From: Octopus vulgaris
Lineage: Eukaryota
Direction of reading: 5' to 3'
NCBI GenBank assembly: GCA_951406725.2
Contig: OX597831.1
Location: forward strand, 66,154,001-66,218,000
Length of the DNA stretch: 64,000 bases
Positions 1 to 64,000 of this stretch are shown piece after piece. The position numbers and the translations under genes were made by a program. The notes below the pieces were generated by a model. The model was not told the DNA's origin and made no database searches. It saw nothing but the letters and a program-made list of their open reading frames with translations. The stretch's first letter is position 1; each line of letters opens with the position of its first letter.

Positions 1-195
1 AATTGAAGAGCATGGTCTTCTGCTAATTCAGGATTGTTATCACCCCGAATTAATAGAAGTTGTCAAGAAGGTTTTTGATTACTAAATAGAGAGAAAAAAA
101 AGACCACGTTAAACGTTTATGAATTCAGTCCAAGGAATTTATTTCAGAAGTCATCAAAACAGACACCTTCTTTGCTTAGTGTCTCTACTCTAAAC

Positions 196-741
196 CAGTG
201 GTTACCAAACTATGAGTCGCAACCCACAGATGGGTCATGAACGGAATCTTAGTGGGTCGCAAAAAGTTATAAAATTACGCCTTAGCTTTGATTAACTGCT
301 GTCTTTCGAGATAGTTCAAGACTTATGTTTTCAATACCAGACTTGTTGTTTTATCAAGCAGTAGGCTTTTTCACGAACTTAACAAATCAGAGGTACCCAA
401 TCATTTCTGCCGAAGCATTAAAAGTACTTCTCCCTTTCACGTCATCTTACATTTGTGAAGCTGGATTTTCAGCAAGGGTTGGGATTAAAAGCAAATATCG
501 AAATAAACTGCAGCTCTCAAATTCTTTACACCTGAAACTATCACACATTGAACCTGATGTTAATTCTATTATTGAGCGTAGCAAGAAACAGGCTCATCCT
601 TCTCACAGGCCTCACTGAAGATGTAGTCTGAAATAAATTTGTTAATTTCATTAATGTTTTTACTCAGTAGAGTTAAGTGGGTCGTCATAAACTTGTGTGA
701 TAAATAGTGGGTTGCGACTCTAAAAAGTTTGGGAACCACTA
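196..741 (+). mobile_element. hAT (Charlie-like) DNA transposon, internally deleted, retaining the transposase C-terminal dimerisation domain
   Basis: TIRs CAGTGGTTACCAAACT (196) and AGTTTGGGAACCACT (~740). ORF 325-618 has LLPFTSSYICEAGFS...KSKYRNKL...QAHPSH, typical of Charlie/Buster hAT C-termini. Confidence 0.85.
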
Positions 742-1009
742 AATCAGTTTATTTCAATACAAAAGTTTAAAGTCTAAACTTTAGTATTGAAATAGATTGA
801 TTTAGTAGCAAGTGTTTGACTTAAAAGTATGTACTGTAACTAATACCATTAATATTGTTGTTACATTTGTATCAAAATATAAATCATTAATTAGTTGGAA
901 CTAACAGGGCAAAACTGGGGCCATTTTTGGTATCAGCACTCAAAAATTTACTGAAAAGTAGGTCTAAATTATGGTGCAAATGATGTCCCTAATTGATATA
1001 TGTGGATAT

Positions 1010-1616
1010 GGCACGGCTTGGCTTTGCGAACGAAGATCAGGAAGGCTGTCCACGTCGCGTGCATGCACGCTCATGACTTACAAGTCCAATATCGGAAAGG
1101 CAGGTCTGTGAGCAGTGTCCACAGACGAAGGTAATATCCAGTGTGGTGTCAGAGGCGGCTCGCGCCTTCCTCCTGTGTCTCTTGTCTTTAAGTGTGTCTC
1201 TTCTTTGTTCCTCAAACGTGCTGACTGTGTTGAAGATCATGTGGCGCCAGACATCGCGGTCCGCAGCCAGGTCTGACCAGCATTGGTGGTTAATATGACA
1301 TGCTGTTTGAGACTTCTTGGAGGCAGTCTTTGTAGCGCTTCCTCGGAGCTCCTCTCTCTCGGTGGCCGGTGGAGAGTTTGCCAAACAGGGCAATCTTTGG
1401 AAGGCGATGGTTCTCCATTCTGGAGACATGCCCTGCCCATCGGAGGTGGTACTTCAGTAGCATGACTTCAATGCTGGGGATCTCGGCCCGCTCCAAGACC
1501 GCAATGTTTGTGACGAAGTCACTCCAGTGAATGTTGAGGATGGTGCGGAGACATTGCTGGTGGAAGCGCTTGAGGAGACGGATGTGACTGCGGTAAGTGA
1601 TCCAGGTCTCTGAGCC
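1010..1616 (-). mobile_element. RTE-clade LINE 3' fragment (frameshifted)
   Basis: Minus-strand peptides LRWAGHVSRMENHRLPKIALFG...GAPRKRYKD and WSDLAADRDVWRH...FVCGHCSQTCLSDIGLVSHERAC (C-terminal Zn finger). Candidate TSD GTGGATAT at 1002-1009 and 1617-1624. Confidence 0.9.
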
Positions 1617-2231
1617 GTGGATATATCAATATACAAAAGGGGTATGTTGTATCTCCAAGACTAGAACTGAAATAGCAAAATCAATGGTATATTTGGAATC
1701 AGTACCCAAAATACACCCTAAAATACATCTAACTTGTAATGCATTAAGATGTAAGGTGAAACTTAATTAGCAACATCAATATATAAAGAGTTGTGTTGTA
1801 TTTCCAAAAGTAGGGGTGAGACTATCACCCCTACTTTTCGAGATACAAAAGAATAAACTCAGAGGATTTCAATTACAATTTGTAATTATAAAGAGCTTTA
1901 TCCATTATATAATCAGAATGTTCCACTGTTGAATGTTTTGATTTATCAGACAGAGATGTTAGACTAGTGTGACGCAAGCTGCTGAAATAATTTGACATTT
2001 ATATTAATTAGTTGTTTGACTGTTTGAATGATTTCTATAAAAGTTTAAGAATCATAAACAGTTTGTTCAGTTCACAATGTATGAAAGAAAATCTCAAATT
2101 TGTGTTCAGATTGCTTTGTGACTGGAATAGTATAATAGTATATAATAATGTTCACAAAGTAAAAATAATGTTAGTAAGTAGTAATGTTTTCTGTAGTGAT
2201 ATTATAGGTCTTCTTAGTTTGTTGGTTACCA

Positions 2232-2669
2232 GGATCTTTTCGGTTTGAAAGGCAGTTTTTTCTAGCGGTGTCATATGAAATTGTCACCCATAATTATGAC
2301 CCTAGTATCGATCTATTGCATTTCAATCTGTTTTAGGGTTAGGGTTAGTTAGGGTTAGGGTTAGGGGTGGGGGGAAGGGTATCTTTTTCTCTTCACAAAT
2401 GTAAATAAACCCAATCTGTTTCTTAAACGAGGGACATATTCATACGGCACAGAATGCTTTTTTTTACCTCAATAGACGTTACTGATTGGTTGAAATTGCA
2501 GAAATTGAAGAAAAAAAAAACAACAAATATCTTACAAACTATAGAATTTTCTCAATAAAGCCAAGAGAAAAAGATGTTTTATAAACACATTCTACCAATA
2601 TACAAAGTTTAAAATTTTTTAGCTACCTAGAAATTATGTTAAAAACTGCCGATCAAACTGAAAAGATCC
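2232..2669. mobile_element. MITE (Merlin-like) with internal TTAGGG repeats
   Basis: ~29-bp TIR GGATCTTTTCGGTTTGAA.GGCAGTTTTT / AAAAACTGCC..TCAAAC.GAAAAGATCC. Near-perfect 8-bp TSD GGTTACCA/GGTTACTA. GG termini plus an 8-bp TSD fit Merlin (inference). Confidence 0.75.
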
Positions 2670-3594
2670 GGTTACTAATTTCTCTGATGTGATCTTTGAT
2701 GATGTCTTTCTACAGCATGTGTCTTGTCATTAAAGTTGTCATTAATGTTACTAACGGTTTCTCTTTTGCTTTTCTGTTTTGACATTATAAAGTCATCAAG
2801 TAATATTAATATCTTTGTAACGATCCTCCAGTATTTTGTCTGGCTCATAAAACATTAGATTTATTCAGAAAGCCTTATTATTCTGGAAATAGGTTTCATT
2901 GATATACATTTATTCTAGATTTTTTCCCTCGAGAGCAATAAATTCTCTCAATGTCTACAGCTATTAAGGTTTTGCTGCCAACTAATGATTTCACTTGTAA
3001 CCATTATTACCAGTTCTACGAATAACTCCAATGTCTTCTGTTGTTTCATAGAACAATTCCATCATTGAATTTAAAGGTAGAATATGTTATTTGGCATATT
3101 GGCCTGCAAGTGAGATCCATGCTGCACAAAGACAGAATATATGGCGTAAATAAATATGGTGAAATCGAATAAAGGAACTACACACAAGAGAATTATTTGT
3201 GGTTCTACAGTTTAATCAGCTTAAAGTTAATTGAAAGACCAGTTCATTAAACAGCTTTCTTTTCGACAGATGGTTGGACTAATTGAATGTTTCCAAAAGC
3301 TCTTTGCATTTATACTTCCTTCTGAAAGTTTGCTTTCCAAACAATCCTCATCTGTTTAAATTGTTTTCCTTCGAATATTCTACAGTCCATAACTACTTAT
3401 CTATTACTACCATTTATTGAAATGTGGCATGTATATATACATACATGCCACATTTCACTTTCTATGTGTCATTTCATAGAATTAGTAACTTCGTTTTGCA
3501 TTCGGTATTCAAAATTATTGTCATCACTGTTGCTGCTACTGATGTCGTTTTAAACAATTGCTTTTCTTTGTTGGTTGAGGATGGATATACTTAC

Positions 3595-4130
3595 ATCATC
3601 ATCATCATCATCGTCGTTTAACGTCCGCTTTCCATGCTAGTATGGGTTGGACGATTTGACACGACTGGCGAACCAGATGGCTGCACCAGACTCCAATCTG
3701 ATCTGGCAGAGTTTCTACAGCTGGATGCCCTTCCTAACGCCAACCACTCCGTGAGTGTAGTGGGTGCTCTTACGTGCCACCGACATAAGGGCTAGTCAGG
3801 CGGCACTGGCAATGACCTCACTCAAATCTTTTACACATGCCACCGGTGCGGGTGCCAGTAAGGCGATGCGGGTGACGATCACACTCGAATGGTGTTTTTT
3901 ACGTGCCACCGGCACGGAGGCCAGATGGCCGCTCTGGCAATGATCACGCTCGGATGGTGCTCTTAATACCCTACTAGCACAGGGCACGAGTGCCAGTAGT
4001 GCGACGCTGATCACGCTCGAATGGTGCCTTTTAAGTGCCACTGGCACGGAAGCCGGTTAGCCGCTCTGTCAACGATCACACTCGTATGGTGCTCTTTCCA
4101 CCCCGCTAGCACGGACACCAGTCATCGAAT
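3595..4130 (-). mobile_element. RTE-related SINE-like repeat, family C, with (GAT)n tail
   Basis: Shared core GGCGTTAGGAAGGGCATCCAGCTGTAGAAAC...CCCATGCTAGCATGGAAA.CGGACGTTAAACGATGATG on the minus strand. Several other copies in the window. Confidence 0.8.
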
Positions 4131-5573
4131 TTGATTTTGATTTTTCATTTTTGATATACTTACATTTACTGAGACCATTAATTATGAAGTCAGCAATACC
4201 TGACTAGAGTTTGTAGGGTAAGAAGATTTGCTTGTAAAAGGACTTTATATTATAACTAGCACTAGTGCTAGTGTATGCATATACAGCTGCATGTGTGCGC
4301 ACATACACGCGAGTACTGTCCAAATCTCCGACCAATCACATACAGCTAGCTGGCATTCAATTGGCGTATCAAGTTTCGGGCATTTTGATTGGCTTTTGGA
4401 TAGAAAATTCATAAAAAAGTCACTTCTATTGATTTTTTAATGGCTTTGCTGGGTGACTGGGGAAATCTAAAGATGTGCACAACCACTCTTGGACAGTTTT
4501 GAATGACCATAGAAAGTGCGAGCCCACTAACTAAAAAATTGTGGATTTGTATAAAGGACACACACGCAGACATTTTGCCGTTTATATATGTAGGGATTAT
4601 GTTAAAACAGCTGGATTATCAGGATTCTTTTAAGGCAAGCAAAACTGTTGAATTTCTTTTCATACTCCATGCATGACATTCACCTCTCAAAAGTTCTAAC
4701 ACAGGATTTCTTTTGACCTGCTAACTTATCCTATACTTTGAGTTTCTTGTTTTCCAACATTAGTTAGTTATATCTTATTAACTTGTGCACATATCTCTTA
4801 TTATAAAAGGCAGATTTTATCTGCCTCCCTTTGTAAGTTATAGAAATCTACAATATAGGATTTCTTCAATTACAATTTACCTAGCATTTTTAAGAGTAGA
4901 ATGCATCGGGTCATGCCAGGTCCAGTTTTTAAAATTTAAACTCCAATTAAGCAAAATTTACAGAAAACTCACATTCTGGTGTGTATGTCAAATGCTTTTC
5001 TTAGTCTGGTTTACAGCACACGCAAATACACACACACAGTGTGCAACGAATAAAGTGAAACTAGATGTAATATTTGTTTCTGTCTATCACGCTGATAGAT
5101 ACATGAGTAAAATGTATGGGAAGCTAACAGATAAGAGTGAGTGAAAATGTTCTTCGAAGAGAGTAAATTAGCGACAGAGTGATTTGAGGAAGACTAAACT
5201 GAAAGTATGAAACAGTGTTTATGTATAAACAGACGACACTTATATAAACCCTTTCGTTACCAAACCGCCCGAATTTACCTATTCATATTTAAATGAGAAT
5301 ATCAGAGTAAATCTCTTTAGTACATTCGTGAAAACACGTATTATACTTCGTAAACACTTCAAATAAAGTTTTGTACAAAAATCGAAGTGTAATTTTAATT
5401 CCGTGAATTATGGGAGATTTTTTTCCGAAATTTGTTCCTATTGTGTTTTCAAAATTTGTAATTCTGACAAAAAATGGATACGAATTTCATTATATCAAGC
5501 AGCGAGTCAGAATTCGAAGGATTTTCTACTGAAGACCTTCATATATCTAACTCTATGACTGAAAAAAAAAGCA

Positions 5574-5970
5574 TCTTTATATAAGAGTGAAGTTGTGTGT
5601 CTGTCTCCTACGATTTAGATTCGTAACTACTCCCACATTTTGCGGTGCAGTTTAACCAAAAGCGGGTATCTTATAGTCATGATTCATATCGAGCCCTTCT
5701 GGGTATTAGCGTGCATCTACGATGAGTCTACGATTTAAAAAAATTTACCATCATATTTTTCCATTTTAATGCATTTTTTTCGCTTTTATATAAGGGAAGT
5801 AACTCTCTAAAAATATCTACGATGTGCCAACGATTTAAAAAAATAATTTACCTTAATTTTTATTTCAATTTTTAATGCATTTTTTTGCTATTTTTTGGCT
5901 ATAACTCTCTAAAAATGCTTATATAGTTATTTCCCTTACAAACCCGAGCAACGCCAGGCGATACTGCTAG
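5574..5970 (+). mobile_element. Non-autonomous Helitron
   Basis: Starts with TC after A (TCTTTATATAAGAG). Ends with a GC-rich hairpin-like tract CCCGAGCAACGCCAGGCG, then CTAG followed by T. No TSD. Confidence 0.7.
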
Positions 5971-6144
5971 TGAATAACTAAAAGATGTTAACTTAGTGAG
6001 AGTGCCTCTACAGAATTGCTTAACTCGTTACAAATAGTCGTTATAGATAAACAATGCTAAAATCATTAAGGCTGGAATACTTCTGCTTATTCAAGGCTGT
6101 TATGATTTCCATGTTATGCAACTTGGAAGTCAAAGGGAAAAAAA

Positions 6145-6181
6145 TCACCACCGCCGCCACCACCACTACACCACCACCACC

Positions 6182-6230
<49 letters not shown>
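6145..6230. repeat. (CAC)n/(CAT)n microsatellite
   Basis: Direct reading. Confidence 0.95.
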
Positions 6231-6231
<1 letters not shown>

Positions 6232-6611
6232 TTATGTCCATGTTCCAAATTTGTATGGGTTTTGCACAACGAAATTCCACGTTAAGACAAGATTTTCACG
6301 AATGCGATGTTTCTGTGTGAAAAATATTTATTATGAAGTCTAAGGTTTAATATACGGTATAGATGTAGGAGGGGTAATTTTAAGCATGAACAAGAAATGG
6401 ATTTCAGTGGAGGACAAATACAGACAGTAATTTCATTTCAGATAAACAGAAACCATTTTCCTTTCAGAAGGATAGCCTGATAGTTAGAAAATTTGGGTTA
6501 GAAAAGTTGGATTTTATCAGTTTTGATGGAGATTTTTCAAGATTTTATTTCACCACACCCTTGTAAATGAAGGGGCAAGCTTTATATGAAAAAAAAATTT
6601 TTTTTACAATA

Positions 6612-6755
6612 GGTGCAGGAGTGGCTGTGTGGTAAGTAGCTTGCTTACAAACCACATGGCACCTTGGGCAAGTGTCTTCTTCTATAGCCTTGGGCCGACC
6701 AATGCCTTGTGAGTGGATTTGGTAGACGGAAACTGAAAGAAGCCCGTCGAATATA

Positions 6756-6852
<97 letters not shown>

Positions 6853-7062
6853 TTGTGTTTGTGTGTCTGTATTTGTCCCCCCAACATCGCTTGACAACCG
6901 ATGTTGGTGTGTTTACGTCCCCGTAACTTAGCAGTTTGGCAAAAGAGGCTGATAGAATAAGTACTAGGCTTACAAAGAATAAGTCCTGGGGTCAATTTGC
7001 TCGACTAAAGGCAGTGCTCCAGCATGGCCACAGTCAGATGACTGAAACAAGTAAAAGAGTAA
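6612..7062 (+). mobile_element. tRNA-derived SINE, family A, with internal (TA)n
   Basis: GGAGTGGCTGTGTGGTAAGTAGCTTGC head and CAGTCA.ATGACTGAAACAAGTAAAAGAG tail. This copy lacks the B-box segment. Confidence 0.9.
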
Positions 7063-7529
7063 TAGAATGCCTCAGTGGACTTTTGGAATACCACACCCAC
7101 ATAAATTGGATTTCCTGTTTTGACAGGGATTGTTCAGCTTTTATGTTTTTTACCCCATCCTTGCAAACGATGGAGGGAAGCTTATTACAAAAAAAATTTT
7201 GAAAATTTATGATTACACCCACCCCACCCCTTCTGGACCGAATTTGTTGAATTGTTTTTGCACCACACACTTGAAAACAAAGAACAATCTTGAAAATATG
7301 TGAATTTTTTCAACTCTCAGTATAAATTTTAGCCCTTTTTTTCTTCCTTATGCTGTTAAAAACGATGGGGAAGCCTTGTCTGGTAAAAAAAAAATTTTTT
7401 TGGAAATTGGTGATCACCATTACAATCCCCACTTCCTTTATTTTTAAACAGAAAATGAAATGTAATTCAAAAACAATAGTGAAATTTAAAATTCCTCCTC
7501 CCCTTAAATCCTAAAATGTCTGGGGTTTT

Positions 7530-8650
7530 TTCAAATTGTTTTTTTAATCACGGTTTTAAAATATGGACAGTCTGAATCTACAATTTGTTTCTACTCTTTT
7601 ACTTGTTTCAGTCATTTGACTGTGGCCATGCTGGAGTAGCGCCTTTTAGTCGAGCAAATCGACCCCAGGACTTATTCTTTGTAAGCCTAGTACTTATTCT
7701 ATCGGTCTCTTTTGCCGAACCACTAAGTTACGGGGACGTAAACACACCAGCATCGGTTGTCAAGCGATGTTGCGGGAACAAACACAGACACGCAAATATA
7801 TACACACATATATATATATATATATACGCATGGCTTCTTTCAGTTTCCATCTACCAAATCCACTCACAAGGCTTTGGTCGGCACGAGGCGATAGTAGAAG
7901 ACACTTGCCCAAGATGCCACGCAGTGGGACTGAACCCAGAACCATGTGACTCGTAAGCAAGCTACTTACCACACAGCCACTCCTATGCCTATGTTTATAA
8001 TTTGAAAATAATTATAATTATTTTCAAATTGTAAACAGAAACAAATTATCAGATGAAAAGATGTGTGATTTAAGGGAGATTTAACTGTTGTTTCTAGCAC
8101 ATCTCATGACCACCTGGTACCTCCCTCGTTTCTTTGTCCCTCTGATGTGTATTAATATCTTTTCAATAGTTTTCTCCCCGCAAAACACATTTTATGGAAT
8201 GATGAGGTAGAAGGAATAGTTTTGTTTAATTCGAGGATGGGTTCATTGCTGGGATTTAAACAACAACAAAAAAATTTGCAATTTGAAGTTTTCATCCACT
8301 CTGTACCAAACGAGTCTGTGTGCGTGCATGTGTGTGTGTGCATGCGTGTGTGTGTGTGTGTGTGTGTGTGTAGGTGAGCTGCAGGTATTCAGCTAAGTGT
8401 ATTTTCAAAACTATTGGAAAACATCAACACACATCAGAGGGACAAAGAAACGAGGGAGGTACCAGGTGGTCATGAGATGTGCTAGAAACAACAGTTAAAT
8501 CTGCCTTAAATCACACATCTTTTCATCTGATAATTTGTTTGTCTATAATTTGAAAATAATTATAATTATTTTCAAATTATAAACAGAAATAGATTGTAGA
8601 TTCAGACTGTCCATATTTTAAAACCGTGATTAAAAAAACAATTTAAAAAA
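7530..8650. repeat. Long inverted repeat with the left arm interrupted by a SINE
   Basis: 7530-7592 plus 7991-8180 is the reverse complement of ~8408-8650. Confidence 0.85.
7593..7990 (-). mobile_element. SINE family A
   Basis: Full-length reverse-complement copy of family A. Confidence 0.9.
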
Positions 8651-9023
8651 TTTTGTCTCGGTATTATAGCAACAGTGATAATGAGTTACTTAGTTTTAAT
8701 TTCACCCTGATAATGTATATTGTATCTATTTTTCTAATTAAATGATTAGTTAAAGTCATTCTCTTCATTTTGATCAGATATTCAACCTTTTCAACTTCTC
8801 GAGTGAATTTACTCCAGCAAATGTGGTCAACTTTTACATGACAATCAAGTTTAGTTCCTTTGGTGATGTTCTGAGCAACTCTGTTGTAGTTGAGCTGATA
8901 ACAATGGTACAACTGAAAACTATAGCTGTGCTGATTCCTTCTGATATCTAAGATGCAGGAATTGTATCAGGTCTACTGTATTATATCTCATGCGGCGATA
9001 AGATATATTATATCTTATATAAA

Positions 9024-9441
9024 GGCGGTGAGCTGGCAGAAACGTTAGCACACCGGGCGAAATGCTTAGTGGTATTTCGTCTGTCGTTACATTCTGAGTT
9101 CAAATTCTGCCGAGGTAGACTTCACCTTTCATCCTTTTGGGGTCGATAAATTAAGTACCAGTTACGCACTGGGGTCAATGTAATCGACTTAATCCGTTTG
9201 TCTGTCCTTGTTTATCTCCTCTGTGTTTAGCCCCTTGTGGGTAGTAAAGAAATAGGTATTTCGTCTGCCATTACATTCTGAGTTCAAATTCCACCGAGGT
9301 CGACTTTGCCTTTCATCATTTCGGGATCGATAAATTAAGAACCAGTTATACAATGAAGTCAATGTAATCAACTTAATCCATTTGTCTGTCCTTGTAAATC
9401 TCCTCTGTGTTTAGCACCTTGTGGGTAGTAAAGAAATAGGT
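9024..9441 (+). mobile_element. tRNA-derived SINE, family B (internally duplicated)
   Basis: GGCGGTGAGCTGGCAGAA A-box and GAGTTCAAATT B-box. The body CCTTTCATCCTTTCGGGGTCGATAAATTAAGTACCAG is present twice. Confidence 0.85.
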
Positions 9442-9633
9442 ATTATATCTCATGTTAATGCTGTTCTTGTTTAGCCTCAGGTCAGCTCTGATTGGTTAGG
9501 CCTTTACACATCTGTAGTATTTTGATGATTCTATCAATAATCATTTTCTGTTAATGGTTATTTATTGTAATATCTGTGGTATGAAAGTTTTTATGTTTCA
9601 TTTTTTCATGTACAATTCCTGTAATAAGTTTAA

Positions 9634-9850
9634 CCCTTTCGTTACCAACCCGGCTGAAACTGGCTCTGGTTTGTAGTACAAATGTCTTGTTTTCATAAGT
9701 TTTGCATCAAAATATACCACCAAACCTTAATCCCAATTTATGTTCCTAACACTAGCTTAATAACTAAGTTATTTTATCAAATTCTTTGTTATATTTAAAA
9801 TAATTGAAAGAAACACAGAGTATCTCAAAATAAATACGGTAATGAAAGGG
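9634..9850. mobile_element. piggyBac-like MITE
   Basis: TIR CCCTTTCGTTACC / GGTAATGAAAGGG flanked by TTAA on both sides. Second copy at 35938. Confidence 0.85.
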
Positions 9851-9990
9851 TTAACAAAGGTTTTAATATGGATATTACTGAGGATTATGATGATGGCCCT
9901 AGATTTTTCAGGTGTTTTATGTGCATTTCAATTGTTTGACTGATAAAAATCTTGTGAGGATTTTTATTATTTTCTGCATATTTGTTGGTA

Positions 9991-10348
9991 CAGGTCGGGT
10001 TTCATACAGTTTTTACTCTGCTCAAGAAAGTTGTAGCAAAGATTTTGAAATAGATTGTGTGTATTTCATAGGTGATCAAATGCTGGAAGCAGTGTTCCTA
10101 CTGCGTATGTGTTGGTAAGTGCATTGTTGCTATGGAGCATTGAATTTCGTGATTTCAAGATATCAAAATCAGGTCGGGTTTCATACAGTTTTTACTCTGC
10201 TCAAGAAAGTTGTAGCAAAGATTTTGAAATAGATTGTGTGTATTTCATAGGTGATCAAATGCTGGAAGCAGTGTTCCTACTGCGTATGTGTTGGTAAGTG
10301 CATTGTTGCTATGGAGCATTGAATTTCGTGATTTCAAGATATCAAAAT
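9991..10348. repeat. Perfect 179-bp tandem duplication
   Basis: 9991-10169 is identical by eye to 10170-10348. Confidence 0.9.
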
Positions 10349-10781
10349 TAATAATGTAATCATGAGCTGAGGGAAAAACTCAGTTGGGGTCAATGGCTTA
10401 AATATAGGAAATTAATTTAAATAACAAAGTACTGAATACTGATAGATTTTTACAAATAAAAGACTTATGAATAGTTTTTGGTCAATATACAGTTTTCTAA
10501 GCATATAAACTATTTTGAATTGATCAAACAGACTTTGTTAGACTGATGAAGCCCAATAAATCAAAACATATCTATTATTGTCTCTTGCTTTAAACACAGA
10601 TCAGACATACTTTCTCCTAAGCATATATTAATTCATTTTGTGAGATAAAGTGTTAATTTCTCGAAATTAACCAAAGTCACCAAAAGTGATAGCTTGTGAC
10701 AGCTTTAAACAAAATTTTCAGTGTAGTAGAAAATTTCTCCATAGTATTAAATATCATGTACAAGTATAAATAAATAAACAC

Positions 10782-11160
10782 AGCTTGTTTACCAACCACA
10801 TGGTTCCGGGTTCAGTCCCACTGCGTGGCACCTTGGGCAAGTGTCTTATACTATAGCCTCGGGCCGACCTAAGCCTTGTGAGTGGATTTGGTAGACAGAA
10901 ACTGAAAGAAGCCCATTGTATATATGTATATATATATGTGCGTGTATGTTTGTGTGTCTGTGTTTGTCCCCCTAGCATTGCTTGACAACCGATGCTGGTG
11001 TGTTTATGTCCCCGTCACTTAGCGGTTCGGCAAAAGAGACCGATAGAATAAGTACTGGGCTTACAAAGAATAAGTCCCGGGGTCGAGTTGCTCGACTAAA
11101 GGCGGTGCTCCAGCATGGCTGCAGTCAAAATGACTGAAACAAGTAAAAGAGTAAAGAGTA
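10782..11160 (+). mobile_element. SINE family A (5'-truncated)
   Basis: Matches the family A body and tail. Confidence 0.9.
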
Positions 11161-12850
11161 TATATTGTACCCATGCTTGTCCAATCCATGCTAGCATGGA
11201 AAGCGAATGCTAAACGATGATGATGCATCAATTGAAAATAGGCAGTGCTGCAGTGCCTGGAGATGAGTTACCATTGGTCTCTAACAATCACAAGGGGTTT
11301 GTTTGCTTTTCTAAATTTCAATTAAGAATTTTTAAAATTCATATGTAATTATGTTATGCTGTTTGTAAATAGGATATCAAATGTATTAAAAACCATAAAC
11401 TCTACTGGGTAAAAGGAATCCATATAATAATGATTGTGTAGCCTTCTTGGTTGATGCTATAGAAAATATTTTGTGCTGTTGAGAGTGTGAGGTTCATTGC
11501 ATTGGGGTATTCTTGTCAAGCAAAACTCATTCCCATAATTTGTTTCTCACCACAATTTCCAACAATTAAAGAATAAATAACGAATATAATTAAGATAATT
11601 AAGCAGTTCAAGGATTCTTTCATGGATCCTAATTATTTTTTATTTCGCAGTTTTTAATTTGAAATTCTACCAGGAATTCTTACCATGATATTGGTATCTC
11701 ACTAGATGTAGTTGCTAGTTTCCATTATTTAGATAATTTAACTAGTACCTGGATGTTTGTGGTTGTAGTGATAGTAAAGCAGCTACAATAAGAATTGAAT
11801 AAGTTCAAAGGGTTTTTATCTCAGTTGATATCAAGAAATGGAATATATAACGCATGTTTAAAAAGCATGAAATTTGATATATGCCAAAGATATGCAATGG
11901 TTGAACGGTAATAAACTGAATATTATCCACTTACACATACAAGATTAACTTGCATAAAAGGTGGAACACAAGGAGGTTGAAAAGTATCAACTGAAAGAGA
12001 TGGAAATAATAATAATGAAAATAATAATAATAATGAAATTATTGTATACAGTGCTCAGGTGCACCACAACTTGTCAGAAAGTGCGTATAAAGTCTGGAAA
12101 GCAAACAATGTATGAGTCAGATACATGCTTGTGTGTGTATGGAGGGGAGAAAATCACTGAGTATAAAGATCAGATGCTGATGATGTAATGTACCTGTAAC
12201 AGAAGAAATTTGAGAAAGCAATACAATGAAATTTTTTTCAAAACATTGATTTGAACAAAAATTTGGCTACCATTTCTAGCTGATCAATCAAAGTATGTAG
12301 AGTAGGCATAGGCCACCTTTATATCAAAAAGCAGGCTGCATGAGACCTGATTCATCATCAGGTGGGGCACACTAGTAAAAAGAAATCAAGGTAACTTTTC
12401 ATTAGTCATTCCATTTAGGAAGTCCTGCAGGTGCTAGGTTGGCTAAAATTCATGGAGGGGGATCCCGCGTTTGCCTTTTTGATTCACTAAGAAAGTGAAT
12501 GTTAATGAAGATGATAAAGATGATGATGATGATGATGATGACTATACTTGGGTTACATCAAATGTAATTCTTCCTCCTTACAATTATTGCTTTGTTTCCA
12601 GTCAAACAAGATCATCATTTTTAAATCTCTGAACGAGATGTAAGCATTATCAAATCTCTGAATGAGATGTAAACAGTAACCGCTCGACAGTGTAAAGTAT
12701 AATAGCCATCTCAATATGGCTAACCACAAAGGGTGGGTGTTACTGTAGCTTTTAGCCCCAGGAGATCATCGTCTCCAGCTGGCTTTAGGCACACTATCTG
12801 TGCCCTTATGGTATTTGCAAAGGGAGGCCATCCCTTTCTCGTAAGCCTAA

Positions 12851-12910
12851 GTGATACGCACCAGACCGCGATTTCGAGGTTGTTGCCTCTTGTCAACGGG
12901 CTGTAATCAC
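12851..12910 (-). ncRNA. Type I hammerhead ribozyme-like motif, U3:A8 variant
   Basis: Minus strand: CCG-UUGACAA-GAGG caacaa CCUC-GAAA-UCGCGG-UC-UGG, with outer GUGAU/AUCAC pairing. Confidence 0.65.
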
Positions 12911-14096
12911 TGGATCACAATGAAAGGGAAAGCCTGTATGCAAATATATGTGTTTTTCTAGTAACTTCCGTCACTGATTTCGAAAAGATCATTATTATTT
13001 AACAATATTTACCAGACAGGCAAAGTTAGCTCACTATCACATGTTTTAACCATTTATTCTATTGTTGATTCTAATGAATATTTGAAGAAAGGCATTAATA
13101 ATACTTCAACCTGTCCAAAAGTCTGAGGTTGGGCATAAAGACATCATTATTTTACATTACGGGAGAGATATTTTTGGCCTTGTACCTAGTCCAAAAATAC
13201 CAATAGACAGGCAAAAAATGTATGGGTTGTCTGCAATAAACTAGCAAGTAACTGGCAGGAAATAAGGATAACATCTTGAAAAATAAATAGTTATACATAT
13301 GTAGTGGTTAAGTGTGTATCAGTGAACATAGATGCAAACGGAATGTGTATGTAAACAAATACGTAAACCGATTCATGATTGAAAAGCATTTATTTACAGG
13401 GTTTGATTCATTATAGGTACGCTACATACAAAATGTAGGCAACTGCTATGAGTTGCTAGAAATACAGAGTATATATTAGGAATGAATATGCTTGTGTGTG
13501 TGCGTATGTGCGTGTTTCATTCGAAACAATAGTCTATCGGCACTTTGAACATTTCTCTCTGTCTCTGTCGTCTGCCAAAAACCTTGGGTTGTAGATAGAT
13601 CTATCTCATCTGTCTGCTCCCATCTCTGCTGCCATTGTCTGCCTACCTTTCTGTTTCACCCTTGTATTTATAATATTTGTGGCAGCTAGAATGACAGACA
13701 TACTGCAGCAGAGTTTGTACCTAAATAGGTCAGCGCTTGTCCAGTTGAACTTCGCCTGACATGATGAGGTCGCAGGTCAAAGGGAGATGATCAATCAATT
13801 TTTGACAGGACAAAGAAAACCTTTTTCGCGCCTGTTGATCGTCGTGGTTTGGACGACCGAGAATTCTTGGATTCGGTTTCGAATCTAGGCTTAGAGAAGG
13901 AAGTGTTAATTCTTACACATAAATAGAAGATAAAGTTTAAAATGAAAACAATTCTGAAAAGTGAGTTGCTATATTTGTCTTCAAGCTTTGTACATAGAAT
14001 TTGGTTAGATTTTACTTGTAGATGTTTTAGTCTTAGCTTTAGAGATGAATGTAAACTCTTTTTCAAGTGTGCCTTACTATTTTGAACCCCTTACAC

Positions 14097-14476
14097 GGAT
14101 CTTTTCGGTTTGAACGGCAGTTTTTTCGAGCAGTGTCATATGAAATTGTCACCCATAATTATGTCCCTAGTATCGATCTATTGCATTTCTGTCAATTTTA
14201 GGGTTAGGGTTTGTGGTGGGGGGAAGGGTATCTTTTTTCTTCACAAATGTAAATAAACCCAATCTGTTTCTAAAACGAGGGACATATTCATACGATTGGT
14301 TGAAATTGCAGAAATTGCAGAAAAAACAACATATATCTTAGAAACTATAGAATTTTCTCAATAAAGCCAAGAGAAAAAGATGTTTTATAAACACATTCTA
14401 CCAGTATACGAAGTTTAAAAGTGTTTAGTTACGTGGAAATTATTTTTAAAAACTGCCGTTCAAACCGAAAAGATCC
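14097..14476. mobile_element. Merlin-like MITE, second copy
   Basis: Same TIRs and body as 2232-2669, with a shorter TTAGGG tract and an internal deletion. Confidence 0.8.
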
Positions 14477-15002
14477 CTTCACTGCTTCAATTCCTATTCT
14501 TATAACATCTGGGCAACGAAAAGAGAGTGTTGTGTGTCCAGCCTGTTGCTATGTACGCCATACAATTAACAAATGACTGTTGGAATGTGTGACATATGAT
14601 GTTCAGTTAAGCAGAGGCCTAATGTGTCTGAAAATCTAGGTCTGTAGTTAACAGCCAATTGTTCAACTGTTGGTTTGCTTTGCCTTGGATTTGAGCCAAC
14701 TTAACGCCAAATATATGCGTAGCATAGTAGTTTAATGTTTTATAAAACAACCATAGTTTTTCAACATATTACGATGCAATTCCTAGTTTTGTGTTCAAAG
14801 GGAAATAACTTTATATTACTTTATATTACTGAAATTATTTCCCTTGGTTTATATTTCACTTACAGTAAGGCGACAACATGCAGTCATCTACAGATGTGGA
14901 ATTTTCCAAGAGAATATATTTATATCTTCGTTATTTTTTTTTCTACTTCCCCTTTGCTGTCTTGGACTATTTTTTTTTCTTGATAATTAATTAAGAACAT
15001 TA

Positions 15003-15410
15003 GCGTAGGAGTGGCTGTGTGGTAAGTAGCTTGCTTACAAACCACATGGTTCCGGGTTCAGTCCACTGCGTGGCACCTTGGGCGAGTGTCTTCTACTATA
15101 GCCTCGGGCCGACCAAAGCCTTGTGAGTGGATTTGGTAGACGGAAACTGAAAGAAGCCCGTCGTATATATATATATATGTATATATATATGTGTGTATGT
15201 TTGTGTGTTGTATTTGTCACCCCCCAACATCGCTTGACAGCCGATGCTGGTGTGTTTACGTCTCCATAACTTAGCGGTTCGGCAAAAGGGAATGATAGAA
15301 TAAGTACTGGGCTTACAAAGAATAAGTCCCGGGGTCGATTTGCTCGACTAAAGGCGGTGCTCCAGCATGGCCACAGTCAAATGACTTGAAACAAGTAAAT
15401 GAGTAAATAA
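15003..15410 (+). mobile_element. SINE family A
   Basis: Full-length match. Confidence 0.9.
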
Positions 15411-15825
15411 GTATCAAGTATGGAAAAAAATAGTGACTACTCTCTGTTTTGAGGTGAAAGGAAGATGTCACATCCGGTTTGTGGGTCGTGGGAAAAAGAA
15501 ACCAAAGTTGCAAGAGACGATTAAGCAAAGGATTTATCATGTTTTAACCAACAAAATACCTGAGATTAATGGCTTAATAAGAGTGTGTGGGTGGTGGGGT
15601 GATATGTGCACAAGATTGATGTGTGTAGGGGTTGTTTTTTTTGGAGGGCAAGATTGGGTGGGTGCCCAAACCTTTAATATGCGTGCCTTCATATGTGTCT
15701 ATGTGCATATGGATGTGTCAAAACTTTTGGCACCATTTTACCAAACTGCTAAGTTACAAAGGTATAAACAAACCAACTTCAGTTGTCAAATACAGGTGGG
15801 TGACAAATGCATATAAATGAGGCAA

Positions 15826-16052
15826 GTTGTCAAGCAATGCCAAGGGGACAAACACAGACACACAAACATACATATATATACATATATACGACGGGCTTCT
15901 TTCAGTTTCCGTCTACCAAATCCACTCACAAGGCTTTGGTCAGCCCAACGCTATAGTAGAAGACACTTGCCCAAAGTGCCACGCAGTGGGACTGAACCCG
16001 GAACCATGTGGTTGGTAAACAAGCTACTTACCACACAGCCACTCCTGCGCCT
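15826..16052 (-). mobile_element. SINE family A (5' half)
   Basis: Reverse complement of the head and body. Confidence 0.9.
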
Positions 16053-16307
16053 ATAATGATTTATATTTTGATACAAAAATAACAGTTCTATATTTAAAAG
16101 ATGAGGAATTACGTACATTATTTACAATTGATGGATATTTGTCCTCATCTTGTTTGTTGTTAACGTATATCAGCCGAAATGTTGAGTTAACAACAAACAA
16201 GATGAGGACAAATATCCATCGATTGTAAATAATGTAAATAAGTATAAAACAAATGTGTAACAAAACATATGCTTGTGCACGCGTGTACGTGAGTCTGTGT
16301 TTGTACT

Positions 16308-16347
<40 letters not shown>

Positions 16348-16382
16348 AACAGGTAGATAGATGAAGGTAAATATCAATTTAC

Positions 16383-16784
16383 GGCGAGCTGGCAGAATCG
16401 TTAGCACGCCGGGCAAAATGCTTAGCAGTATTTTGTCTGCCGTTACATTCTGAGTTCGAATTCCGCAAAGGTCAACTTTGCCTTTCATCCTTTCGGTGTC
16501 GATTAAATAAGTACCAGTTACGCACTGGGGTCAATAAAATCGACTTAATCCGTTTGTCTGTCCTTGTTTGTCCTCTGTGTTTAGCCCCTTGTGGGTAGTA
16601 AAGAAATAGATATTTCGTCTGTCTTTACGTTCTGAGTTCAAATTCTGCTGAGGTCGACTTTGCCTTTCATCCTTTCGGGGTCGATAAATTAATTACCAGT
16701 TACGTATTGGGGTCGATATAATCGACTTAATCCCTTTGTCTGTCCTTATTTGTCCTCTCTGTGTTTAGCCTCTTGTGGGTAGTA
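16383..16784 (+). mobile_element. SINE family B (internally duplicated)
   Basis: Same head and duplicated body as 9024-9441. Confidence 0.85.
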
Positions 16785-17286
16785 AATATCAATTCGGTTT
16801 CATATGTAAAGATTTTGTTTTATATTTTAATTGGTTTATGAATATATGACGAGCATTTCACCCTTGTCAAAGAAAACTATTTTTCTGCTTGGAATTCTAG
16901 TTATTTTAAGTGTAACCATTGTGTATTTATAAGATACAAATCCAGTAAATGGTTGTGTTATGTTATATGAACCTAAATGTAAGTAACGTTCTACAATTAA
17001 ATAATTACTCATCAGTAACCAAATCAAGTATTAGTCACATCCTATCGTGATCACTTGACAGTTTCTCCTCAAATACTAATCCTAATAAGCTAATTGAAAC
17101 AATATCTATCATTAAGGAAAAAATAAAACAACAAAATGAGTATACTCTTGATTAGTTCTCTGAAATATTTGCGGTTGTTCAGAGTTGATTAATTACGAGC
17201 GCAGAAATTCAAATATCATATGTTCACAGCTACTATTAATTGGTAATAAACCTTAGTGGAATATCATCAGGTTTATGTATTGAGCT

Positions 17287-17291
<5 letters not shown>

Positions 17292-17357
<66 letters not shown>

Positions 17358-17372
17358 TATCATCATCATCAT
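17292..17372. repeat. (CAT)n microsatellite, tail of a family C fragment
   Basis: Followed by TTTAACGTCCGTTTTCCG. Confidence 0.9.
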
Positions 17373-17571
17373 TTAACGTCCGTTTTCCGTACTAGCACGG
17401 GTTCAACGGAAGCACGGGTTATGTATGTGATTACTTGCTAGGTTAATTATATTTAACGGGGAAAACAGATAAATTTGTATCTAATAAACCTGGAAGCTTG
17501 TGTTCGGTTGGTATTAGAATAAGCTTCAAAATAATATGTTTGCTTAACTAAGGGAACAGGGGACAAATATA

Positions 17572-18968
17572 TGGGGTCTGATCAATAAGTATCCGGACTG
17601 TTGCTATAGTAACGAAGCTAAAGCACACAGAATGAAGCCCCTTGGCACAAATTGGCCATGAACTCTGCTGTGCATGTGCACTAAGTTTCAATGTTCTAGC
17701 TTACTTCTGCTGTTTACAGCAGTGCTCGGAAGGAACATGTGTAGCATGTGATCGTTGAATTGGAACAGTCAAAAAAACTGATAGGCATGAAGAGGACAAA
17801 GATGAAGTGGCCGAAAGCAAATGATGCAGTGAGTTATAAAAAATTTGACAACGAGGTAGCAAGAATGACCACCAAATTCAAAGGCGACGACGAACAAAAG
17901 CTCAAAAACCTGGCTAATACAATCTACCAGGAAGGAGAGAAAAGATTTGGAGTGGAAACAACAAGGAAGGTAGAATCAACAGCAAAGAGCAGACCATCGA
18001 GGAGAGAAAGATGGATGGCAAAGATTCGAGAAGAGAAGAAAAACCTCAGAACCAGATGGAGGGATGCAAAGGAGGAGGAAAGAGAAGGGCTAAAGCAGCT
18101 ATATGAAGGGATACATCGAAGAGGCCAGGGAACAGAAGAAAGAAGACATGCACCCAACACCAGAGCTGAAGACACCTCAGAAAGTGGGGGTCCTGCCATG
18201 TCAAAATGGTAGAGGAGTAGGGGCCGAAACCGGACGTGGTTCCTCCTGATGATGTCTTGACCTAACTGGATCTTATAAAGGAGCTGTTGTGGTAGCAGAC
18301 CACGAAACACAGTTGTAATTCCTTGCAGAAAGTGCATAGAGAGGAGTCTATGAGCTGCACACAAGTGTACAAGATGGCCGAAAAAATGTCAATAGTGAAA
18401 AACATTCTGGGAGACCAGCAGAACTGAGAAAAACATTGCAGATGTGTGTGCAGCTGTGAGGGGAGATGGTCGAATCCCCATCTGTGAGTTATCAGAGGAT
18501 GTGCAGATTAGTTACGGTTCAAATTATATACATTAGTTACGGTTCAGTTCAGTCCATTATCACTAACGATATGGGTATGGGATGCTTGTCTGCCAAGTTT
18601 GTGACAAAACTGCTTTCAGTTGACCAAAAAGACACTCAGGTTTCAGTTGCACAAGATCTCCTTCATTGTGTCAAGAATGATGAAAAATTTTTGAAAACTT
18701 TGTAAAGGCCTCTGATCAGGTATCACCAAGCTTTCGGCAAAATTTGATGCAGATTCTCTGCTCAACTTTATCATGAGCAATGTGGTGATCACACACTACA
18801 CACGTTCCTTCCAAGCATTGCTGTAAATAGAAGAAGTGAGCTAGAACATTAAAACTTAGTGCACGTGCACAACTGAGTTGAAGGTTAATCTGTACCAAGC
18901 AGCTTCACTCTGCATGCTTTAGCTTCGTTACTATGGCAACAGTCTGGATACTTATTGATCAGACCACG
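17572..18968. mobile_element. Mariner-derived element with ~190-bp inverted ends, TA TSD and nested retroelement fragments
   Basis: TA|TGGGGTCTGATCAATAAGTATCCGGACTG ... CAGTCTGGATACTTATTGATCAGACCACG|TA. Transposase remnants ISYGSVQSIITNDMGM..LSAKFVTKLLSVDQK (+, 18530-18705) and EQRICIKFCRKLGDT (-, 18716-18770). Confidence 0.85.
17760..18112 (+). mobile_element. Non-LTR retrotransposon fragment (HERO-like N-terminal region)
   Basis: KMKWPKANDAVSYKKFD...SRRERWMAKIREEKKNLRTRWRDAKEEEREGLKQL resembles the pre-RT region of HERO-clade elements (recalled similarity). Confidence 0.6.
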
Positions 18969-19574
18969 TATAGTTGTGTTAAATTTTGTGAGTTGCATTA
19001 AAATGGTGAGCTCATATCAAGATAAACAGTGCATGACCTTACAGGTGGAGTCCAATTAGAATTTTCTTCAGGTCAAGTAGCCCATCCTACTGGAAAGGTC
19101 CCTGAATAAGGTTAGTTTAAGGAGGATGAACAAAACACCCAAGTTCCCAGAGATGATTTATTCAAACCCCAAATAATTCCTCTCAACACATGGCTATGAT
19201 GGTCCTCCACTACTTCTGCTCGTGATCAGAGATGTACATATTGTCGACCACTAAGGGACATGCTCACACTGGTTAAGGTCAAACAACTGACAAGCAAATC
19301 TGTGGTATTGAGCAGAATATTTGCTGTATCCTATCTTTTATACCATGACAAAACAATGTACATGATAACACTTCCAATCAGTTAAGATCAAAAGCCATGA
19401 GAGCCACTGCCTGGTACTGCATCAGGGTTTTGATACTGCATCAGGGCATTTATGGTACTGCATCAGGGCATTTATTATTATTATTGTTATAATAAATATT
19501 AATATTATTATTAAGGCGGCAAGCTGGCAGAATCATTAACGTGCTGGATGAAATGCTTAATATCGATGAAATAA

Positions 19575-19838
19575 TAATAATAATGGATGAAGTGCAAAAG
19601 ATTGTCTTAACTGGTACATCACACGTATTGAGAAGAGCATTGTCAATGTGAGAACTATTACTACCCATGTATTTTAATTTGACTTTATTTCTATAAAAAA
19701 AAAAAAAAAATTAACGAACTAGTGAGTTTAGTTTAATGGCCTACCAATGTATACTATGAGTTTCTTTGCCCTAGGAGTCGGGAAGACACTCGGCAAGAAA
19801 TGGAAGCAAATTTGAAAGAAGAAGAAAAACCCATAAAT

Positions 19839-19890
<52 letters not shown>
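19575..19890 (+). mobile_element. R4/Dong-like LINE 3' end with (TAA)n tail
   Basis: EVQKIVLTGTSHVLRRAL C-terminal motif, then a 3' UTR and a long (TAA)n. Confidence 0.6.
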
Positions 19891-20087
19891 GGTGGCCAGT
19901 GCTGGAAGAAAGAAAGACAGAAAGAAAAAGAAAGAAAGTGAAAGGTGATGGTGATGGGGCATGATGATGGAATTTATGGTATTCAATCATGGAAATGGCT
20001 AGTAGACAGCAGGTTGACAAGTTCAAGAGATCTTAAAACTGATTGGAAGTCTTATCATGTACATTGTTTTTTGTTCATCACTACGGT

Positions 20088-20235
20088 CTGAGTTCAAATT
20101 TTGTTGAGGTCGACTTTACCTTTCATCCTTTCAGGGGTCAATAAAATAAGTACCAGTCGAACACTGGGGTTGATGTAATCGACTTAATAACCCCTTCCCC
20201 CAAAACTACTGCCCTTGTGGCAAAATTTGAAACCA
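20088..20235 (+). mobile_element. SINE family B-related fragment
   Basis: GAGTTCAAAT...CCTTTCATCCTTTC.GGGGTC.ATAAAATAAGTACCAG. Confidence 0.7.
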
Positions 20236-20550
20236 TTATTATTATTATTATTATTATTACTATTATTACTATTATTATTATTATTATTATTATTATTGCC
20301 TTTGCACAGCTTCTAACGTTGGAGATATACTACAGTGTCAGCTGTTCACTACCAGTGAACTAAGGTAACACTCCTTATTTTTCGAGCGCCTTCCAGAGTA
20401 TTCAAGCAGTTCCAAGCAGTGCTGTTTTCTGCAAGTGCTCCACCCTTATTGCAGCCCCTATTTGTTCCATGTACTTCTCAAGATTTTTACTCCCTGTTCC
20501 CAGGGCTCCGACAATTATTGGTACTACTACCATCTTTTTCAATGACCATA
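20236..20550 (-). mobile_element. R4/Dong-like LINE 3' end
   Basis: Minus-strand VVVPIIVGALGTGSKNLEKYMEQIG...LQKTALLGTA (restriction-like endonuclease C-terminus) with a (TAA)n tail. Confidence 0.8.
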
Positions 20551-22419
20551 ATTGAATTATGATGTTGTCATTGTCGGCGTTAGATGCAGTAAGAGTTGGT
20601 AGCTGTGATATAGTCGGTGATGAATTTCATTGTGTCATAACATGGAGAAAGTGAGCAATAGCTTCCTGGTGGCAACGCAAGCTAGACTCCCTAAGCAGAG
20701 AAAAACTGATCTATTCAAGGAAGTTGTTAGGCTCCACAGAGATGTGAAAGGTTTCTCTGCCAAAAGAACACATGGCCCATTTCAGTGCATCTGATTGGTT
20801 GACCAGGTAATTTGGTGTAATTGTTTAGGGGACAAATTGCACCTAAAAAACTAACCAATCAGAACAAATGGTTAAAACATGATCTTTATAGCTAAATGTT
20901 CTCTGCTATGTCCAAACAACAACTATAAATAAAAGGGAGAGAGAATAGTTTGTCATTTATGCTTTTGTTAATCCATTCTGATGTCACTAGTGACTTGTCA
21001 GCAATGTACATCTTTCAAAACTTGTACAATCTAATAACAAGCGATTAGGTGGCTGACTAGTTTCTACAATTGGTTGCAAATGATTAGGTTAGTTATGTCA
21101 CAAAGCTTCAGGAGCCTCAGTCATGATTTGCCTCCAAATAGTCTTTCACTAACATGTTACTACTACAAACACAAAGGCATAGTCCTTCTATTACTAACCT
21201 TACAGTAGCTTCTGCATATCTGAAGTAGTCAACTACACGATCTTTTCTAGTATACTCCTACTCAAAACATTTGAATCTTCTCATTTCATCTCTCCTACTG
21301 TCTCATCTTCCTGATTCTCTTGCAAATGTTGCATCCAATTCTTTCCTCAAGAAACTGTAATTCTCTGAAATTCTCTCACTGCCTAAATTTTTCTTGCAAA
21401 CATTGACCTTCAGTTGGTCAAACCACACATCAACTGCATCAGTCTCTCCAGCATAGGAACCCATGCACCAACTTATATATTCCAATTCCATGAGGAATTA
21501 CTTCTTATCAGAGATTCTGTCTACTGATTATTATTGATATGAAAATATAGCTAGAGATTAAAATAACTTTACTATTTTGAAGTTTAGAAACCAATAAATA
21601 TTCTAGCGATTCCCCAACATCTGAATACTTTTTCTTTCATAGTTTCTAGATAGAAAGTCTGAAGAAAGAACAAGATTGATTAGGTGAGAGGCTGTAGTGC
21701 TTGGAAAACTATTCAAGAGTTTAAGCCAGAGTAGCAGGCCAATGTCTGCAGTAGGATATAAAATATTTTTATAAATGTAATTGTATTATTTGAATACCCT
21801 TATTTAATAAATGATTATAACTTGTTGTAATGTTCCATGTGTTTATGAATTAAATTTCTATATAGATAATTGTTATACATGTAAGCTAGGCGCCTCTCTC
21901 TACTTCAGTTTTTCTAAAGTTATATTCATTTTTTATGATCTTAAAATAGAATTAAAAGGGTTCCCTTAGTTAACTTGGCATCTGTCACCCAAAACACCAA
22001 ATCTTTGTTTCACTCAGAAATTCTTTTGCTGTGTGTGTGTCTACACATGTGTGTGTGTTCATGCGTGTATATATTTTCATTTTAATCTTTTGGTGATAAG
22101 GAAGGGTAATACCCATAATCCTTTTCAGACCAACCAAGACTGGAAGGAGGGAGAGAGTTTAAGTATCCCTAAACTGAAGCTTTAACTTAACCTAGTACTT
22201 ACAAGGCACCCAGGGTAGCAGGTGGTGGGTTAAGTTAGACAATGGATTACGTCTACCATACCAGAAGGCCTTGGTAGGATTTGAGCTCAGGACAGAGAGA
22301 CCTGAGATGAATACCAGAAGATATTCGTTTTGATTCTTACAATTCTATCAATTAACTGTCCTGGGGTGGTTATGTTTTTATTCATCTTGAAAGGATATAA
22401 AGTTATGTTGATCTTGGAA

Positions 22420-23100
22420 GAATTAAGGTTAAGGTTCTATCTGGTAGTCTAAGCTGTCTTGCCTAGAAGGTAATCTAGTTTTACACAATCTGGCAAAATG
22501 ATGTTTACCACTGCATTTGTCACAAACATTTCCAGCAGCTGGACACTTGTCTTTAGCATGTTTGTAACCACATTGTCTACACTGAGGCTATTCTTTTGTT
22601 CTACCTTTAGGGTCATACTTTCTTCTTGGACCCCTTCTGATATTTATGGCATTGATTTCTTTGCATGTTTCTCAATCATCACATTTTTCTTAGGTTCACA
22701 GTATTCCTGAAACTTTTGCTTCACTTCGTCGTAATTCTTGCTATCCGCTTCCTCACTCCACTCAAAAGAGTAAAACACTTGAACTGCAGCCTCTTTTGCC
22801 ATGTGTAGCACACTTCACATTCTGTGATTTAGTTGCAATTCTGCTAGCTGTAAGGTAAAGTTCAAACCTTTGTATCCACCATTTCCAGCTCTTGGCTACA
22901 TTGCCTTCAAGATTAAGCTCATTCAGGCTTCTTATCTGATCCATTCGGGCAACTGTTCAATCCCACTTCTGACACCATGCAAATTATGACATGACACAGG
23001 GTGCAGCCATTACTATGTTTTTATTTACATCGTCATACATACAAACTTGTGACGTCACACTTTTGTGAGCACATCTTAATGTAAAGTCACTCTCATTACA
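22420..23100 (-). mobile_element. Gypsy-like LTR retrotransposon 5' fragment: short LTR, PBS and degenerate gag
   Basis: Putative LTR TG...CA at 22978-23100. PBS TGGTGTCAGAAGTGGGAT at 22960-22977. gag-like MDQIRSLNELNLEGNVAKSWKWWIQRFELYLTAS...FQEYCEPRKNV. Confidence 0.85.
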
Positions 23101-23366
23101 CCAATGTAAAGAATTAAATAATATTTATTGATTATAAATGATTTTTCAATTTATTTGTTCCCCAAACTGATCAAGATAAACACACCAAAAATTTTTCATT
23201 CAGTTTAGTGCTTTGCATCAGTTAAGAGTGAGTCAATTCCATTCCATACAGTGAGAAAAAAATACGGCAAATTTCAGCTGCGAACTTGTCTGGTGTCAAG
23301 TGAATGAAGTGAACTGTTTGGATTTCTCTTTAAATAACCAAAATGTGGCTTACAGATTACTAGGTT

Positions 23367-23440
23367 CTGATTGCTAAAATCTCTAATTGGTTAACATTTC
23401 TGATTGGTTAAAAATCTCTCAAATTCTGATTGGTTAAAAT
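23367..23440. promoter_or_regulatory. Cluster of inverted CCAAT-box-like repeats
   Basis: CTGATTGC, CTAATTGGTTAA and two copies of CTGATTGGTTAA within ~75 bp. Function is inferred only. Confidence 0.3.
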
Positions 23441-23554
23441 GACACATATGACAAAAAGGGAACTAAAATGTCAGCAGTCAAGATGGTTCTGCCACACAGC
23501 CACTAAACTACTAATATTTAGTCAGTTTGAGTAGAAAGAGAAATGTTTCTACTT

Positions 23555-23878
<324 letters not shown>

Positions 23879-26369
23879 TAGCTTCAAGAAAGTTCTGATT
23901 AAACAGACTTAACTTAAAAGATATTCCAGCTTCTACCATTTTATCTTTTTGCGTGTCTAGAAATACTTTGCCTAGTGTGTCCTTGTTTTAAGACGATAGG
24001 GCAGGACTTGAGGGGAATCTAGCTGCTATTACTAGCAGGCTTAGCAACTATGTAAAGGCTTTCTTGGTTCATAAATGCCTCCAGTGTTTTGAAACACCCT
24101 TACACAAGAAAATGACTTTAAAACCTTCCTTTAAGAAGTGATTTCGATGTCTTTTATAACTTCTGTAGCTTAACTTTTAAAAGGCGTTTGTATTTCCAAG
24201 AAACATTTTGCATTATAAGTGCAGCAAATTTAGTGTGTGTGTATTTGTGCATGCATATACACACACACACACATCACTATGCATGCTGAAGATGATTGCA
24301 TTTATGCATGTTCATGCACTCTCTCTCTCTCTCTCTCTCATTCTCTCTCTCACTCACCCACGAAAATATATGCACAAAATCAGACTCAGCTCTGGTTAAG
24401 GAACAAGTCCATTTACAGAGGATGTTGAAAAATTTTGACCAGGAGGTCAATGAAACACATATAAGCACAAGCTAGAGGACACAGGCACATAATCACTTTG
24501 TCAGAAGTATTTTTCAAAAAAGAAAATGACTATCCTCCAGACACTAAAATATGCTTCAACACACGAACTCATATAAAGAATCTTGCAAACCAAATCCAAA
24601 AACGAAATATTTTTCAATTGTTTTTCACAAAAGCAGTTTCTCTTTAATAATGCTCCTACATGTGTATTAAAATCAGTATTTAGATATGGACAACTTTATC
24701 TTTCACACCCAAAGAACTGCAACAATTTAATACATAAAGTTCTATTACTGATGAAATAAAAATCATTATGGATTTTTTTATATAGTAATTATAACATGTG
24801 TTAAGTCAATAAGTGCAAGACCAAATTTATAAGCTTTCCTACAAAAAAGATATTCTCTTAAGATTTCTAAATTTTCAATTATTGGAAATCATTTTCTTAG
24901 AAGAGACATTTATAAAGTATTTTCCACAAAACTTATTTGCACTTGAAATAAAATTTAGTGAAGTTTCCAGCTTTATTTCAGTGTCAGAATATACATTATC
25001 TTTGAGCTTTGTTTCTTTATATTTCTATAAAATATTTAAATAACTCAGTAGTTAAAGTGTTAAAATCAGATCCATAAGTGTGATATTCAAATCTTTCCGA
25101 AGACATTGAATCACATGTGTAGTTGAGGCTTTCATTGTTTCTATTACCTGAGTACATCAAGAACAAAGAAATCATTCTCTGCCAGAGGTGCATTCAGCCA
25201 TAATTTTTTTTCTTTAATGTCTAATTTTAAAAACAACTTCCGTTTATGGTTAGTGAAAGAAAAAATGAAAAAAAATATTACCAATAAAAATTGTGACTTC
25301 CACTCCAGTGCTTAGAACACATTGTTAACTCACAAAAGCTTCTCAGATAATTATCTACCACAGTTTAAAATTGCTCAATTTAGACAACAGTACAATTATT
25401 TCCTACTACATCTGTCCATAAAGTGATATTAAATACTGTTCTGAAGAGTATTTGATATCACTTCCCACTATTTATCATTGAGGGTCTGAGCATGTACTTA
25501 TTTTACAGGCCTGATTAATTTGTCTCAGCTGTCCATAGAAAGCATCATTAAAACCAGCTAGCTCTAAAATATTATACAAAAAATGATTAAGTCATTAGTA
25601 AACTGGCATAGCAGTTCCTTTTATATTGCTTAACATCAGCAACTAATGATCTGACTTATAATTATGATATAACTTCAACTATTGTGTTGTTTATAAGTCT
25701 ATAGGTATGATATCAGAGCTTGTATGCATAGTGTTAAATATGTGTGTGTAAGAAAGACTTTAGCTCCTTATTGACTAATCATTAAAAATGCCTTTCTATA
25801 GACAAATCTTTTATAAACAATGAGAATAACTTCTTTATAAATAATCTAGTGAGAATAATCAATTATTCTTGAAGCACATTGCTTACTGATATTACACTAC
25901 ACTGGCTATAATTTTATTTTAATATTTCACATGCTGTTGATATCAAATACTTGTAATATTAAAGATAAAAGGTAAAAATTATTGATCTTAATGGAGACGT
26001 GTTTGAAATTTAAATGCAATAAACACATATGCTGACTGTGATGTGTTAGAGCATTTCTGTTCATCTTCGATCTGTTATGCTGTTTCGATTTAGAAGGTAT
26101 TTCACTACCCTCTTTTATGCTGGTATATTGAAGAAAATGTGACAGCAGCAGTTGTTGCAGATGAAGCAACGGTAGCAGCCTCAGAAATAGAAACAGCAAC
26201 CATAATATGCAGTCTTAGCATTTACAGTGAAATTTATTAACAAAAGCTAAGTAGTAAGTGTTAGTGATTGCAGTGGAACTACTATGGAAGGAAACTATCC
26301 AAGCCAATACTGGTTCCCTTTGATGAACAGATTTAAGATTTTAGATTATTTCTCTCTTTCCTCCTCCAT

Positions 26370-26923
<554 letters not shown>

Positions 26924-28520
26924 GGTGATGGTCACTAAATATAAAAATAGTTAATGAATGATTCTCCCCTCAGCTGTCAAATTTCTTCATTAAAAACGAC
27001 ACCTCTCAGTCTTTCTACACCTGTCCCTGTGTGAATTTCTATCTTTCCATTTACTCACACATATGTAAGTGTGCATGTATATAATATGTGTGTGTGTGTG
27101 TATAATCTATGTATATATATTTATGCATGTATTTGTATGTGTGTGTGTGAGTATAAATAAATACGTGTATGTATATTATTTACATTTTTAATAAACGTGT
27201 CTCTATTTTGCAACTTTTTCTCCTTAACATGTCTTCAACCTTCCAACTAGTTCACATTTTGGCTAGCCAACTACATCTGCAAAAGCCAAAGCAATCATTA
27301 CCTTTTTTCAATAACTGTATTCTCTACCTTGCAATCACACTTGGCTACTTCTTCAGATATATCATTTATTTACTACAGATAATAATAATAATATGTAAAA
27401 TCTATGCCAAGAAAGATATCTTCTCCCTAGAAGATGGCATACACAATAACACTTGCTAATACCAATTATATTTTGTATTGTTAGTTATTTGTGTGTGTGC
27501 GCATACGTGTGTGTGTGTGTGTGTGTGAATGCTTGTGTATGTGTGTGTACGTGTGTGTGTATGTATGTGTGTGTCAATGCTGGTGTATGTGAGTGTGTGT
27601 GTGTGTGTGTGCATGCGCACGTGCACACATGTGTATGAGTATGTGTATGTGTTTGTCAATTTGGTGTGTTACCTCAAAAATATGTTTATGGAAATATGAT
27701 CCAGAGCTTTATTTTCTCCTTAAATTTTTAAAGCTAAATTGTTCATTATCTATTGATTTGCCTACATGTAAAGAAAAAATATTGATTTGCATGTATGCCA
27801 AGAAAAAAAAAAATTATTTTAATATTGACAACTGATGCCAGTTTACAGCCCAAAATCTATATTTCTCTCTGCTAGCTCTGTTTTGGAATAACACTCACTA
27901 CACACATAGCAGTTTACAGATACTCACAATTGGATTACTATAACCTACATGCTACATTTTACATGTTTTAATTGGATTGATAACTTCTATTTACTGTGAT
28001 ATTTTCAATAAGTTTTATTATGAAATCTTCAAATATACCTCTGTATATTGTGCTGTTTGTGATAACCTTGCATTTACTTTGATTGGAAGACTACTACAAT
28101 GATGCCACTACCTAAATCAGATTGACTCGATATTTATTCTTGTTACTATTATTCTATGCATGTAAGCTCTATAATGTACCAATTATGTCTTAGATTTACT
28201 TATCAACAGGCTCTATTCCATTTAACGTTACATATTCTTTTGATGGGCTTGTTATCATAGTAGCATGACTTAAAGAATATTCTTATGGATGTCGTATGCT
28301 TTGTTTAGAACAAGCTGATATGTACTCCTTGTTGATGTTTCAATACTACAAAACAAATACAATGCTATTGTTTTTTTATATATTTATCTACTTGCTCTTC
28401 TTGGATTGAATTCTATTGTACATGGCTTGTCTTCTGTTCCGTAGAAGAGGAAGCTATTATTAACCATACACCAGAATCTCAATTATATTTTGATAAATTG
28501 GTTCCATTATATCTGTATGG

Positions 28521-28741
28521 ATGAGTGGGCATAGGAGTCGAAGTCTTTTTCGTCGGCGCCATCCGAGTAGCAGTAGTGATTTGGACAGTCTTACTGTACC
28601 AGTAATTACAGTCAACATGCAATATCTATCTCCCAATCTTAATACCTCATCGGGCAGCCAAGGAAAAGCTCGAAACTGGCTGTCAAAATTAAGACGAGAG
28701 CCACGAAGTAAAAGCAAAAATTCTTTGTCTTCTTCTTCCAG
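28521..28741 (+). CDS. PDE4: Putative alternative N-terminal coding extension of the PDE4 exon ([20 protein letters not shown]...SSSSR)
   Basis: ATG 28521 is in frame with the UCR1 exon and open for 74 codons. In-frame stop upstream at 28494. Visibly GC-richer than the flanking intron. Candidate upstream acceptor cttctgttccgtAG at 28444. Confidence 0.55.
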
Positions 28742-28849
28742 ACATTCAGAGGATTTGATTGTTACCCCATTTGCCCAGATTCTGGCCAGTTTACGCAGCG
28801 TTCGGAATAATTACCTCAACTTAACCAATGTGAACTTACCAAAAGAGAG
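28742..28849 (+). CDS. PDE4: cAMP-specific phosphodiesterase 4 (dunce homologue), internal exon encoding the C-terminal half of UCR1
   Basis: [29 protein letters not shown] matches the PDE4/dunce UCR1 motif HG(D/E)DLIVTPFAQ(V/I)LASLR(T/S)VRNN. Pyrimidine-rich acceptor tcttcttcttcCAG (28739-41) and donor AG|GTTAGT (28850). 108 nt, phase 2-2. Confidence 0.93.
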
Positions 28850-29284
28850 GTTAGTAACAATTTCTACTTTTTTTTATGTCAATTGAAAAATGTAATAAAA
28901 TAATGTCAATTAATAAATTACCAATAAGTATATACACATTAAATGACACATTGCTACAATATGCATGCTAGACACATACACACATATATACACATGTGTT
29001 CATGTGTGTGTGTAATTATAAATTGATGTGTGGGTGTATGAGCATGTTTGAGAGTATGAGGTTGCAAATATACATGCTGAATAACAAAATATGTGTACCT
29101 GCTTAAATATCATTAATTCACATCTGCAGCAGGCATTTTATTTTGTTTTTAAGCATGACAACTCCATGTGCCTCTGTTCCTCTTGCAATATGGAATTAGT
29201 ACCTGATTTCCCAGGTGTATTTTCAGCTTCGTAAACCTACTAACAGGTGACAACTGTGGGCTTCTTCAATGTGTTCATACCTAT

Positions 29285-29479
29285 TAATCCAAGGCATGCA
29301 TTTTTAAAAGTTTACCTGGATTTGTCATCAAACCTGATAATTAGAGTGTGTAAATATATATGTGTATGCAGGTGAGGTGTTATATACAGAAATACATGCA
29401 TATACATATACATAATACATATGTTATAATTTGGTGACAAACCCAGGTGATCTTCTAAATGCAGCATGTTCTGGATTAA
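29285..29479. repeat. Diverged ~50-bp inverted repeat
   Basis: TTAATCCAAGGCATGC...ACCTGGATTTGTCATCAAA versus TTTGGTGACAAACCCAGGT...GCATGTTCTGGATTAA. Confidence 0.6.
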
Positions 29480-29638
29480 AATGCTGTCTTAGATTTTAAC
29501 CACGAGGAAGTATCAGCAGTTATAAGTCTGTTTGCTTATATTTCCAAAATATGATTTCATATTTCAAATAAATTTGAAGAAGTTTATGTCTTGTGCCAAA
29601 TCTAAATATTTATTTGTTTTGCAAAAATTCGACAGATT

Positions 29639-29675
<37 letters not shown>

Positions 29676-30552
29676 ATGCTTGTGCACGTGTGTGTGTGCA
29701 TGCATGTGCGCTTGTGTGTGTGTGTGTACGAATGTAGACAAGGTGAAAGAAAAAGCAAGGTGTGTGACCTTTAATTATAAATTAAAATTTCGTTATAGAC
29801 AATATGTCTTTGGCATGGCACATTGATACTTGCTTCACGACAGTGGGATTGCCACTAGCAAGGGCATCAAGCAGTCAGAAGAAATCCTTCTATTTCTGCT
29901 GCCACTGAGTACATGCAAACATAACAATCTATATAATTATTATGTGATTTATTTTGAAATAAACTCTGCCAGAAAATCAGAAATTGTCTGTTTATTCCAT
30001 CAAAATAATTTTGACAGAAATCTAAAACTTTCTGTTGTTAACTGAATAAAACAGATGTCAAACACAGCACAGTTTGTTCTGCTAATGTGCACCTATCACA
30101 CACAAAGCTTTAGTATTATTTCATTAAACATGACTTTCAAATGTGACATTTATACAAAAATCATTAATAACTAACATTAACTACAAATCATTATTTTCCT
30201 TAAAACAGAAATTTTATTTGTATCTTTTTTTTTTACTGTTCTATATTTACATTGAAATATATTCATGGTAGCAATTAAAGTATTTTATTTGACGTTACAG
30301 AAAATAAGATGAATAAACTATTTGATAAAGGCAGCAATCCAAATGCAAATATAAATTCTTTTTAAGTTATTAAAACTCCATTGTTTTTGAAACATTATTT
30401 CACTATTTCCACCTTTACAACTATGTCTGTAACTGCTACACTTGTAAAACTGTATTCCTTATGCAAGTTGTTCCAACTCTTAAGAATATGTGTCTGAACT
30501 AAAATATATGAATATATTTCAGTTTATTACACCATATGTAAAATAATCAGTA

Positions 30553-30637
<85 letters not shown>

Positions 30638-30641
<4 letters not shown>

Positions 30642-30810
30642 TAAAAACAGTAAGATAACAAAAGAAAGAAAGAGACCTCAATATTATGTAAATAGAGGAA
30701 ATTTATCTGTAAAATAATATGTGACAATTATTCAATAGCCAAGATAAAACTCTGAGTTTCAGATGGCGAGGTGGAAATCCACAACACCATCTCTTTGGTT
30801 ATCTGGCCAT
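30638..30810 (-). mobile_element. Penelope-like terminal fragment in (TA)n with a degenerate hammerhead (30738-30807)
   Basis: Minus strand: AGAUAA-CCAAAGA-GAUGGUG...CGCCAUC-U-GAAA-CUCAGAG-UU-UUAUCU. Flanked by (TA)n on both sides. Confidence 0.5.
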
Positions 30811-33800
30811 ATATATATATATCATTTGTATTAAAACGTTTTAGTTAGCAAATATTAATATTCTCTATATGCAATAACCAATTATACATAACTAACAGGT
30901 GAAAATATTTCTATGTATATGACATTGAACATATGTATTATACATTATATATTATTCAGCATACAAGCAATAACAAACCGTGTATATTGTAAGCAGAAGA
31001 TTGTTAGAACATAGTGAAGGAAAATCTTATGTACACAGAAGATGAATAGTTGTGTTGATACACAAAATTATTTCATTTTTCTTTCGGTCTACTTGAAGAA
31101 TATTATACTAGTCTACCAAAAATCTTTATCTCTATGATTAAATAATTACCCCATGATCAATAGTTCTAAAATGTTTACTACTTCAACCAGACTGGCTATT
31201 ATTAGTGACAGAAACATTAAGACCCGATAGACATTTGAACATTTTTCTCTATATTTCCTTTCCATATACCTACCTGCTCAACAACAACTCTCACTAAAAT
31301 ATAATATATATTAAGATTCAAAAGCAAGAATTCTCAGTCAGTCACAGTTTGAGCAGTTGCTATTTTTCATTTTATGAATCCTTACCAGTTATCAATCAAT
31401 TATTGATTAACAGATTAGTACTGAGTAGTCTCTTTGTGGATATTATAACTGTCAATAGTGTTATCAAAAGACTGTTTATTTACTAATGTTTGTCATATAA
31501 TACTTGATCTTCATTAGCAGCCATTGAAATGATTTAGACATTCTTGTGAACATGCTGTTTATGTTTTACTTGAAAAGTTAAACATATATATATATACATA
31601 AATATATATGTGTATGTGCATCTGTCTTAGCAAATATCAAGGTCAAACCAATATTACTTTCTTTAATTTCTTTCACTTCCACAAAAATTCATTCACAGTT
31701 CCAAATTAAACTAAAGTTCACTTTTCTGAAATTTAAAAATATTTAGCACTTCTTATTCTGTTCAAATATTTAAAGTACTAAATTTAAATTGTGTTGCCTC
31801 TTTGCCACAGATTACAGTATATTACTGCTTTCTTTTTATCATGGCTAGAACCTGAAGTTAGTCATCTTCATACAATTACATAGTCACCTTGCAAAAATTT
31901 AATACACAAAGGAAGTGCTTTTGTTTTCTTTGACATGTTTTTCTTCAAATTTTCCTTCAGTAGTTACTAGTCTCACTGAATCTTCATAAAATGTATGAAA
32001 GTTCCATTTTATATGTTCCTATAATATAATGTATTAAATAACTAAAATTTGAATAGTCCTTTCTGTTAAAACAATCTCTTCAATATTTTTTAAGATTTGA
32101 CCTTTGAGATAAACTATTCTATTTCTTACTTTAGTTTGTCAATTTAAAAAGTAGTTACTAGTTGCACTTCATGAACTATTTCATACTTTAGAAGCACTAC
32201 CTGTTTTTAAAACATTAATTTCAGAAATTGGAGTAAATAAAAATAATAAAAAATCCATTAGTTTACCTTTTATTTTACATTAGATATATTTCTGAATTGT
32301 GGAAATTATGGTACTGAGAATTACTTAATGTTTCCTGCTAAGCATCTAAATGTTTGGTTTATATGAAAACCAGAAAATCTTTTGTTTACTTCTTTTTCAT
32401 GTTGCTGGTAACATTAGTTGCTAACCACATGTCTCTACCTTATTTTCTCTCAACTACCAAACCATATAGCTTTTAACTTACCATACAATTCCATTTGCAT
32501 AGCACTCCATGCACTTCTATTTATGTACTTGTCTGTGATTTTTCTCAAGTTTTCCATACAAAACTACTTTCTCGGGTCTGTTACTTTGATTCTGCTAGGC
32601 CAAGGTTAATAATATACAGATTCTCAATCCATTTTGGACACCTTTGTAATACAGCCAGGAACTTGCTGGAAATGCTTTGTGGTTACTCAGCTTTGTACTT
32701 ACCACATTGCTCCATCAAATACTGTCCAAAGAATGCACTTAAATTGTTGACAGTAACCAAGGTTTCTCATTGATTTTGAAGTGTGGCATCACATCAAAGG
32801 AATTTCTGTAGATTAATGATTGCAGTTAAAATGATTTATTTTCTGCTAAGTACTTATAGTCGCTTCACCAAAATAAAAATGAAAATCTTATTTTTTTTTG
32901 CTCCCTATATTGGTAAAAACTCCATATCCTTAACTACTGAATATTGCTTCATGTCTTGATATGAGAAAATACATCCTCTAACACCATTAAATTTAGTTCT
33001 ATATTTTGATAAAACGTTATATTACACTCTTCATATTTCTGAATACATGTTTTAGTAAAATCCTGATACTACGTCTAAAATTATGAAAATCTGCCTTAAT
33101 TTAATTGATTCTCATTAACATGATTCTATAATTTCAAAACATTTATTTCTCCTTGCTACCTTTGTTATACATAATGTTATTTTGTCAGCAATTTCAAAGG
33201 CTTCATTACAAATTATTTAACTATCTGACCCCAAGTGAAATTACCTTTCTAGTATTCCTTTAATTACTTCAAAATAAATGAAAACAAAAGTTGTGTATGA
33301 TGGTGTTTGCTGGTGTTTGCTCCCAAGATGGCCTCAATCAGGCAGACCTATGACTAATGACATTCTAGGGATGATTATTCTACTTTTATTTCAGGCATGT
33401 GTATGCCAAACTACATTAACTAATATAGTTTGAAGTCATTGGGTAATATAGTTCTTTTTTAAAACAGTACAGTGTGATTTGGGGGAAATTTGGCTGCTAT
33501 ATCTAGCAAATCGAGTGAACCACATAAGGGTTACATTGCTGGCTCATTGTTGTTGACGATGTTTATTTTGTGAAGTGAATGTGAGACTGATACGAGAAGG
33601 AGCCATTCAACATAGTTTTAATGTTAGTTTTAATTCAAGCTGATTTAGACAATCCCTAGTCACCCATTTCTAGTATCCACAATTTCTCTCTCTCTCACAT
33701 ACACACACACATACACAGAATACATATACACATGTGTGTATAAACTTGAAATTTATTAGGTGTTTGTAATAACATTGTACAAAAATTAACAGAAAACCTA

Positions 33801-34372
33801 ACACTACAACGATATTATCTAATTTTACTATTTAATATACAAAATTTTTGACAATAAAAAGCCCTTTTCAAAAAGCTTTTAAATTAATAGTTCAACTGTT
33901 AAGTCCTGATTTCATATTTTATTTCATGAGTTGTGTATCTGTATTTTAATTTTTTTTTATTTGTTTTTGCTGTTAGTAAAACTTCTATAAAAAATTCTCT
34001 CAATTATTGTGAAATTTTATATAAAACTGTTGTACTGTTTTTTATCTAATTATATTTCAGGTATTATAATATGTATTGCATTAACTTCTTGTTGTATGTG
34101 CATGGTCAACCAGTGAGAAAGTATCATGCTTGTGTATCTAATGTAACAGTTTTAGTCATAGAGTTTACTATTTTCATTGTTTATATTGAAATTTGTACAT
34201 TATATTAGTTGTCTGAAGTATATTCTCTAGTGTGCAAATTTGTGGTTTCATTTTAGGTTAATTATTGTAACATATTCTAATTATGACAATGTAATTAGAT
34301 GTGATACATGTTAGGTTTTGATTTATTCACTTTTAATGAACTGGGGTACATTTGGTTCATGTAGTATACCAT

Positions 34373-34578
34373 ATCATCATCATCATCATTTAACGTCCGT
34401 TCTCCATGCTAGCATGGGTTGGACAGTTCGACCGGGATCTGGGAAGCCAGAAGGCTGCACCAGGCTCCAGTCTGATCTGGCAGTGTTTCTACAGCTGGAT
34501 GCCCTTCCTAACGCCAACCACTCCATGAGTGTAGTGGGTGTTTTTTACGTGCCACTGGCACAGGTGCCAGGCGAGGCA
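34373..34578 (-). mobile_element. Family C repeat
   Basis: Matches the family C core. Confidence 0.85.
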
Positions 34579-35220
34579 TCTTTCCTGGGTGCTACATCTG
34601 TTACATCAGTGCAAGTGAATTTGTTCTTATATTGTTCAAGTTTATTAGAATAACCAGCATTAATACTGTTTGTTTTACTTGCAACATATAATACAATAAA
34701 CAAAATAAGAATAGTTTCATTTAGAATTCCTAAAAAAAAATGAGAAGAACTTTACTATGGAAGTAAAATGAAAATCTTATTTCATTTTGCTCCATATATT
34801 GGTAAAAACTCCATGCAAAATGTAACAGCAAAATGTAAACCAAAACTTAACAGCACATAAAATAAACCATGAAATCAGTGCTTAAATAGCCAATAATTTT
34901 AAATACAGCATTGATGATTTTGTCAGTTACAATAATATTCCTGTAATGTAATGTGACCTACTGCGAAGTATGTAAACAGCACACTATTATTACTATCCTT
35001 TCATCATGATGATGAGGCCTTGAAGGTCTTGAAACATTAATGGATTTATAAATTTAGGAATGCTATTGTCCCAAGTGAAACGTAACAGTACTAATAATGA
35101 AATACAAAAGCTGTGAATAAATATGAAGAAAATTACACACAGCCATGCTTTCAATATTACATGTTTGAAAGACAAACTGAGTTCCCTATTTACAAATATA
35201 ACATACACACACACACACAT

Positions 35221-35570
35221 CATCATCATCGTTCGACCGTGGTCAAGACAATGGAATTTACTATGCTACGCCAGACTTCATGGTCCATCATAGCATTACG
35301 AAGGTCCTGTTGCTGGATGCCGGTATCCCTGGAGATTACATCAGGGTAGGAGAGCGTGTGCCCTCTGGTATTGCGAGTAGATGGCTTCCAGAGGAGAAGA
35401 GTAGAAATTACCTCGTTTTCAGCTCTACAACAATGTCCAGCAAACTGGACTCTCCTACCTTTCACAAGAGATGATACAGGTGCTAGTTTCCCATATATTT
35501 GTACTTAGGTTGGATGACACTTCCACGAGAGATTTTGAGCTCTCATAAGGAGACGAGTGTAGGTTCCATC
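35221..35570 (-). mobile_element. RTE/RTEX-like LINE 3' fragment
   Basis: RRVQFAGHCCRAENEVISTLLLWKP...LSYPDVISRDTG...AMMDHEVWRSIV with a (GAT)n tail. Second copy at 46031. Confidence 0.85.
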
Positions 35571-35576
35571 CACACA

Positions 35577-35614
<38 letters not shown>

Positions 35615-35937
35615 TACACATGCACATATATATACATATGTATGTGTTTATGAATGTATGTATTTAAAAGATTTTGAAGAAAATAAACAGAAATACGCAA
35701 AAATGAAAGGAGAACTATAGCAAAATAACACTGTGCTAAATGTGGAAATAATGTCACTCTTCAGTGACCTTTCAGCGTGGTTAGACTGGTCTTTGTAAGG
35801 CTGGCTTAACATCACTTCTCAGAACTTATTTTCATACAGTTGGCTTAAATGGCACAAAGATCAATCCAGCAGACACACTCGTATGACATATTTTTAATGA
35901 GACATGCAAGTCCTATGCTGGCCTAAAAGGTATTTAA

Positions 35938-36157
35938 CCCTTTCCTTACCAACCCGGCTGAAACTGGCTCTGGTTCTGAGTACAAATGTCTTGTTTTCAT
36001 AAGTTTTGGATTAAAATCTTCCACCAAACCTTAGTCGCAATTTATGTTCCTAACACTAGCTTAATGATAACTAAGTTGTTTTACTAAATCCTTTGTTATA
36101 TTTAAAGTAATTGAAAGAAACACAGAGCATCTCAAAATAAATACAGTAACAAAAGGG
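35938..36157. mobile_element. piggyBac-like MITE, second copy
   Basis: Same TIR and body as 9634-9850, with TTAA flanks. Confidence 0.85.
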
Positions 36158-36529
36158 TTAAAAATCCATAAATCAGACATGACAAACAATACTGTGCCCC
36201 TGGAGGTGAGACATATTTGCACTGTTTGTAACACAAATTGCAAACAGCTCTCAGAATTCAAAAGCCACTTACATGCTCATGCATGGAAACAGCACATATA
36301 AGAAGTGGTCAAACTTTGAATTGTGGCAGACTGACTGAATATATTTTTATCCTCTTCATTGTTTTGATGTTCACTTTTCATGCTTACATGGATCAAATAG
36401 TAGATTCCCTATGGCAATGCAACATTTCCCTATGTTTTCATGAAAAACTGCGAATACAGGACACTGCATATGTAGGTGGGTGATGCTCATTTACAACTAT
36501 CTTATGATGTCAATCAAGACAACAGGTGT

Positions 36530-36537
36530 CAAACATA

Positions 36538-36597
<60 letters not shown>

Positions 36598-36740
36598 TGT
36601 GTGTGTTTGTTCATATGTATGTATCTCTATGTATGTATCTGCAACAGGCTCCTTTCAGTTTCTGTCTACTAAATCTACTCACAAGGTTTTGGTCAATTGA
36701 AACCACATGATTAGGAAGCAGACTTCTTAATCACAACCAT
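36530..36740 (-). mobile_element. Degenerate SINE family A
   Basis: CTTTCAGTTTCTGTCTACTAAATCTACTCACAAGG motif. Confidence 0.65.
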
Positions 36741-37373
36741 GTCTTGACCTGTAATTTGTAAAATAACTTTGTATATTGTGAAGTTAAGTGATTTATGATT
36801 GCAAATAATCAATATTTAAAATTTTTTTTTATTTTATCTAGTTTCAGCTCGTTTCAGCTGTAGCCATGCTGGGGCACCGCCAATAGTTGAAGATATAATG
36901 TAAATTATAATGCAAGAGGGTGGAGAGACAGGAAAATTAGGAGAAAAGAGTTGTAGGCAAAGAGAAGGAAAGGTCTGACTATGGGTTGAATAAAAAGAAA
37001 ACGTAATGAAAGAGGGAGAGAAGGCTTATTGCTGAGGGCAAGCAACAACAGGAGGGTAAAGGAACTAGAGAGAAACGTCTTGGATACATCCTAAAACTGA
37101 AGTTTTCAAAAAGGGGAGAAATATTAAGGATCAAGGTGGCATACTTGAAAAAGAAGTTTGGAGAAAGATCAGGTTTGAAGGTCAGAAAGTAGATATGAAG
37201 ATTTGCTTAAGATAGAGAGTTGAAAAAGAAGGACTATCATGTGTAATAGAACAGAAAGAAGAGTTTGGTTCAAAGTTATTGTATAGCCTCAAATTAGTTC
37301 TTATCCAACAGATATACCTAAGATGGGAAATATTCCAGCTGTGATCATTCCATTTTTATATATATCGACATAG

Positions 37374-37537
37374 AGGCACAAGAGTGGCTGTGTAGTAAGT
37401 AGCTTGCTTACCAACCACATGGTTCTGGGTTCAGTCCCACTGCGTGGCACCTTGAGCAAGTGTCTTCTACTATAGCCTTGAGCTGACCAAAGCCTTGTGA
37501 GTGGATTTGGTAGACGGAAACTGAAAGAAGCCTATCG

Positions 37538-37590
<53 letters not shown>

Positions 37591-37800
37591 TTACGTGTCT
37601 GTGTTTGTCCCCCCAACATCGCTTGACAACCGATGCTGGTGTGATTGCGTCTCCGTAACTTAGCAGTTCGGCAAAAGAGGCTGATAGAATAAGTACTAGA
37701 CTTACAAAGAATAAGTCCTGGGGTCGATTTGCTCAACTAAAGGCAGTGCTCCTGCATGGCCACAGTCAAATGACTGAAACAAGTAAAAGAGTAAAGAGAG
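37374..37800 (+). mobile_element. SINE family A
   Basis: Full-length match. Confidence 0.9.
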
Positions 37801-38895
37801 AGTGTACATAAAACAGTCAGGTTTGATTTGATAAAGATCTGGCTGTTATTTGTAGCAGATCAAGTGACCTTGTAGTGACTATCATACCATCTCATGGTTT
37901 ATTGGTATAGGTATGTGTAACAGCAAGGTAATAGCTTATATCCCAGGTGTGGCAGAGAATAAAATTTAACAATGAGTAATGCTAACCACATATAAAGTTA
38001 ATTCCTTCAATCTTCAAGTTGAAGAATAACCAACAGAGTGGTCACAGAAACTGTGGAGAAATGATGGATTTAGTGTGGAGAGGGAAATATGGAATGAGAA
38101 GAAAAATTAAGAGAAATTTGTGGAATATAAATGCTATCGATAGTGAAAAAGGTTTCAGGGAAGCTGAAGGTTATGTTAGAGATGTTCGCTGCTGGTGAAT
38201 AAGATTTAGCAGATGAGTTATTTTCTGGTAAATAAAGTTATTCTATGATTGGCCAATAGAATTGACAACAGAGTTATGAACCTTGATGTGTCTACAAACA
38301 GGTTAGTTTAATTGAAACCAATCCAAGTCTTGAAAGTCACATAGCTTAGGTGTGGGTAAAATTCCACCAGTGAATAAAGTGAATAAATTTAGGGTAAGAA
38401 TAAGCTCAGATAAGAAGAGCATGTAGGTACTAGCAATTGAAGAAGTATTGTGTGGGGGGATCATCATTGAAAGGAAAGCCAATATATTAAGTCCACTCCC
38501 CTAACCACAGAGCCATTGCGCCTCCTATATATATGGTGACTGCCCCCTCATTATCGAGTATGGCCATTGCGCGAAGCTTAATCAATGTTGTTATCATGCA
38601 ATGCCTGTGCAAGATTGTATTTAAAGTGAGGAAAGGCTGTGCACTGAGTCAATCCCACTCACTAAGCAACAGTAGCCATTATTCGAAAAGAAGAACAAGT
38701 CAACATCATCGGTAACCACTGAGCCGCAGGTTTTATGTCAGAGTTATCCCAGTTACCTGAGTTACCTTTTCCTAGAAGGATGCCCTAACAAAAGCTAGGA
38801 GTCCTTCACTCCCAATGGTTTAACCTTGTGATCGGGTATTCAGTCCGATTATTTCTATGTCCCCACGCATGATACAGCCTTAAGACATTTATTGT

Positions 38896-38937
<42 letters not shown>

Positions 38938-39875
38938 GATATTATTATTATTTGTTAATAAAGAACATCAATAAGTGGCCAGCAAGCATTAATGCCAAAA
39001 AGGTAAATTCATAAATTTATAATTAATTATTAATTATAATTGAGGTTACATGATGTACCAGCGTTGCTAGAAATAGGAATCGAAAAATATTCAAATAAGC
39101 CATTATTTCCCTGAAAATTCAACAGGTTGATGAAAATCGAGGAACGGGCAAAATTTAACTTACCATTGTGGCTGAAAGTCACAAATGAGTATCACAGAAA
39201 TACCTATATCACGTGATTTAAAACTTTGGGATATTTCTCTTAGTTCTCATCAGTAAGTCTTGCTGTTGACAAGGGTTAAATTTATACTCGCTTTGTCATG
39301 CCTGTCAAAATTATTGAAAGACCAGCATCAAATTCAAACAATATCAGTGTATAATTATGCTTAAATAAAGATATTATTATTCTTATTAATAAATAATAAC
39401 CACAATAATATAAGTGGCCAGCAAGCATTAATGCCAAAAAGGCAAATTCATAAATTTGTAATTAATTATTAATTATAAATTTATGAATTTGCCTTTTTGG
39501 CATTAATGCTTGCTGGCCACTTATATTATTGTGGTTATTATTTTTTAATAGTAATAATATCTTTATTTATTTATGTATAACTATATACTGATATCCTTTG
39601 AATTTGGTGCTGGTCTTTCAAAGATTTTGGACGGGGATAATGAAGCAAGCATAAATTTAACCCTTGGCAACAGTGTGACTTACAGATGAGAACTAAGAAC
39701 AATATCTCAAGTATATCTGTGATCCTCATTTGTGATTTTCAGTTGCAATGGTAAGGTAAATTTTGCTTGTTCCTTGATTTTCATCAGCCTGTTGAATTTT
39801 CAGGGAAATAGTAGCCTGAGTTTTTTTTTACTCGTATTTCTAGCAACTCTAGTACTTTGTGTACCCTCAGTTATA
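38938..39875. mobile_element. Fold-back Penelope-like element in (TA)n: ~840-bp palindrome plus a partial direct repeat, with a degenerate hammerhead at 39202-39258 (-)
   Basis: Arms ~39035-39466 / 39468-39875, centred on 39467. 38938-39040 repeats 39369-39478. Minus-strand ACUUA-CUGAUGA-GAACU...AGUUU-uAAA-UCACGUGA-UA-UAGGU. Confidence 0.65.
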
Positions 39876-39889
39876 TATATATATATTAT

Positions 39890-40097
39890 CTCTCCTTCTC
39901 CTTAGCTCTCCTGTGTGACCCTTCTGTTTGGCATTGGCCATGATAAATCGCTAGCCACTACACAATCTTTATTTTCTCTCCTTGTTTCTTTCTGTGTTCC
40001 TTTCTGTGAAAAAGTGTAGGCTTGAAACGTTAAAGATTTTTTCGTTTCCCAAGCATTACACCTGTCTTTGTCTTTTGTTTTTTTGTGAATTCTCCCT
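39890..40097 (+). mobile_element. Penelope-like terminal repeat fragment (same family as 46885-47070) with a degenerate hammerhead
   Basis: CTTTCTGTGAAAAAGTGTAGGCTTGAAACGTTAAAG and its flanks match the reverse complement of 46885-47070. Confidence 0.6.
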
Positions 40098-40336
40098 ATA
40101 TATGTATGTATGTGTGTGTATATGTTTGTGTGTCTGTGCTTGTCCCCCCCAACATCGCTTGACAACCAATGCTGGTGTGTTTATGTCCTCGTAACTTAGA
40201 AGTTTGGCTAAAGAGACCAATAGAATAAGTATTTGGCTTCCAAAGAATAAGTTCTGGGGTTGATTTGCTTGACTAAAGGTGGTGCTCCTGCATGGCTGCA
40301 GTCAAATGACTGAAACAAGTAAAAGAGTAAAAGAGT
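40098..40336 (+). mobile_element. SINE family A (3' half)
   Basis: Matches the tail. Confidence 0.85.
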
Positions 40337-40439
40337 ATAGTTTCCACTCTGTCCATTTGGTATACCACCATTGTCCTTCTTTCTAAACACATGTCCTGCA
40401 AAAGACCATTTCAGAGTTTTTATTTTCCAGACAATATGT

Positions 40440-41190
40440 TTAAACTGTTGCCCTTCTTAACCTGTTGTTCCCCCCCCCCCATCCATTTTGTTAAATCTTG
40501 AGCATTTTCCTTTCCATGATTTTTTGTGTTGCTCTTAATTTATTTTCATCGCTCTTGGTAGTTCATATTTCTGATGTCTATGTAATGGTAGGCACCACAC
40601 AATGGTTGAAGACCTTTTTCTTTTAGATACATCGAACCAAATTACCGCTCATGATGTGGTTCAATTTCAATTCCCATCCCGAGTGTATTGATTGTTCAAT
40701 TTCTTTGGTCTGATTTTTATCCTTTAAACATATTATTTGTCCAAGACAGGTGTATTGGTGTACATGTTCAACTATTTCATCCTTTATTACTACATTTTCA
40801 GCTGTGGTTAGATTGTTGGAAAGTACCTTCCTTTTATTAATACCTATTCTGAGTCCACATTTTTTGTCTTCTTTTAGTTCTCTGAGGATTCCTGTTGATT
40901 TTTTTAATGCTTCTTGAAATGAATACAATACCATCAGCAAATTTGAGATGATTTAGCATTATATTTATTCCTTTATCTGACCAATATAAGATTTTAAAAA
41001 TCTTTTCTAATACAGGTGGGAATAATTTTGGTGATATAGTGTCTCCTTGTGTGACTCCTTTACCAATTTTGATACCAATTGCTTTGTTGTAGTTCTACAG
41101 TTGGTGTACACATTCCCTATTAACTTGAAATAATTTCCTTCAATTCCCTTTTCCACCAGTGCTCTTTGCATATCATCAATTTCCACAGAA
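40440..41190 (-). mobile_element. Degenerate RTE-clade reverse transcriptase fragment
   Basis: Minus-strand GVTQGDTISPKLF, NHLKFADG, GLRIGINK and VEHVHQYTCLGQII. Confidence 0.8.
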
Positions 41191-42470
41191 TATTAGTATC
41201 AATATATGCAATATTCTCATCAATTTCAAGGTGTTTGTAGTGCTCATCACTAGCAGTCAAGAAAATAGAAAGCTACTGGTATCCATCCTCCTTACCTGAT
41301 TGACAATTTTTCCTTGTTTGACTACCATATATGAATGCTTATCCTGACCAAACTCCATTCCTTTGTCCCCTGAAAAAGTTGTACTTAGTTTTAATTGTGG
41401 TATATATTGCTCAAGTGCAGCTTAAGGTGTGGGTGACATAATTTTTTTCTTTTGCCAGTAGATACTACTGTGTAGCCTTTGTATTTCCTTAACAGGCTGA
41501 CAAAAAGTTCATTGCTAGGACAAAGAGCATTGAAGATAAGCTGTCACCCATAAATATCCTTTTTGATAGCCTAATTCTGTTAGTGACTATAACTGTAGCC
41601 CCAGTTCTTATCAATAGCTCTGTAGACCATATTGTTGTCAGTCTCATACAGTAACTGAAACATTAGCAGAGCATAGGGACTCTGCTATCATCCATGAATG
41701 AAGAATTAAATCAAATGCCTTCTTATAGCCTAACCATACAGCCAGCAGGTTTTGGTAAAGCTGCTTAAGCTCCTTAAAACCAGTTCTCTTGATGAAAAAC
41801 TGTTTGGTACTGCCCCAGATCCCTTTCTTACCTCCTGCCTGCTTTTCAGTCACCACAGTATACGTTTCATAGTGACCTCGGGGGAGCATATTCGAGCAAC
41901 CTGTATAATTTATACATCATATTCAAACATTCTTTAGGCCTGAAGTCTTTGGCAACACATGTCTGTACAGCTGTCTGGCAACATATGTATGTACAGCTGT
42001 CTGACACACCAATCTCAGCATTCAATGGGTTTTTTTAAGGTTAATGAAGGCTGCCCTGTAAAACATGAACTTTCTAAACCAATAACCGACTATCAGGTTT
42101 CTCCAAGGTGAATCTTTGTTCAGTAGTTCTGCAACAACCATCAAGAGAGCTTCACTGTTTATATAATATGTTTTAGGAGAGACATCTGCACATAACTCTT
42201 TTAACCACTTCCTGTCAGAGTTGTGCTGGTTGTTTACATTTCTGATTTTTCCCCCCTGTATTACTCTAAATCATTATGGAGAGAAGCTTTTATTACTTGG
42301 ATGACTTGGCTATGATACACTGCATGAAGGTTTAGTGCAAACTTGCAACTAATGTGCTTGCATTCTGGTAATATTTTCTGGTAATGAAGTTTTCCATTTA
42401 CTACTCACAATTTGTATTTAAGGGTAATTACTGCACCTGCCAGTGTCTCTTGTAGTTCCAACTGACCTTA
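41190..42470 (-). mobile_element. Degenerate R4/Dong-like reverse transcriptase fragment
   Basis: Minus-strand EKQAGGKKGIWGSTKQ, WLGYKKAFDLILHSW and IFMGDSLSSMLF. Confidence 0.7.
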
Positions 42471-42488
42471 TATAATCTTTCATAAAGT

Positions 42489-42763
42489 CACACTGGCTTC
42501 TGTGCCAGTGGCACGTAAAAAGCACCAACCGACCGTGGCAGCTGCCAGCCTCCCCTGGCACCTGTGCCAGTGGCATGTAAAGCACCCACTACACTCACGG
42601 TGTAGTTGGCATTAGGAAGGGCATCCAGCTGTAGAAACACTGCCAGATCAGACTGGAGCCTGGTGCAGCCCCCTGGCTTCCCAGACCCCGGTCGAACCGT
42701 CCAACCCATGCTAGCATGGAAAACGGACATTAAACGATGACGACGACGATGATGATGATGATG
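42489..42763 (+). mobile_element. Family C repeat
   Basis: Core plus (GAT)n tail. Confidence 0.85.
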
Positions 42764-43306
42764 ACAGCTGCTGGAGCGGGAATCTATTATTCATTTTGCA
42801 TTTAATGATAGAGTCTAAATGTCCAATATTTTTTCAAAGTTCGTTGATATTTGTCTGGAGAGAGGTTATTCATTTTTGTTATTTTGTTATTTTCTTGTTA
42901 CCATAGATTTCAGTTACTCCCATCTACAAGTGGATGATAGTCACAACACAAGTATAGTAGAGCATGTGTGTGTGTGCATGTAGTACATGAATTCATGCGT
43001 ACAAAGAAAGGTGTACTAAATGCCATATAAGAGAATTACCTTTGCTTTGAGAGAAACGTAAATAAACACCTAGCAGCAATTGCAACTATCTAAGAATGAG
43101 GAGGGGAGATAATCTCAAGCAATTAGAAAAATTTTTCTGGAAATAACTTGCCATTTATGGAAAAGCAGAGTTTGTTTTTTTTCTGGAGACACATACATAC
43201 ACACTCACAAAGACACACACACACACATGGAGGACTTTTACATGGAATTATATAAATGGCTAGATTTTAAAGGATTGTTATGAGAAGTTGTTCAATAATG
43301 AGTATT

Positions 43307-43948
43307 GTCGTGGAACTCTGTTGGTTATGGCACTGAGGGTTCCAGATGACCCGATCAACAGAGCAGCCTGCTCGTGAAATTAACGTGCAAGTGGCTGAGT
43401 ACTCCACAGACAATTGCACCCTTAACATAGTTCTCGGGGAGATTCAGTGTGACACAGAGTGTGACAAGGCTGGCCCCTTTGAAACACAGGTACAACAAAA
43501 ACAGGAAGAAAGAGTGAGAAGACCAGCAGTCGCCCACACATACCAGCCTCCCCTCTCCACACCACCGATGTTATCCAAGGGAAAGGCAAAGGGGCCGATA
43601 CAGCTTGGCACCATTGACGTCACAGCTCATTTATTAATGTGCAAGTGGCTGAGCACTCCACAGACACGTGTACCCTTAACGTAGTTCTCGGGGAGATTCA
43701 GCGTGACACAGAGTGTGACAAGGCCAGCCCTTTGAAATACAAGTACAACAGAAACAGGAAGAAAGAGTGAGAGGAGAAAGTTGTGGTGAAAGAGTACAAC
43801 AGGGGTCACCATCACCCCCTGCCAGAGCCTCATGGAGCTTTAGGTGTTTTTGCTCAATAAACACTCACAATGCCCGGTCTGGGAATCGAAACAGCGATCC
43901 TATGACCACAAGCCTGCTGCCCTAACCACTAGGCCATTGCATCTCCAC
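43307..43948 (-). mobile_element. tRNA-derived SINE, family D, with internal duplication
   Basis: Minus-strand head GTGGAGATGCAATGGCCTAGTGGTTAGGG...GTTTCGATTCCCAGACC (A/B boxes). 43378-43520 is repeated at 43632-43772. Confidence 0.75.
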
Positions 43949-44445
43949 CATAATAATGAATATACATAGGTGACAAAAGCGAAGTGTATCTAAGAGAAAC
44001 TAGCCATTAAAATTGATAGCAGTACAATTGCAAGCATAATTAAGGATATAAAGGCAAGAAAAACAGTGGGAGAATTAGGGATAGTTCCTGGTTATTCCCA
44101 AGATGCTGGCTAATGAGAATCCCAAGATATTTGTAATGTGAATTGCAAACATCTTAAACATTTGTTCATCACACACACACATTGTTTACATTTCATGGGT
44201 TTCATAGGAAAAAGTTATATATTAATTAAAATTTAATGTTATTCCTAATTTGATATTAGAAGTAATTTATTCACTTCACAATGTGTTAAGTTTCTAAGCA
44301 AACTAAATGATGACTCCTTGTTTTCAAGTCTGCATTGTCACCAGAGAGGTTTGGTTAACTCCCTGGAGGAGAATTTACCATTATTCTTATTAGTTTTATC
44401 ATTAGTTTTAAATGTAATTCTCTGTTGCATCTCTGGATTCTTTTC

Positions 44446-44800
44446 ATCATCATCATCATCGTTTAACGTCCGTTTTCCGTGCTAGCATGGGTTGGATGGT
44501 TCGACCAGGGTCTGGGGAGCCAAGGGGCTGCACCAGGCTCCAGTCTGATCTGGCAGTGTTTCTACAGCTGGATGCCCTTCCTAATGCCAACTACTCCATG
44601 AGTGTAGTGGGTGCTTTTTATGTGCCATCGGCACAGAAGCCAGTCAAGGCAGCGCTGGCATCGGCCATGTTCAAATGGTGCTTTTTACGTGCCACCGGCA
44701 CTAGGTATCACAACTACAATTTCCATTTGATATTTATTTTGATGTTGATGTACTTGACTCAATAGGTCTCCCCAAGCACAGCAGGTCATGTGTCACCGGC
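44446..44800 (-). mobile_element. Family C repeat
   Basis: Core plus tail. Confidence 0.85.
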
Positions 44801-44856
44801 ACGTACCATATATATATAACACTTCTTAACCCCTTTATGATCATATTTTTAGTGAT

Positions 44857-45276
44857 ACTCTTTACGCTTTTACTTGTTTCAGTCATCTGACTGTGGCCAT
44901 GCTGGAGCACCACCTTTAATCGAGCAACTCGACCCCGGGACTTATTCTCTTGTAAGCCCAGTACTTATTCTATCGGTCTCTTTTGCCGAACCGCAAAGTA
45001 ACGGAGACATAAACACACCAGCATCGGTTGTCAAGCAATGCTAGGGGGACAAACACAGACACACAAACACACACACGCATATATATATATATAAATATAT
45101 ATATACATATATACGACGGGCTTCTTTCAGTTTCCGTCTACCAAATCCACTCACAAGGCTTTGGTCGGCCCGAGGCTATAGTAGAAGACACTTGCCCAAG
45201 GTGCCACGCAGTGGGACTAAACCCGGGACCATGTGGTTGGTAAACAAGCTACTTACCACACAGCCACACAGCCACT
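44857..45276 (-). mobile_element. SINE family A inserted in a degenerate piggyBac-like MITE (~44830-45465)
   Basis: Full-length reverse copy. The flanks TTAACCCCTTT... and ...GGTAACAAATAGGTTAA resemble the MITE ends. Confidence 0.85.
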
Positions 45277-46030
45277 CTGTTCATAAAGTACAATTAATTT
45301 GAAAATAAACCAATTTCAGGAAAGATTTAGTAAAAAAAATTTTTCATTAAGCTGGTACTTGGAACATAACAAAAGATTCTTACATAAATTTTTTGATTTC
45401 AACTCAAGTACATTAAAATAACAGCTTCCATGTGATGGAAGGCGGAATTGGTAACAAATAGGTTAAGTAGCTAAGTAGTCTAATTCTTTTGTTCTTTGAA
45501 TATTTTTCAGATTCTTCTACAGTTTGCCATGATCTTTGAGTGGATTCTATAGAAAGTTTTGCAGTTTTAGGTTTTGCTGAGTTTAGCAATGTCTAGATTT
45601 TTGTTAATTCTGTTAACTTTGAAGTTCCTAGTGCTAAAGGTTTTGTTGACTGAGAATTAATATTATAAAAGATGTTTTGCAAACAACTTGCACATGCGAG
45701 TGCTACCAGTCGAAAGCTCCACATACTGGAAGCCAGCAAGTGTATGGGGTCATCAGGAGAGAATGCATGCTGTTTCTGGGCCTGCCTCTGAACCGCATCA
45801 TTGCACACCAGACCCCTTGCTGATATGGGGCCCTGCCTGCTAGATCAACTGGTTATCAAATAAAGTTCAATATCCTTCTAGCCATCGCTTATCATCTCTT
45901 TTTAACCAATTAGAAGAAGACAGATAATACTATCTGTGACCAGCATTTATAATATTTTAGAGAATGAATATTTATCAACTAGTTCAAGTGTAAGGGCTTG
46001 CTTTTAATATGTTACGAAATATTTATATTT

Positions 46031-46345
46031 ATCATCATCATCATCGTTTGACCGTGGTCGAGACAATGGAATTTACTATGTTACGCCAGACTTCACGGTC
46101 CATCATAGCATTACAGAGGTCCTGTTGCTGGATGCCTGTATCCCTGGAGATTACATCAGGGTAGGAGAGTGTGTGCCCTCTAGTAGTAGGAGAGGGTAGG
46201 AGAGTATGCGCCCTCTTCTCCTCTTCCAGAGGAGAAGAGTAGAAATTGCCTCGTTTTCAGCTCTACAACAATGTCCAGCAAACTGGATTCTCCTACCTTT
46301 CATAAGAGATGATACAGGTGGTAGTTTCCCATATATTTGTACTCT
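46031..46345 (-). mobile_element. RTE/RTEX-like LINE 3' fragment, second copy
   Basis: Near-identical to 35221-35505. Confidence 0.85.
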
Positions 46346-46884
46346 TATATTTATAACACCTGTAATGTTAGACTAGGTGAACAGTATCTAAAGTATGTTG
46401 CATTTGTATCTATATGGAATGATCAAATATGGGAGATTGAATCATTAATGGAAATGAACGCTGATTTTGCAATAATTTAATATAGCTAAGTCTCAGCATC
46501 TTTGATGAGATTTTAAGATATAAAATTTGAAGTGAATTTGTTCTTTCTTGAATAGAGAGGATGTCACATTGCAAGACTATTTCTTTATGTGTCGTGGTGT
46601 TGTTGAAGGAGACTATATTGTTCTTGTTCTCATTAGAGAACATTTTCAAGGATTTTGTTTATGAAAGCTGGCTGTACAAGTCTGGTATGTGTGCTAAGGT
46701 TGTGTGTGAAGGTCTACAAAGAATAAGTTATGATATCACAACATAGGAGTACATGTGGTTAGAAATAACAGTGAGTAGGTTGTTAATGTAGAGGAGAAGA
46801 ACGTAGGAAGCATTTCAAGAGACAACTCTCTAAAAACCCTCAAAAGTTGAAAAAATGGGTAAAAAGCTGCTTAGCTCCAAATTA

Positions 46885-47070
46885 AGGGAGAGTTTATGAA
46901 AAAAACAAAAGATGAAGACAGGTGGTGTACAAAACAAACAGATGTATTAGTATAATGCTCAGGAATAGAAAAAGTCTTTTACGTTTCGAGCCTACGCTCT
47001 TCTACAGAAAGGGACACAGAAAAAACAAGGAGAGAAAAAAATGTGTGTAGGGGCTAATGATCAATCATGT
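46885..47070 (-). mobile_element. Penelope-like terminal repeat fragment
   Basis: Contains a minimal hammerhead motif. Second copy at 39890. Confidence 0.6.
46976..47011 (-). ncRNA. Minimal type I hammerhead-like motif (U6 variant)
   Basis: CUUU-CUGUAGA-A-GAGC guag GCUC-GAAA-CG-UA-AAAG. Confidence 0.55.
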
Positions 47071-47587
47071 GATTAAGCAGAGTGATCTAAAATTACCAGC
47101 CCTGACCATGGTATCTTCTTGTGTGTCTAAGATTACTACAGAGCAGACATTTCTCCTCAATGCTGACATTTTAGTAGCAAGCAGTCAGTAGTAGCGAACA
47201 CCTATGAAGAATGTAACTGGTAAAAACAGATTGTTGCATTCCTTTGAAACGTCATTTAAAACTTTTCATGGGTGATTTGAAATGATTGACTCTTCTCAAT
47301 TTGTAATATTTTCAAGAGGGAAATTAACATGTCACAAGAATCTGATGCAAGTAAATGTAAAAGCTTAAGCAGAATTTCCGTTTTCATATGTTTAAACTCA
47401 TATGCTCTGTCCAATCATTTCTCCTTAGCAGCCAGTCAGTAACAGTATATAGATTTCCTGAGCACATGGAATGCTGCTGATAAATATAGATTAGGTCACT
47501 CACCTTTTCAAAAGTTGTAGAAATTACACAATTGCTCGCATTTTGTTTGTAAATATCTATTCTCTCTCACTTTGGTCAAAATCATTT

Positions 47588-47981
47588 AGGAGTGGCTGTG
47601 TGGTAAGTAGCTTACTTACCAATCGCATGGTTCGGGGTTCAGTCCCACTACGTGGCACCTTGGACAAGTGTCTTCTACTATAGCCTCAGGCTGACCAAAG
47701 CCTTGTGAGTGGATTTGGTAGACGGAAATTGAAAGAAGCCCGTCGCATATATGTATGTATATATGTGTGTGTGCGTGTGTGTTTGCGTGTCTGTTTTGTC
47801 CCCCCAACATTGCTTGACAACCGATGCTGGTGTGTTTACGTCCCCGTAACTTAGCAGTTTGGCAAAAGAGACCGATAGAATAAGTACTAGGCTTACAAAG
47901 AATAAGTGCTGGGGTCGATTTGCTCGACTAAAGGTGGTGCTCCAGCATGGCCACAGTCAAATGACTGAAACAAGTAAAAGA
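47588..47981 (+). mobile_element. SINE family A
   Basis: Full-length match. Confidence 0.9.
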
Positions 47982-48307
47982 GAACCTAAATCCCACCCTT
48001 TTTCTCTTATTTTTGAAAACTACATTCTTTTCTTTCTATCTTCAGTTAGTAACAGACAACATGCATGCAGTTGAATTATTTTCTTTGATGTAGTCAGAAC
48101 AAAGTTGACAGATCTTAACATTATCAAAATCTCTCAGAACACACTGTAAACTGTTAAACAAAAACTTCATTTCTTTCAGTTTTCTAAAATAGTTTTTGGA
48201 ACAACTACAGAATAAATACTTTTGAAAGAAGTAAAAATGATTATTTTAAAAATAAATTTAGAATATATGATTATAAATTTTTAACTTGCTTATTATAAAT
48301 ATATTAA

Positions 48308-48571
48308 ACTGGCTTCTGTGCCGGTGGCACGTTAAAAGCACCAACCGATCGCGTCCGCTGCCAGACTCCCCTGGCACCTGTGCCGGTGGCATGTAAAAAT
48401 CACCCACTACACTCACGGAGTGGTTGGCGTTAGGAAGGGCATCCAGCCGTAGAAACACTGCCAGATCAGACTGGAGCCTGGTGCAGCCTCCTGGCTTCCC
48501 AGACCCCAGTCGAACCATCCAACCCATGCTAGCACGGCAAATGGACGTTAAACGAGGATGATGATGATGAT
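48308..48571 (+). mobile_element. Family C repeat
   Basis: Core plus tail. Confidence 0.85.
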
Positions 48572-49005
48572 TTGAGATAGAAAAGAGTATCAATCCCTTA
48601 AAGGGGCCTGTTTGATATTTCTCTCACTGCTCTTGCTATTGAGAATATTAAACACCACCTATGACTCACTTTTTTTCTGGTATTTTTAAACTGTTTTACT
48701 TTTAAGACACCTTACTATGTTGGACATAAGTGTATACATTGTATCTTTATGTATGAAACCTATTCTGGTACACAACATGTGACTTTCTACACTGTACTGG
48801 AAACAACCAGAAGTGTCTCATGTCTAATAGTTAAGGCATACAGTTGCATATCACTTAATTTTTAGAAATGATTAAAGGAATTTCATCTAGAGAGATTTAC
48901 AACATTTTTGAAGATTTTTAAAACCTTCTCATCAGTTTTGCCAAGTGAGTAAAATTAGTTGTTGTATAATATTGTTCAGTTATATTATTTATATTTTTTA
49001 TATAT

Positions 49006-49410
49006 CTTGTGCCTGTGCTAGTTGGGTACCAAGAGCACAATCTGAGCATGATCGTTGCCAGAGCAGCCAACTGGCTTCCATGCCAGTGGCACATAAAAGG
49101 GTACCATTTGAGCATGATTGTTACCAACATCGACTTACTGGCACCTGTGTTGGTGGCATGGGTAAAAAGATTCAAGTGAGGTCGTTGCCAGTACTGCCTG
49201 ACTGGCCCCTGTGCCGGTGGCTTGTAAAAAGCACCCACTACACTCTCGGAGTGGTTGGCATTAGGAAGGGCATCCAGCTGTAGAAACTCTGCCAAATCGA
49301 GATTGGAGCCTAGTGCAGCCATCTGGTTCGCTAGACCTCAGTCAAAATCGTCCAACCCATGCTAGCATGGCAAATGGACGTTAAACGATGATGATGATGA
49401 TGATGATGAT
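49006..49410 (+). mobile_element. Family C repeat (long variant, like 3595-4130)
   Basis: Core, tail and upstream GTGCC.GTGGCAC subrepeats. Confidence 0.8.
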
Positions 49411-50089
49411 GTTTTGTTACTGTTGTTAGATTGTTGTTAAAGTCTATGTTATTACTAGAGAAACAAAATTTATTCTATTGCCTGAAATATTAATAGGAAG
49501 TATGTTGTTAAATTCAATTTAACAAGATTTTATTAGGAATGGTACCAGATTTATTGACGTTTGAGATGTATATTATCAGAGAGTATATTAATTTACTTGT
49601 CAGGAAGTTTAAATGAGATTTCAGTAGTAAGCTGTCAGAAGTGGAATTTTAAATTTAAGAATGAATCTTTACTTGCATCAGGTCTCTTTCACTATTCGAG
49701 AATATTCCTTAGTGCAAGCATTTTTTTTTCTGCTCATTTCTAGAGTGTTTTAAATGTGTAGTTAGAAAATATAATCAACTCAGCACCATATTGGTTCACA
49801 CGCTCTCAAGTTATGCATTTAACCAACCTGTTAATTTATATCATACAAAGCAAGAGGTCTAGAGGATTAAAAATCATAGTGCAACCATAGAGCTAAAAAG
49901 GATATGCTAGAGAAAGAGCTAGGAAACACCCTCTTTCACTCTGCAATAAACTGAAGCATTGCGGCAACAATACAACTGATCCACATCAGAGCATACAGCA
50001 TTATTAAGTAAAGGTTGAGTTCTTTGTTATTTGAATTAGGGCAAAATTCACTCAACAAACTTTCTGTGCCTTGGATGATGCAGTCAGGC

Positions 50090-50312
50090 CTGGCAGAAAC
50101 GTTAGCACACCAAGCGAAATGCTTTGTGGTATTTCGTCCGCCACTGTGTTCTGAGTTCGAATTCTGTCGAGGTTGACTTTGACTTTCATCCTTTCAGGGT
50201 TGACAAATTAAGTACCAGTTACGCACTGGGGTCGATGTAATCGACTTAATCCGTTTGTCTGTCCTTGTTTGTTCTCTCTGTGTTTAGCCCCTTGTGGCTA
50301 GTAAAGAAATAG
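50090..50312 (+). mobile_element. SINE family B (monomer)
   Basis: Matches family B. Confidence 0.85.
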
Positions 50313-51596
50313 GTATAGGAATAAATGTTCATGTAAACATGTATTCCTACAGCCACATTCTGTTCCTTAATAGCAATATGATTTGTATAGCCTGCATTGT
50401 CAGCGTATCCTTATGTACAGGGAAGGGGATATGTGTTTTTATGTGTGGTAAGGAACATATATATACCAATGATATATAATGGACATATAATGTATCATCG
50501 GTGTATATTTAAATATGTATGTATGTAGTATGTTTGTATACAATCATATATGTATGAGTGGTTAGGAAGTTTGCTTTACAGCCATGAAGTTCCACAGACA
50601 ATACAACTGTATTGCACCTTAAGCAAGTACCTTTACTATGACTTTGGATCAAAGCAAATCTTGTGAGTGAGTTTAAGTAGAAAGAAACTGCATAGAAGCC
50701 CATTAAGTCTAGCTGATTCTATTATTAATATATTCATGAAGACAAGAGTGGTATATCCATTTGAGAAAAGTTTTAGTGTGCCAATAGGATGTTGATGGAC
50801 CACAATTTGGTTATATCAGACATTGGAGGATTTGAACTTACTTTTGATATTGGATTACTTACTCCATTCCCTATCACTCATGCCCTCAGTTTACTCAGAT
50901 AAATAAATTACAATCATTAACTCACTTATTGACTTACTATTGTGAACTTATTTCATTATCATAAACACTATGTGACAATAAAGATTTTGCAACTCTAATA
51001 ACCAGAAGATTTGCAATTGAGTTAATACTGTGGTGATGTAGTCTAATAAACATTTCATTCTTTGTAATACTCTGCCTTTAGATGACATTAACCCAAAATT
51101 CTTTGCATTATGTGGTGCCAGTGCAATCATATAAATGAATGATATCCTCTTCTCTATAATTCAAGTTTCTTCATTTGATGATTTAGTGTGCTGTTGAAAA
51201 AATAAGTACACCTAAAAAAATACTATCATCTCAGGTTAAAATTTTTAAATCTAAAGCAAAAATAAGGAAAACTAGCATATGGTTTCCTTTATAATACCCA
51301 ATACACACACTTCTTTACATAAATTTTCTACAGTCAAAGGTGACCCAGACACAGAATATTTAAAACTGATTTTTATTGATAGAATCAATTGTGCACAGAC
51401 AAAAATAAAGATTCTTGATTGTCCATCTGAGCGTCCATTTCTGAATTGGTTAGACTTGCGATGGTACGACCAGAGGAAGCATTTTCTCTTTGATCAAGTT
51501 CAGCCAATTTCTAATACTAAAGCATCTTATGCTACTAACAGTGTTAAAGAAAGTTTAGTAAAGTACTAGTATTAAAGAAAGTTTAATAAAGAACAA

Positions 51597-52008
51597 GCAG
51601 GAGTGGCTGTGTAGTAAGTAGCTTGCTAACCAACCACATGGTTCAGGGTTCAGTCCCACTGCGTGGCATCTTGGGCAAGTGTCTTCTGCTATAGCCCCGA
51701 GCCGACCAATGCCTTGTGAGTGGATTTGGTAGACGGAAACTGAAAGAAGCATGTCGTATATATGTATATATATATATATATATATAAGTGTGTGTGTATG
51801 TGTTTGTGTGTCTGTGTTAGTCCCCCCAACATCACTTGACAACCGATACTGGTGTGTTTACATCCCCGTCACTTAGCGGTTCGGCAAAAGAGACCGATAG
51901 AATAAGTACTGGGCTTACAAAGAATAAGTCCTGGGGGTCAATTTGCTCGACTAAAGGCGGTGCTCCAGCATGGCCGCAGTCAAATGACTGAAACAAGTAA
52001 AAGAGTAA
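51597..52008 (+). mobile_element. SINE family A
   Basis: Full-length match. Confidence 0.9.
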
Positions 52009-52382
52009 GCAAGTTAACAAAACTAGATTAAGATTAGTCTCAAACTGCCACATCTTTCTAGCTTATCCTACATGTGTGAACAAATGCTTTAACTGTGATA
52101 AGTTGGGCCATTTCAGAAAATTCTGTAGGTCAGAACCATTGAATGCTATTAAGTGTGTCTGGTGGGTGTACTAAACAAGAAATAGTTTTTAATGTATGCT
52201 GTGCAGTACTTGTTCTAGATCTTTACATTCTAAGTTCAAGTCCTGCCAAGGACAACTTTACCTTTCACTCTTTTGTGTTAAAGTATCAAACAAATATTGT
52301 GGTTGATTCTAAGGTTTCCCTTACCCAAACTTCAGGTTCTGTGCTTATGTTAGAAAATAATTGTAAAGCAAATTACAATTTA

Positions 52383-52637
52383 TGGAGATGTACTTGCAGA
52401 GCGAGTGACTTGATCTGAGATCGTGTGCTGGAAAGAAAATAATTGTAGCATGGAAGGTGTTTATAAGCCATTTAAGAAACACACAGAACCGTTAGATTCA
52501 CTTCAACATTTAAATTTAATTTGTCAAAATATTTTCATCGCTTTGAGACCGCGACCTGACAAATTAAATTTAAATGTTGAAATGAATCTAACGGTTTTGT
52601 GTGTTTCTTAAATGGCTTATAAACACCTTCCACACTG
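52383..52637. mobile_element. Fold-back Penelope-like mini-element (same family as 62960-63374)
   Basis: Inverted arms ~52451-52527 / 52557-52632. 13-bp TSD AAATTACAATTTA at 52370-52382 and 52638-52650. Confidence 0.8.
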
Positions 52638-53149
52638 AAATTACAATTTACATTGGATAAATTATGATTAGTTAAAATACAGCTGGATTCTGGTACATTT
52701 TGGTTTTACTATTAATCTAAATAATTAAAGAAAAGCATTCAATATTTTGTGATGGTTCAAAACTTAGAGGTAGTTAGTACTACAAAAACTTTGCTTGACT
52801 TTGGAGATTTAAAACAACAGCACTTCAACTTTGTAGTAATTAATTGCAATAATAACTTTTGATTAATTAAGGTGTACATTTAAAGATGTACATAATGTCA
52901 ATGTATTTCTTTTTAGCACCAATGAAAAGGTGACAATTTTGAAGATTTTCATGCTGCTACTGGCATCACCATCTGTCATGGGTGTCAAAGCCGTTGCTAT
53001 TCCCATCGTCATCGTCATATGGTGGTTTGGTAGAAGTTGTAGGGTGTCAATGTACATAGGGGTATTTAGTTTCATTCTTCTATTCTAGAGCTAACTTGTC
53101 TTGCGTCTTTCTAGGGTTGAATAGATACTAAATAAGTACTAGTAATATA

Positions 53150-53383
53150 CTTATTTCTTTATTGCCCACAAGGGGCTAAACATAGAGGGGACAAACAAAG
53201 ACAGACAAACGGATTAAGTCAATTACATCGACCCCAGTGCCTGACTGGTACTTAATTTATCGACCCCGAAAGGATGAAAAGTAAAGTTGACCTCGGCGGA
53301 ATTTGAACTCAGAACGTAGTGGTAGACGAAATACGATAAGCATTTCGCCTGGCGTGCTTAACGATACTGCCAGCTCACCGCCT
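53150..53383 (-). mobile_element. SINE family B (monomer)
   Basis: Reverse-complement match. Confidence 0.85.
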
Positions 53384-53819
53384 TAATATACTGAAATCAG
53401 TTCAGTAGACTATTTCACACACACACACATGCACACACACACACACAAACACATGCATGCATGCATGCACACACACATGTGCCTCCTGAAATCAACCCTC
53501 CCTACTTTGGCCCATGTCCTGATCCTTCTTCTCTCATAGTTCCCTTCTACGCATACAGCTTGGTTCTTCTTTACCCGACTCTCAAACTTCATCCTCATTA
53601 CATGTCTGTACTAGCTTCATTTTCCGTTATACATACTTCTACTGATTCTTTTTATACTCGTTCTATTTCTTTCAGCGCAATCAGACCTTGATTTCAAGCA
53701 CATTAACATTACACGTTCATCAGAGTATCATCACATTGTTTCTATCCAGTCCTCATGCTTCATTCACATTCGGTGTCCCATATTTCAGTACCATATACCA
53801 GCAGAGGGAGAGAGAGAGA

Positions 53820-53863
<44 letters not shown>

Positions 53864-53972
53864 GACAGGCAGACAGACAGACAGACAGACAGACGAACGG
53901 ACAGACAGAGTCAGAGACAGAGAGTTGGGTGGAAGGAACTGTTTCCTTCCAATTTTTATTCTGGCTACTCCA

Positions 53973-54164
53973 CAGACCTCCACCAAGCAGCTCATTTTAA
54001 GATAGATACGTGAGTAAAATTACTAATAGAAAAACGAAAATAAACTTTGGAAACTGCAATGCCACCATAGGTTACGTGGAAACGATGAACGTGTTTTCAA
54101 GGGAGATAATCAAAGAACATAACATTGTAATACTTCATGTAAAGTAAATATTGAAATATAACAA
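53973..54164 (+). mobile_element. Helentron/HINE-like fragment
   Basis: Near-identical to 57452-57635. Confidence 0.6.
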
Positions 54165-54501
54165 CCTTCATTGCTGATTAGGTCACCTAGCTAACAATAG
54201 CCATCAATTACTTCTACAGAACTTTCTGGGCATTTGAAAGAGATCATTTCACGATTGATCCCATAGCCAACTGCCACTATGCACTTGTTATACACACATA
54301 CATATATGTATATATAAATAGTGAGTTAAAGCTTATACATACACCTGGTAGGATGTTGATTAAAGCATGTTTACTGTCTATGGCTACCTGATGTCATCTA
54401 CAGAACTGATATAAATGCCACTGGATCTACCTCAGGAATTCCTCAGTGTTTGTCAAGCATACAACAAATGGGAGAAACAGAAAATGAAATTAACGAGATT
54501 A

Positions 54502-54890
54502 CTCTTTTATTCTTTTACTTGTTTCAGTCATTTGAGTGTGGCCATGCTGGAGCACCGCCTTTACTCATGCAAATCGACCCCAGGACTTATTCTTTGTAAA
54601 CCTAGTACTTATTCTATCGGTCTCTTTTGTCAAACCGTTAAGTTACTGGGACGTAAACACACCAGCATCGGTTGTCAAGCGATGTTGGGGGGGACAAACA
54701 CAGACACACAAACACACACACACACACATATATACATACATATATATGATGGGCTTCTTTTCAGTTTCCATCTACCAAATCCATTCATAAGGCTTTGGTC
54801 GGCCCGAGGCTATAATAGAAGACACTTGCCCAAGGCGCCACGCAGTGGGCTGAACCCAGAACCATGTGGTTGGTAAGCAAGCTACTTACC
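54502..54890 (-). mobile_element. SINE family A
   Basis: Reverse-complement match, with the head truncated. Confidence 0.9.
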
Positions 54891-54916
54891 ACTGCATCGA
54901 TCCCTTGTTTTGATCC

Positions 54917-55237
54917 ATCTTGCATCAATCCCTTGTGGCTGAGATTCTGGACAACCGGTTATGATGCATCATTTGGTGCAGATATGTCTCATCGGGCGAC
55001 TTTTCAAAAGATACCTTATCCAATAAACTTGGTTTCACCTATAGTCCTTGTGGTTTTGAAAGCACAAAGCCTGTAGGCAACATACCCACAGGCAAATGCT
55101 ATATAATCAGACCAAACAAAACAAAGATTATTGAATGAAGTACCTTTTGAAAAGTCACCTGACCAGACACGTCAGCACCAAAGGATGTACCATAACCAGT
55201 TGTACAGAATCTCACCCACAAGGCATCGATGCAAGAT
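54917..55237. repeat. Diverged inverted repeat (MITE/fold-back-like)
   Basis: ~115-bp arms 54917-55030 / 55124-55237, e.g. ATCTTGCATCAATCCCTTGTGG versus CCACAAGGCATCGATGCAAGAT. Confidence 0.7.
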
Positions 55238-55679
55238 TGCTTGAAATGATCTTTGAGATTAATAAAGAATCTCGTAAATTCCATTTTCTGTTTCTCTCAT
55301 TTGTTTATATATGTGTATATATGTATGGACCTTGTACACTCTGTTAAGTGGTCGGCATTAGGAAGGGCATCCACCTCTGTATTATTGAATAAAGGATAGA
55401 TATGCGTATATAAACTAAATAGTTTAGTGGATGTGTAGATGTAGTTAGCATCAGGAACATCTATGCAATGAATGCCTTTCAATACCTGAAAGATTCTGTA
55501 GACGTTATTGACAGCTTTTGTTACCTAGGTGACAAAATCCACAATGGAAGTAGGAGTTCTCAAAGCATAGGATCCAAAGTATGAAGGAAGCAAGGATATA
55601 AATTGACAGGTTTGAATTTTATAACATACACTGATTGGATAAAACAGAATAAAAACATATTACACACAAATACACTTAC

Positions 55680-55867
55680 ACACACACACACTCTCCCTCT
55701 CTCTCTCTCTGTTTTTCTCTCTCCCTCTATCTCTCTCTCTCTGTTTCTCTCTCTCTCTGTTTCTCTCTCTCTCTCTCCTTCTCTCTGTTTCTCTCTCTCT
55801 CTCTCTGTTTCTCTCTCCCACTCTCCCTCTCTTTCCCTCTGTCTCTGTTTCTCTCTCTCTCTCTCTG

Positions 55868-55898
<31 letters not shown>

Positions 55899-55932
55899 GT
55901 TTCTCTCTCTCTCCTCTCTGTTTCTCTCTCTC

Positions 55933-55978
<46 letters not shown>

Positions 55979-56125
55979 TCTCTCTGTTTCTCTTTCTCCC
56001 CCTTTCTTTCTCTCTGTTTCTCTCTCTTCCTCTCTCTGTTTCTCTCTTTCTTTCTCCTCCCTCTCTCTGTTTCTCCGTGCTTGTGTGTGTGTGTGTGTGT
56101 CTCTCTCTCTCACTCACTCACTCAC
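55680..56125. repeat. (CT)n-rich tract with a recurring CTCTGTTT unit
   Basis: Direct reading. Confidence 0.95.
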
Positions 56126-56492
56126 TTGTATGATCATTTTGTTCCATTTTATTCAATCAGCGACATTCAAACTTACCCACTCTGTGTCTGTTTTTATCCT
56201 AGTGGCTGAAATGGTTAATTATACTAGTGAAATTACTAGCTAAATGAAGTTGTCATTATAAATCTTATGACATCCATGATTCATATGCTTATTGCACAAT
56301 GAGGTAAAATGATGTGAAGTTATTTGAATCAGTATTTTGGACATTTTGCAGAAAACATTTCCTATGTACTAAGGAGATTTATACAAAGATGATAACCTCT
56401 TAATATCACACAGTATAAATGAGTATGTATTCAGAAAAGACCTTATAAAATTAGCGTAGCTAATTTTGAGAATATACCCTAAAATTAGATAC

Positions 56493-57837
56493 AAACTAGA
56501 AAAGCACTTGGAGAGCGCAGACCTCCGCCAAGCAGCTCATTTCCATCCATATACACGCATGCTGAAAATTGCCCAATTTCCCAAACCAACGCCAGCAAAA
56601 CCCATACTTATCTCAACCATCATCATCATCAACACTGTCTCTGCTTTCACCACAATCACCATCAAAACTACGATCACTACAATCAATTTCTTTACACAGT
56701 TGAAAATCCATTATCCGATACTCATGGGACCGAGATTGTTGCAGATTTTTGATTTTTCTAATTTTGGAGTGCTTTATTAAAAGAAAAAAATTGCATATAC
56801 AAAACAGAACATTTTGAGGATAGAAACCAGGTCTAAACACAATAGCTTATAGACATACTCTGAATGTAGTTTTATATAAATCTTTAATAATTTTTTTTAT
56901 ACTTAAGACCATCAGAAATGTTAAGACATCAGCCTCTACCCACGTTATTATGCTTTGATTAGAAGGTTATAGCATAGATTAGATTACTTAGATAAGTTTC
57001 GGCTAAAGTTGACTCAGGCCATGTCTAATTTAAAAGTACCACCTAGAAGAGATACACAGTCATTTCAGGGGAACCGTAGCCCATTAAAGCAGAGGGTTAT
57101 TGTTTTCAGAGACATATCTGGGTGTGGGTGGTTTATCTAGTATTTGTTGGGGGTAATCATCTAGGGATTATTTGAATACCATGAAGTCACTTTCCTCCTT
57201 TAAGTGTGTCTGGCATGATGTTGAAGAGAGCAGGGCCAATTGAGGTGAAATAGTTCTGTCATAGTGTTGTGATACAACACAAACATTTCTGTAGTGGACA
57301 GATGGCACGGGGTCAAGCCTCGGATGAATTTTAAAGATGGGCAATGTTGAGGGAATATTTTCCACATCATACAGATGATATAGAGCTCACAGCGGCGGTG
57401 GAGGGGGTAAAGCTTAAGCTTTTTGAGTCAATCCCAATAGTCAAGGCTTGTCAGACCTCTGCCAAGCAGCTCATTTTAAGATAGATACGTGAGTAAAATT
57501 ACTAATAGAGAAATGAAAATAAACTTTGGAAACAGCAATGCCACCATAGGTTACGTGGAAACGATGAACGTGCTTTCAAGGGAGATAATCAAAGAACATA
57601 ACATTGTAATACTTCATGTAAAGTAAATATAACAAATGAAAAATCCTTCAAGAATCCATAAAAATTCCCAGATCACTAACAAAATTTCATCATCTGTTCC
57701 TTGTGTCATTACCTACTTTTTCTGCAAGTTTCATTAAATACTATTTACAACTTTTAGAATTATTTTGCACACAAATGGACAGATGGACAAACCAACGCCA
57801 CTGAAAATATAACCTCCTTCCTTGGCGGAGATAATAA
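56493..57837 (+). mobile_element. Helentron/HINE-like non-autonomous element(s)
   Basis: 5' AAACTAGA...ACCTCCGCCAAG subterminal repeat, recurring at 57452. 3' ACCTCCTTCCTTGGCGGAG hairpin/inverse subTIR followed by an A-rich end. Confidence 0.55.
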
Positions 57838-58161
57838 ATTTTGCCTACCAGAAACATAATAAAAGAATATTACACATAAATAAGAAATTCAACCATCTAC
57901 CCAATATTCTATGAAATTCAATCATTAATATTAGTATATACATATCCTCACTACTTTGCAAAAGTAGCTTTACAGACACAATACATAGCCCATTCTAATA
58001 TTCACGAGTGTTTAATTTTATACACTCAATATTTTATGGTATAATTTACTTTTCAGTTTAAAAGTACAAATAAATATTGCAAAAAATTCCTGAATTCAAA
58101 CAATGACATCATAGGATATTTTTTAAAAGAAATTAGATTTGGGTAAGCTATTCTTACTTAC

Positions 58162-58486
<325 letters not shown>

Positions 58487-58580
58487 ATATATATAAAGAA
58501 TATGAGGGGTTTAGTTATGCTGGTTAAGTGCTAAGGCTCGATGTAGGGATCTGTGTTAGGGTTCTGTTATAGCAGGTATA

Positions 58581-58955
58581 TATTATATTAGAGGAAAAAT
58601 CAAAACCAAGACAGAATGAGTATCTCAAGTCATTTAGAATAATTTAATTAGGGTAAGGTGAATTTGAAGTCTTACACCTGTTTCTGGGATAACCCAAGTG
58701 GTTGGTTAACATATCTGTGTACTGGGTATTCCGTCATCAAAGGCAAGGTATGAATATTTTAGACAGGAAATATTCATACCTTGTCTCTAATGATGGAATA
58801 CCCAATGCACAGACATGCTGACCAATCACCTGGGTTATCCCAGAAATGGCTGTAAGACTTCAAATTTACCTTACCCTAATTAAATTATTCCAAATTACTT
58901 GAGATACTTGAGATACTCATTCTGCCATCGTTTTGATTTTTCCTCTAATATAATA
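58581..58955. mobile_element. Fold-back Penelope-like element with one hammerhead-like motif per arm (58669-58744 -, 58783-58858 +)
   Basis: Arms 58581-58759 / 58768-58955. Two-arm consensus GUCU-CUGAUGA-N-GGAAUACCCA...UGGGUUAUCC-CA-GAAA-CAGCUG-UA-AGAC. Confidence 0.7.
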
Positions 58956-59394
58956 TTTATATATATATATAAATTCTCATATATATTTGTACATCCAAAC
59001 ACACAAACATTTATATGCACATGTGCAAACACACACACACACACACACACACACTGAAATGGCTACCAGCTTGTTAGATGAGTAAGATCATGGTTCTTAA
59101 ATCCTACCAGTGGCTTGCAGAACTCGTAGGTTTGACATTTATAGAAATTCTTCTAACTTCTTGGTTGTTCTAGATCATTCTGATGATTTTAAATGTACCC
59201 CTCAGGTGCCTAGATAACATACAAGGTGGTAACAAAAGGTTCTCAGACTAATTTTGATTAATAGAAAATAACTTATTTACCTAATTTTTAACATCATCTC
59301 CTTTGAAATAGCCACCTTGTCCCAGCATTCCAGCTACTTCTGGAGTCTGACCTGGAAATTGTTTCCTGTAAGTAAGTCAAATGACCTAAACTTC

Positions 59395-60300
59395 CCACCT
59401 AGAGACTCTGCCTATCTCTCATCTTTTTGACCAGCAAATTCCCATTAGATTGCATTGCTGTCACATGTGTTGATAGAGCTTTTTCTGTCCTACTCTCCAT
59501 AAACTCTAGTGTTTTCCAGGATTTGGTGTTATCCCAACCTCTCTTCCTTCAATCCATCAATGACCTACGTGGCATCTCATCCAACAATGCCTGGTTGACA
59601 GTATTTTTTATTCCTCCACAAGCTTACCTTAACATGCATTGATTCCTTAAACGGAGACCTTGAGAGTAAACTCCAGCAGGATTATGCCACCCCTGTCTCT
59701 TTTAATATCAAAAAAATCTGAAGTACACAACTTGTATCAAGAAAACACCACCACCCCGCCCCACCCCACTATATGTGAGTGCACTCAGCTAGAGCCCTCA
59801 CAGTTGTTTCACCTGCTTGGCCTCACTATCATTGTAAATCCCGGATCTTTTCAGTTTGAACGGCAGTTTTCAACATAATTTCCTGGTAACTAAAGGATCT
59901 TTTCGGTTTGAACAACAGTTTTCAACATAATTTCTTGGTAACTAAAATATTTTAAACTTCGTATACTGGTAGAATGTGTCAAAATAAAACATCTTTTTGT
60001 ATTGGCTTTCTTGAGAAGATTGTAGTTTGTAAGTTTAACGTAGTTTAATTTCTCGAATTTCGGCATTTCTTACAGGCGTACTGTCTCCACTCTGTTTTTA
60101 CTGTGACTACTATGACCTCTGCCTCATACCTCTACTACTCGGGTACCCTCAACCCATTCCTCTCTCCACCTCTTGGTACACTTAGTGTGTCCAATCCCAT
60201 CCCAGCTCAGCACTAACTGCAGTGCCCAATTCTACATCTCCAGAATATCATCCCTCTGGAATCTTCTCCTCATTCATGTCTTTCCTACAAGTGCCAATAC
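59395..60300 (+). mobile_element. Degenerate CR1/Jockey-like RT fragment interrupted by a MITE end
   Basis: INSSVFQDLVLSQPLFLQSINDL resembles the RT motif GVPQGSVLSPTLFLLFINDL. Confidence 0.55.
59843..60065. mobile_element. Partial Merlin-like MITE with a tandemly duplicated terminus
   Basis: GGATCTTTTC.GTTTGAAC..CAGTTTT at 59843 and 59896. Confidence 0.7.
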
Positions 60301-60418
60301 ATGAAACACTCGGCCCTTGGGCCACACTGTGACTTCTGTTGATGAAATAAAAAATATATATATACTCATGTTTTGAGTTCTATTTTCCTGCTTGTATTAC
60401 CAAACATATACACACCTC

Positions 60419-60465
<47 letters not shown>

Positions 60466-60487
60466 GTCTCAATGTGTATATATATAT

Positions 60488-60693
60488 ACTCTTTACTCTT
60501 TTACTTGTTTCAGTCATTTGACTGTGGCCATGCTGGAGCACCACCTTTAGTCATGCAAATCGACCTCAGGACTTATTCTTTGTAAGCCTAGTACTTATTC
60601 TATTGGTCTTTTGCCGAACCGCTAAGTTACAGGGATGTAAACACACCACCATCGTTTGTCAAGCGATATTGGGGGGACAAACACAGACACAAG

Positions 60694-60737
<44 letters not shown>

Positions 60738-60865
60738 TACAATGGGCTTCTTTCAGTTTCCGTCTTCCAAATCCACTCACAAGGCTTTGGTCAGCCCAAG
60801 GCTATAGTAGAAGGCACTTGCCCTAGGTGCCACACAGTAGGACTGAACCCAGAACCATGTGGTTC
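60488..60865 (-). mobile_element. SINE family A
   Basis: Reverse-complement match. Confidence 0.9.
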
Positions 60866-60867
<2 letters not shown>

Positions 60868-60919
<52 letters not shown>

Positions 60920-61015
60920 AAAATGTCTGTGTATATCTATATATATATATATGTATGTATAAAATGTCTGTGTGTATATATATATATATATATAATATCT
61001 ATCTATCTATCTAGC

Positions 61016-61049
<34 letters not shown>

Positions 61050-61066
61050 AAATGTATGTATATATA
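60868..61066. repeat. (TA)n-rich tract
   Basis: Direct reading. Confidence 0.9.
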
Positions 61067-62821
61067 ATATCAGTCAGAAAGTATACGCAGTATGCATTTT
61101 CATGTGAAAGAACTCAATACAATAAAAAATGTGTGTTAGGAAACGGGTATCATTTGAGACATGTATATACATTCCTAGATCTATTGATCTCATCAGTTGA
61201 AAACACATCTCTTCATTATGGGGTCATTTTAAATGATTAAAATGTTTTTCTAACTCACTTAATATATGTTATAGGTGTAGTTGCTAAGAGAGATCATCAG
61301 AGTGAAGCCTCTGTGATGGTGCTTTAGCCATGAATTATTCATGAATAATGTTGGTTATGATGTTCATAGATTCTCTCGATATGCACAGCTTCTGTGATTT
61401 AGTACTGATGAATAAGAGTAGGTTGTCATGTTCTGTTGATGGATGAGGCTTCTATTTATAGAGAACGTACAAGTATATTGAGACTCTTCCTGCCACCAGT
61501 GGCTCTGCAAAAGGTCACCAGAACTGTTTTTCTTTCTTTAGCTATATCATACAAAAATGATATATAGTAGCATCTGGATAAAATGTGCATACAGATGGAA
61601 AAGATAGAGTGGAATGTGATGTCAAAGTGTTTGTAGTTAGAGCTGGTAGAGAGCAGTAATTAAGATGGGAAATAAGAAATGAACAACATTTGTAACTGTA
61701 GGCTCCAATCTTTGAGCATACTTCAAACCAACTTAAAATTACACACCTCCCAGCTACTTGACATTTCTAACTTTCAGCTAACATTTAATATCTGTTGAAT
61801 GATGTTTTTAATGAATCTTTGACAATGTGTATGGGGGGACAATTCTGGACATGCCTCAGCCTTAATCAGGGAAACATAACCTTAACTGTACTTGTCATAG
61901 TTGTGATGAGAGAAATGCTGAGGAGATGCAAAAGATTATGATGAACATGATGACCATCTGCTGCACCCCCTTTTTATTGCGTTTCAAACATTTCTTTGAA
62001 TTCCTGTGTTTTCAACAACAAAAATTACAATGTTGCCAAAGAAGCAGTTTTTCAAAATTTCAGTTTTACCCACCAACATCAAATTATTTGCTTTCAAAAC
62101 TTTTTAAATATATTTTAATTTCAAGTTTAAGAAAATTTGAAGATTATAATTCTGAAATTTTTATTTTTTATTTTTTTTATTTTAATACCTAAAAAATTTC
62201 CCTCAATCCTTGCTTTTGGCATACCTTGCACTCATCCAGTATCAACATTCTGGAATTTTTTAAGCCTGTCCATTTATTTGCTCATGATTAGATTCCTGCT
62301 GATTGGACATTAGGAGGACAGCCTCTCTGTGGTTGCATGACATGTTAGATATAACAGCAAAAGCTTCCTGAAATTACACACCTTTCACAACTTATAAAAT
62401 TTTTAAAAAAAGAATTAGTTACAAAATGTTTGGGGAGTATTTATCAATTTGAGATTGTCTGCATTTTAGTAAGAGTGGAGAATAAATTTGAATTGCATTA
62501 CCATCTGAAAAACATTTCCATATCGGAAGAAAGAAATTGGATGGTGAAGATGCAACAGTGACATTTTAAAGAGTGCTGATGCAGTGTTTTTCATAAGAAA
62601 ATAACATCCTGCATCTTTAAATGAAACTGTGATTGAAAATTGAAAAGGTGATGAATGAATTGTCATGTTTGTTTTAAAAATTTAAGATAATTTGAAACTC
62701 TTAAAACTTGTCCAACACCTTGGCAAAAAAAAGTAGAATTACTTGGATGCAAATTATGCCTTCTCATTAGTAAAGAGATGGTGAGTGACAAAAAAAAATT
62801 ACCTAACATTTGATGGTAGTT

Positions 62822-62867
<46 letters not shown>

Positions 62868-63034
62868 TGGAGGTTGGGAGAAATGAGAATCACTCTGCTG
62901 ATGCATTTCTTATTTCTATTGGGTGTTGATCATTATTCTGAAATTTCAAATAAATTAATGCAGCATGGAAGGTGTGTATAAGCCATTTAAAAAACACACA
63001 AAACCGTTAGATTCACTTCAACATTTAAATTTAA

Positions 63035-63085
63035 TTTGTCAAAATATTTTCGTCGCTTTGAGACCGCGACCTGTTCACTGACAAA
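63035..63085 (-). ncRNA. Minimal type I hammerhead-like motif, G3:C8 variant
   Basis: UUUGUCA-GUGAACA-G-GUCGC ggucucaaa GCGAC-GAAA-AUAU-UU-UGACAAA. Confidence 0.65.
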
Positions 63086-63120
63086 ACTTTGTGCTGCATC
63101 AAAGAGATGCAGCACAAAGT

Positions 63121-63234
63121 TTTGTCAGTAAACAGGTCGCAGTCTCAAAGCGACGAAAATATTTTGACAATGTAGCACAAAGTTTTGTCAGTGAACAGGT
63201 CGGGGTCTCAAAGCGACGAAAATATTTTGACAAA
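63121..63234 (+). ncRNA. Tandem pair of G3:C8 hammerhead-like motifs (63121-63170 with G5>A; 63184-63234 with intact core)
   Basis: Same fold as 63035-63085, repeated head-to-tail on the + strand. Confidence 0.6.
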
Positions 63235-64000
63235 TTAAATTTAAATGCTGAAGTGAATCTAACGGTTTTGTGTGTTTTTTAAATGGCTTATACACACCTT
63301 CCATGCTGCAATTGTTTTCATTCCAGCACACGATCTCAGATCAAGTCACTCGTTATGCAAGTACATCTCCGTAATTCAAATAAATTAATTTTCACAATCA
63401 TAATCTCCATATTTCTGTATATGTTGGATAAAATTGTTCAGTTTATGAAAAAATTTTCTAAGACATTTTAGATGCATGATTTGAGGGAGATTTGGCTGTT
63501 ATTTCTAACATCTCAAATAGTCACAAGGAGGTTTCCTTCTTTCATGTCATCTGATTGTCATCATTCAGCAGCTATCTATGCATGGGAAAGTTTAAAAACT
63601 TCCAAAGGTTTGTGTCAGACGGGTGTAAGTATTTTGAAAGCCAGAAGTGAAAGGGGTATTTTTAAGGATTGAAATTTTGGAAAAAGATCTTTTCAGAATT
63701 ATACTCTCCATCTTTAAAAGAAAAAAATTTGAAAATAAAAGCAAAAAATCTGGAGTTTAATTAGGTAACTGGTTTTTGAAAAGCTGTTTGTTTCTTTTTT
63801 GTTTGGGGGTGGGGCATCATCATGTTGCTGAAAATATAGGAATCCTAAGAAGTTTTTGAAAAACAAAGCAAAATAGGAGTGAAATGCATGTTCAACACAG
63901 CTACATTTGTTGCCATAGGAAAATAGAATTATTTAGAAATTAATTCAGGTATGTCATCTGCGTAATTCTGAAGTTAATACTATTATAGTAACGTATATGT

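What the first reader, a model, noticed from the sequence alone, without database searches (positions are those of the whole stretch)
62945..63389. G3:C8 core-swapped hammerhead present three times in a TSD-flanked hairpin element
Seen: UUUGUCA-GUGAACA-G-GUCGC(9 nt)GCGAC-GAAA-AUAU-UU-UGACAAA occurs once on the - strand and twice in tandem on the + strand, all inside a 15-bp TSD. The usual CUGAUGA is replaced by GUGAACA, so both partners of the known C3-G8 tertiary pair are exchanged, and H17 is U. The AAAUAUUU palindrome and head-to-tail arrangement are what a dimeric (stem III-swapped) hammerhead needs. The first + copy has G5>A and is likely inactive on its own. Ribozyme activity is inferred.
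Basis: partly seen in the sequence, partly recalled or inferred. Interest (0 to 1): 0.8.

Follow-up and report, generated by a model that had tools for sequence, protein, structure and literature searches.

The report
Swapped-core hammerhead in Penelope-like retroelement
This is a broken end-piece of a common jumping gene (a Penelope-like retroelement) whose family carries, in thousands of copies, a small hammerhead RNA motif with two paired core letters swapped (G3:C8); the motif likely still cuts RNA slowly, but cutting is untested and this copy is probably inactive.

Summary
Confirmed with corrections. The 415-bp insert (62960-63374, 15-bp duplication) is a pseudo-LTR fragment of an endonuclease-bearing Penelope-like element (PLE): an inverted arm, a 63-bp duplication, and a tail that is the first 30 codons of the PLE ORF.

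G3:C8 is the family norm: 3,679 of 3,948 genomic motif matches, and no C3:G8 copy. Five related PLE families each have one hammerhead at the same place, with C3:G8 (4) or U3:A8 (1). The 3:8 pair is therefore Watson-Crick in 6 of 6 families, found with a descriptor blind to those positions.

Copy ends pile up about 57 nt upstream of the predicted cut, not at it, so copies derive from uncut RNA.

I found no natural G3:C8 in the papers I could read (three key ones were not held). This scan noted it before in protist PLEs and phages. New variant of a known kind; cleavage untested.

The parts
62945..62959 (.). Left target-site duplication (15 bp; 12 bp if 3 nt of microhomology are given to the element)
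   Evidence: D8, 100% identical to 63375-63389
62960..63100 (-). Inverted pseudo-LTR fragment ending at the short 3' end class (about +83 from the predicted cut)
   Evidence: I1/I2 (96-97%); 3'-end classes
63035..63085 (-). Intact G3:C8 minimal hammerhead motif; G3 63078, C8 63073, predicted cut 63042/63041
63107..63169 (+). First 63-bp unit: 5' end of the element RNA plus hammerhead with G5>A (63130); G3 63128, C8 63133, predicted cut 63164/63165
   Evidence: (D2)
63170..63232 (+). Second 63-bp unit: hammerhead (63184-63234) with intact core and 4-bp stem II (C>G at 63203); G3 63191, C8 63196, predicted cut 63227/63228
   Evidence: (D2, 94%)
63283..63374 (+). First 30 codons of the PLE RT-GIY-YIG ORF; includes the PLE 'tail' (long 3' end class, +147)
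   Evidence: (L171, L172, L183 continue into the ORF)
63375..63389 (.). Right target-site duplication
   Evidence: D8

Best explanation
The insert is a truncated, inverted and partly duplicated pseudo-LTR fragment of an endonuclease-bearing Penelope-like retrotransposon, and its hammerhead motif is the family's own minimal type I hammerhead with a natural G3:C8 core that likely cleaves only slowly, as a dimer or with the element's protein. Shown: family membership, position 5' of the ORF start, G3:C8 as the norm, and Watson-Crick 3:8 pairing across six families. Inferred mechanism: the element RNA starts (or is spliced) about 57 nt upstream of the cut site. The RT-endonuclease nicks AT-rich DNA and starts reverse transcription at one of two internal sites in the first codons of the ORF (about +88 or +147), copying uncut RNA back to its 5' end. 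A second priming or template jump gives the inverted arm and the 63-bp repeat. The ribozyme would act on full-length RNA with two pseudo-LTRs, not in making these short copies. The window copy is probably inactive.
For: Motif lies about 1.15 kb 3' of an RT+GIY-YIG ORF on the same strand in 28 of 30 ORF-selected loci (GIY-YIG Pfam E 2.5e-5). The tail runs into a ~1,000-aa ORF in partial tandems. G3 in 3,863 and C8 in 3,755 of 3,948 matches; no C3:G8 among the 85 non-G3 copies. A descriptor with no credit for 3:8 pairing finds one sense hit and no antisense hit in the 3' region of 6 of 8 relatives scanned (L193 and L194 gave none; only 189 and 315 nt available). 3:8 is G:C, C:G x4, U:A; shuffles reach the score in 0-3 of 200, and 2 of 18 shuffled hits pair at 3:8. 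The closest family (55% aa; sister with SH-aLRT 99, quick tree) has C3:G8, so G3:C8 is likely derived. Subfamily-level changes hit 5 of 9 loop II positions and 0 of 16 core/palindrome/17 positions. 3' ends are bimodal: 44 of 100 at +83..92 and 55 at +139..147, like the two RT start sites of PAc. In PAc a C3G/G8C double mutant partly restores cleavage, the ribozyme is protein-assisted, and uncut RNA is the insertion substrate (PMC11167929).
Against: No cleavage was measured. Copy 5' ends do not pile up at the cut: 2 of 100 alignments start there and neither is a clean 5' end. Core conservation within the family is not significant against ordinary downstream positions (0 of 16 versus 12 of 110). 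G3:G8 copies are over-represented (59 of the first 100 non-C8 hits, hand count), and about 9 of 100 hits share a C11.1>G change, so ribozyme-damaged sources may have spread. The minimum-energy fold pairs G3 with U17, a predicted trap. The modelled dimer of the window tandem (-19.7) is less stable than two monomers (-21.0) or the MFE (-25.9). The six families are related, so 6 of 6 is about three independent states.
Confidence: 0.72

Rival explanations
1. The motif descends from a hammerhead but no longer cleaves at a useful rate; it is kept as an RNA fold for protein binding or promoter function, or carried along passively.
For: No footprint of cut ends. Apparent spread of G3:G8 and C11.1>G copies. 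Naiad PLEs proliferate without canonical hammerheads (PMC8557442). G3:C8 only partly rescues activity.
Against: Two separate transversions were fixed that restore the one tertiary pair, while the rest of the catalytic core stayed constant across subfamilies and families. PAc also shows no reads ending at the cut yet cleaves in vitro.
Confidence: 0.22
2. One reading: this locus is an organised dimeric ribozyme in which the two plus copies swap stem III and cleave.
For: Head-to-tail spacing of 63 nt and a 6-nt palindrome allow a dimer; the core of copy 2 could cut copy 1 at 63164/63165 (model).
Against: Copy 1 has G5>A and copy 2 a shortened stem II. The inverted arm is predicted to pair with both copies in read-through RNA. 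Close tandems are not a family trait. The first unit ends 5 nt past the cut, not at it.
Confidence: 0.1
3. Chance resemblance inside a MITE-like or microRNA-like hairpin.
For: Rfam finds only miRNA-precursor hits, all below gathering score, and no hammerhead.
Against: Rfam also misses the canonical C3:G8 motifs of the relatives (0 hammerhead hits among 103 in 6 loci). The motif sits where PLE hammerheads sit, with one paired hit per family.
Confidence: 0.02

Closest known systems
Minimal type I hammerheads (min-HHR) of metazoan Penelope-like elements (Cervera & de la Pena 2014, PMC4209133)
   Same: In the pseudo-LTR, sense to the ORF; unpaired base between 9 and 10.1; G10.1-C11.1; palindromic stem III needing a dimer; U17; mostly dispersed solo copies and close opposite-strand pairs.
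   Different: Core is G3:C8. None of the 56 motifs in that paper's Fig. S3 starts with G3; the only 3:8 covariation it reports is U3:A8.
PAc, Poseidon PLE of Anolis (Frangieh et al. 2024, PMC11167929)
   Same: Hammerhead at the pLTR-ORF junction; two internal RT start sites in the first codons give the optional tail; AT-rich targets; uncut RNA as template.
   Different: PAc is naturally C3:G8 and G3:C8 is an engineered, partly active mutant. PAc is Penelope/Poseidon clade, whereas this ORF has the C-x3-C-x2-C linker described for Neptune/Nematis.
Natural U3:A8 and U15.1:A16.1 core variants (Perreault et al. 2011, PMC3088659)
   Same: Compensatory exchange of a core base pair in nature.
   Different: G3:C8 is not named in the core-variation section read; the 3:8 change here is a double transversion.
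Non-LTR retrozymes (bioRxiv 10.64898/2026.07.22.740005, part 1 of 5 read)
   Same: Short PLE-derived sequence with type I hammerheads in tandem.
   Different: Here a one-off 63-bp duplication with one damaged core in a dispersed family that has an autonomous ORF; no array.

Membership tests
EN+ Penelope-like element | Single ORF with RT and C-terminal GIY-YIG endonuclease | tested here: met
   Linked family ORF up to 1,025 aa open with YVDD and GIY-YIG. Pfam gave no RT hit for the 352-aa piece; RT rests on motifs and homologue names.
EN+ Penelope-like element | Pseudo-LTR from partial tandem arrangement | tested here: met
   Same sequence lies 3' of the ORF and directly 5' of the ORF start (L172, L178, L188).
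EN+ Penelope-like element | Inverted 5'-truncated copy and a tail at one end only | tested here: met
   Window anatomy; bimodal 3' ends in 99 of 100 segments. The tail is about 60 bp, longer than the 30-40 bp in PMC8557442.
EN+ Penelope-like element | AT-rich or (TA)n targets with duplication | tested here: met
   22 of 43 tail-ended copies abut two-letter sequence; 13 of the other 21 have a flanking direct repeat of 10 bp or more (no shuffle control).
Neptune or Nematis clade | CX2-5CxxC linker before GIY-YIG | tested here: met
   C-x3-C-x2-C in the ORF; criterion from PMC8557442.
Neptune or Nematis clade | Placement in RT phylogeny with named references | not tested
   No named clade references were in the tree.
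PLE minimal hammerhead (min-HHR) | Literal CUGANGA box | tested here: not met
   G3 and C8 in 3,679 of 3,948 matches; hence filed as a variant outside the published descriptor.
PLE minimal hammerhead (min-HHR) | Watson-Crick pair between positions 3 and 8 | tested here: met
   G:C here; C:G or U:A in five relatives. Pairing inferred from covariation, not from structure.
PLE minimal hammerhead (min-HHR) | U4 G5 A6 A9, G12 A13 A14, A15.1-U16.1, H17 | tested here: met
   Family majority at each position 93-99%; window plus copy 1 fails at G5.
PLE minimal hammerhead (min-HHR) | Stems I and II, unpaired base after position 9, G10.1-C11.1, palindromic stem III | tested here: met
   7-bp stem I, 5-bp stem II, G9a, 6-nt palindrome.
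PLE minimal hammerhead (min-HHR) | Self-cleavage after position 17 (as dimer or protein-assisted) | not testable with these tools
   Only assembled contigs were available; no genomic pile-up at the cut.
Non-LTR retrozyme | Tandem array with an intact hammerhead in each unit | tested here: not met
   Two 63-bp units, one with G5>A; no close same-strand pair among 100 listed hits.

The most novel reading that the evidence does not exclude
G3:C8 is a working third natural state of the hammerhead's 3:8 pair, fixed in a recently amplifying animal PLE family as a slowed ribozyme that leaves enough RNA uncut for internal reverse transcription; PLE families scored as hammerhead-less by CUGANGA searches may hide such swapped cores.
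Probability: 0.4. Interest if true: 0.62.

Novelty: new variant of a known kind. Interest (0 to 1): 0.42.

Why it matters
The C3-G8 pair was established by crystal structure and rescue mutants; the natural covariation I found in print is U3:A8. A multi-thousand-copy animal family with G3:C8, next to a sister family with C3:G8 in the same genome, is a natural test of that pair and of whether PLE hammerheads must cleave at all. Searches anchored on CUGANGA (as in PMC8557442 methods) cannot see this motif, so counts of hammerhead-less PLEs may be too high. The end mapping also gives genomic support, in a different PLE lineage, for internal initiation of reverse transcription on uncut RNA.

Tried and rejected
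Rfam scans: no hammerhead family hit for this motif or for canonical relatives, so uninformative. RNA evidence: no RNA holder listed on record. Contigs of 4 runs guessed to be RNA cover the region but show no ends and no GT-AG joint into the motif; no conclusion drawn on expression or splicing. Cap-derived extra G at 5' ends: G precedes the AG in 9 of 22 and 5 of 11 such copies, but several are explained by the inverted arm; transcription start versus splice acceptor is unresolved. G3:G8 as one ancestral subfamily: seen with several loop II types, and the marker I suspected was not specific (0 of the first 100 of 2,321 hits had G8). Dimer favoured by folding energy: not supported. Host gene exons near the insert: a crude scan of 54-64 kb gave nothing convincing. 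The careful tree did not finish; only the quick tree was used. Literature: seven searches gave no natural G3:C8 report. Lunse 2017 (PMC5785218), Przybilski & Hammann 2007 (PMC1986816) and Hammann 2012 (PMC3334697) could not be read, so prior description is not excluded.

Full report
OBSERVATION. A 415-bp insert at 62960-63374 lies between exact 15-bp repeats. It holds an inverted arm (62960-63100), two 63-bp units 94% alike (63107-63232) and a tail. The core pattern occurs three times against 0.10 expected. Only the minus copy is the full motif; plus copy 1 has G5>A and plus copy 2 has a 4-bp stem II. Predicted cuts are at 63042/63041, 63164/63165 and 63227/63228.

WHAT IT BELONGS TO. The own genome (2.8 Gb) gave 2,896 candidates, of which 40 were scored. 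A motif pattern with positions 3 and 8 free gave 3,948 exact matches and 0 for the reversed control. This is a floor: a subfamily with a G-U wobble in stem I is excluded. [quoted passage not shown] In 28 of 30 ORF-selected loci my descriptor found the motif about 1.15 kb downstream on the same strand; the other two had a stem II change. Those ORF loci are a younger subfamily about 88% identical to the window sequence. The window's older loop type is linked to decayed versions of the same ORF (L068, L077, L083) and runs into the ORF start in L178 and L188. In partial tandems the tail continues into the ORF; the ATG is at window 63283. The insert is thus a pseudo-LTR fragment of an endonuclease-bearing Penelope-like element. 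The linker matches Neptune/Nematis; the clade was not placed. The best named homologue is from Octopus vulgaris at 54%, so the host is probably a cephalopod (inference).

IS G3:C8 REAL? Non-G3 matches number 85 and non-C8 193, with 9 in both sets, so 3,679 of 3,948 (93%) are G3:C8. The 9 C3 copies all keep C8; none is C3:G8 (hand counts from the lists). Copy-level changes are mostly neutral decay and do not test function. Across subfamilies (99 segments), alternative bases at 10% or more occur at 5 of 9 loop II positions, 0 of 16 core, palindrome and position-17 sites, and 12 of 110 downstream sites. That is suggestive only. The stronger test is between families. A sister family in the same genome (55% aa identity) and four metagenome relatives (29-46%) each have one hammerhead just 3' of the ORF. 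All have a G after position 9, five of the six families have a perfect stem III palindrome, and the stems differ in sequence. The 3:8 pair is C:G in L199, L190, L191 and L195, U:A in L192, and G:C here. With no credit for 3:8 pairing, each gave one sense hit and no antisense hit; 0-3 of 200 shuffles matched, and 2 of 18 shuffled hits paired at 3:8. Two further relatives (L193, L194) gave no hit in short 3' flanks; three more of the nine metagenome loci lacked the 3' region. The quick tree joins this family with the C3:G8 sister (SH-aLRT 99), making G3:C8 the likely derived state.

HOW THE COPY AROSE. I mapped the first 100 hits of an anchor downstream of the motif, unbiased for the core. 3' ends fall at +83..92 (44), +139..147 (55) and +99 (1) from the cut. 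The window has one arm of each class. 5' ends fall at -52..-66 in 44 of 100; of 53 segments that reach that point, only 7 continue into upstream element sequence. Two alignments start at the cut and neither is a clean end. This fits PAc, where reverse transcription starts at two internal sites in the first codons and uses uncut RNA (PMC11167929, parts 1-2 of 4 read). Whether the -57 point is a transcription start or a splice acceptor is unresolved; the upstream sequence looks like a branch point, pyrimidine tract and AG. Target duplications are usual in the family.

DOES IT CUT? Not shown. For: engineered C3G/G8C partly restores cleavage in a PLE hammerhead and in others (PMC8495972 passage); every other core base is canonical. 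Against: min-HHRs are weak even as dimers (PMC4209133). G3 is predicted to pair with U17, akin to the G3-C17 trap implied in PMC3884650 (passage). G3:G8 copies are over-represented (59 G, 28 T, 13 A among the first 100 of 193; 15 of the G from one cluster on C16) and occur in several subfamilies. At this locus the arms are predicted to form a hairpin of about -255 kcal/mol, and the modelled dimer is not favoured, so the window copy is probably inactive.

COMPARISON AND NOVELTY. It works like, and sits like, a PLE min-HHR; it fails only the literal CUGANGA box. In PMC4209133 (main text parts 1-2 of 4; supplement parts 1-2 of 3) none of 56 aligned motifs has G3. In PMC8557442 (passages; supplement parts 1-2 of 59, including the hammerhead table) all cores begin CUGA. 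PMC3088659 (passages and section 8) names U3:A8 as the natural 3:8 covariation; its figures were not visible. Passages of PMC6765202, PMC11014351 and bioRxiv 10.64898/2026.10.21.760802, and part 1 of 5 of bioRxiv 10.64898/2026.07.22.740005, showed nothing on natural G3:C8. Seven searches found no such report. Lunse 2017, Przybilski & Hammann 2007 and Hammann 2012 were not held, and bioRxiv supplements are closed, so prior description is possible. Earlier notes of this scan report G3:C8 in protist PLEs and phages (unchecked); none matches this DNA. Hammerhead numbering is from established knowledge.

VERDICT. Real feature; new variant of a known kind; interest 0.42. Odds: genuine hammerhead homologue with a compensatory swap about 0.95; family-type motif cleaves at a low rate about 0.65; this locus active about 0.1.

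Noticed in passing
window 52380-52640: A second, shorter inverted-pair insertion of the same PLE family, with both arms truncated inside the hammerhead.
   Followed up: partly
L191:4973 (+): A related PLE's hammerhead has C3:G8 with a swapped U15.1:A16.1 pair and a 6-nt palindrome; this swap is known from PMC3088659 as weakly active.
   Followed up: no
L199:1137 and 5725 (+); L064, L065: A very young sister PLE family (94-100% aa identity among copies, open frames up to 1,312 aa) has a C3:G8 hammerhead with A9>C; L192 has U3:A8 with C9.
   Followed up: partly
G000:C16:1.6-6.8 Mb and L207-L246: G3:G8 copies are over-represented among position-8 variants and cluster on C16; cause unexplained.
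   Followed up: partly
L216, L221: The two arms of some inverted insertions carry different subfamily loop II sequences, suggesting two RNA templates per insertion.
   Followed up: no
L172:1165-1190 (element position about -57 from the cut): Most short copies begin at an AG preceded by a branch-point-like and pyrimidine-rich stretch; transcription start or splice acceptor unresolved.
   Followed up: partly
L032:4982-8288 (+): An unrelated PLE ORF with a DKG motif and cysteine linker (Neptune-like by motif), split by a frameshift.
   Followed up: no
window 62817-62870: (GTA)n microsatellite about 75 bp left of the insert.
   Followed up: no
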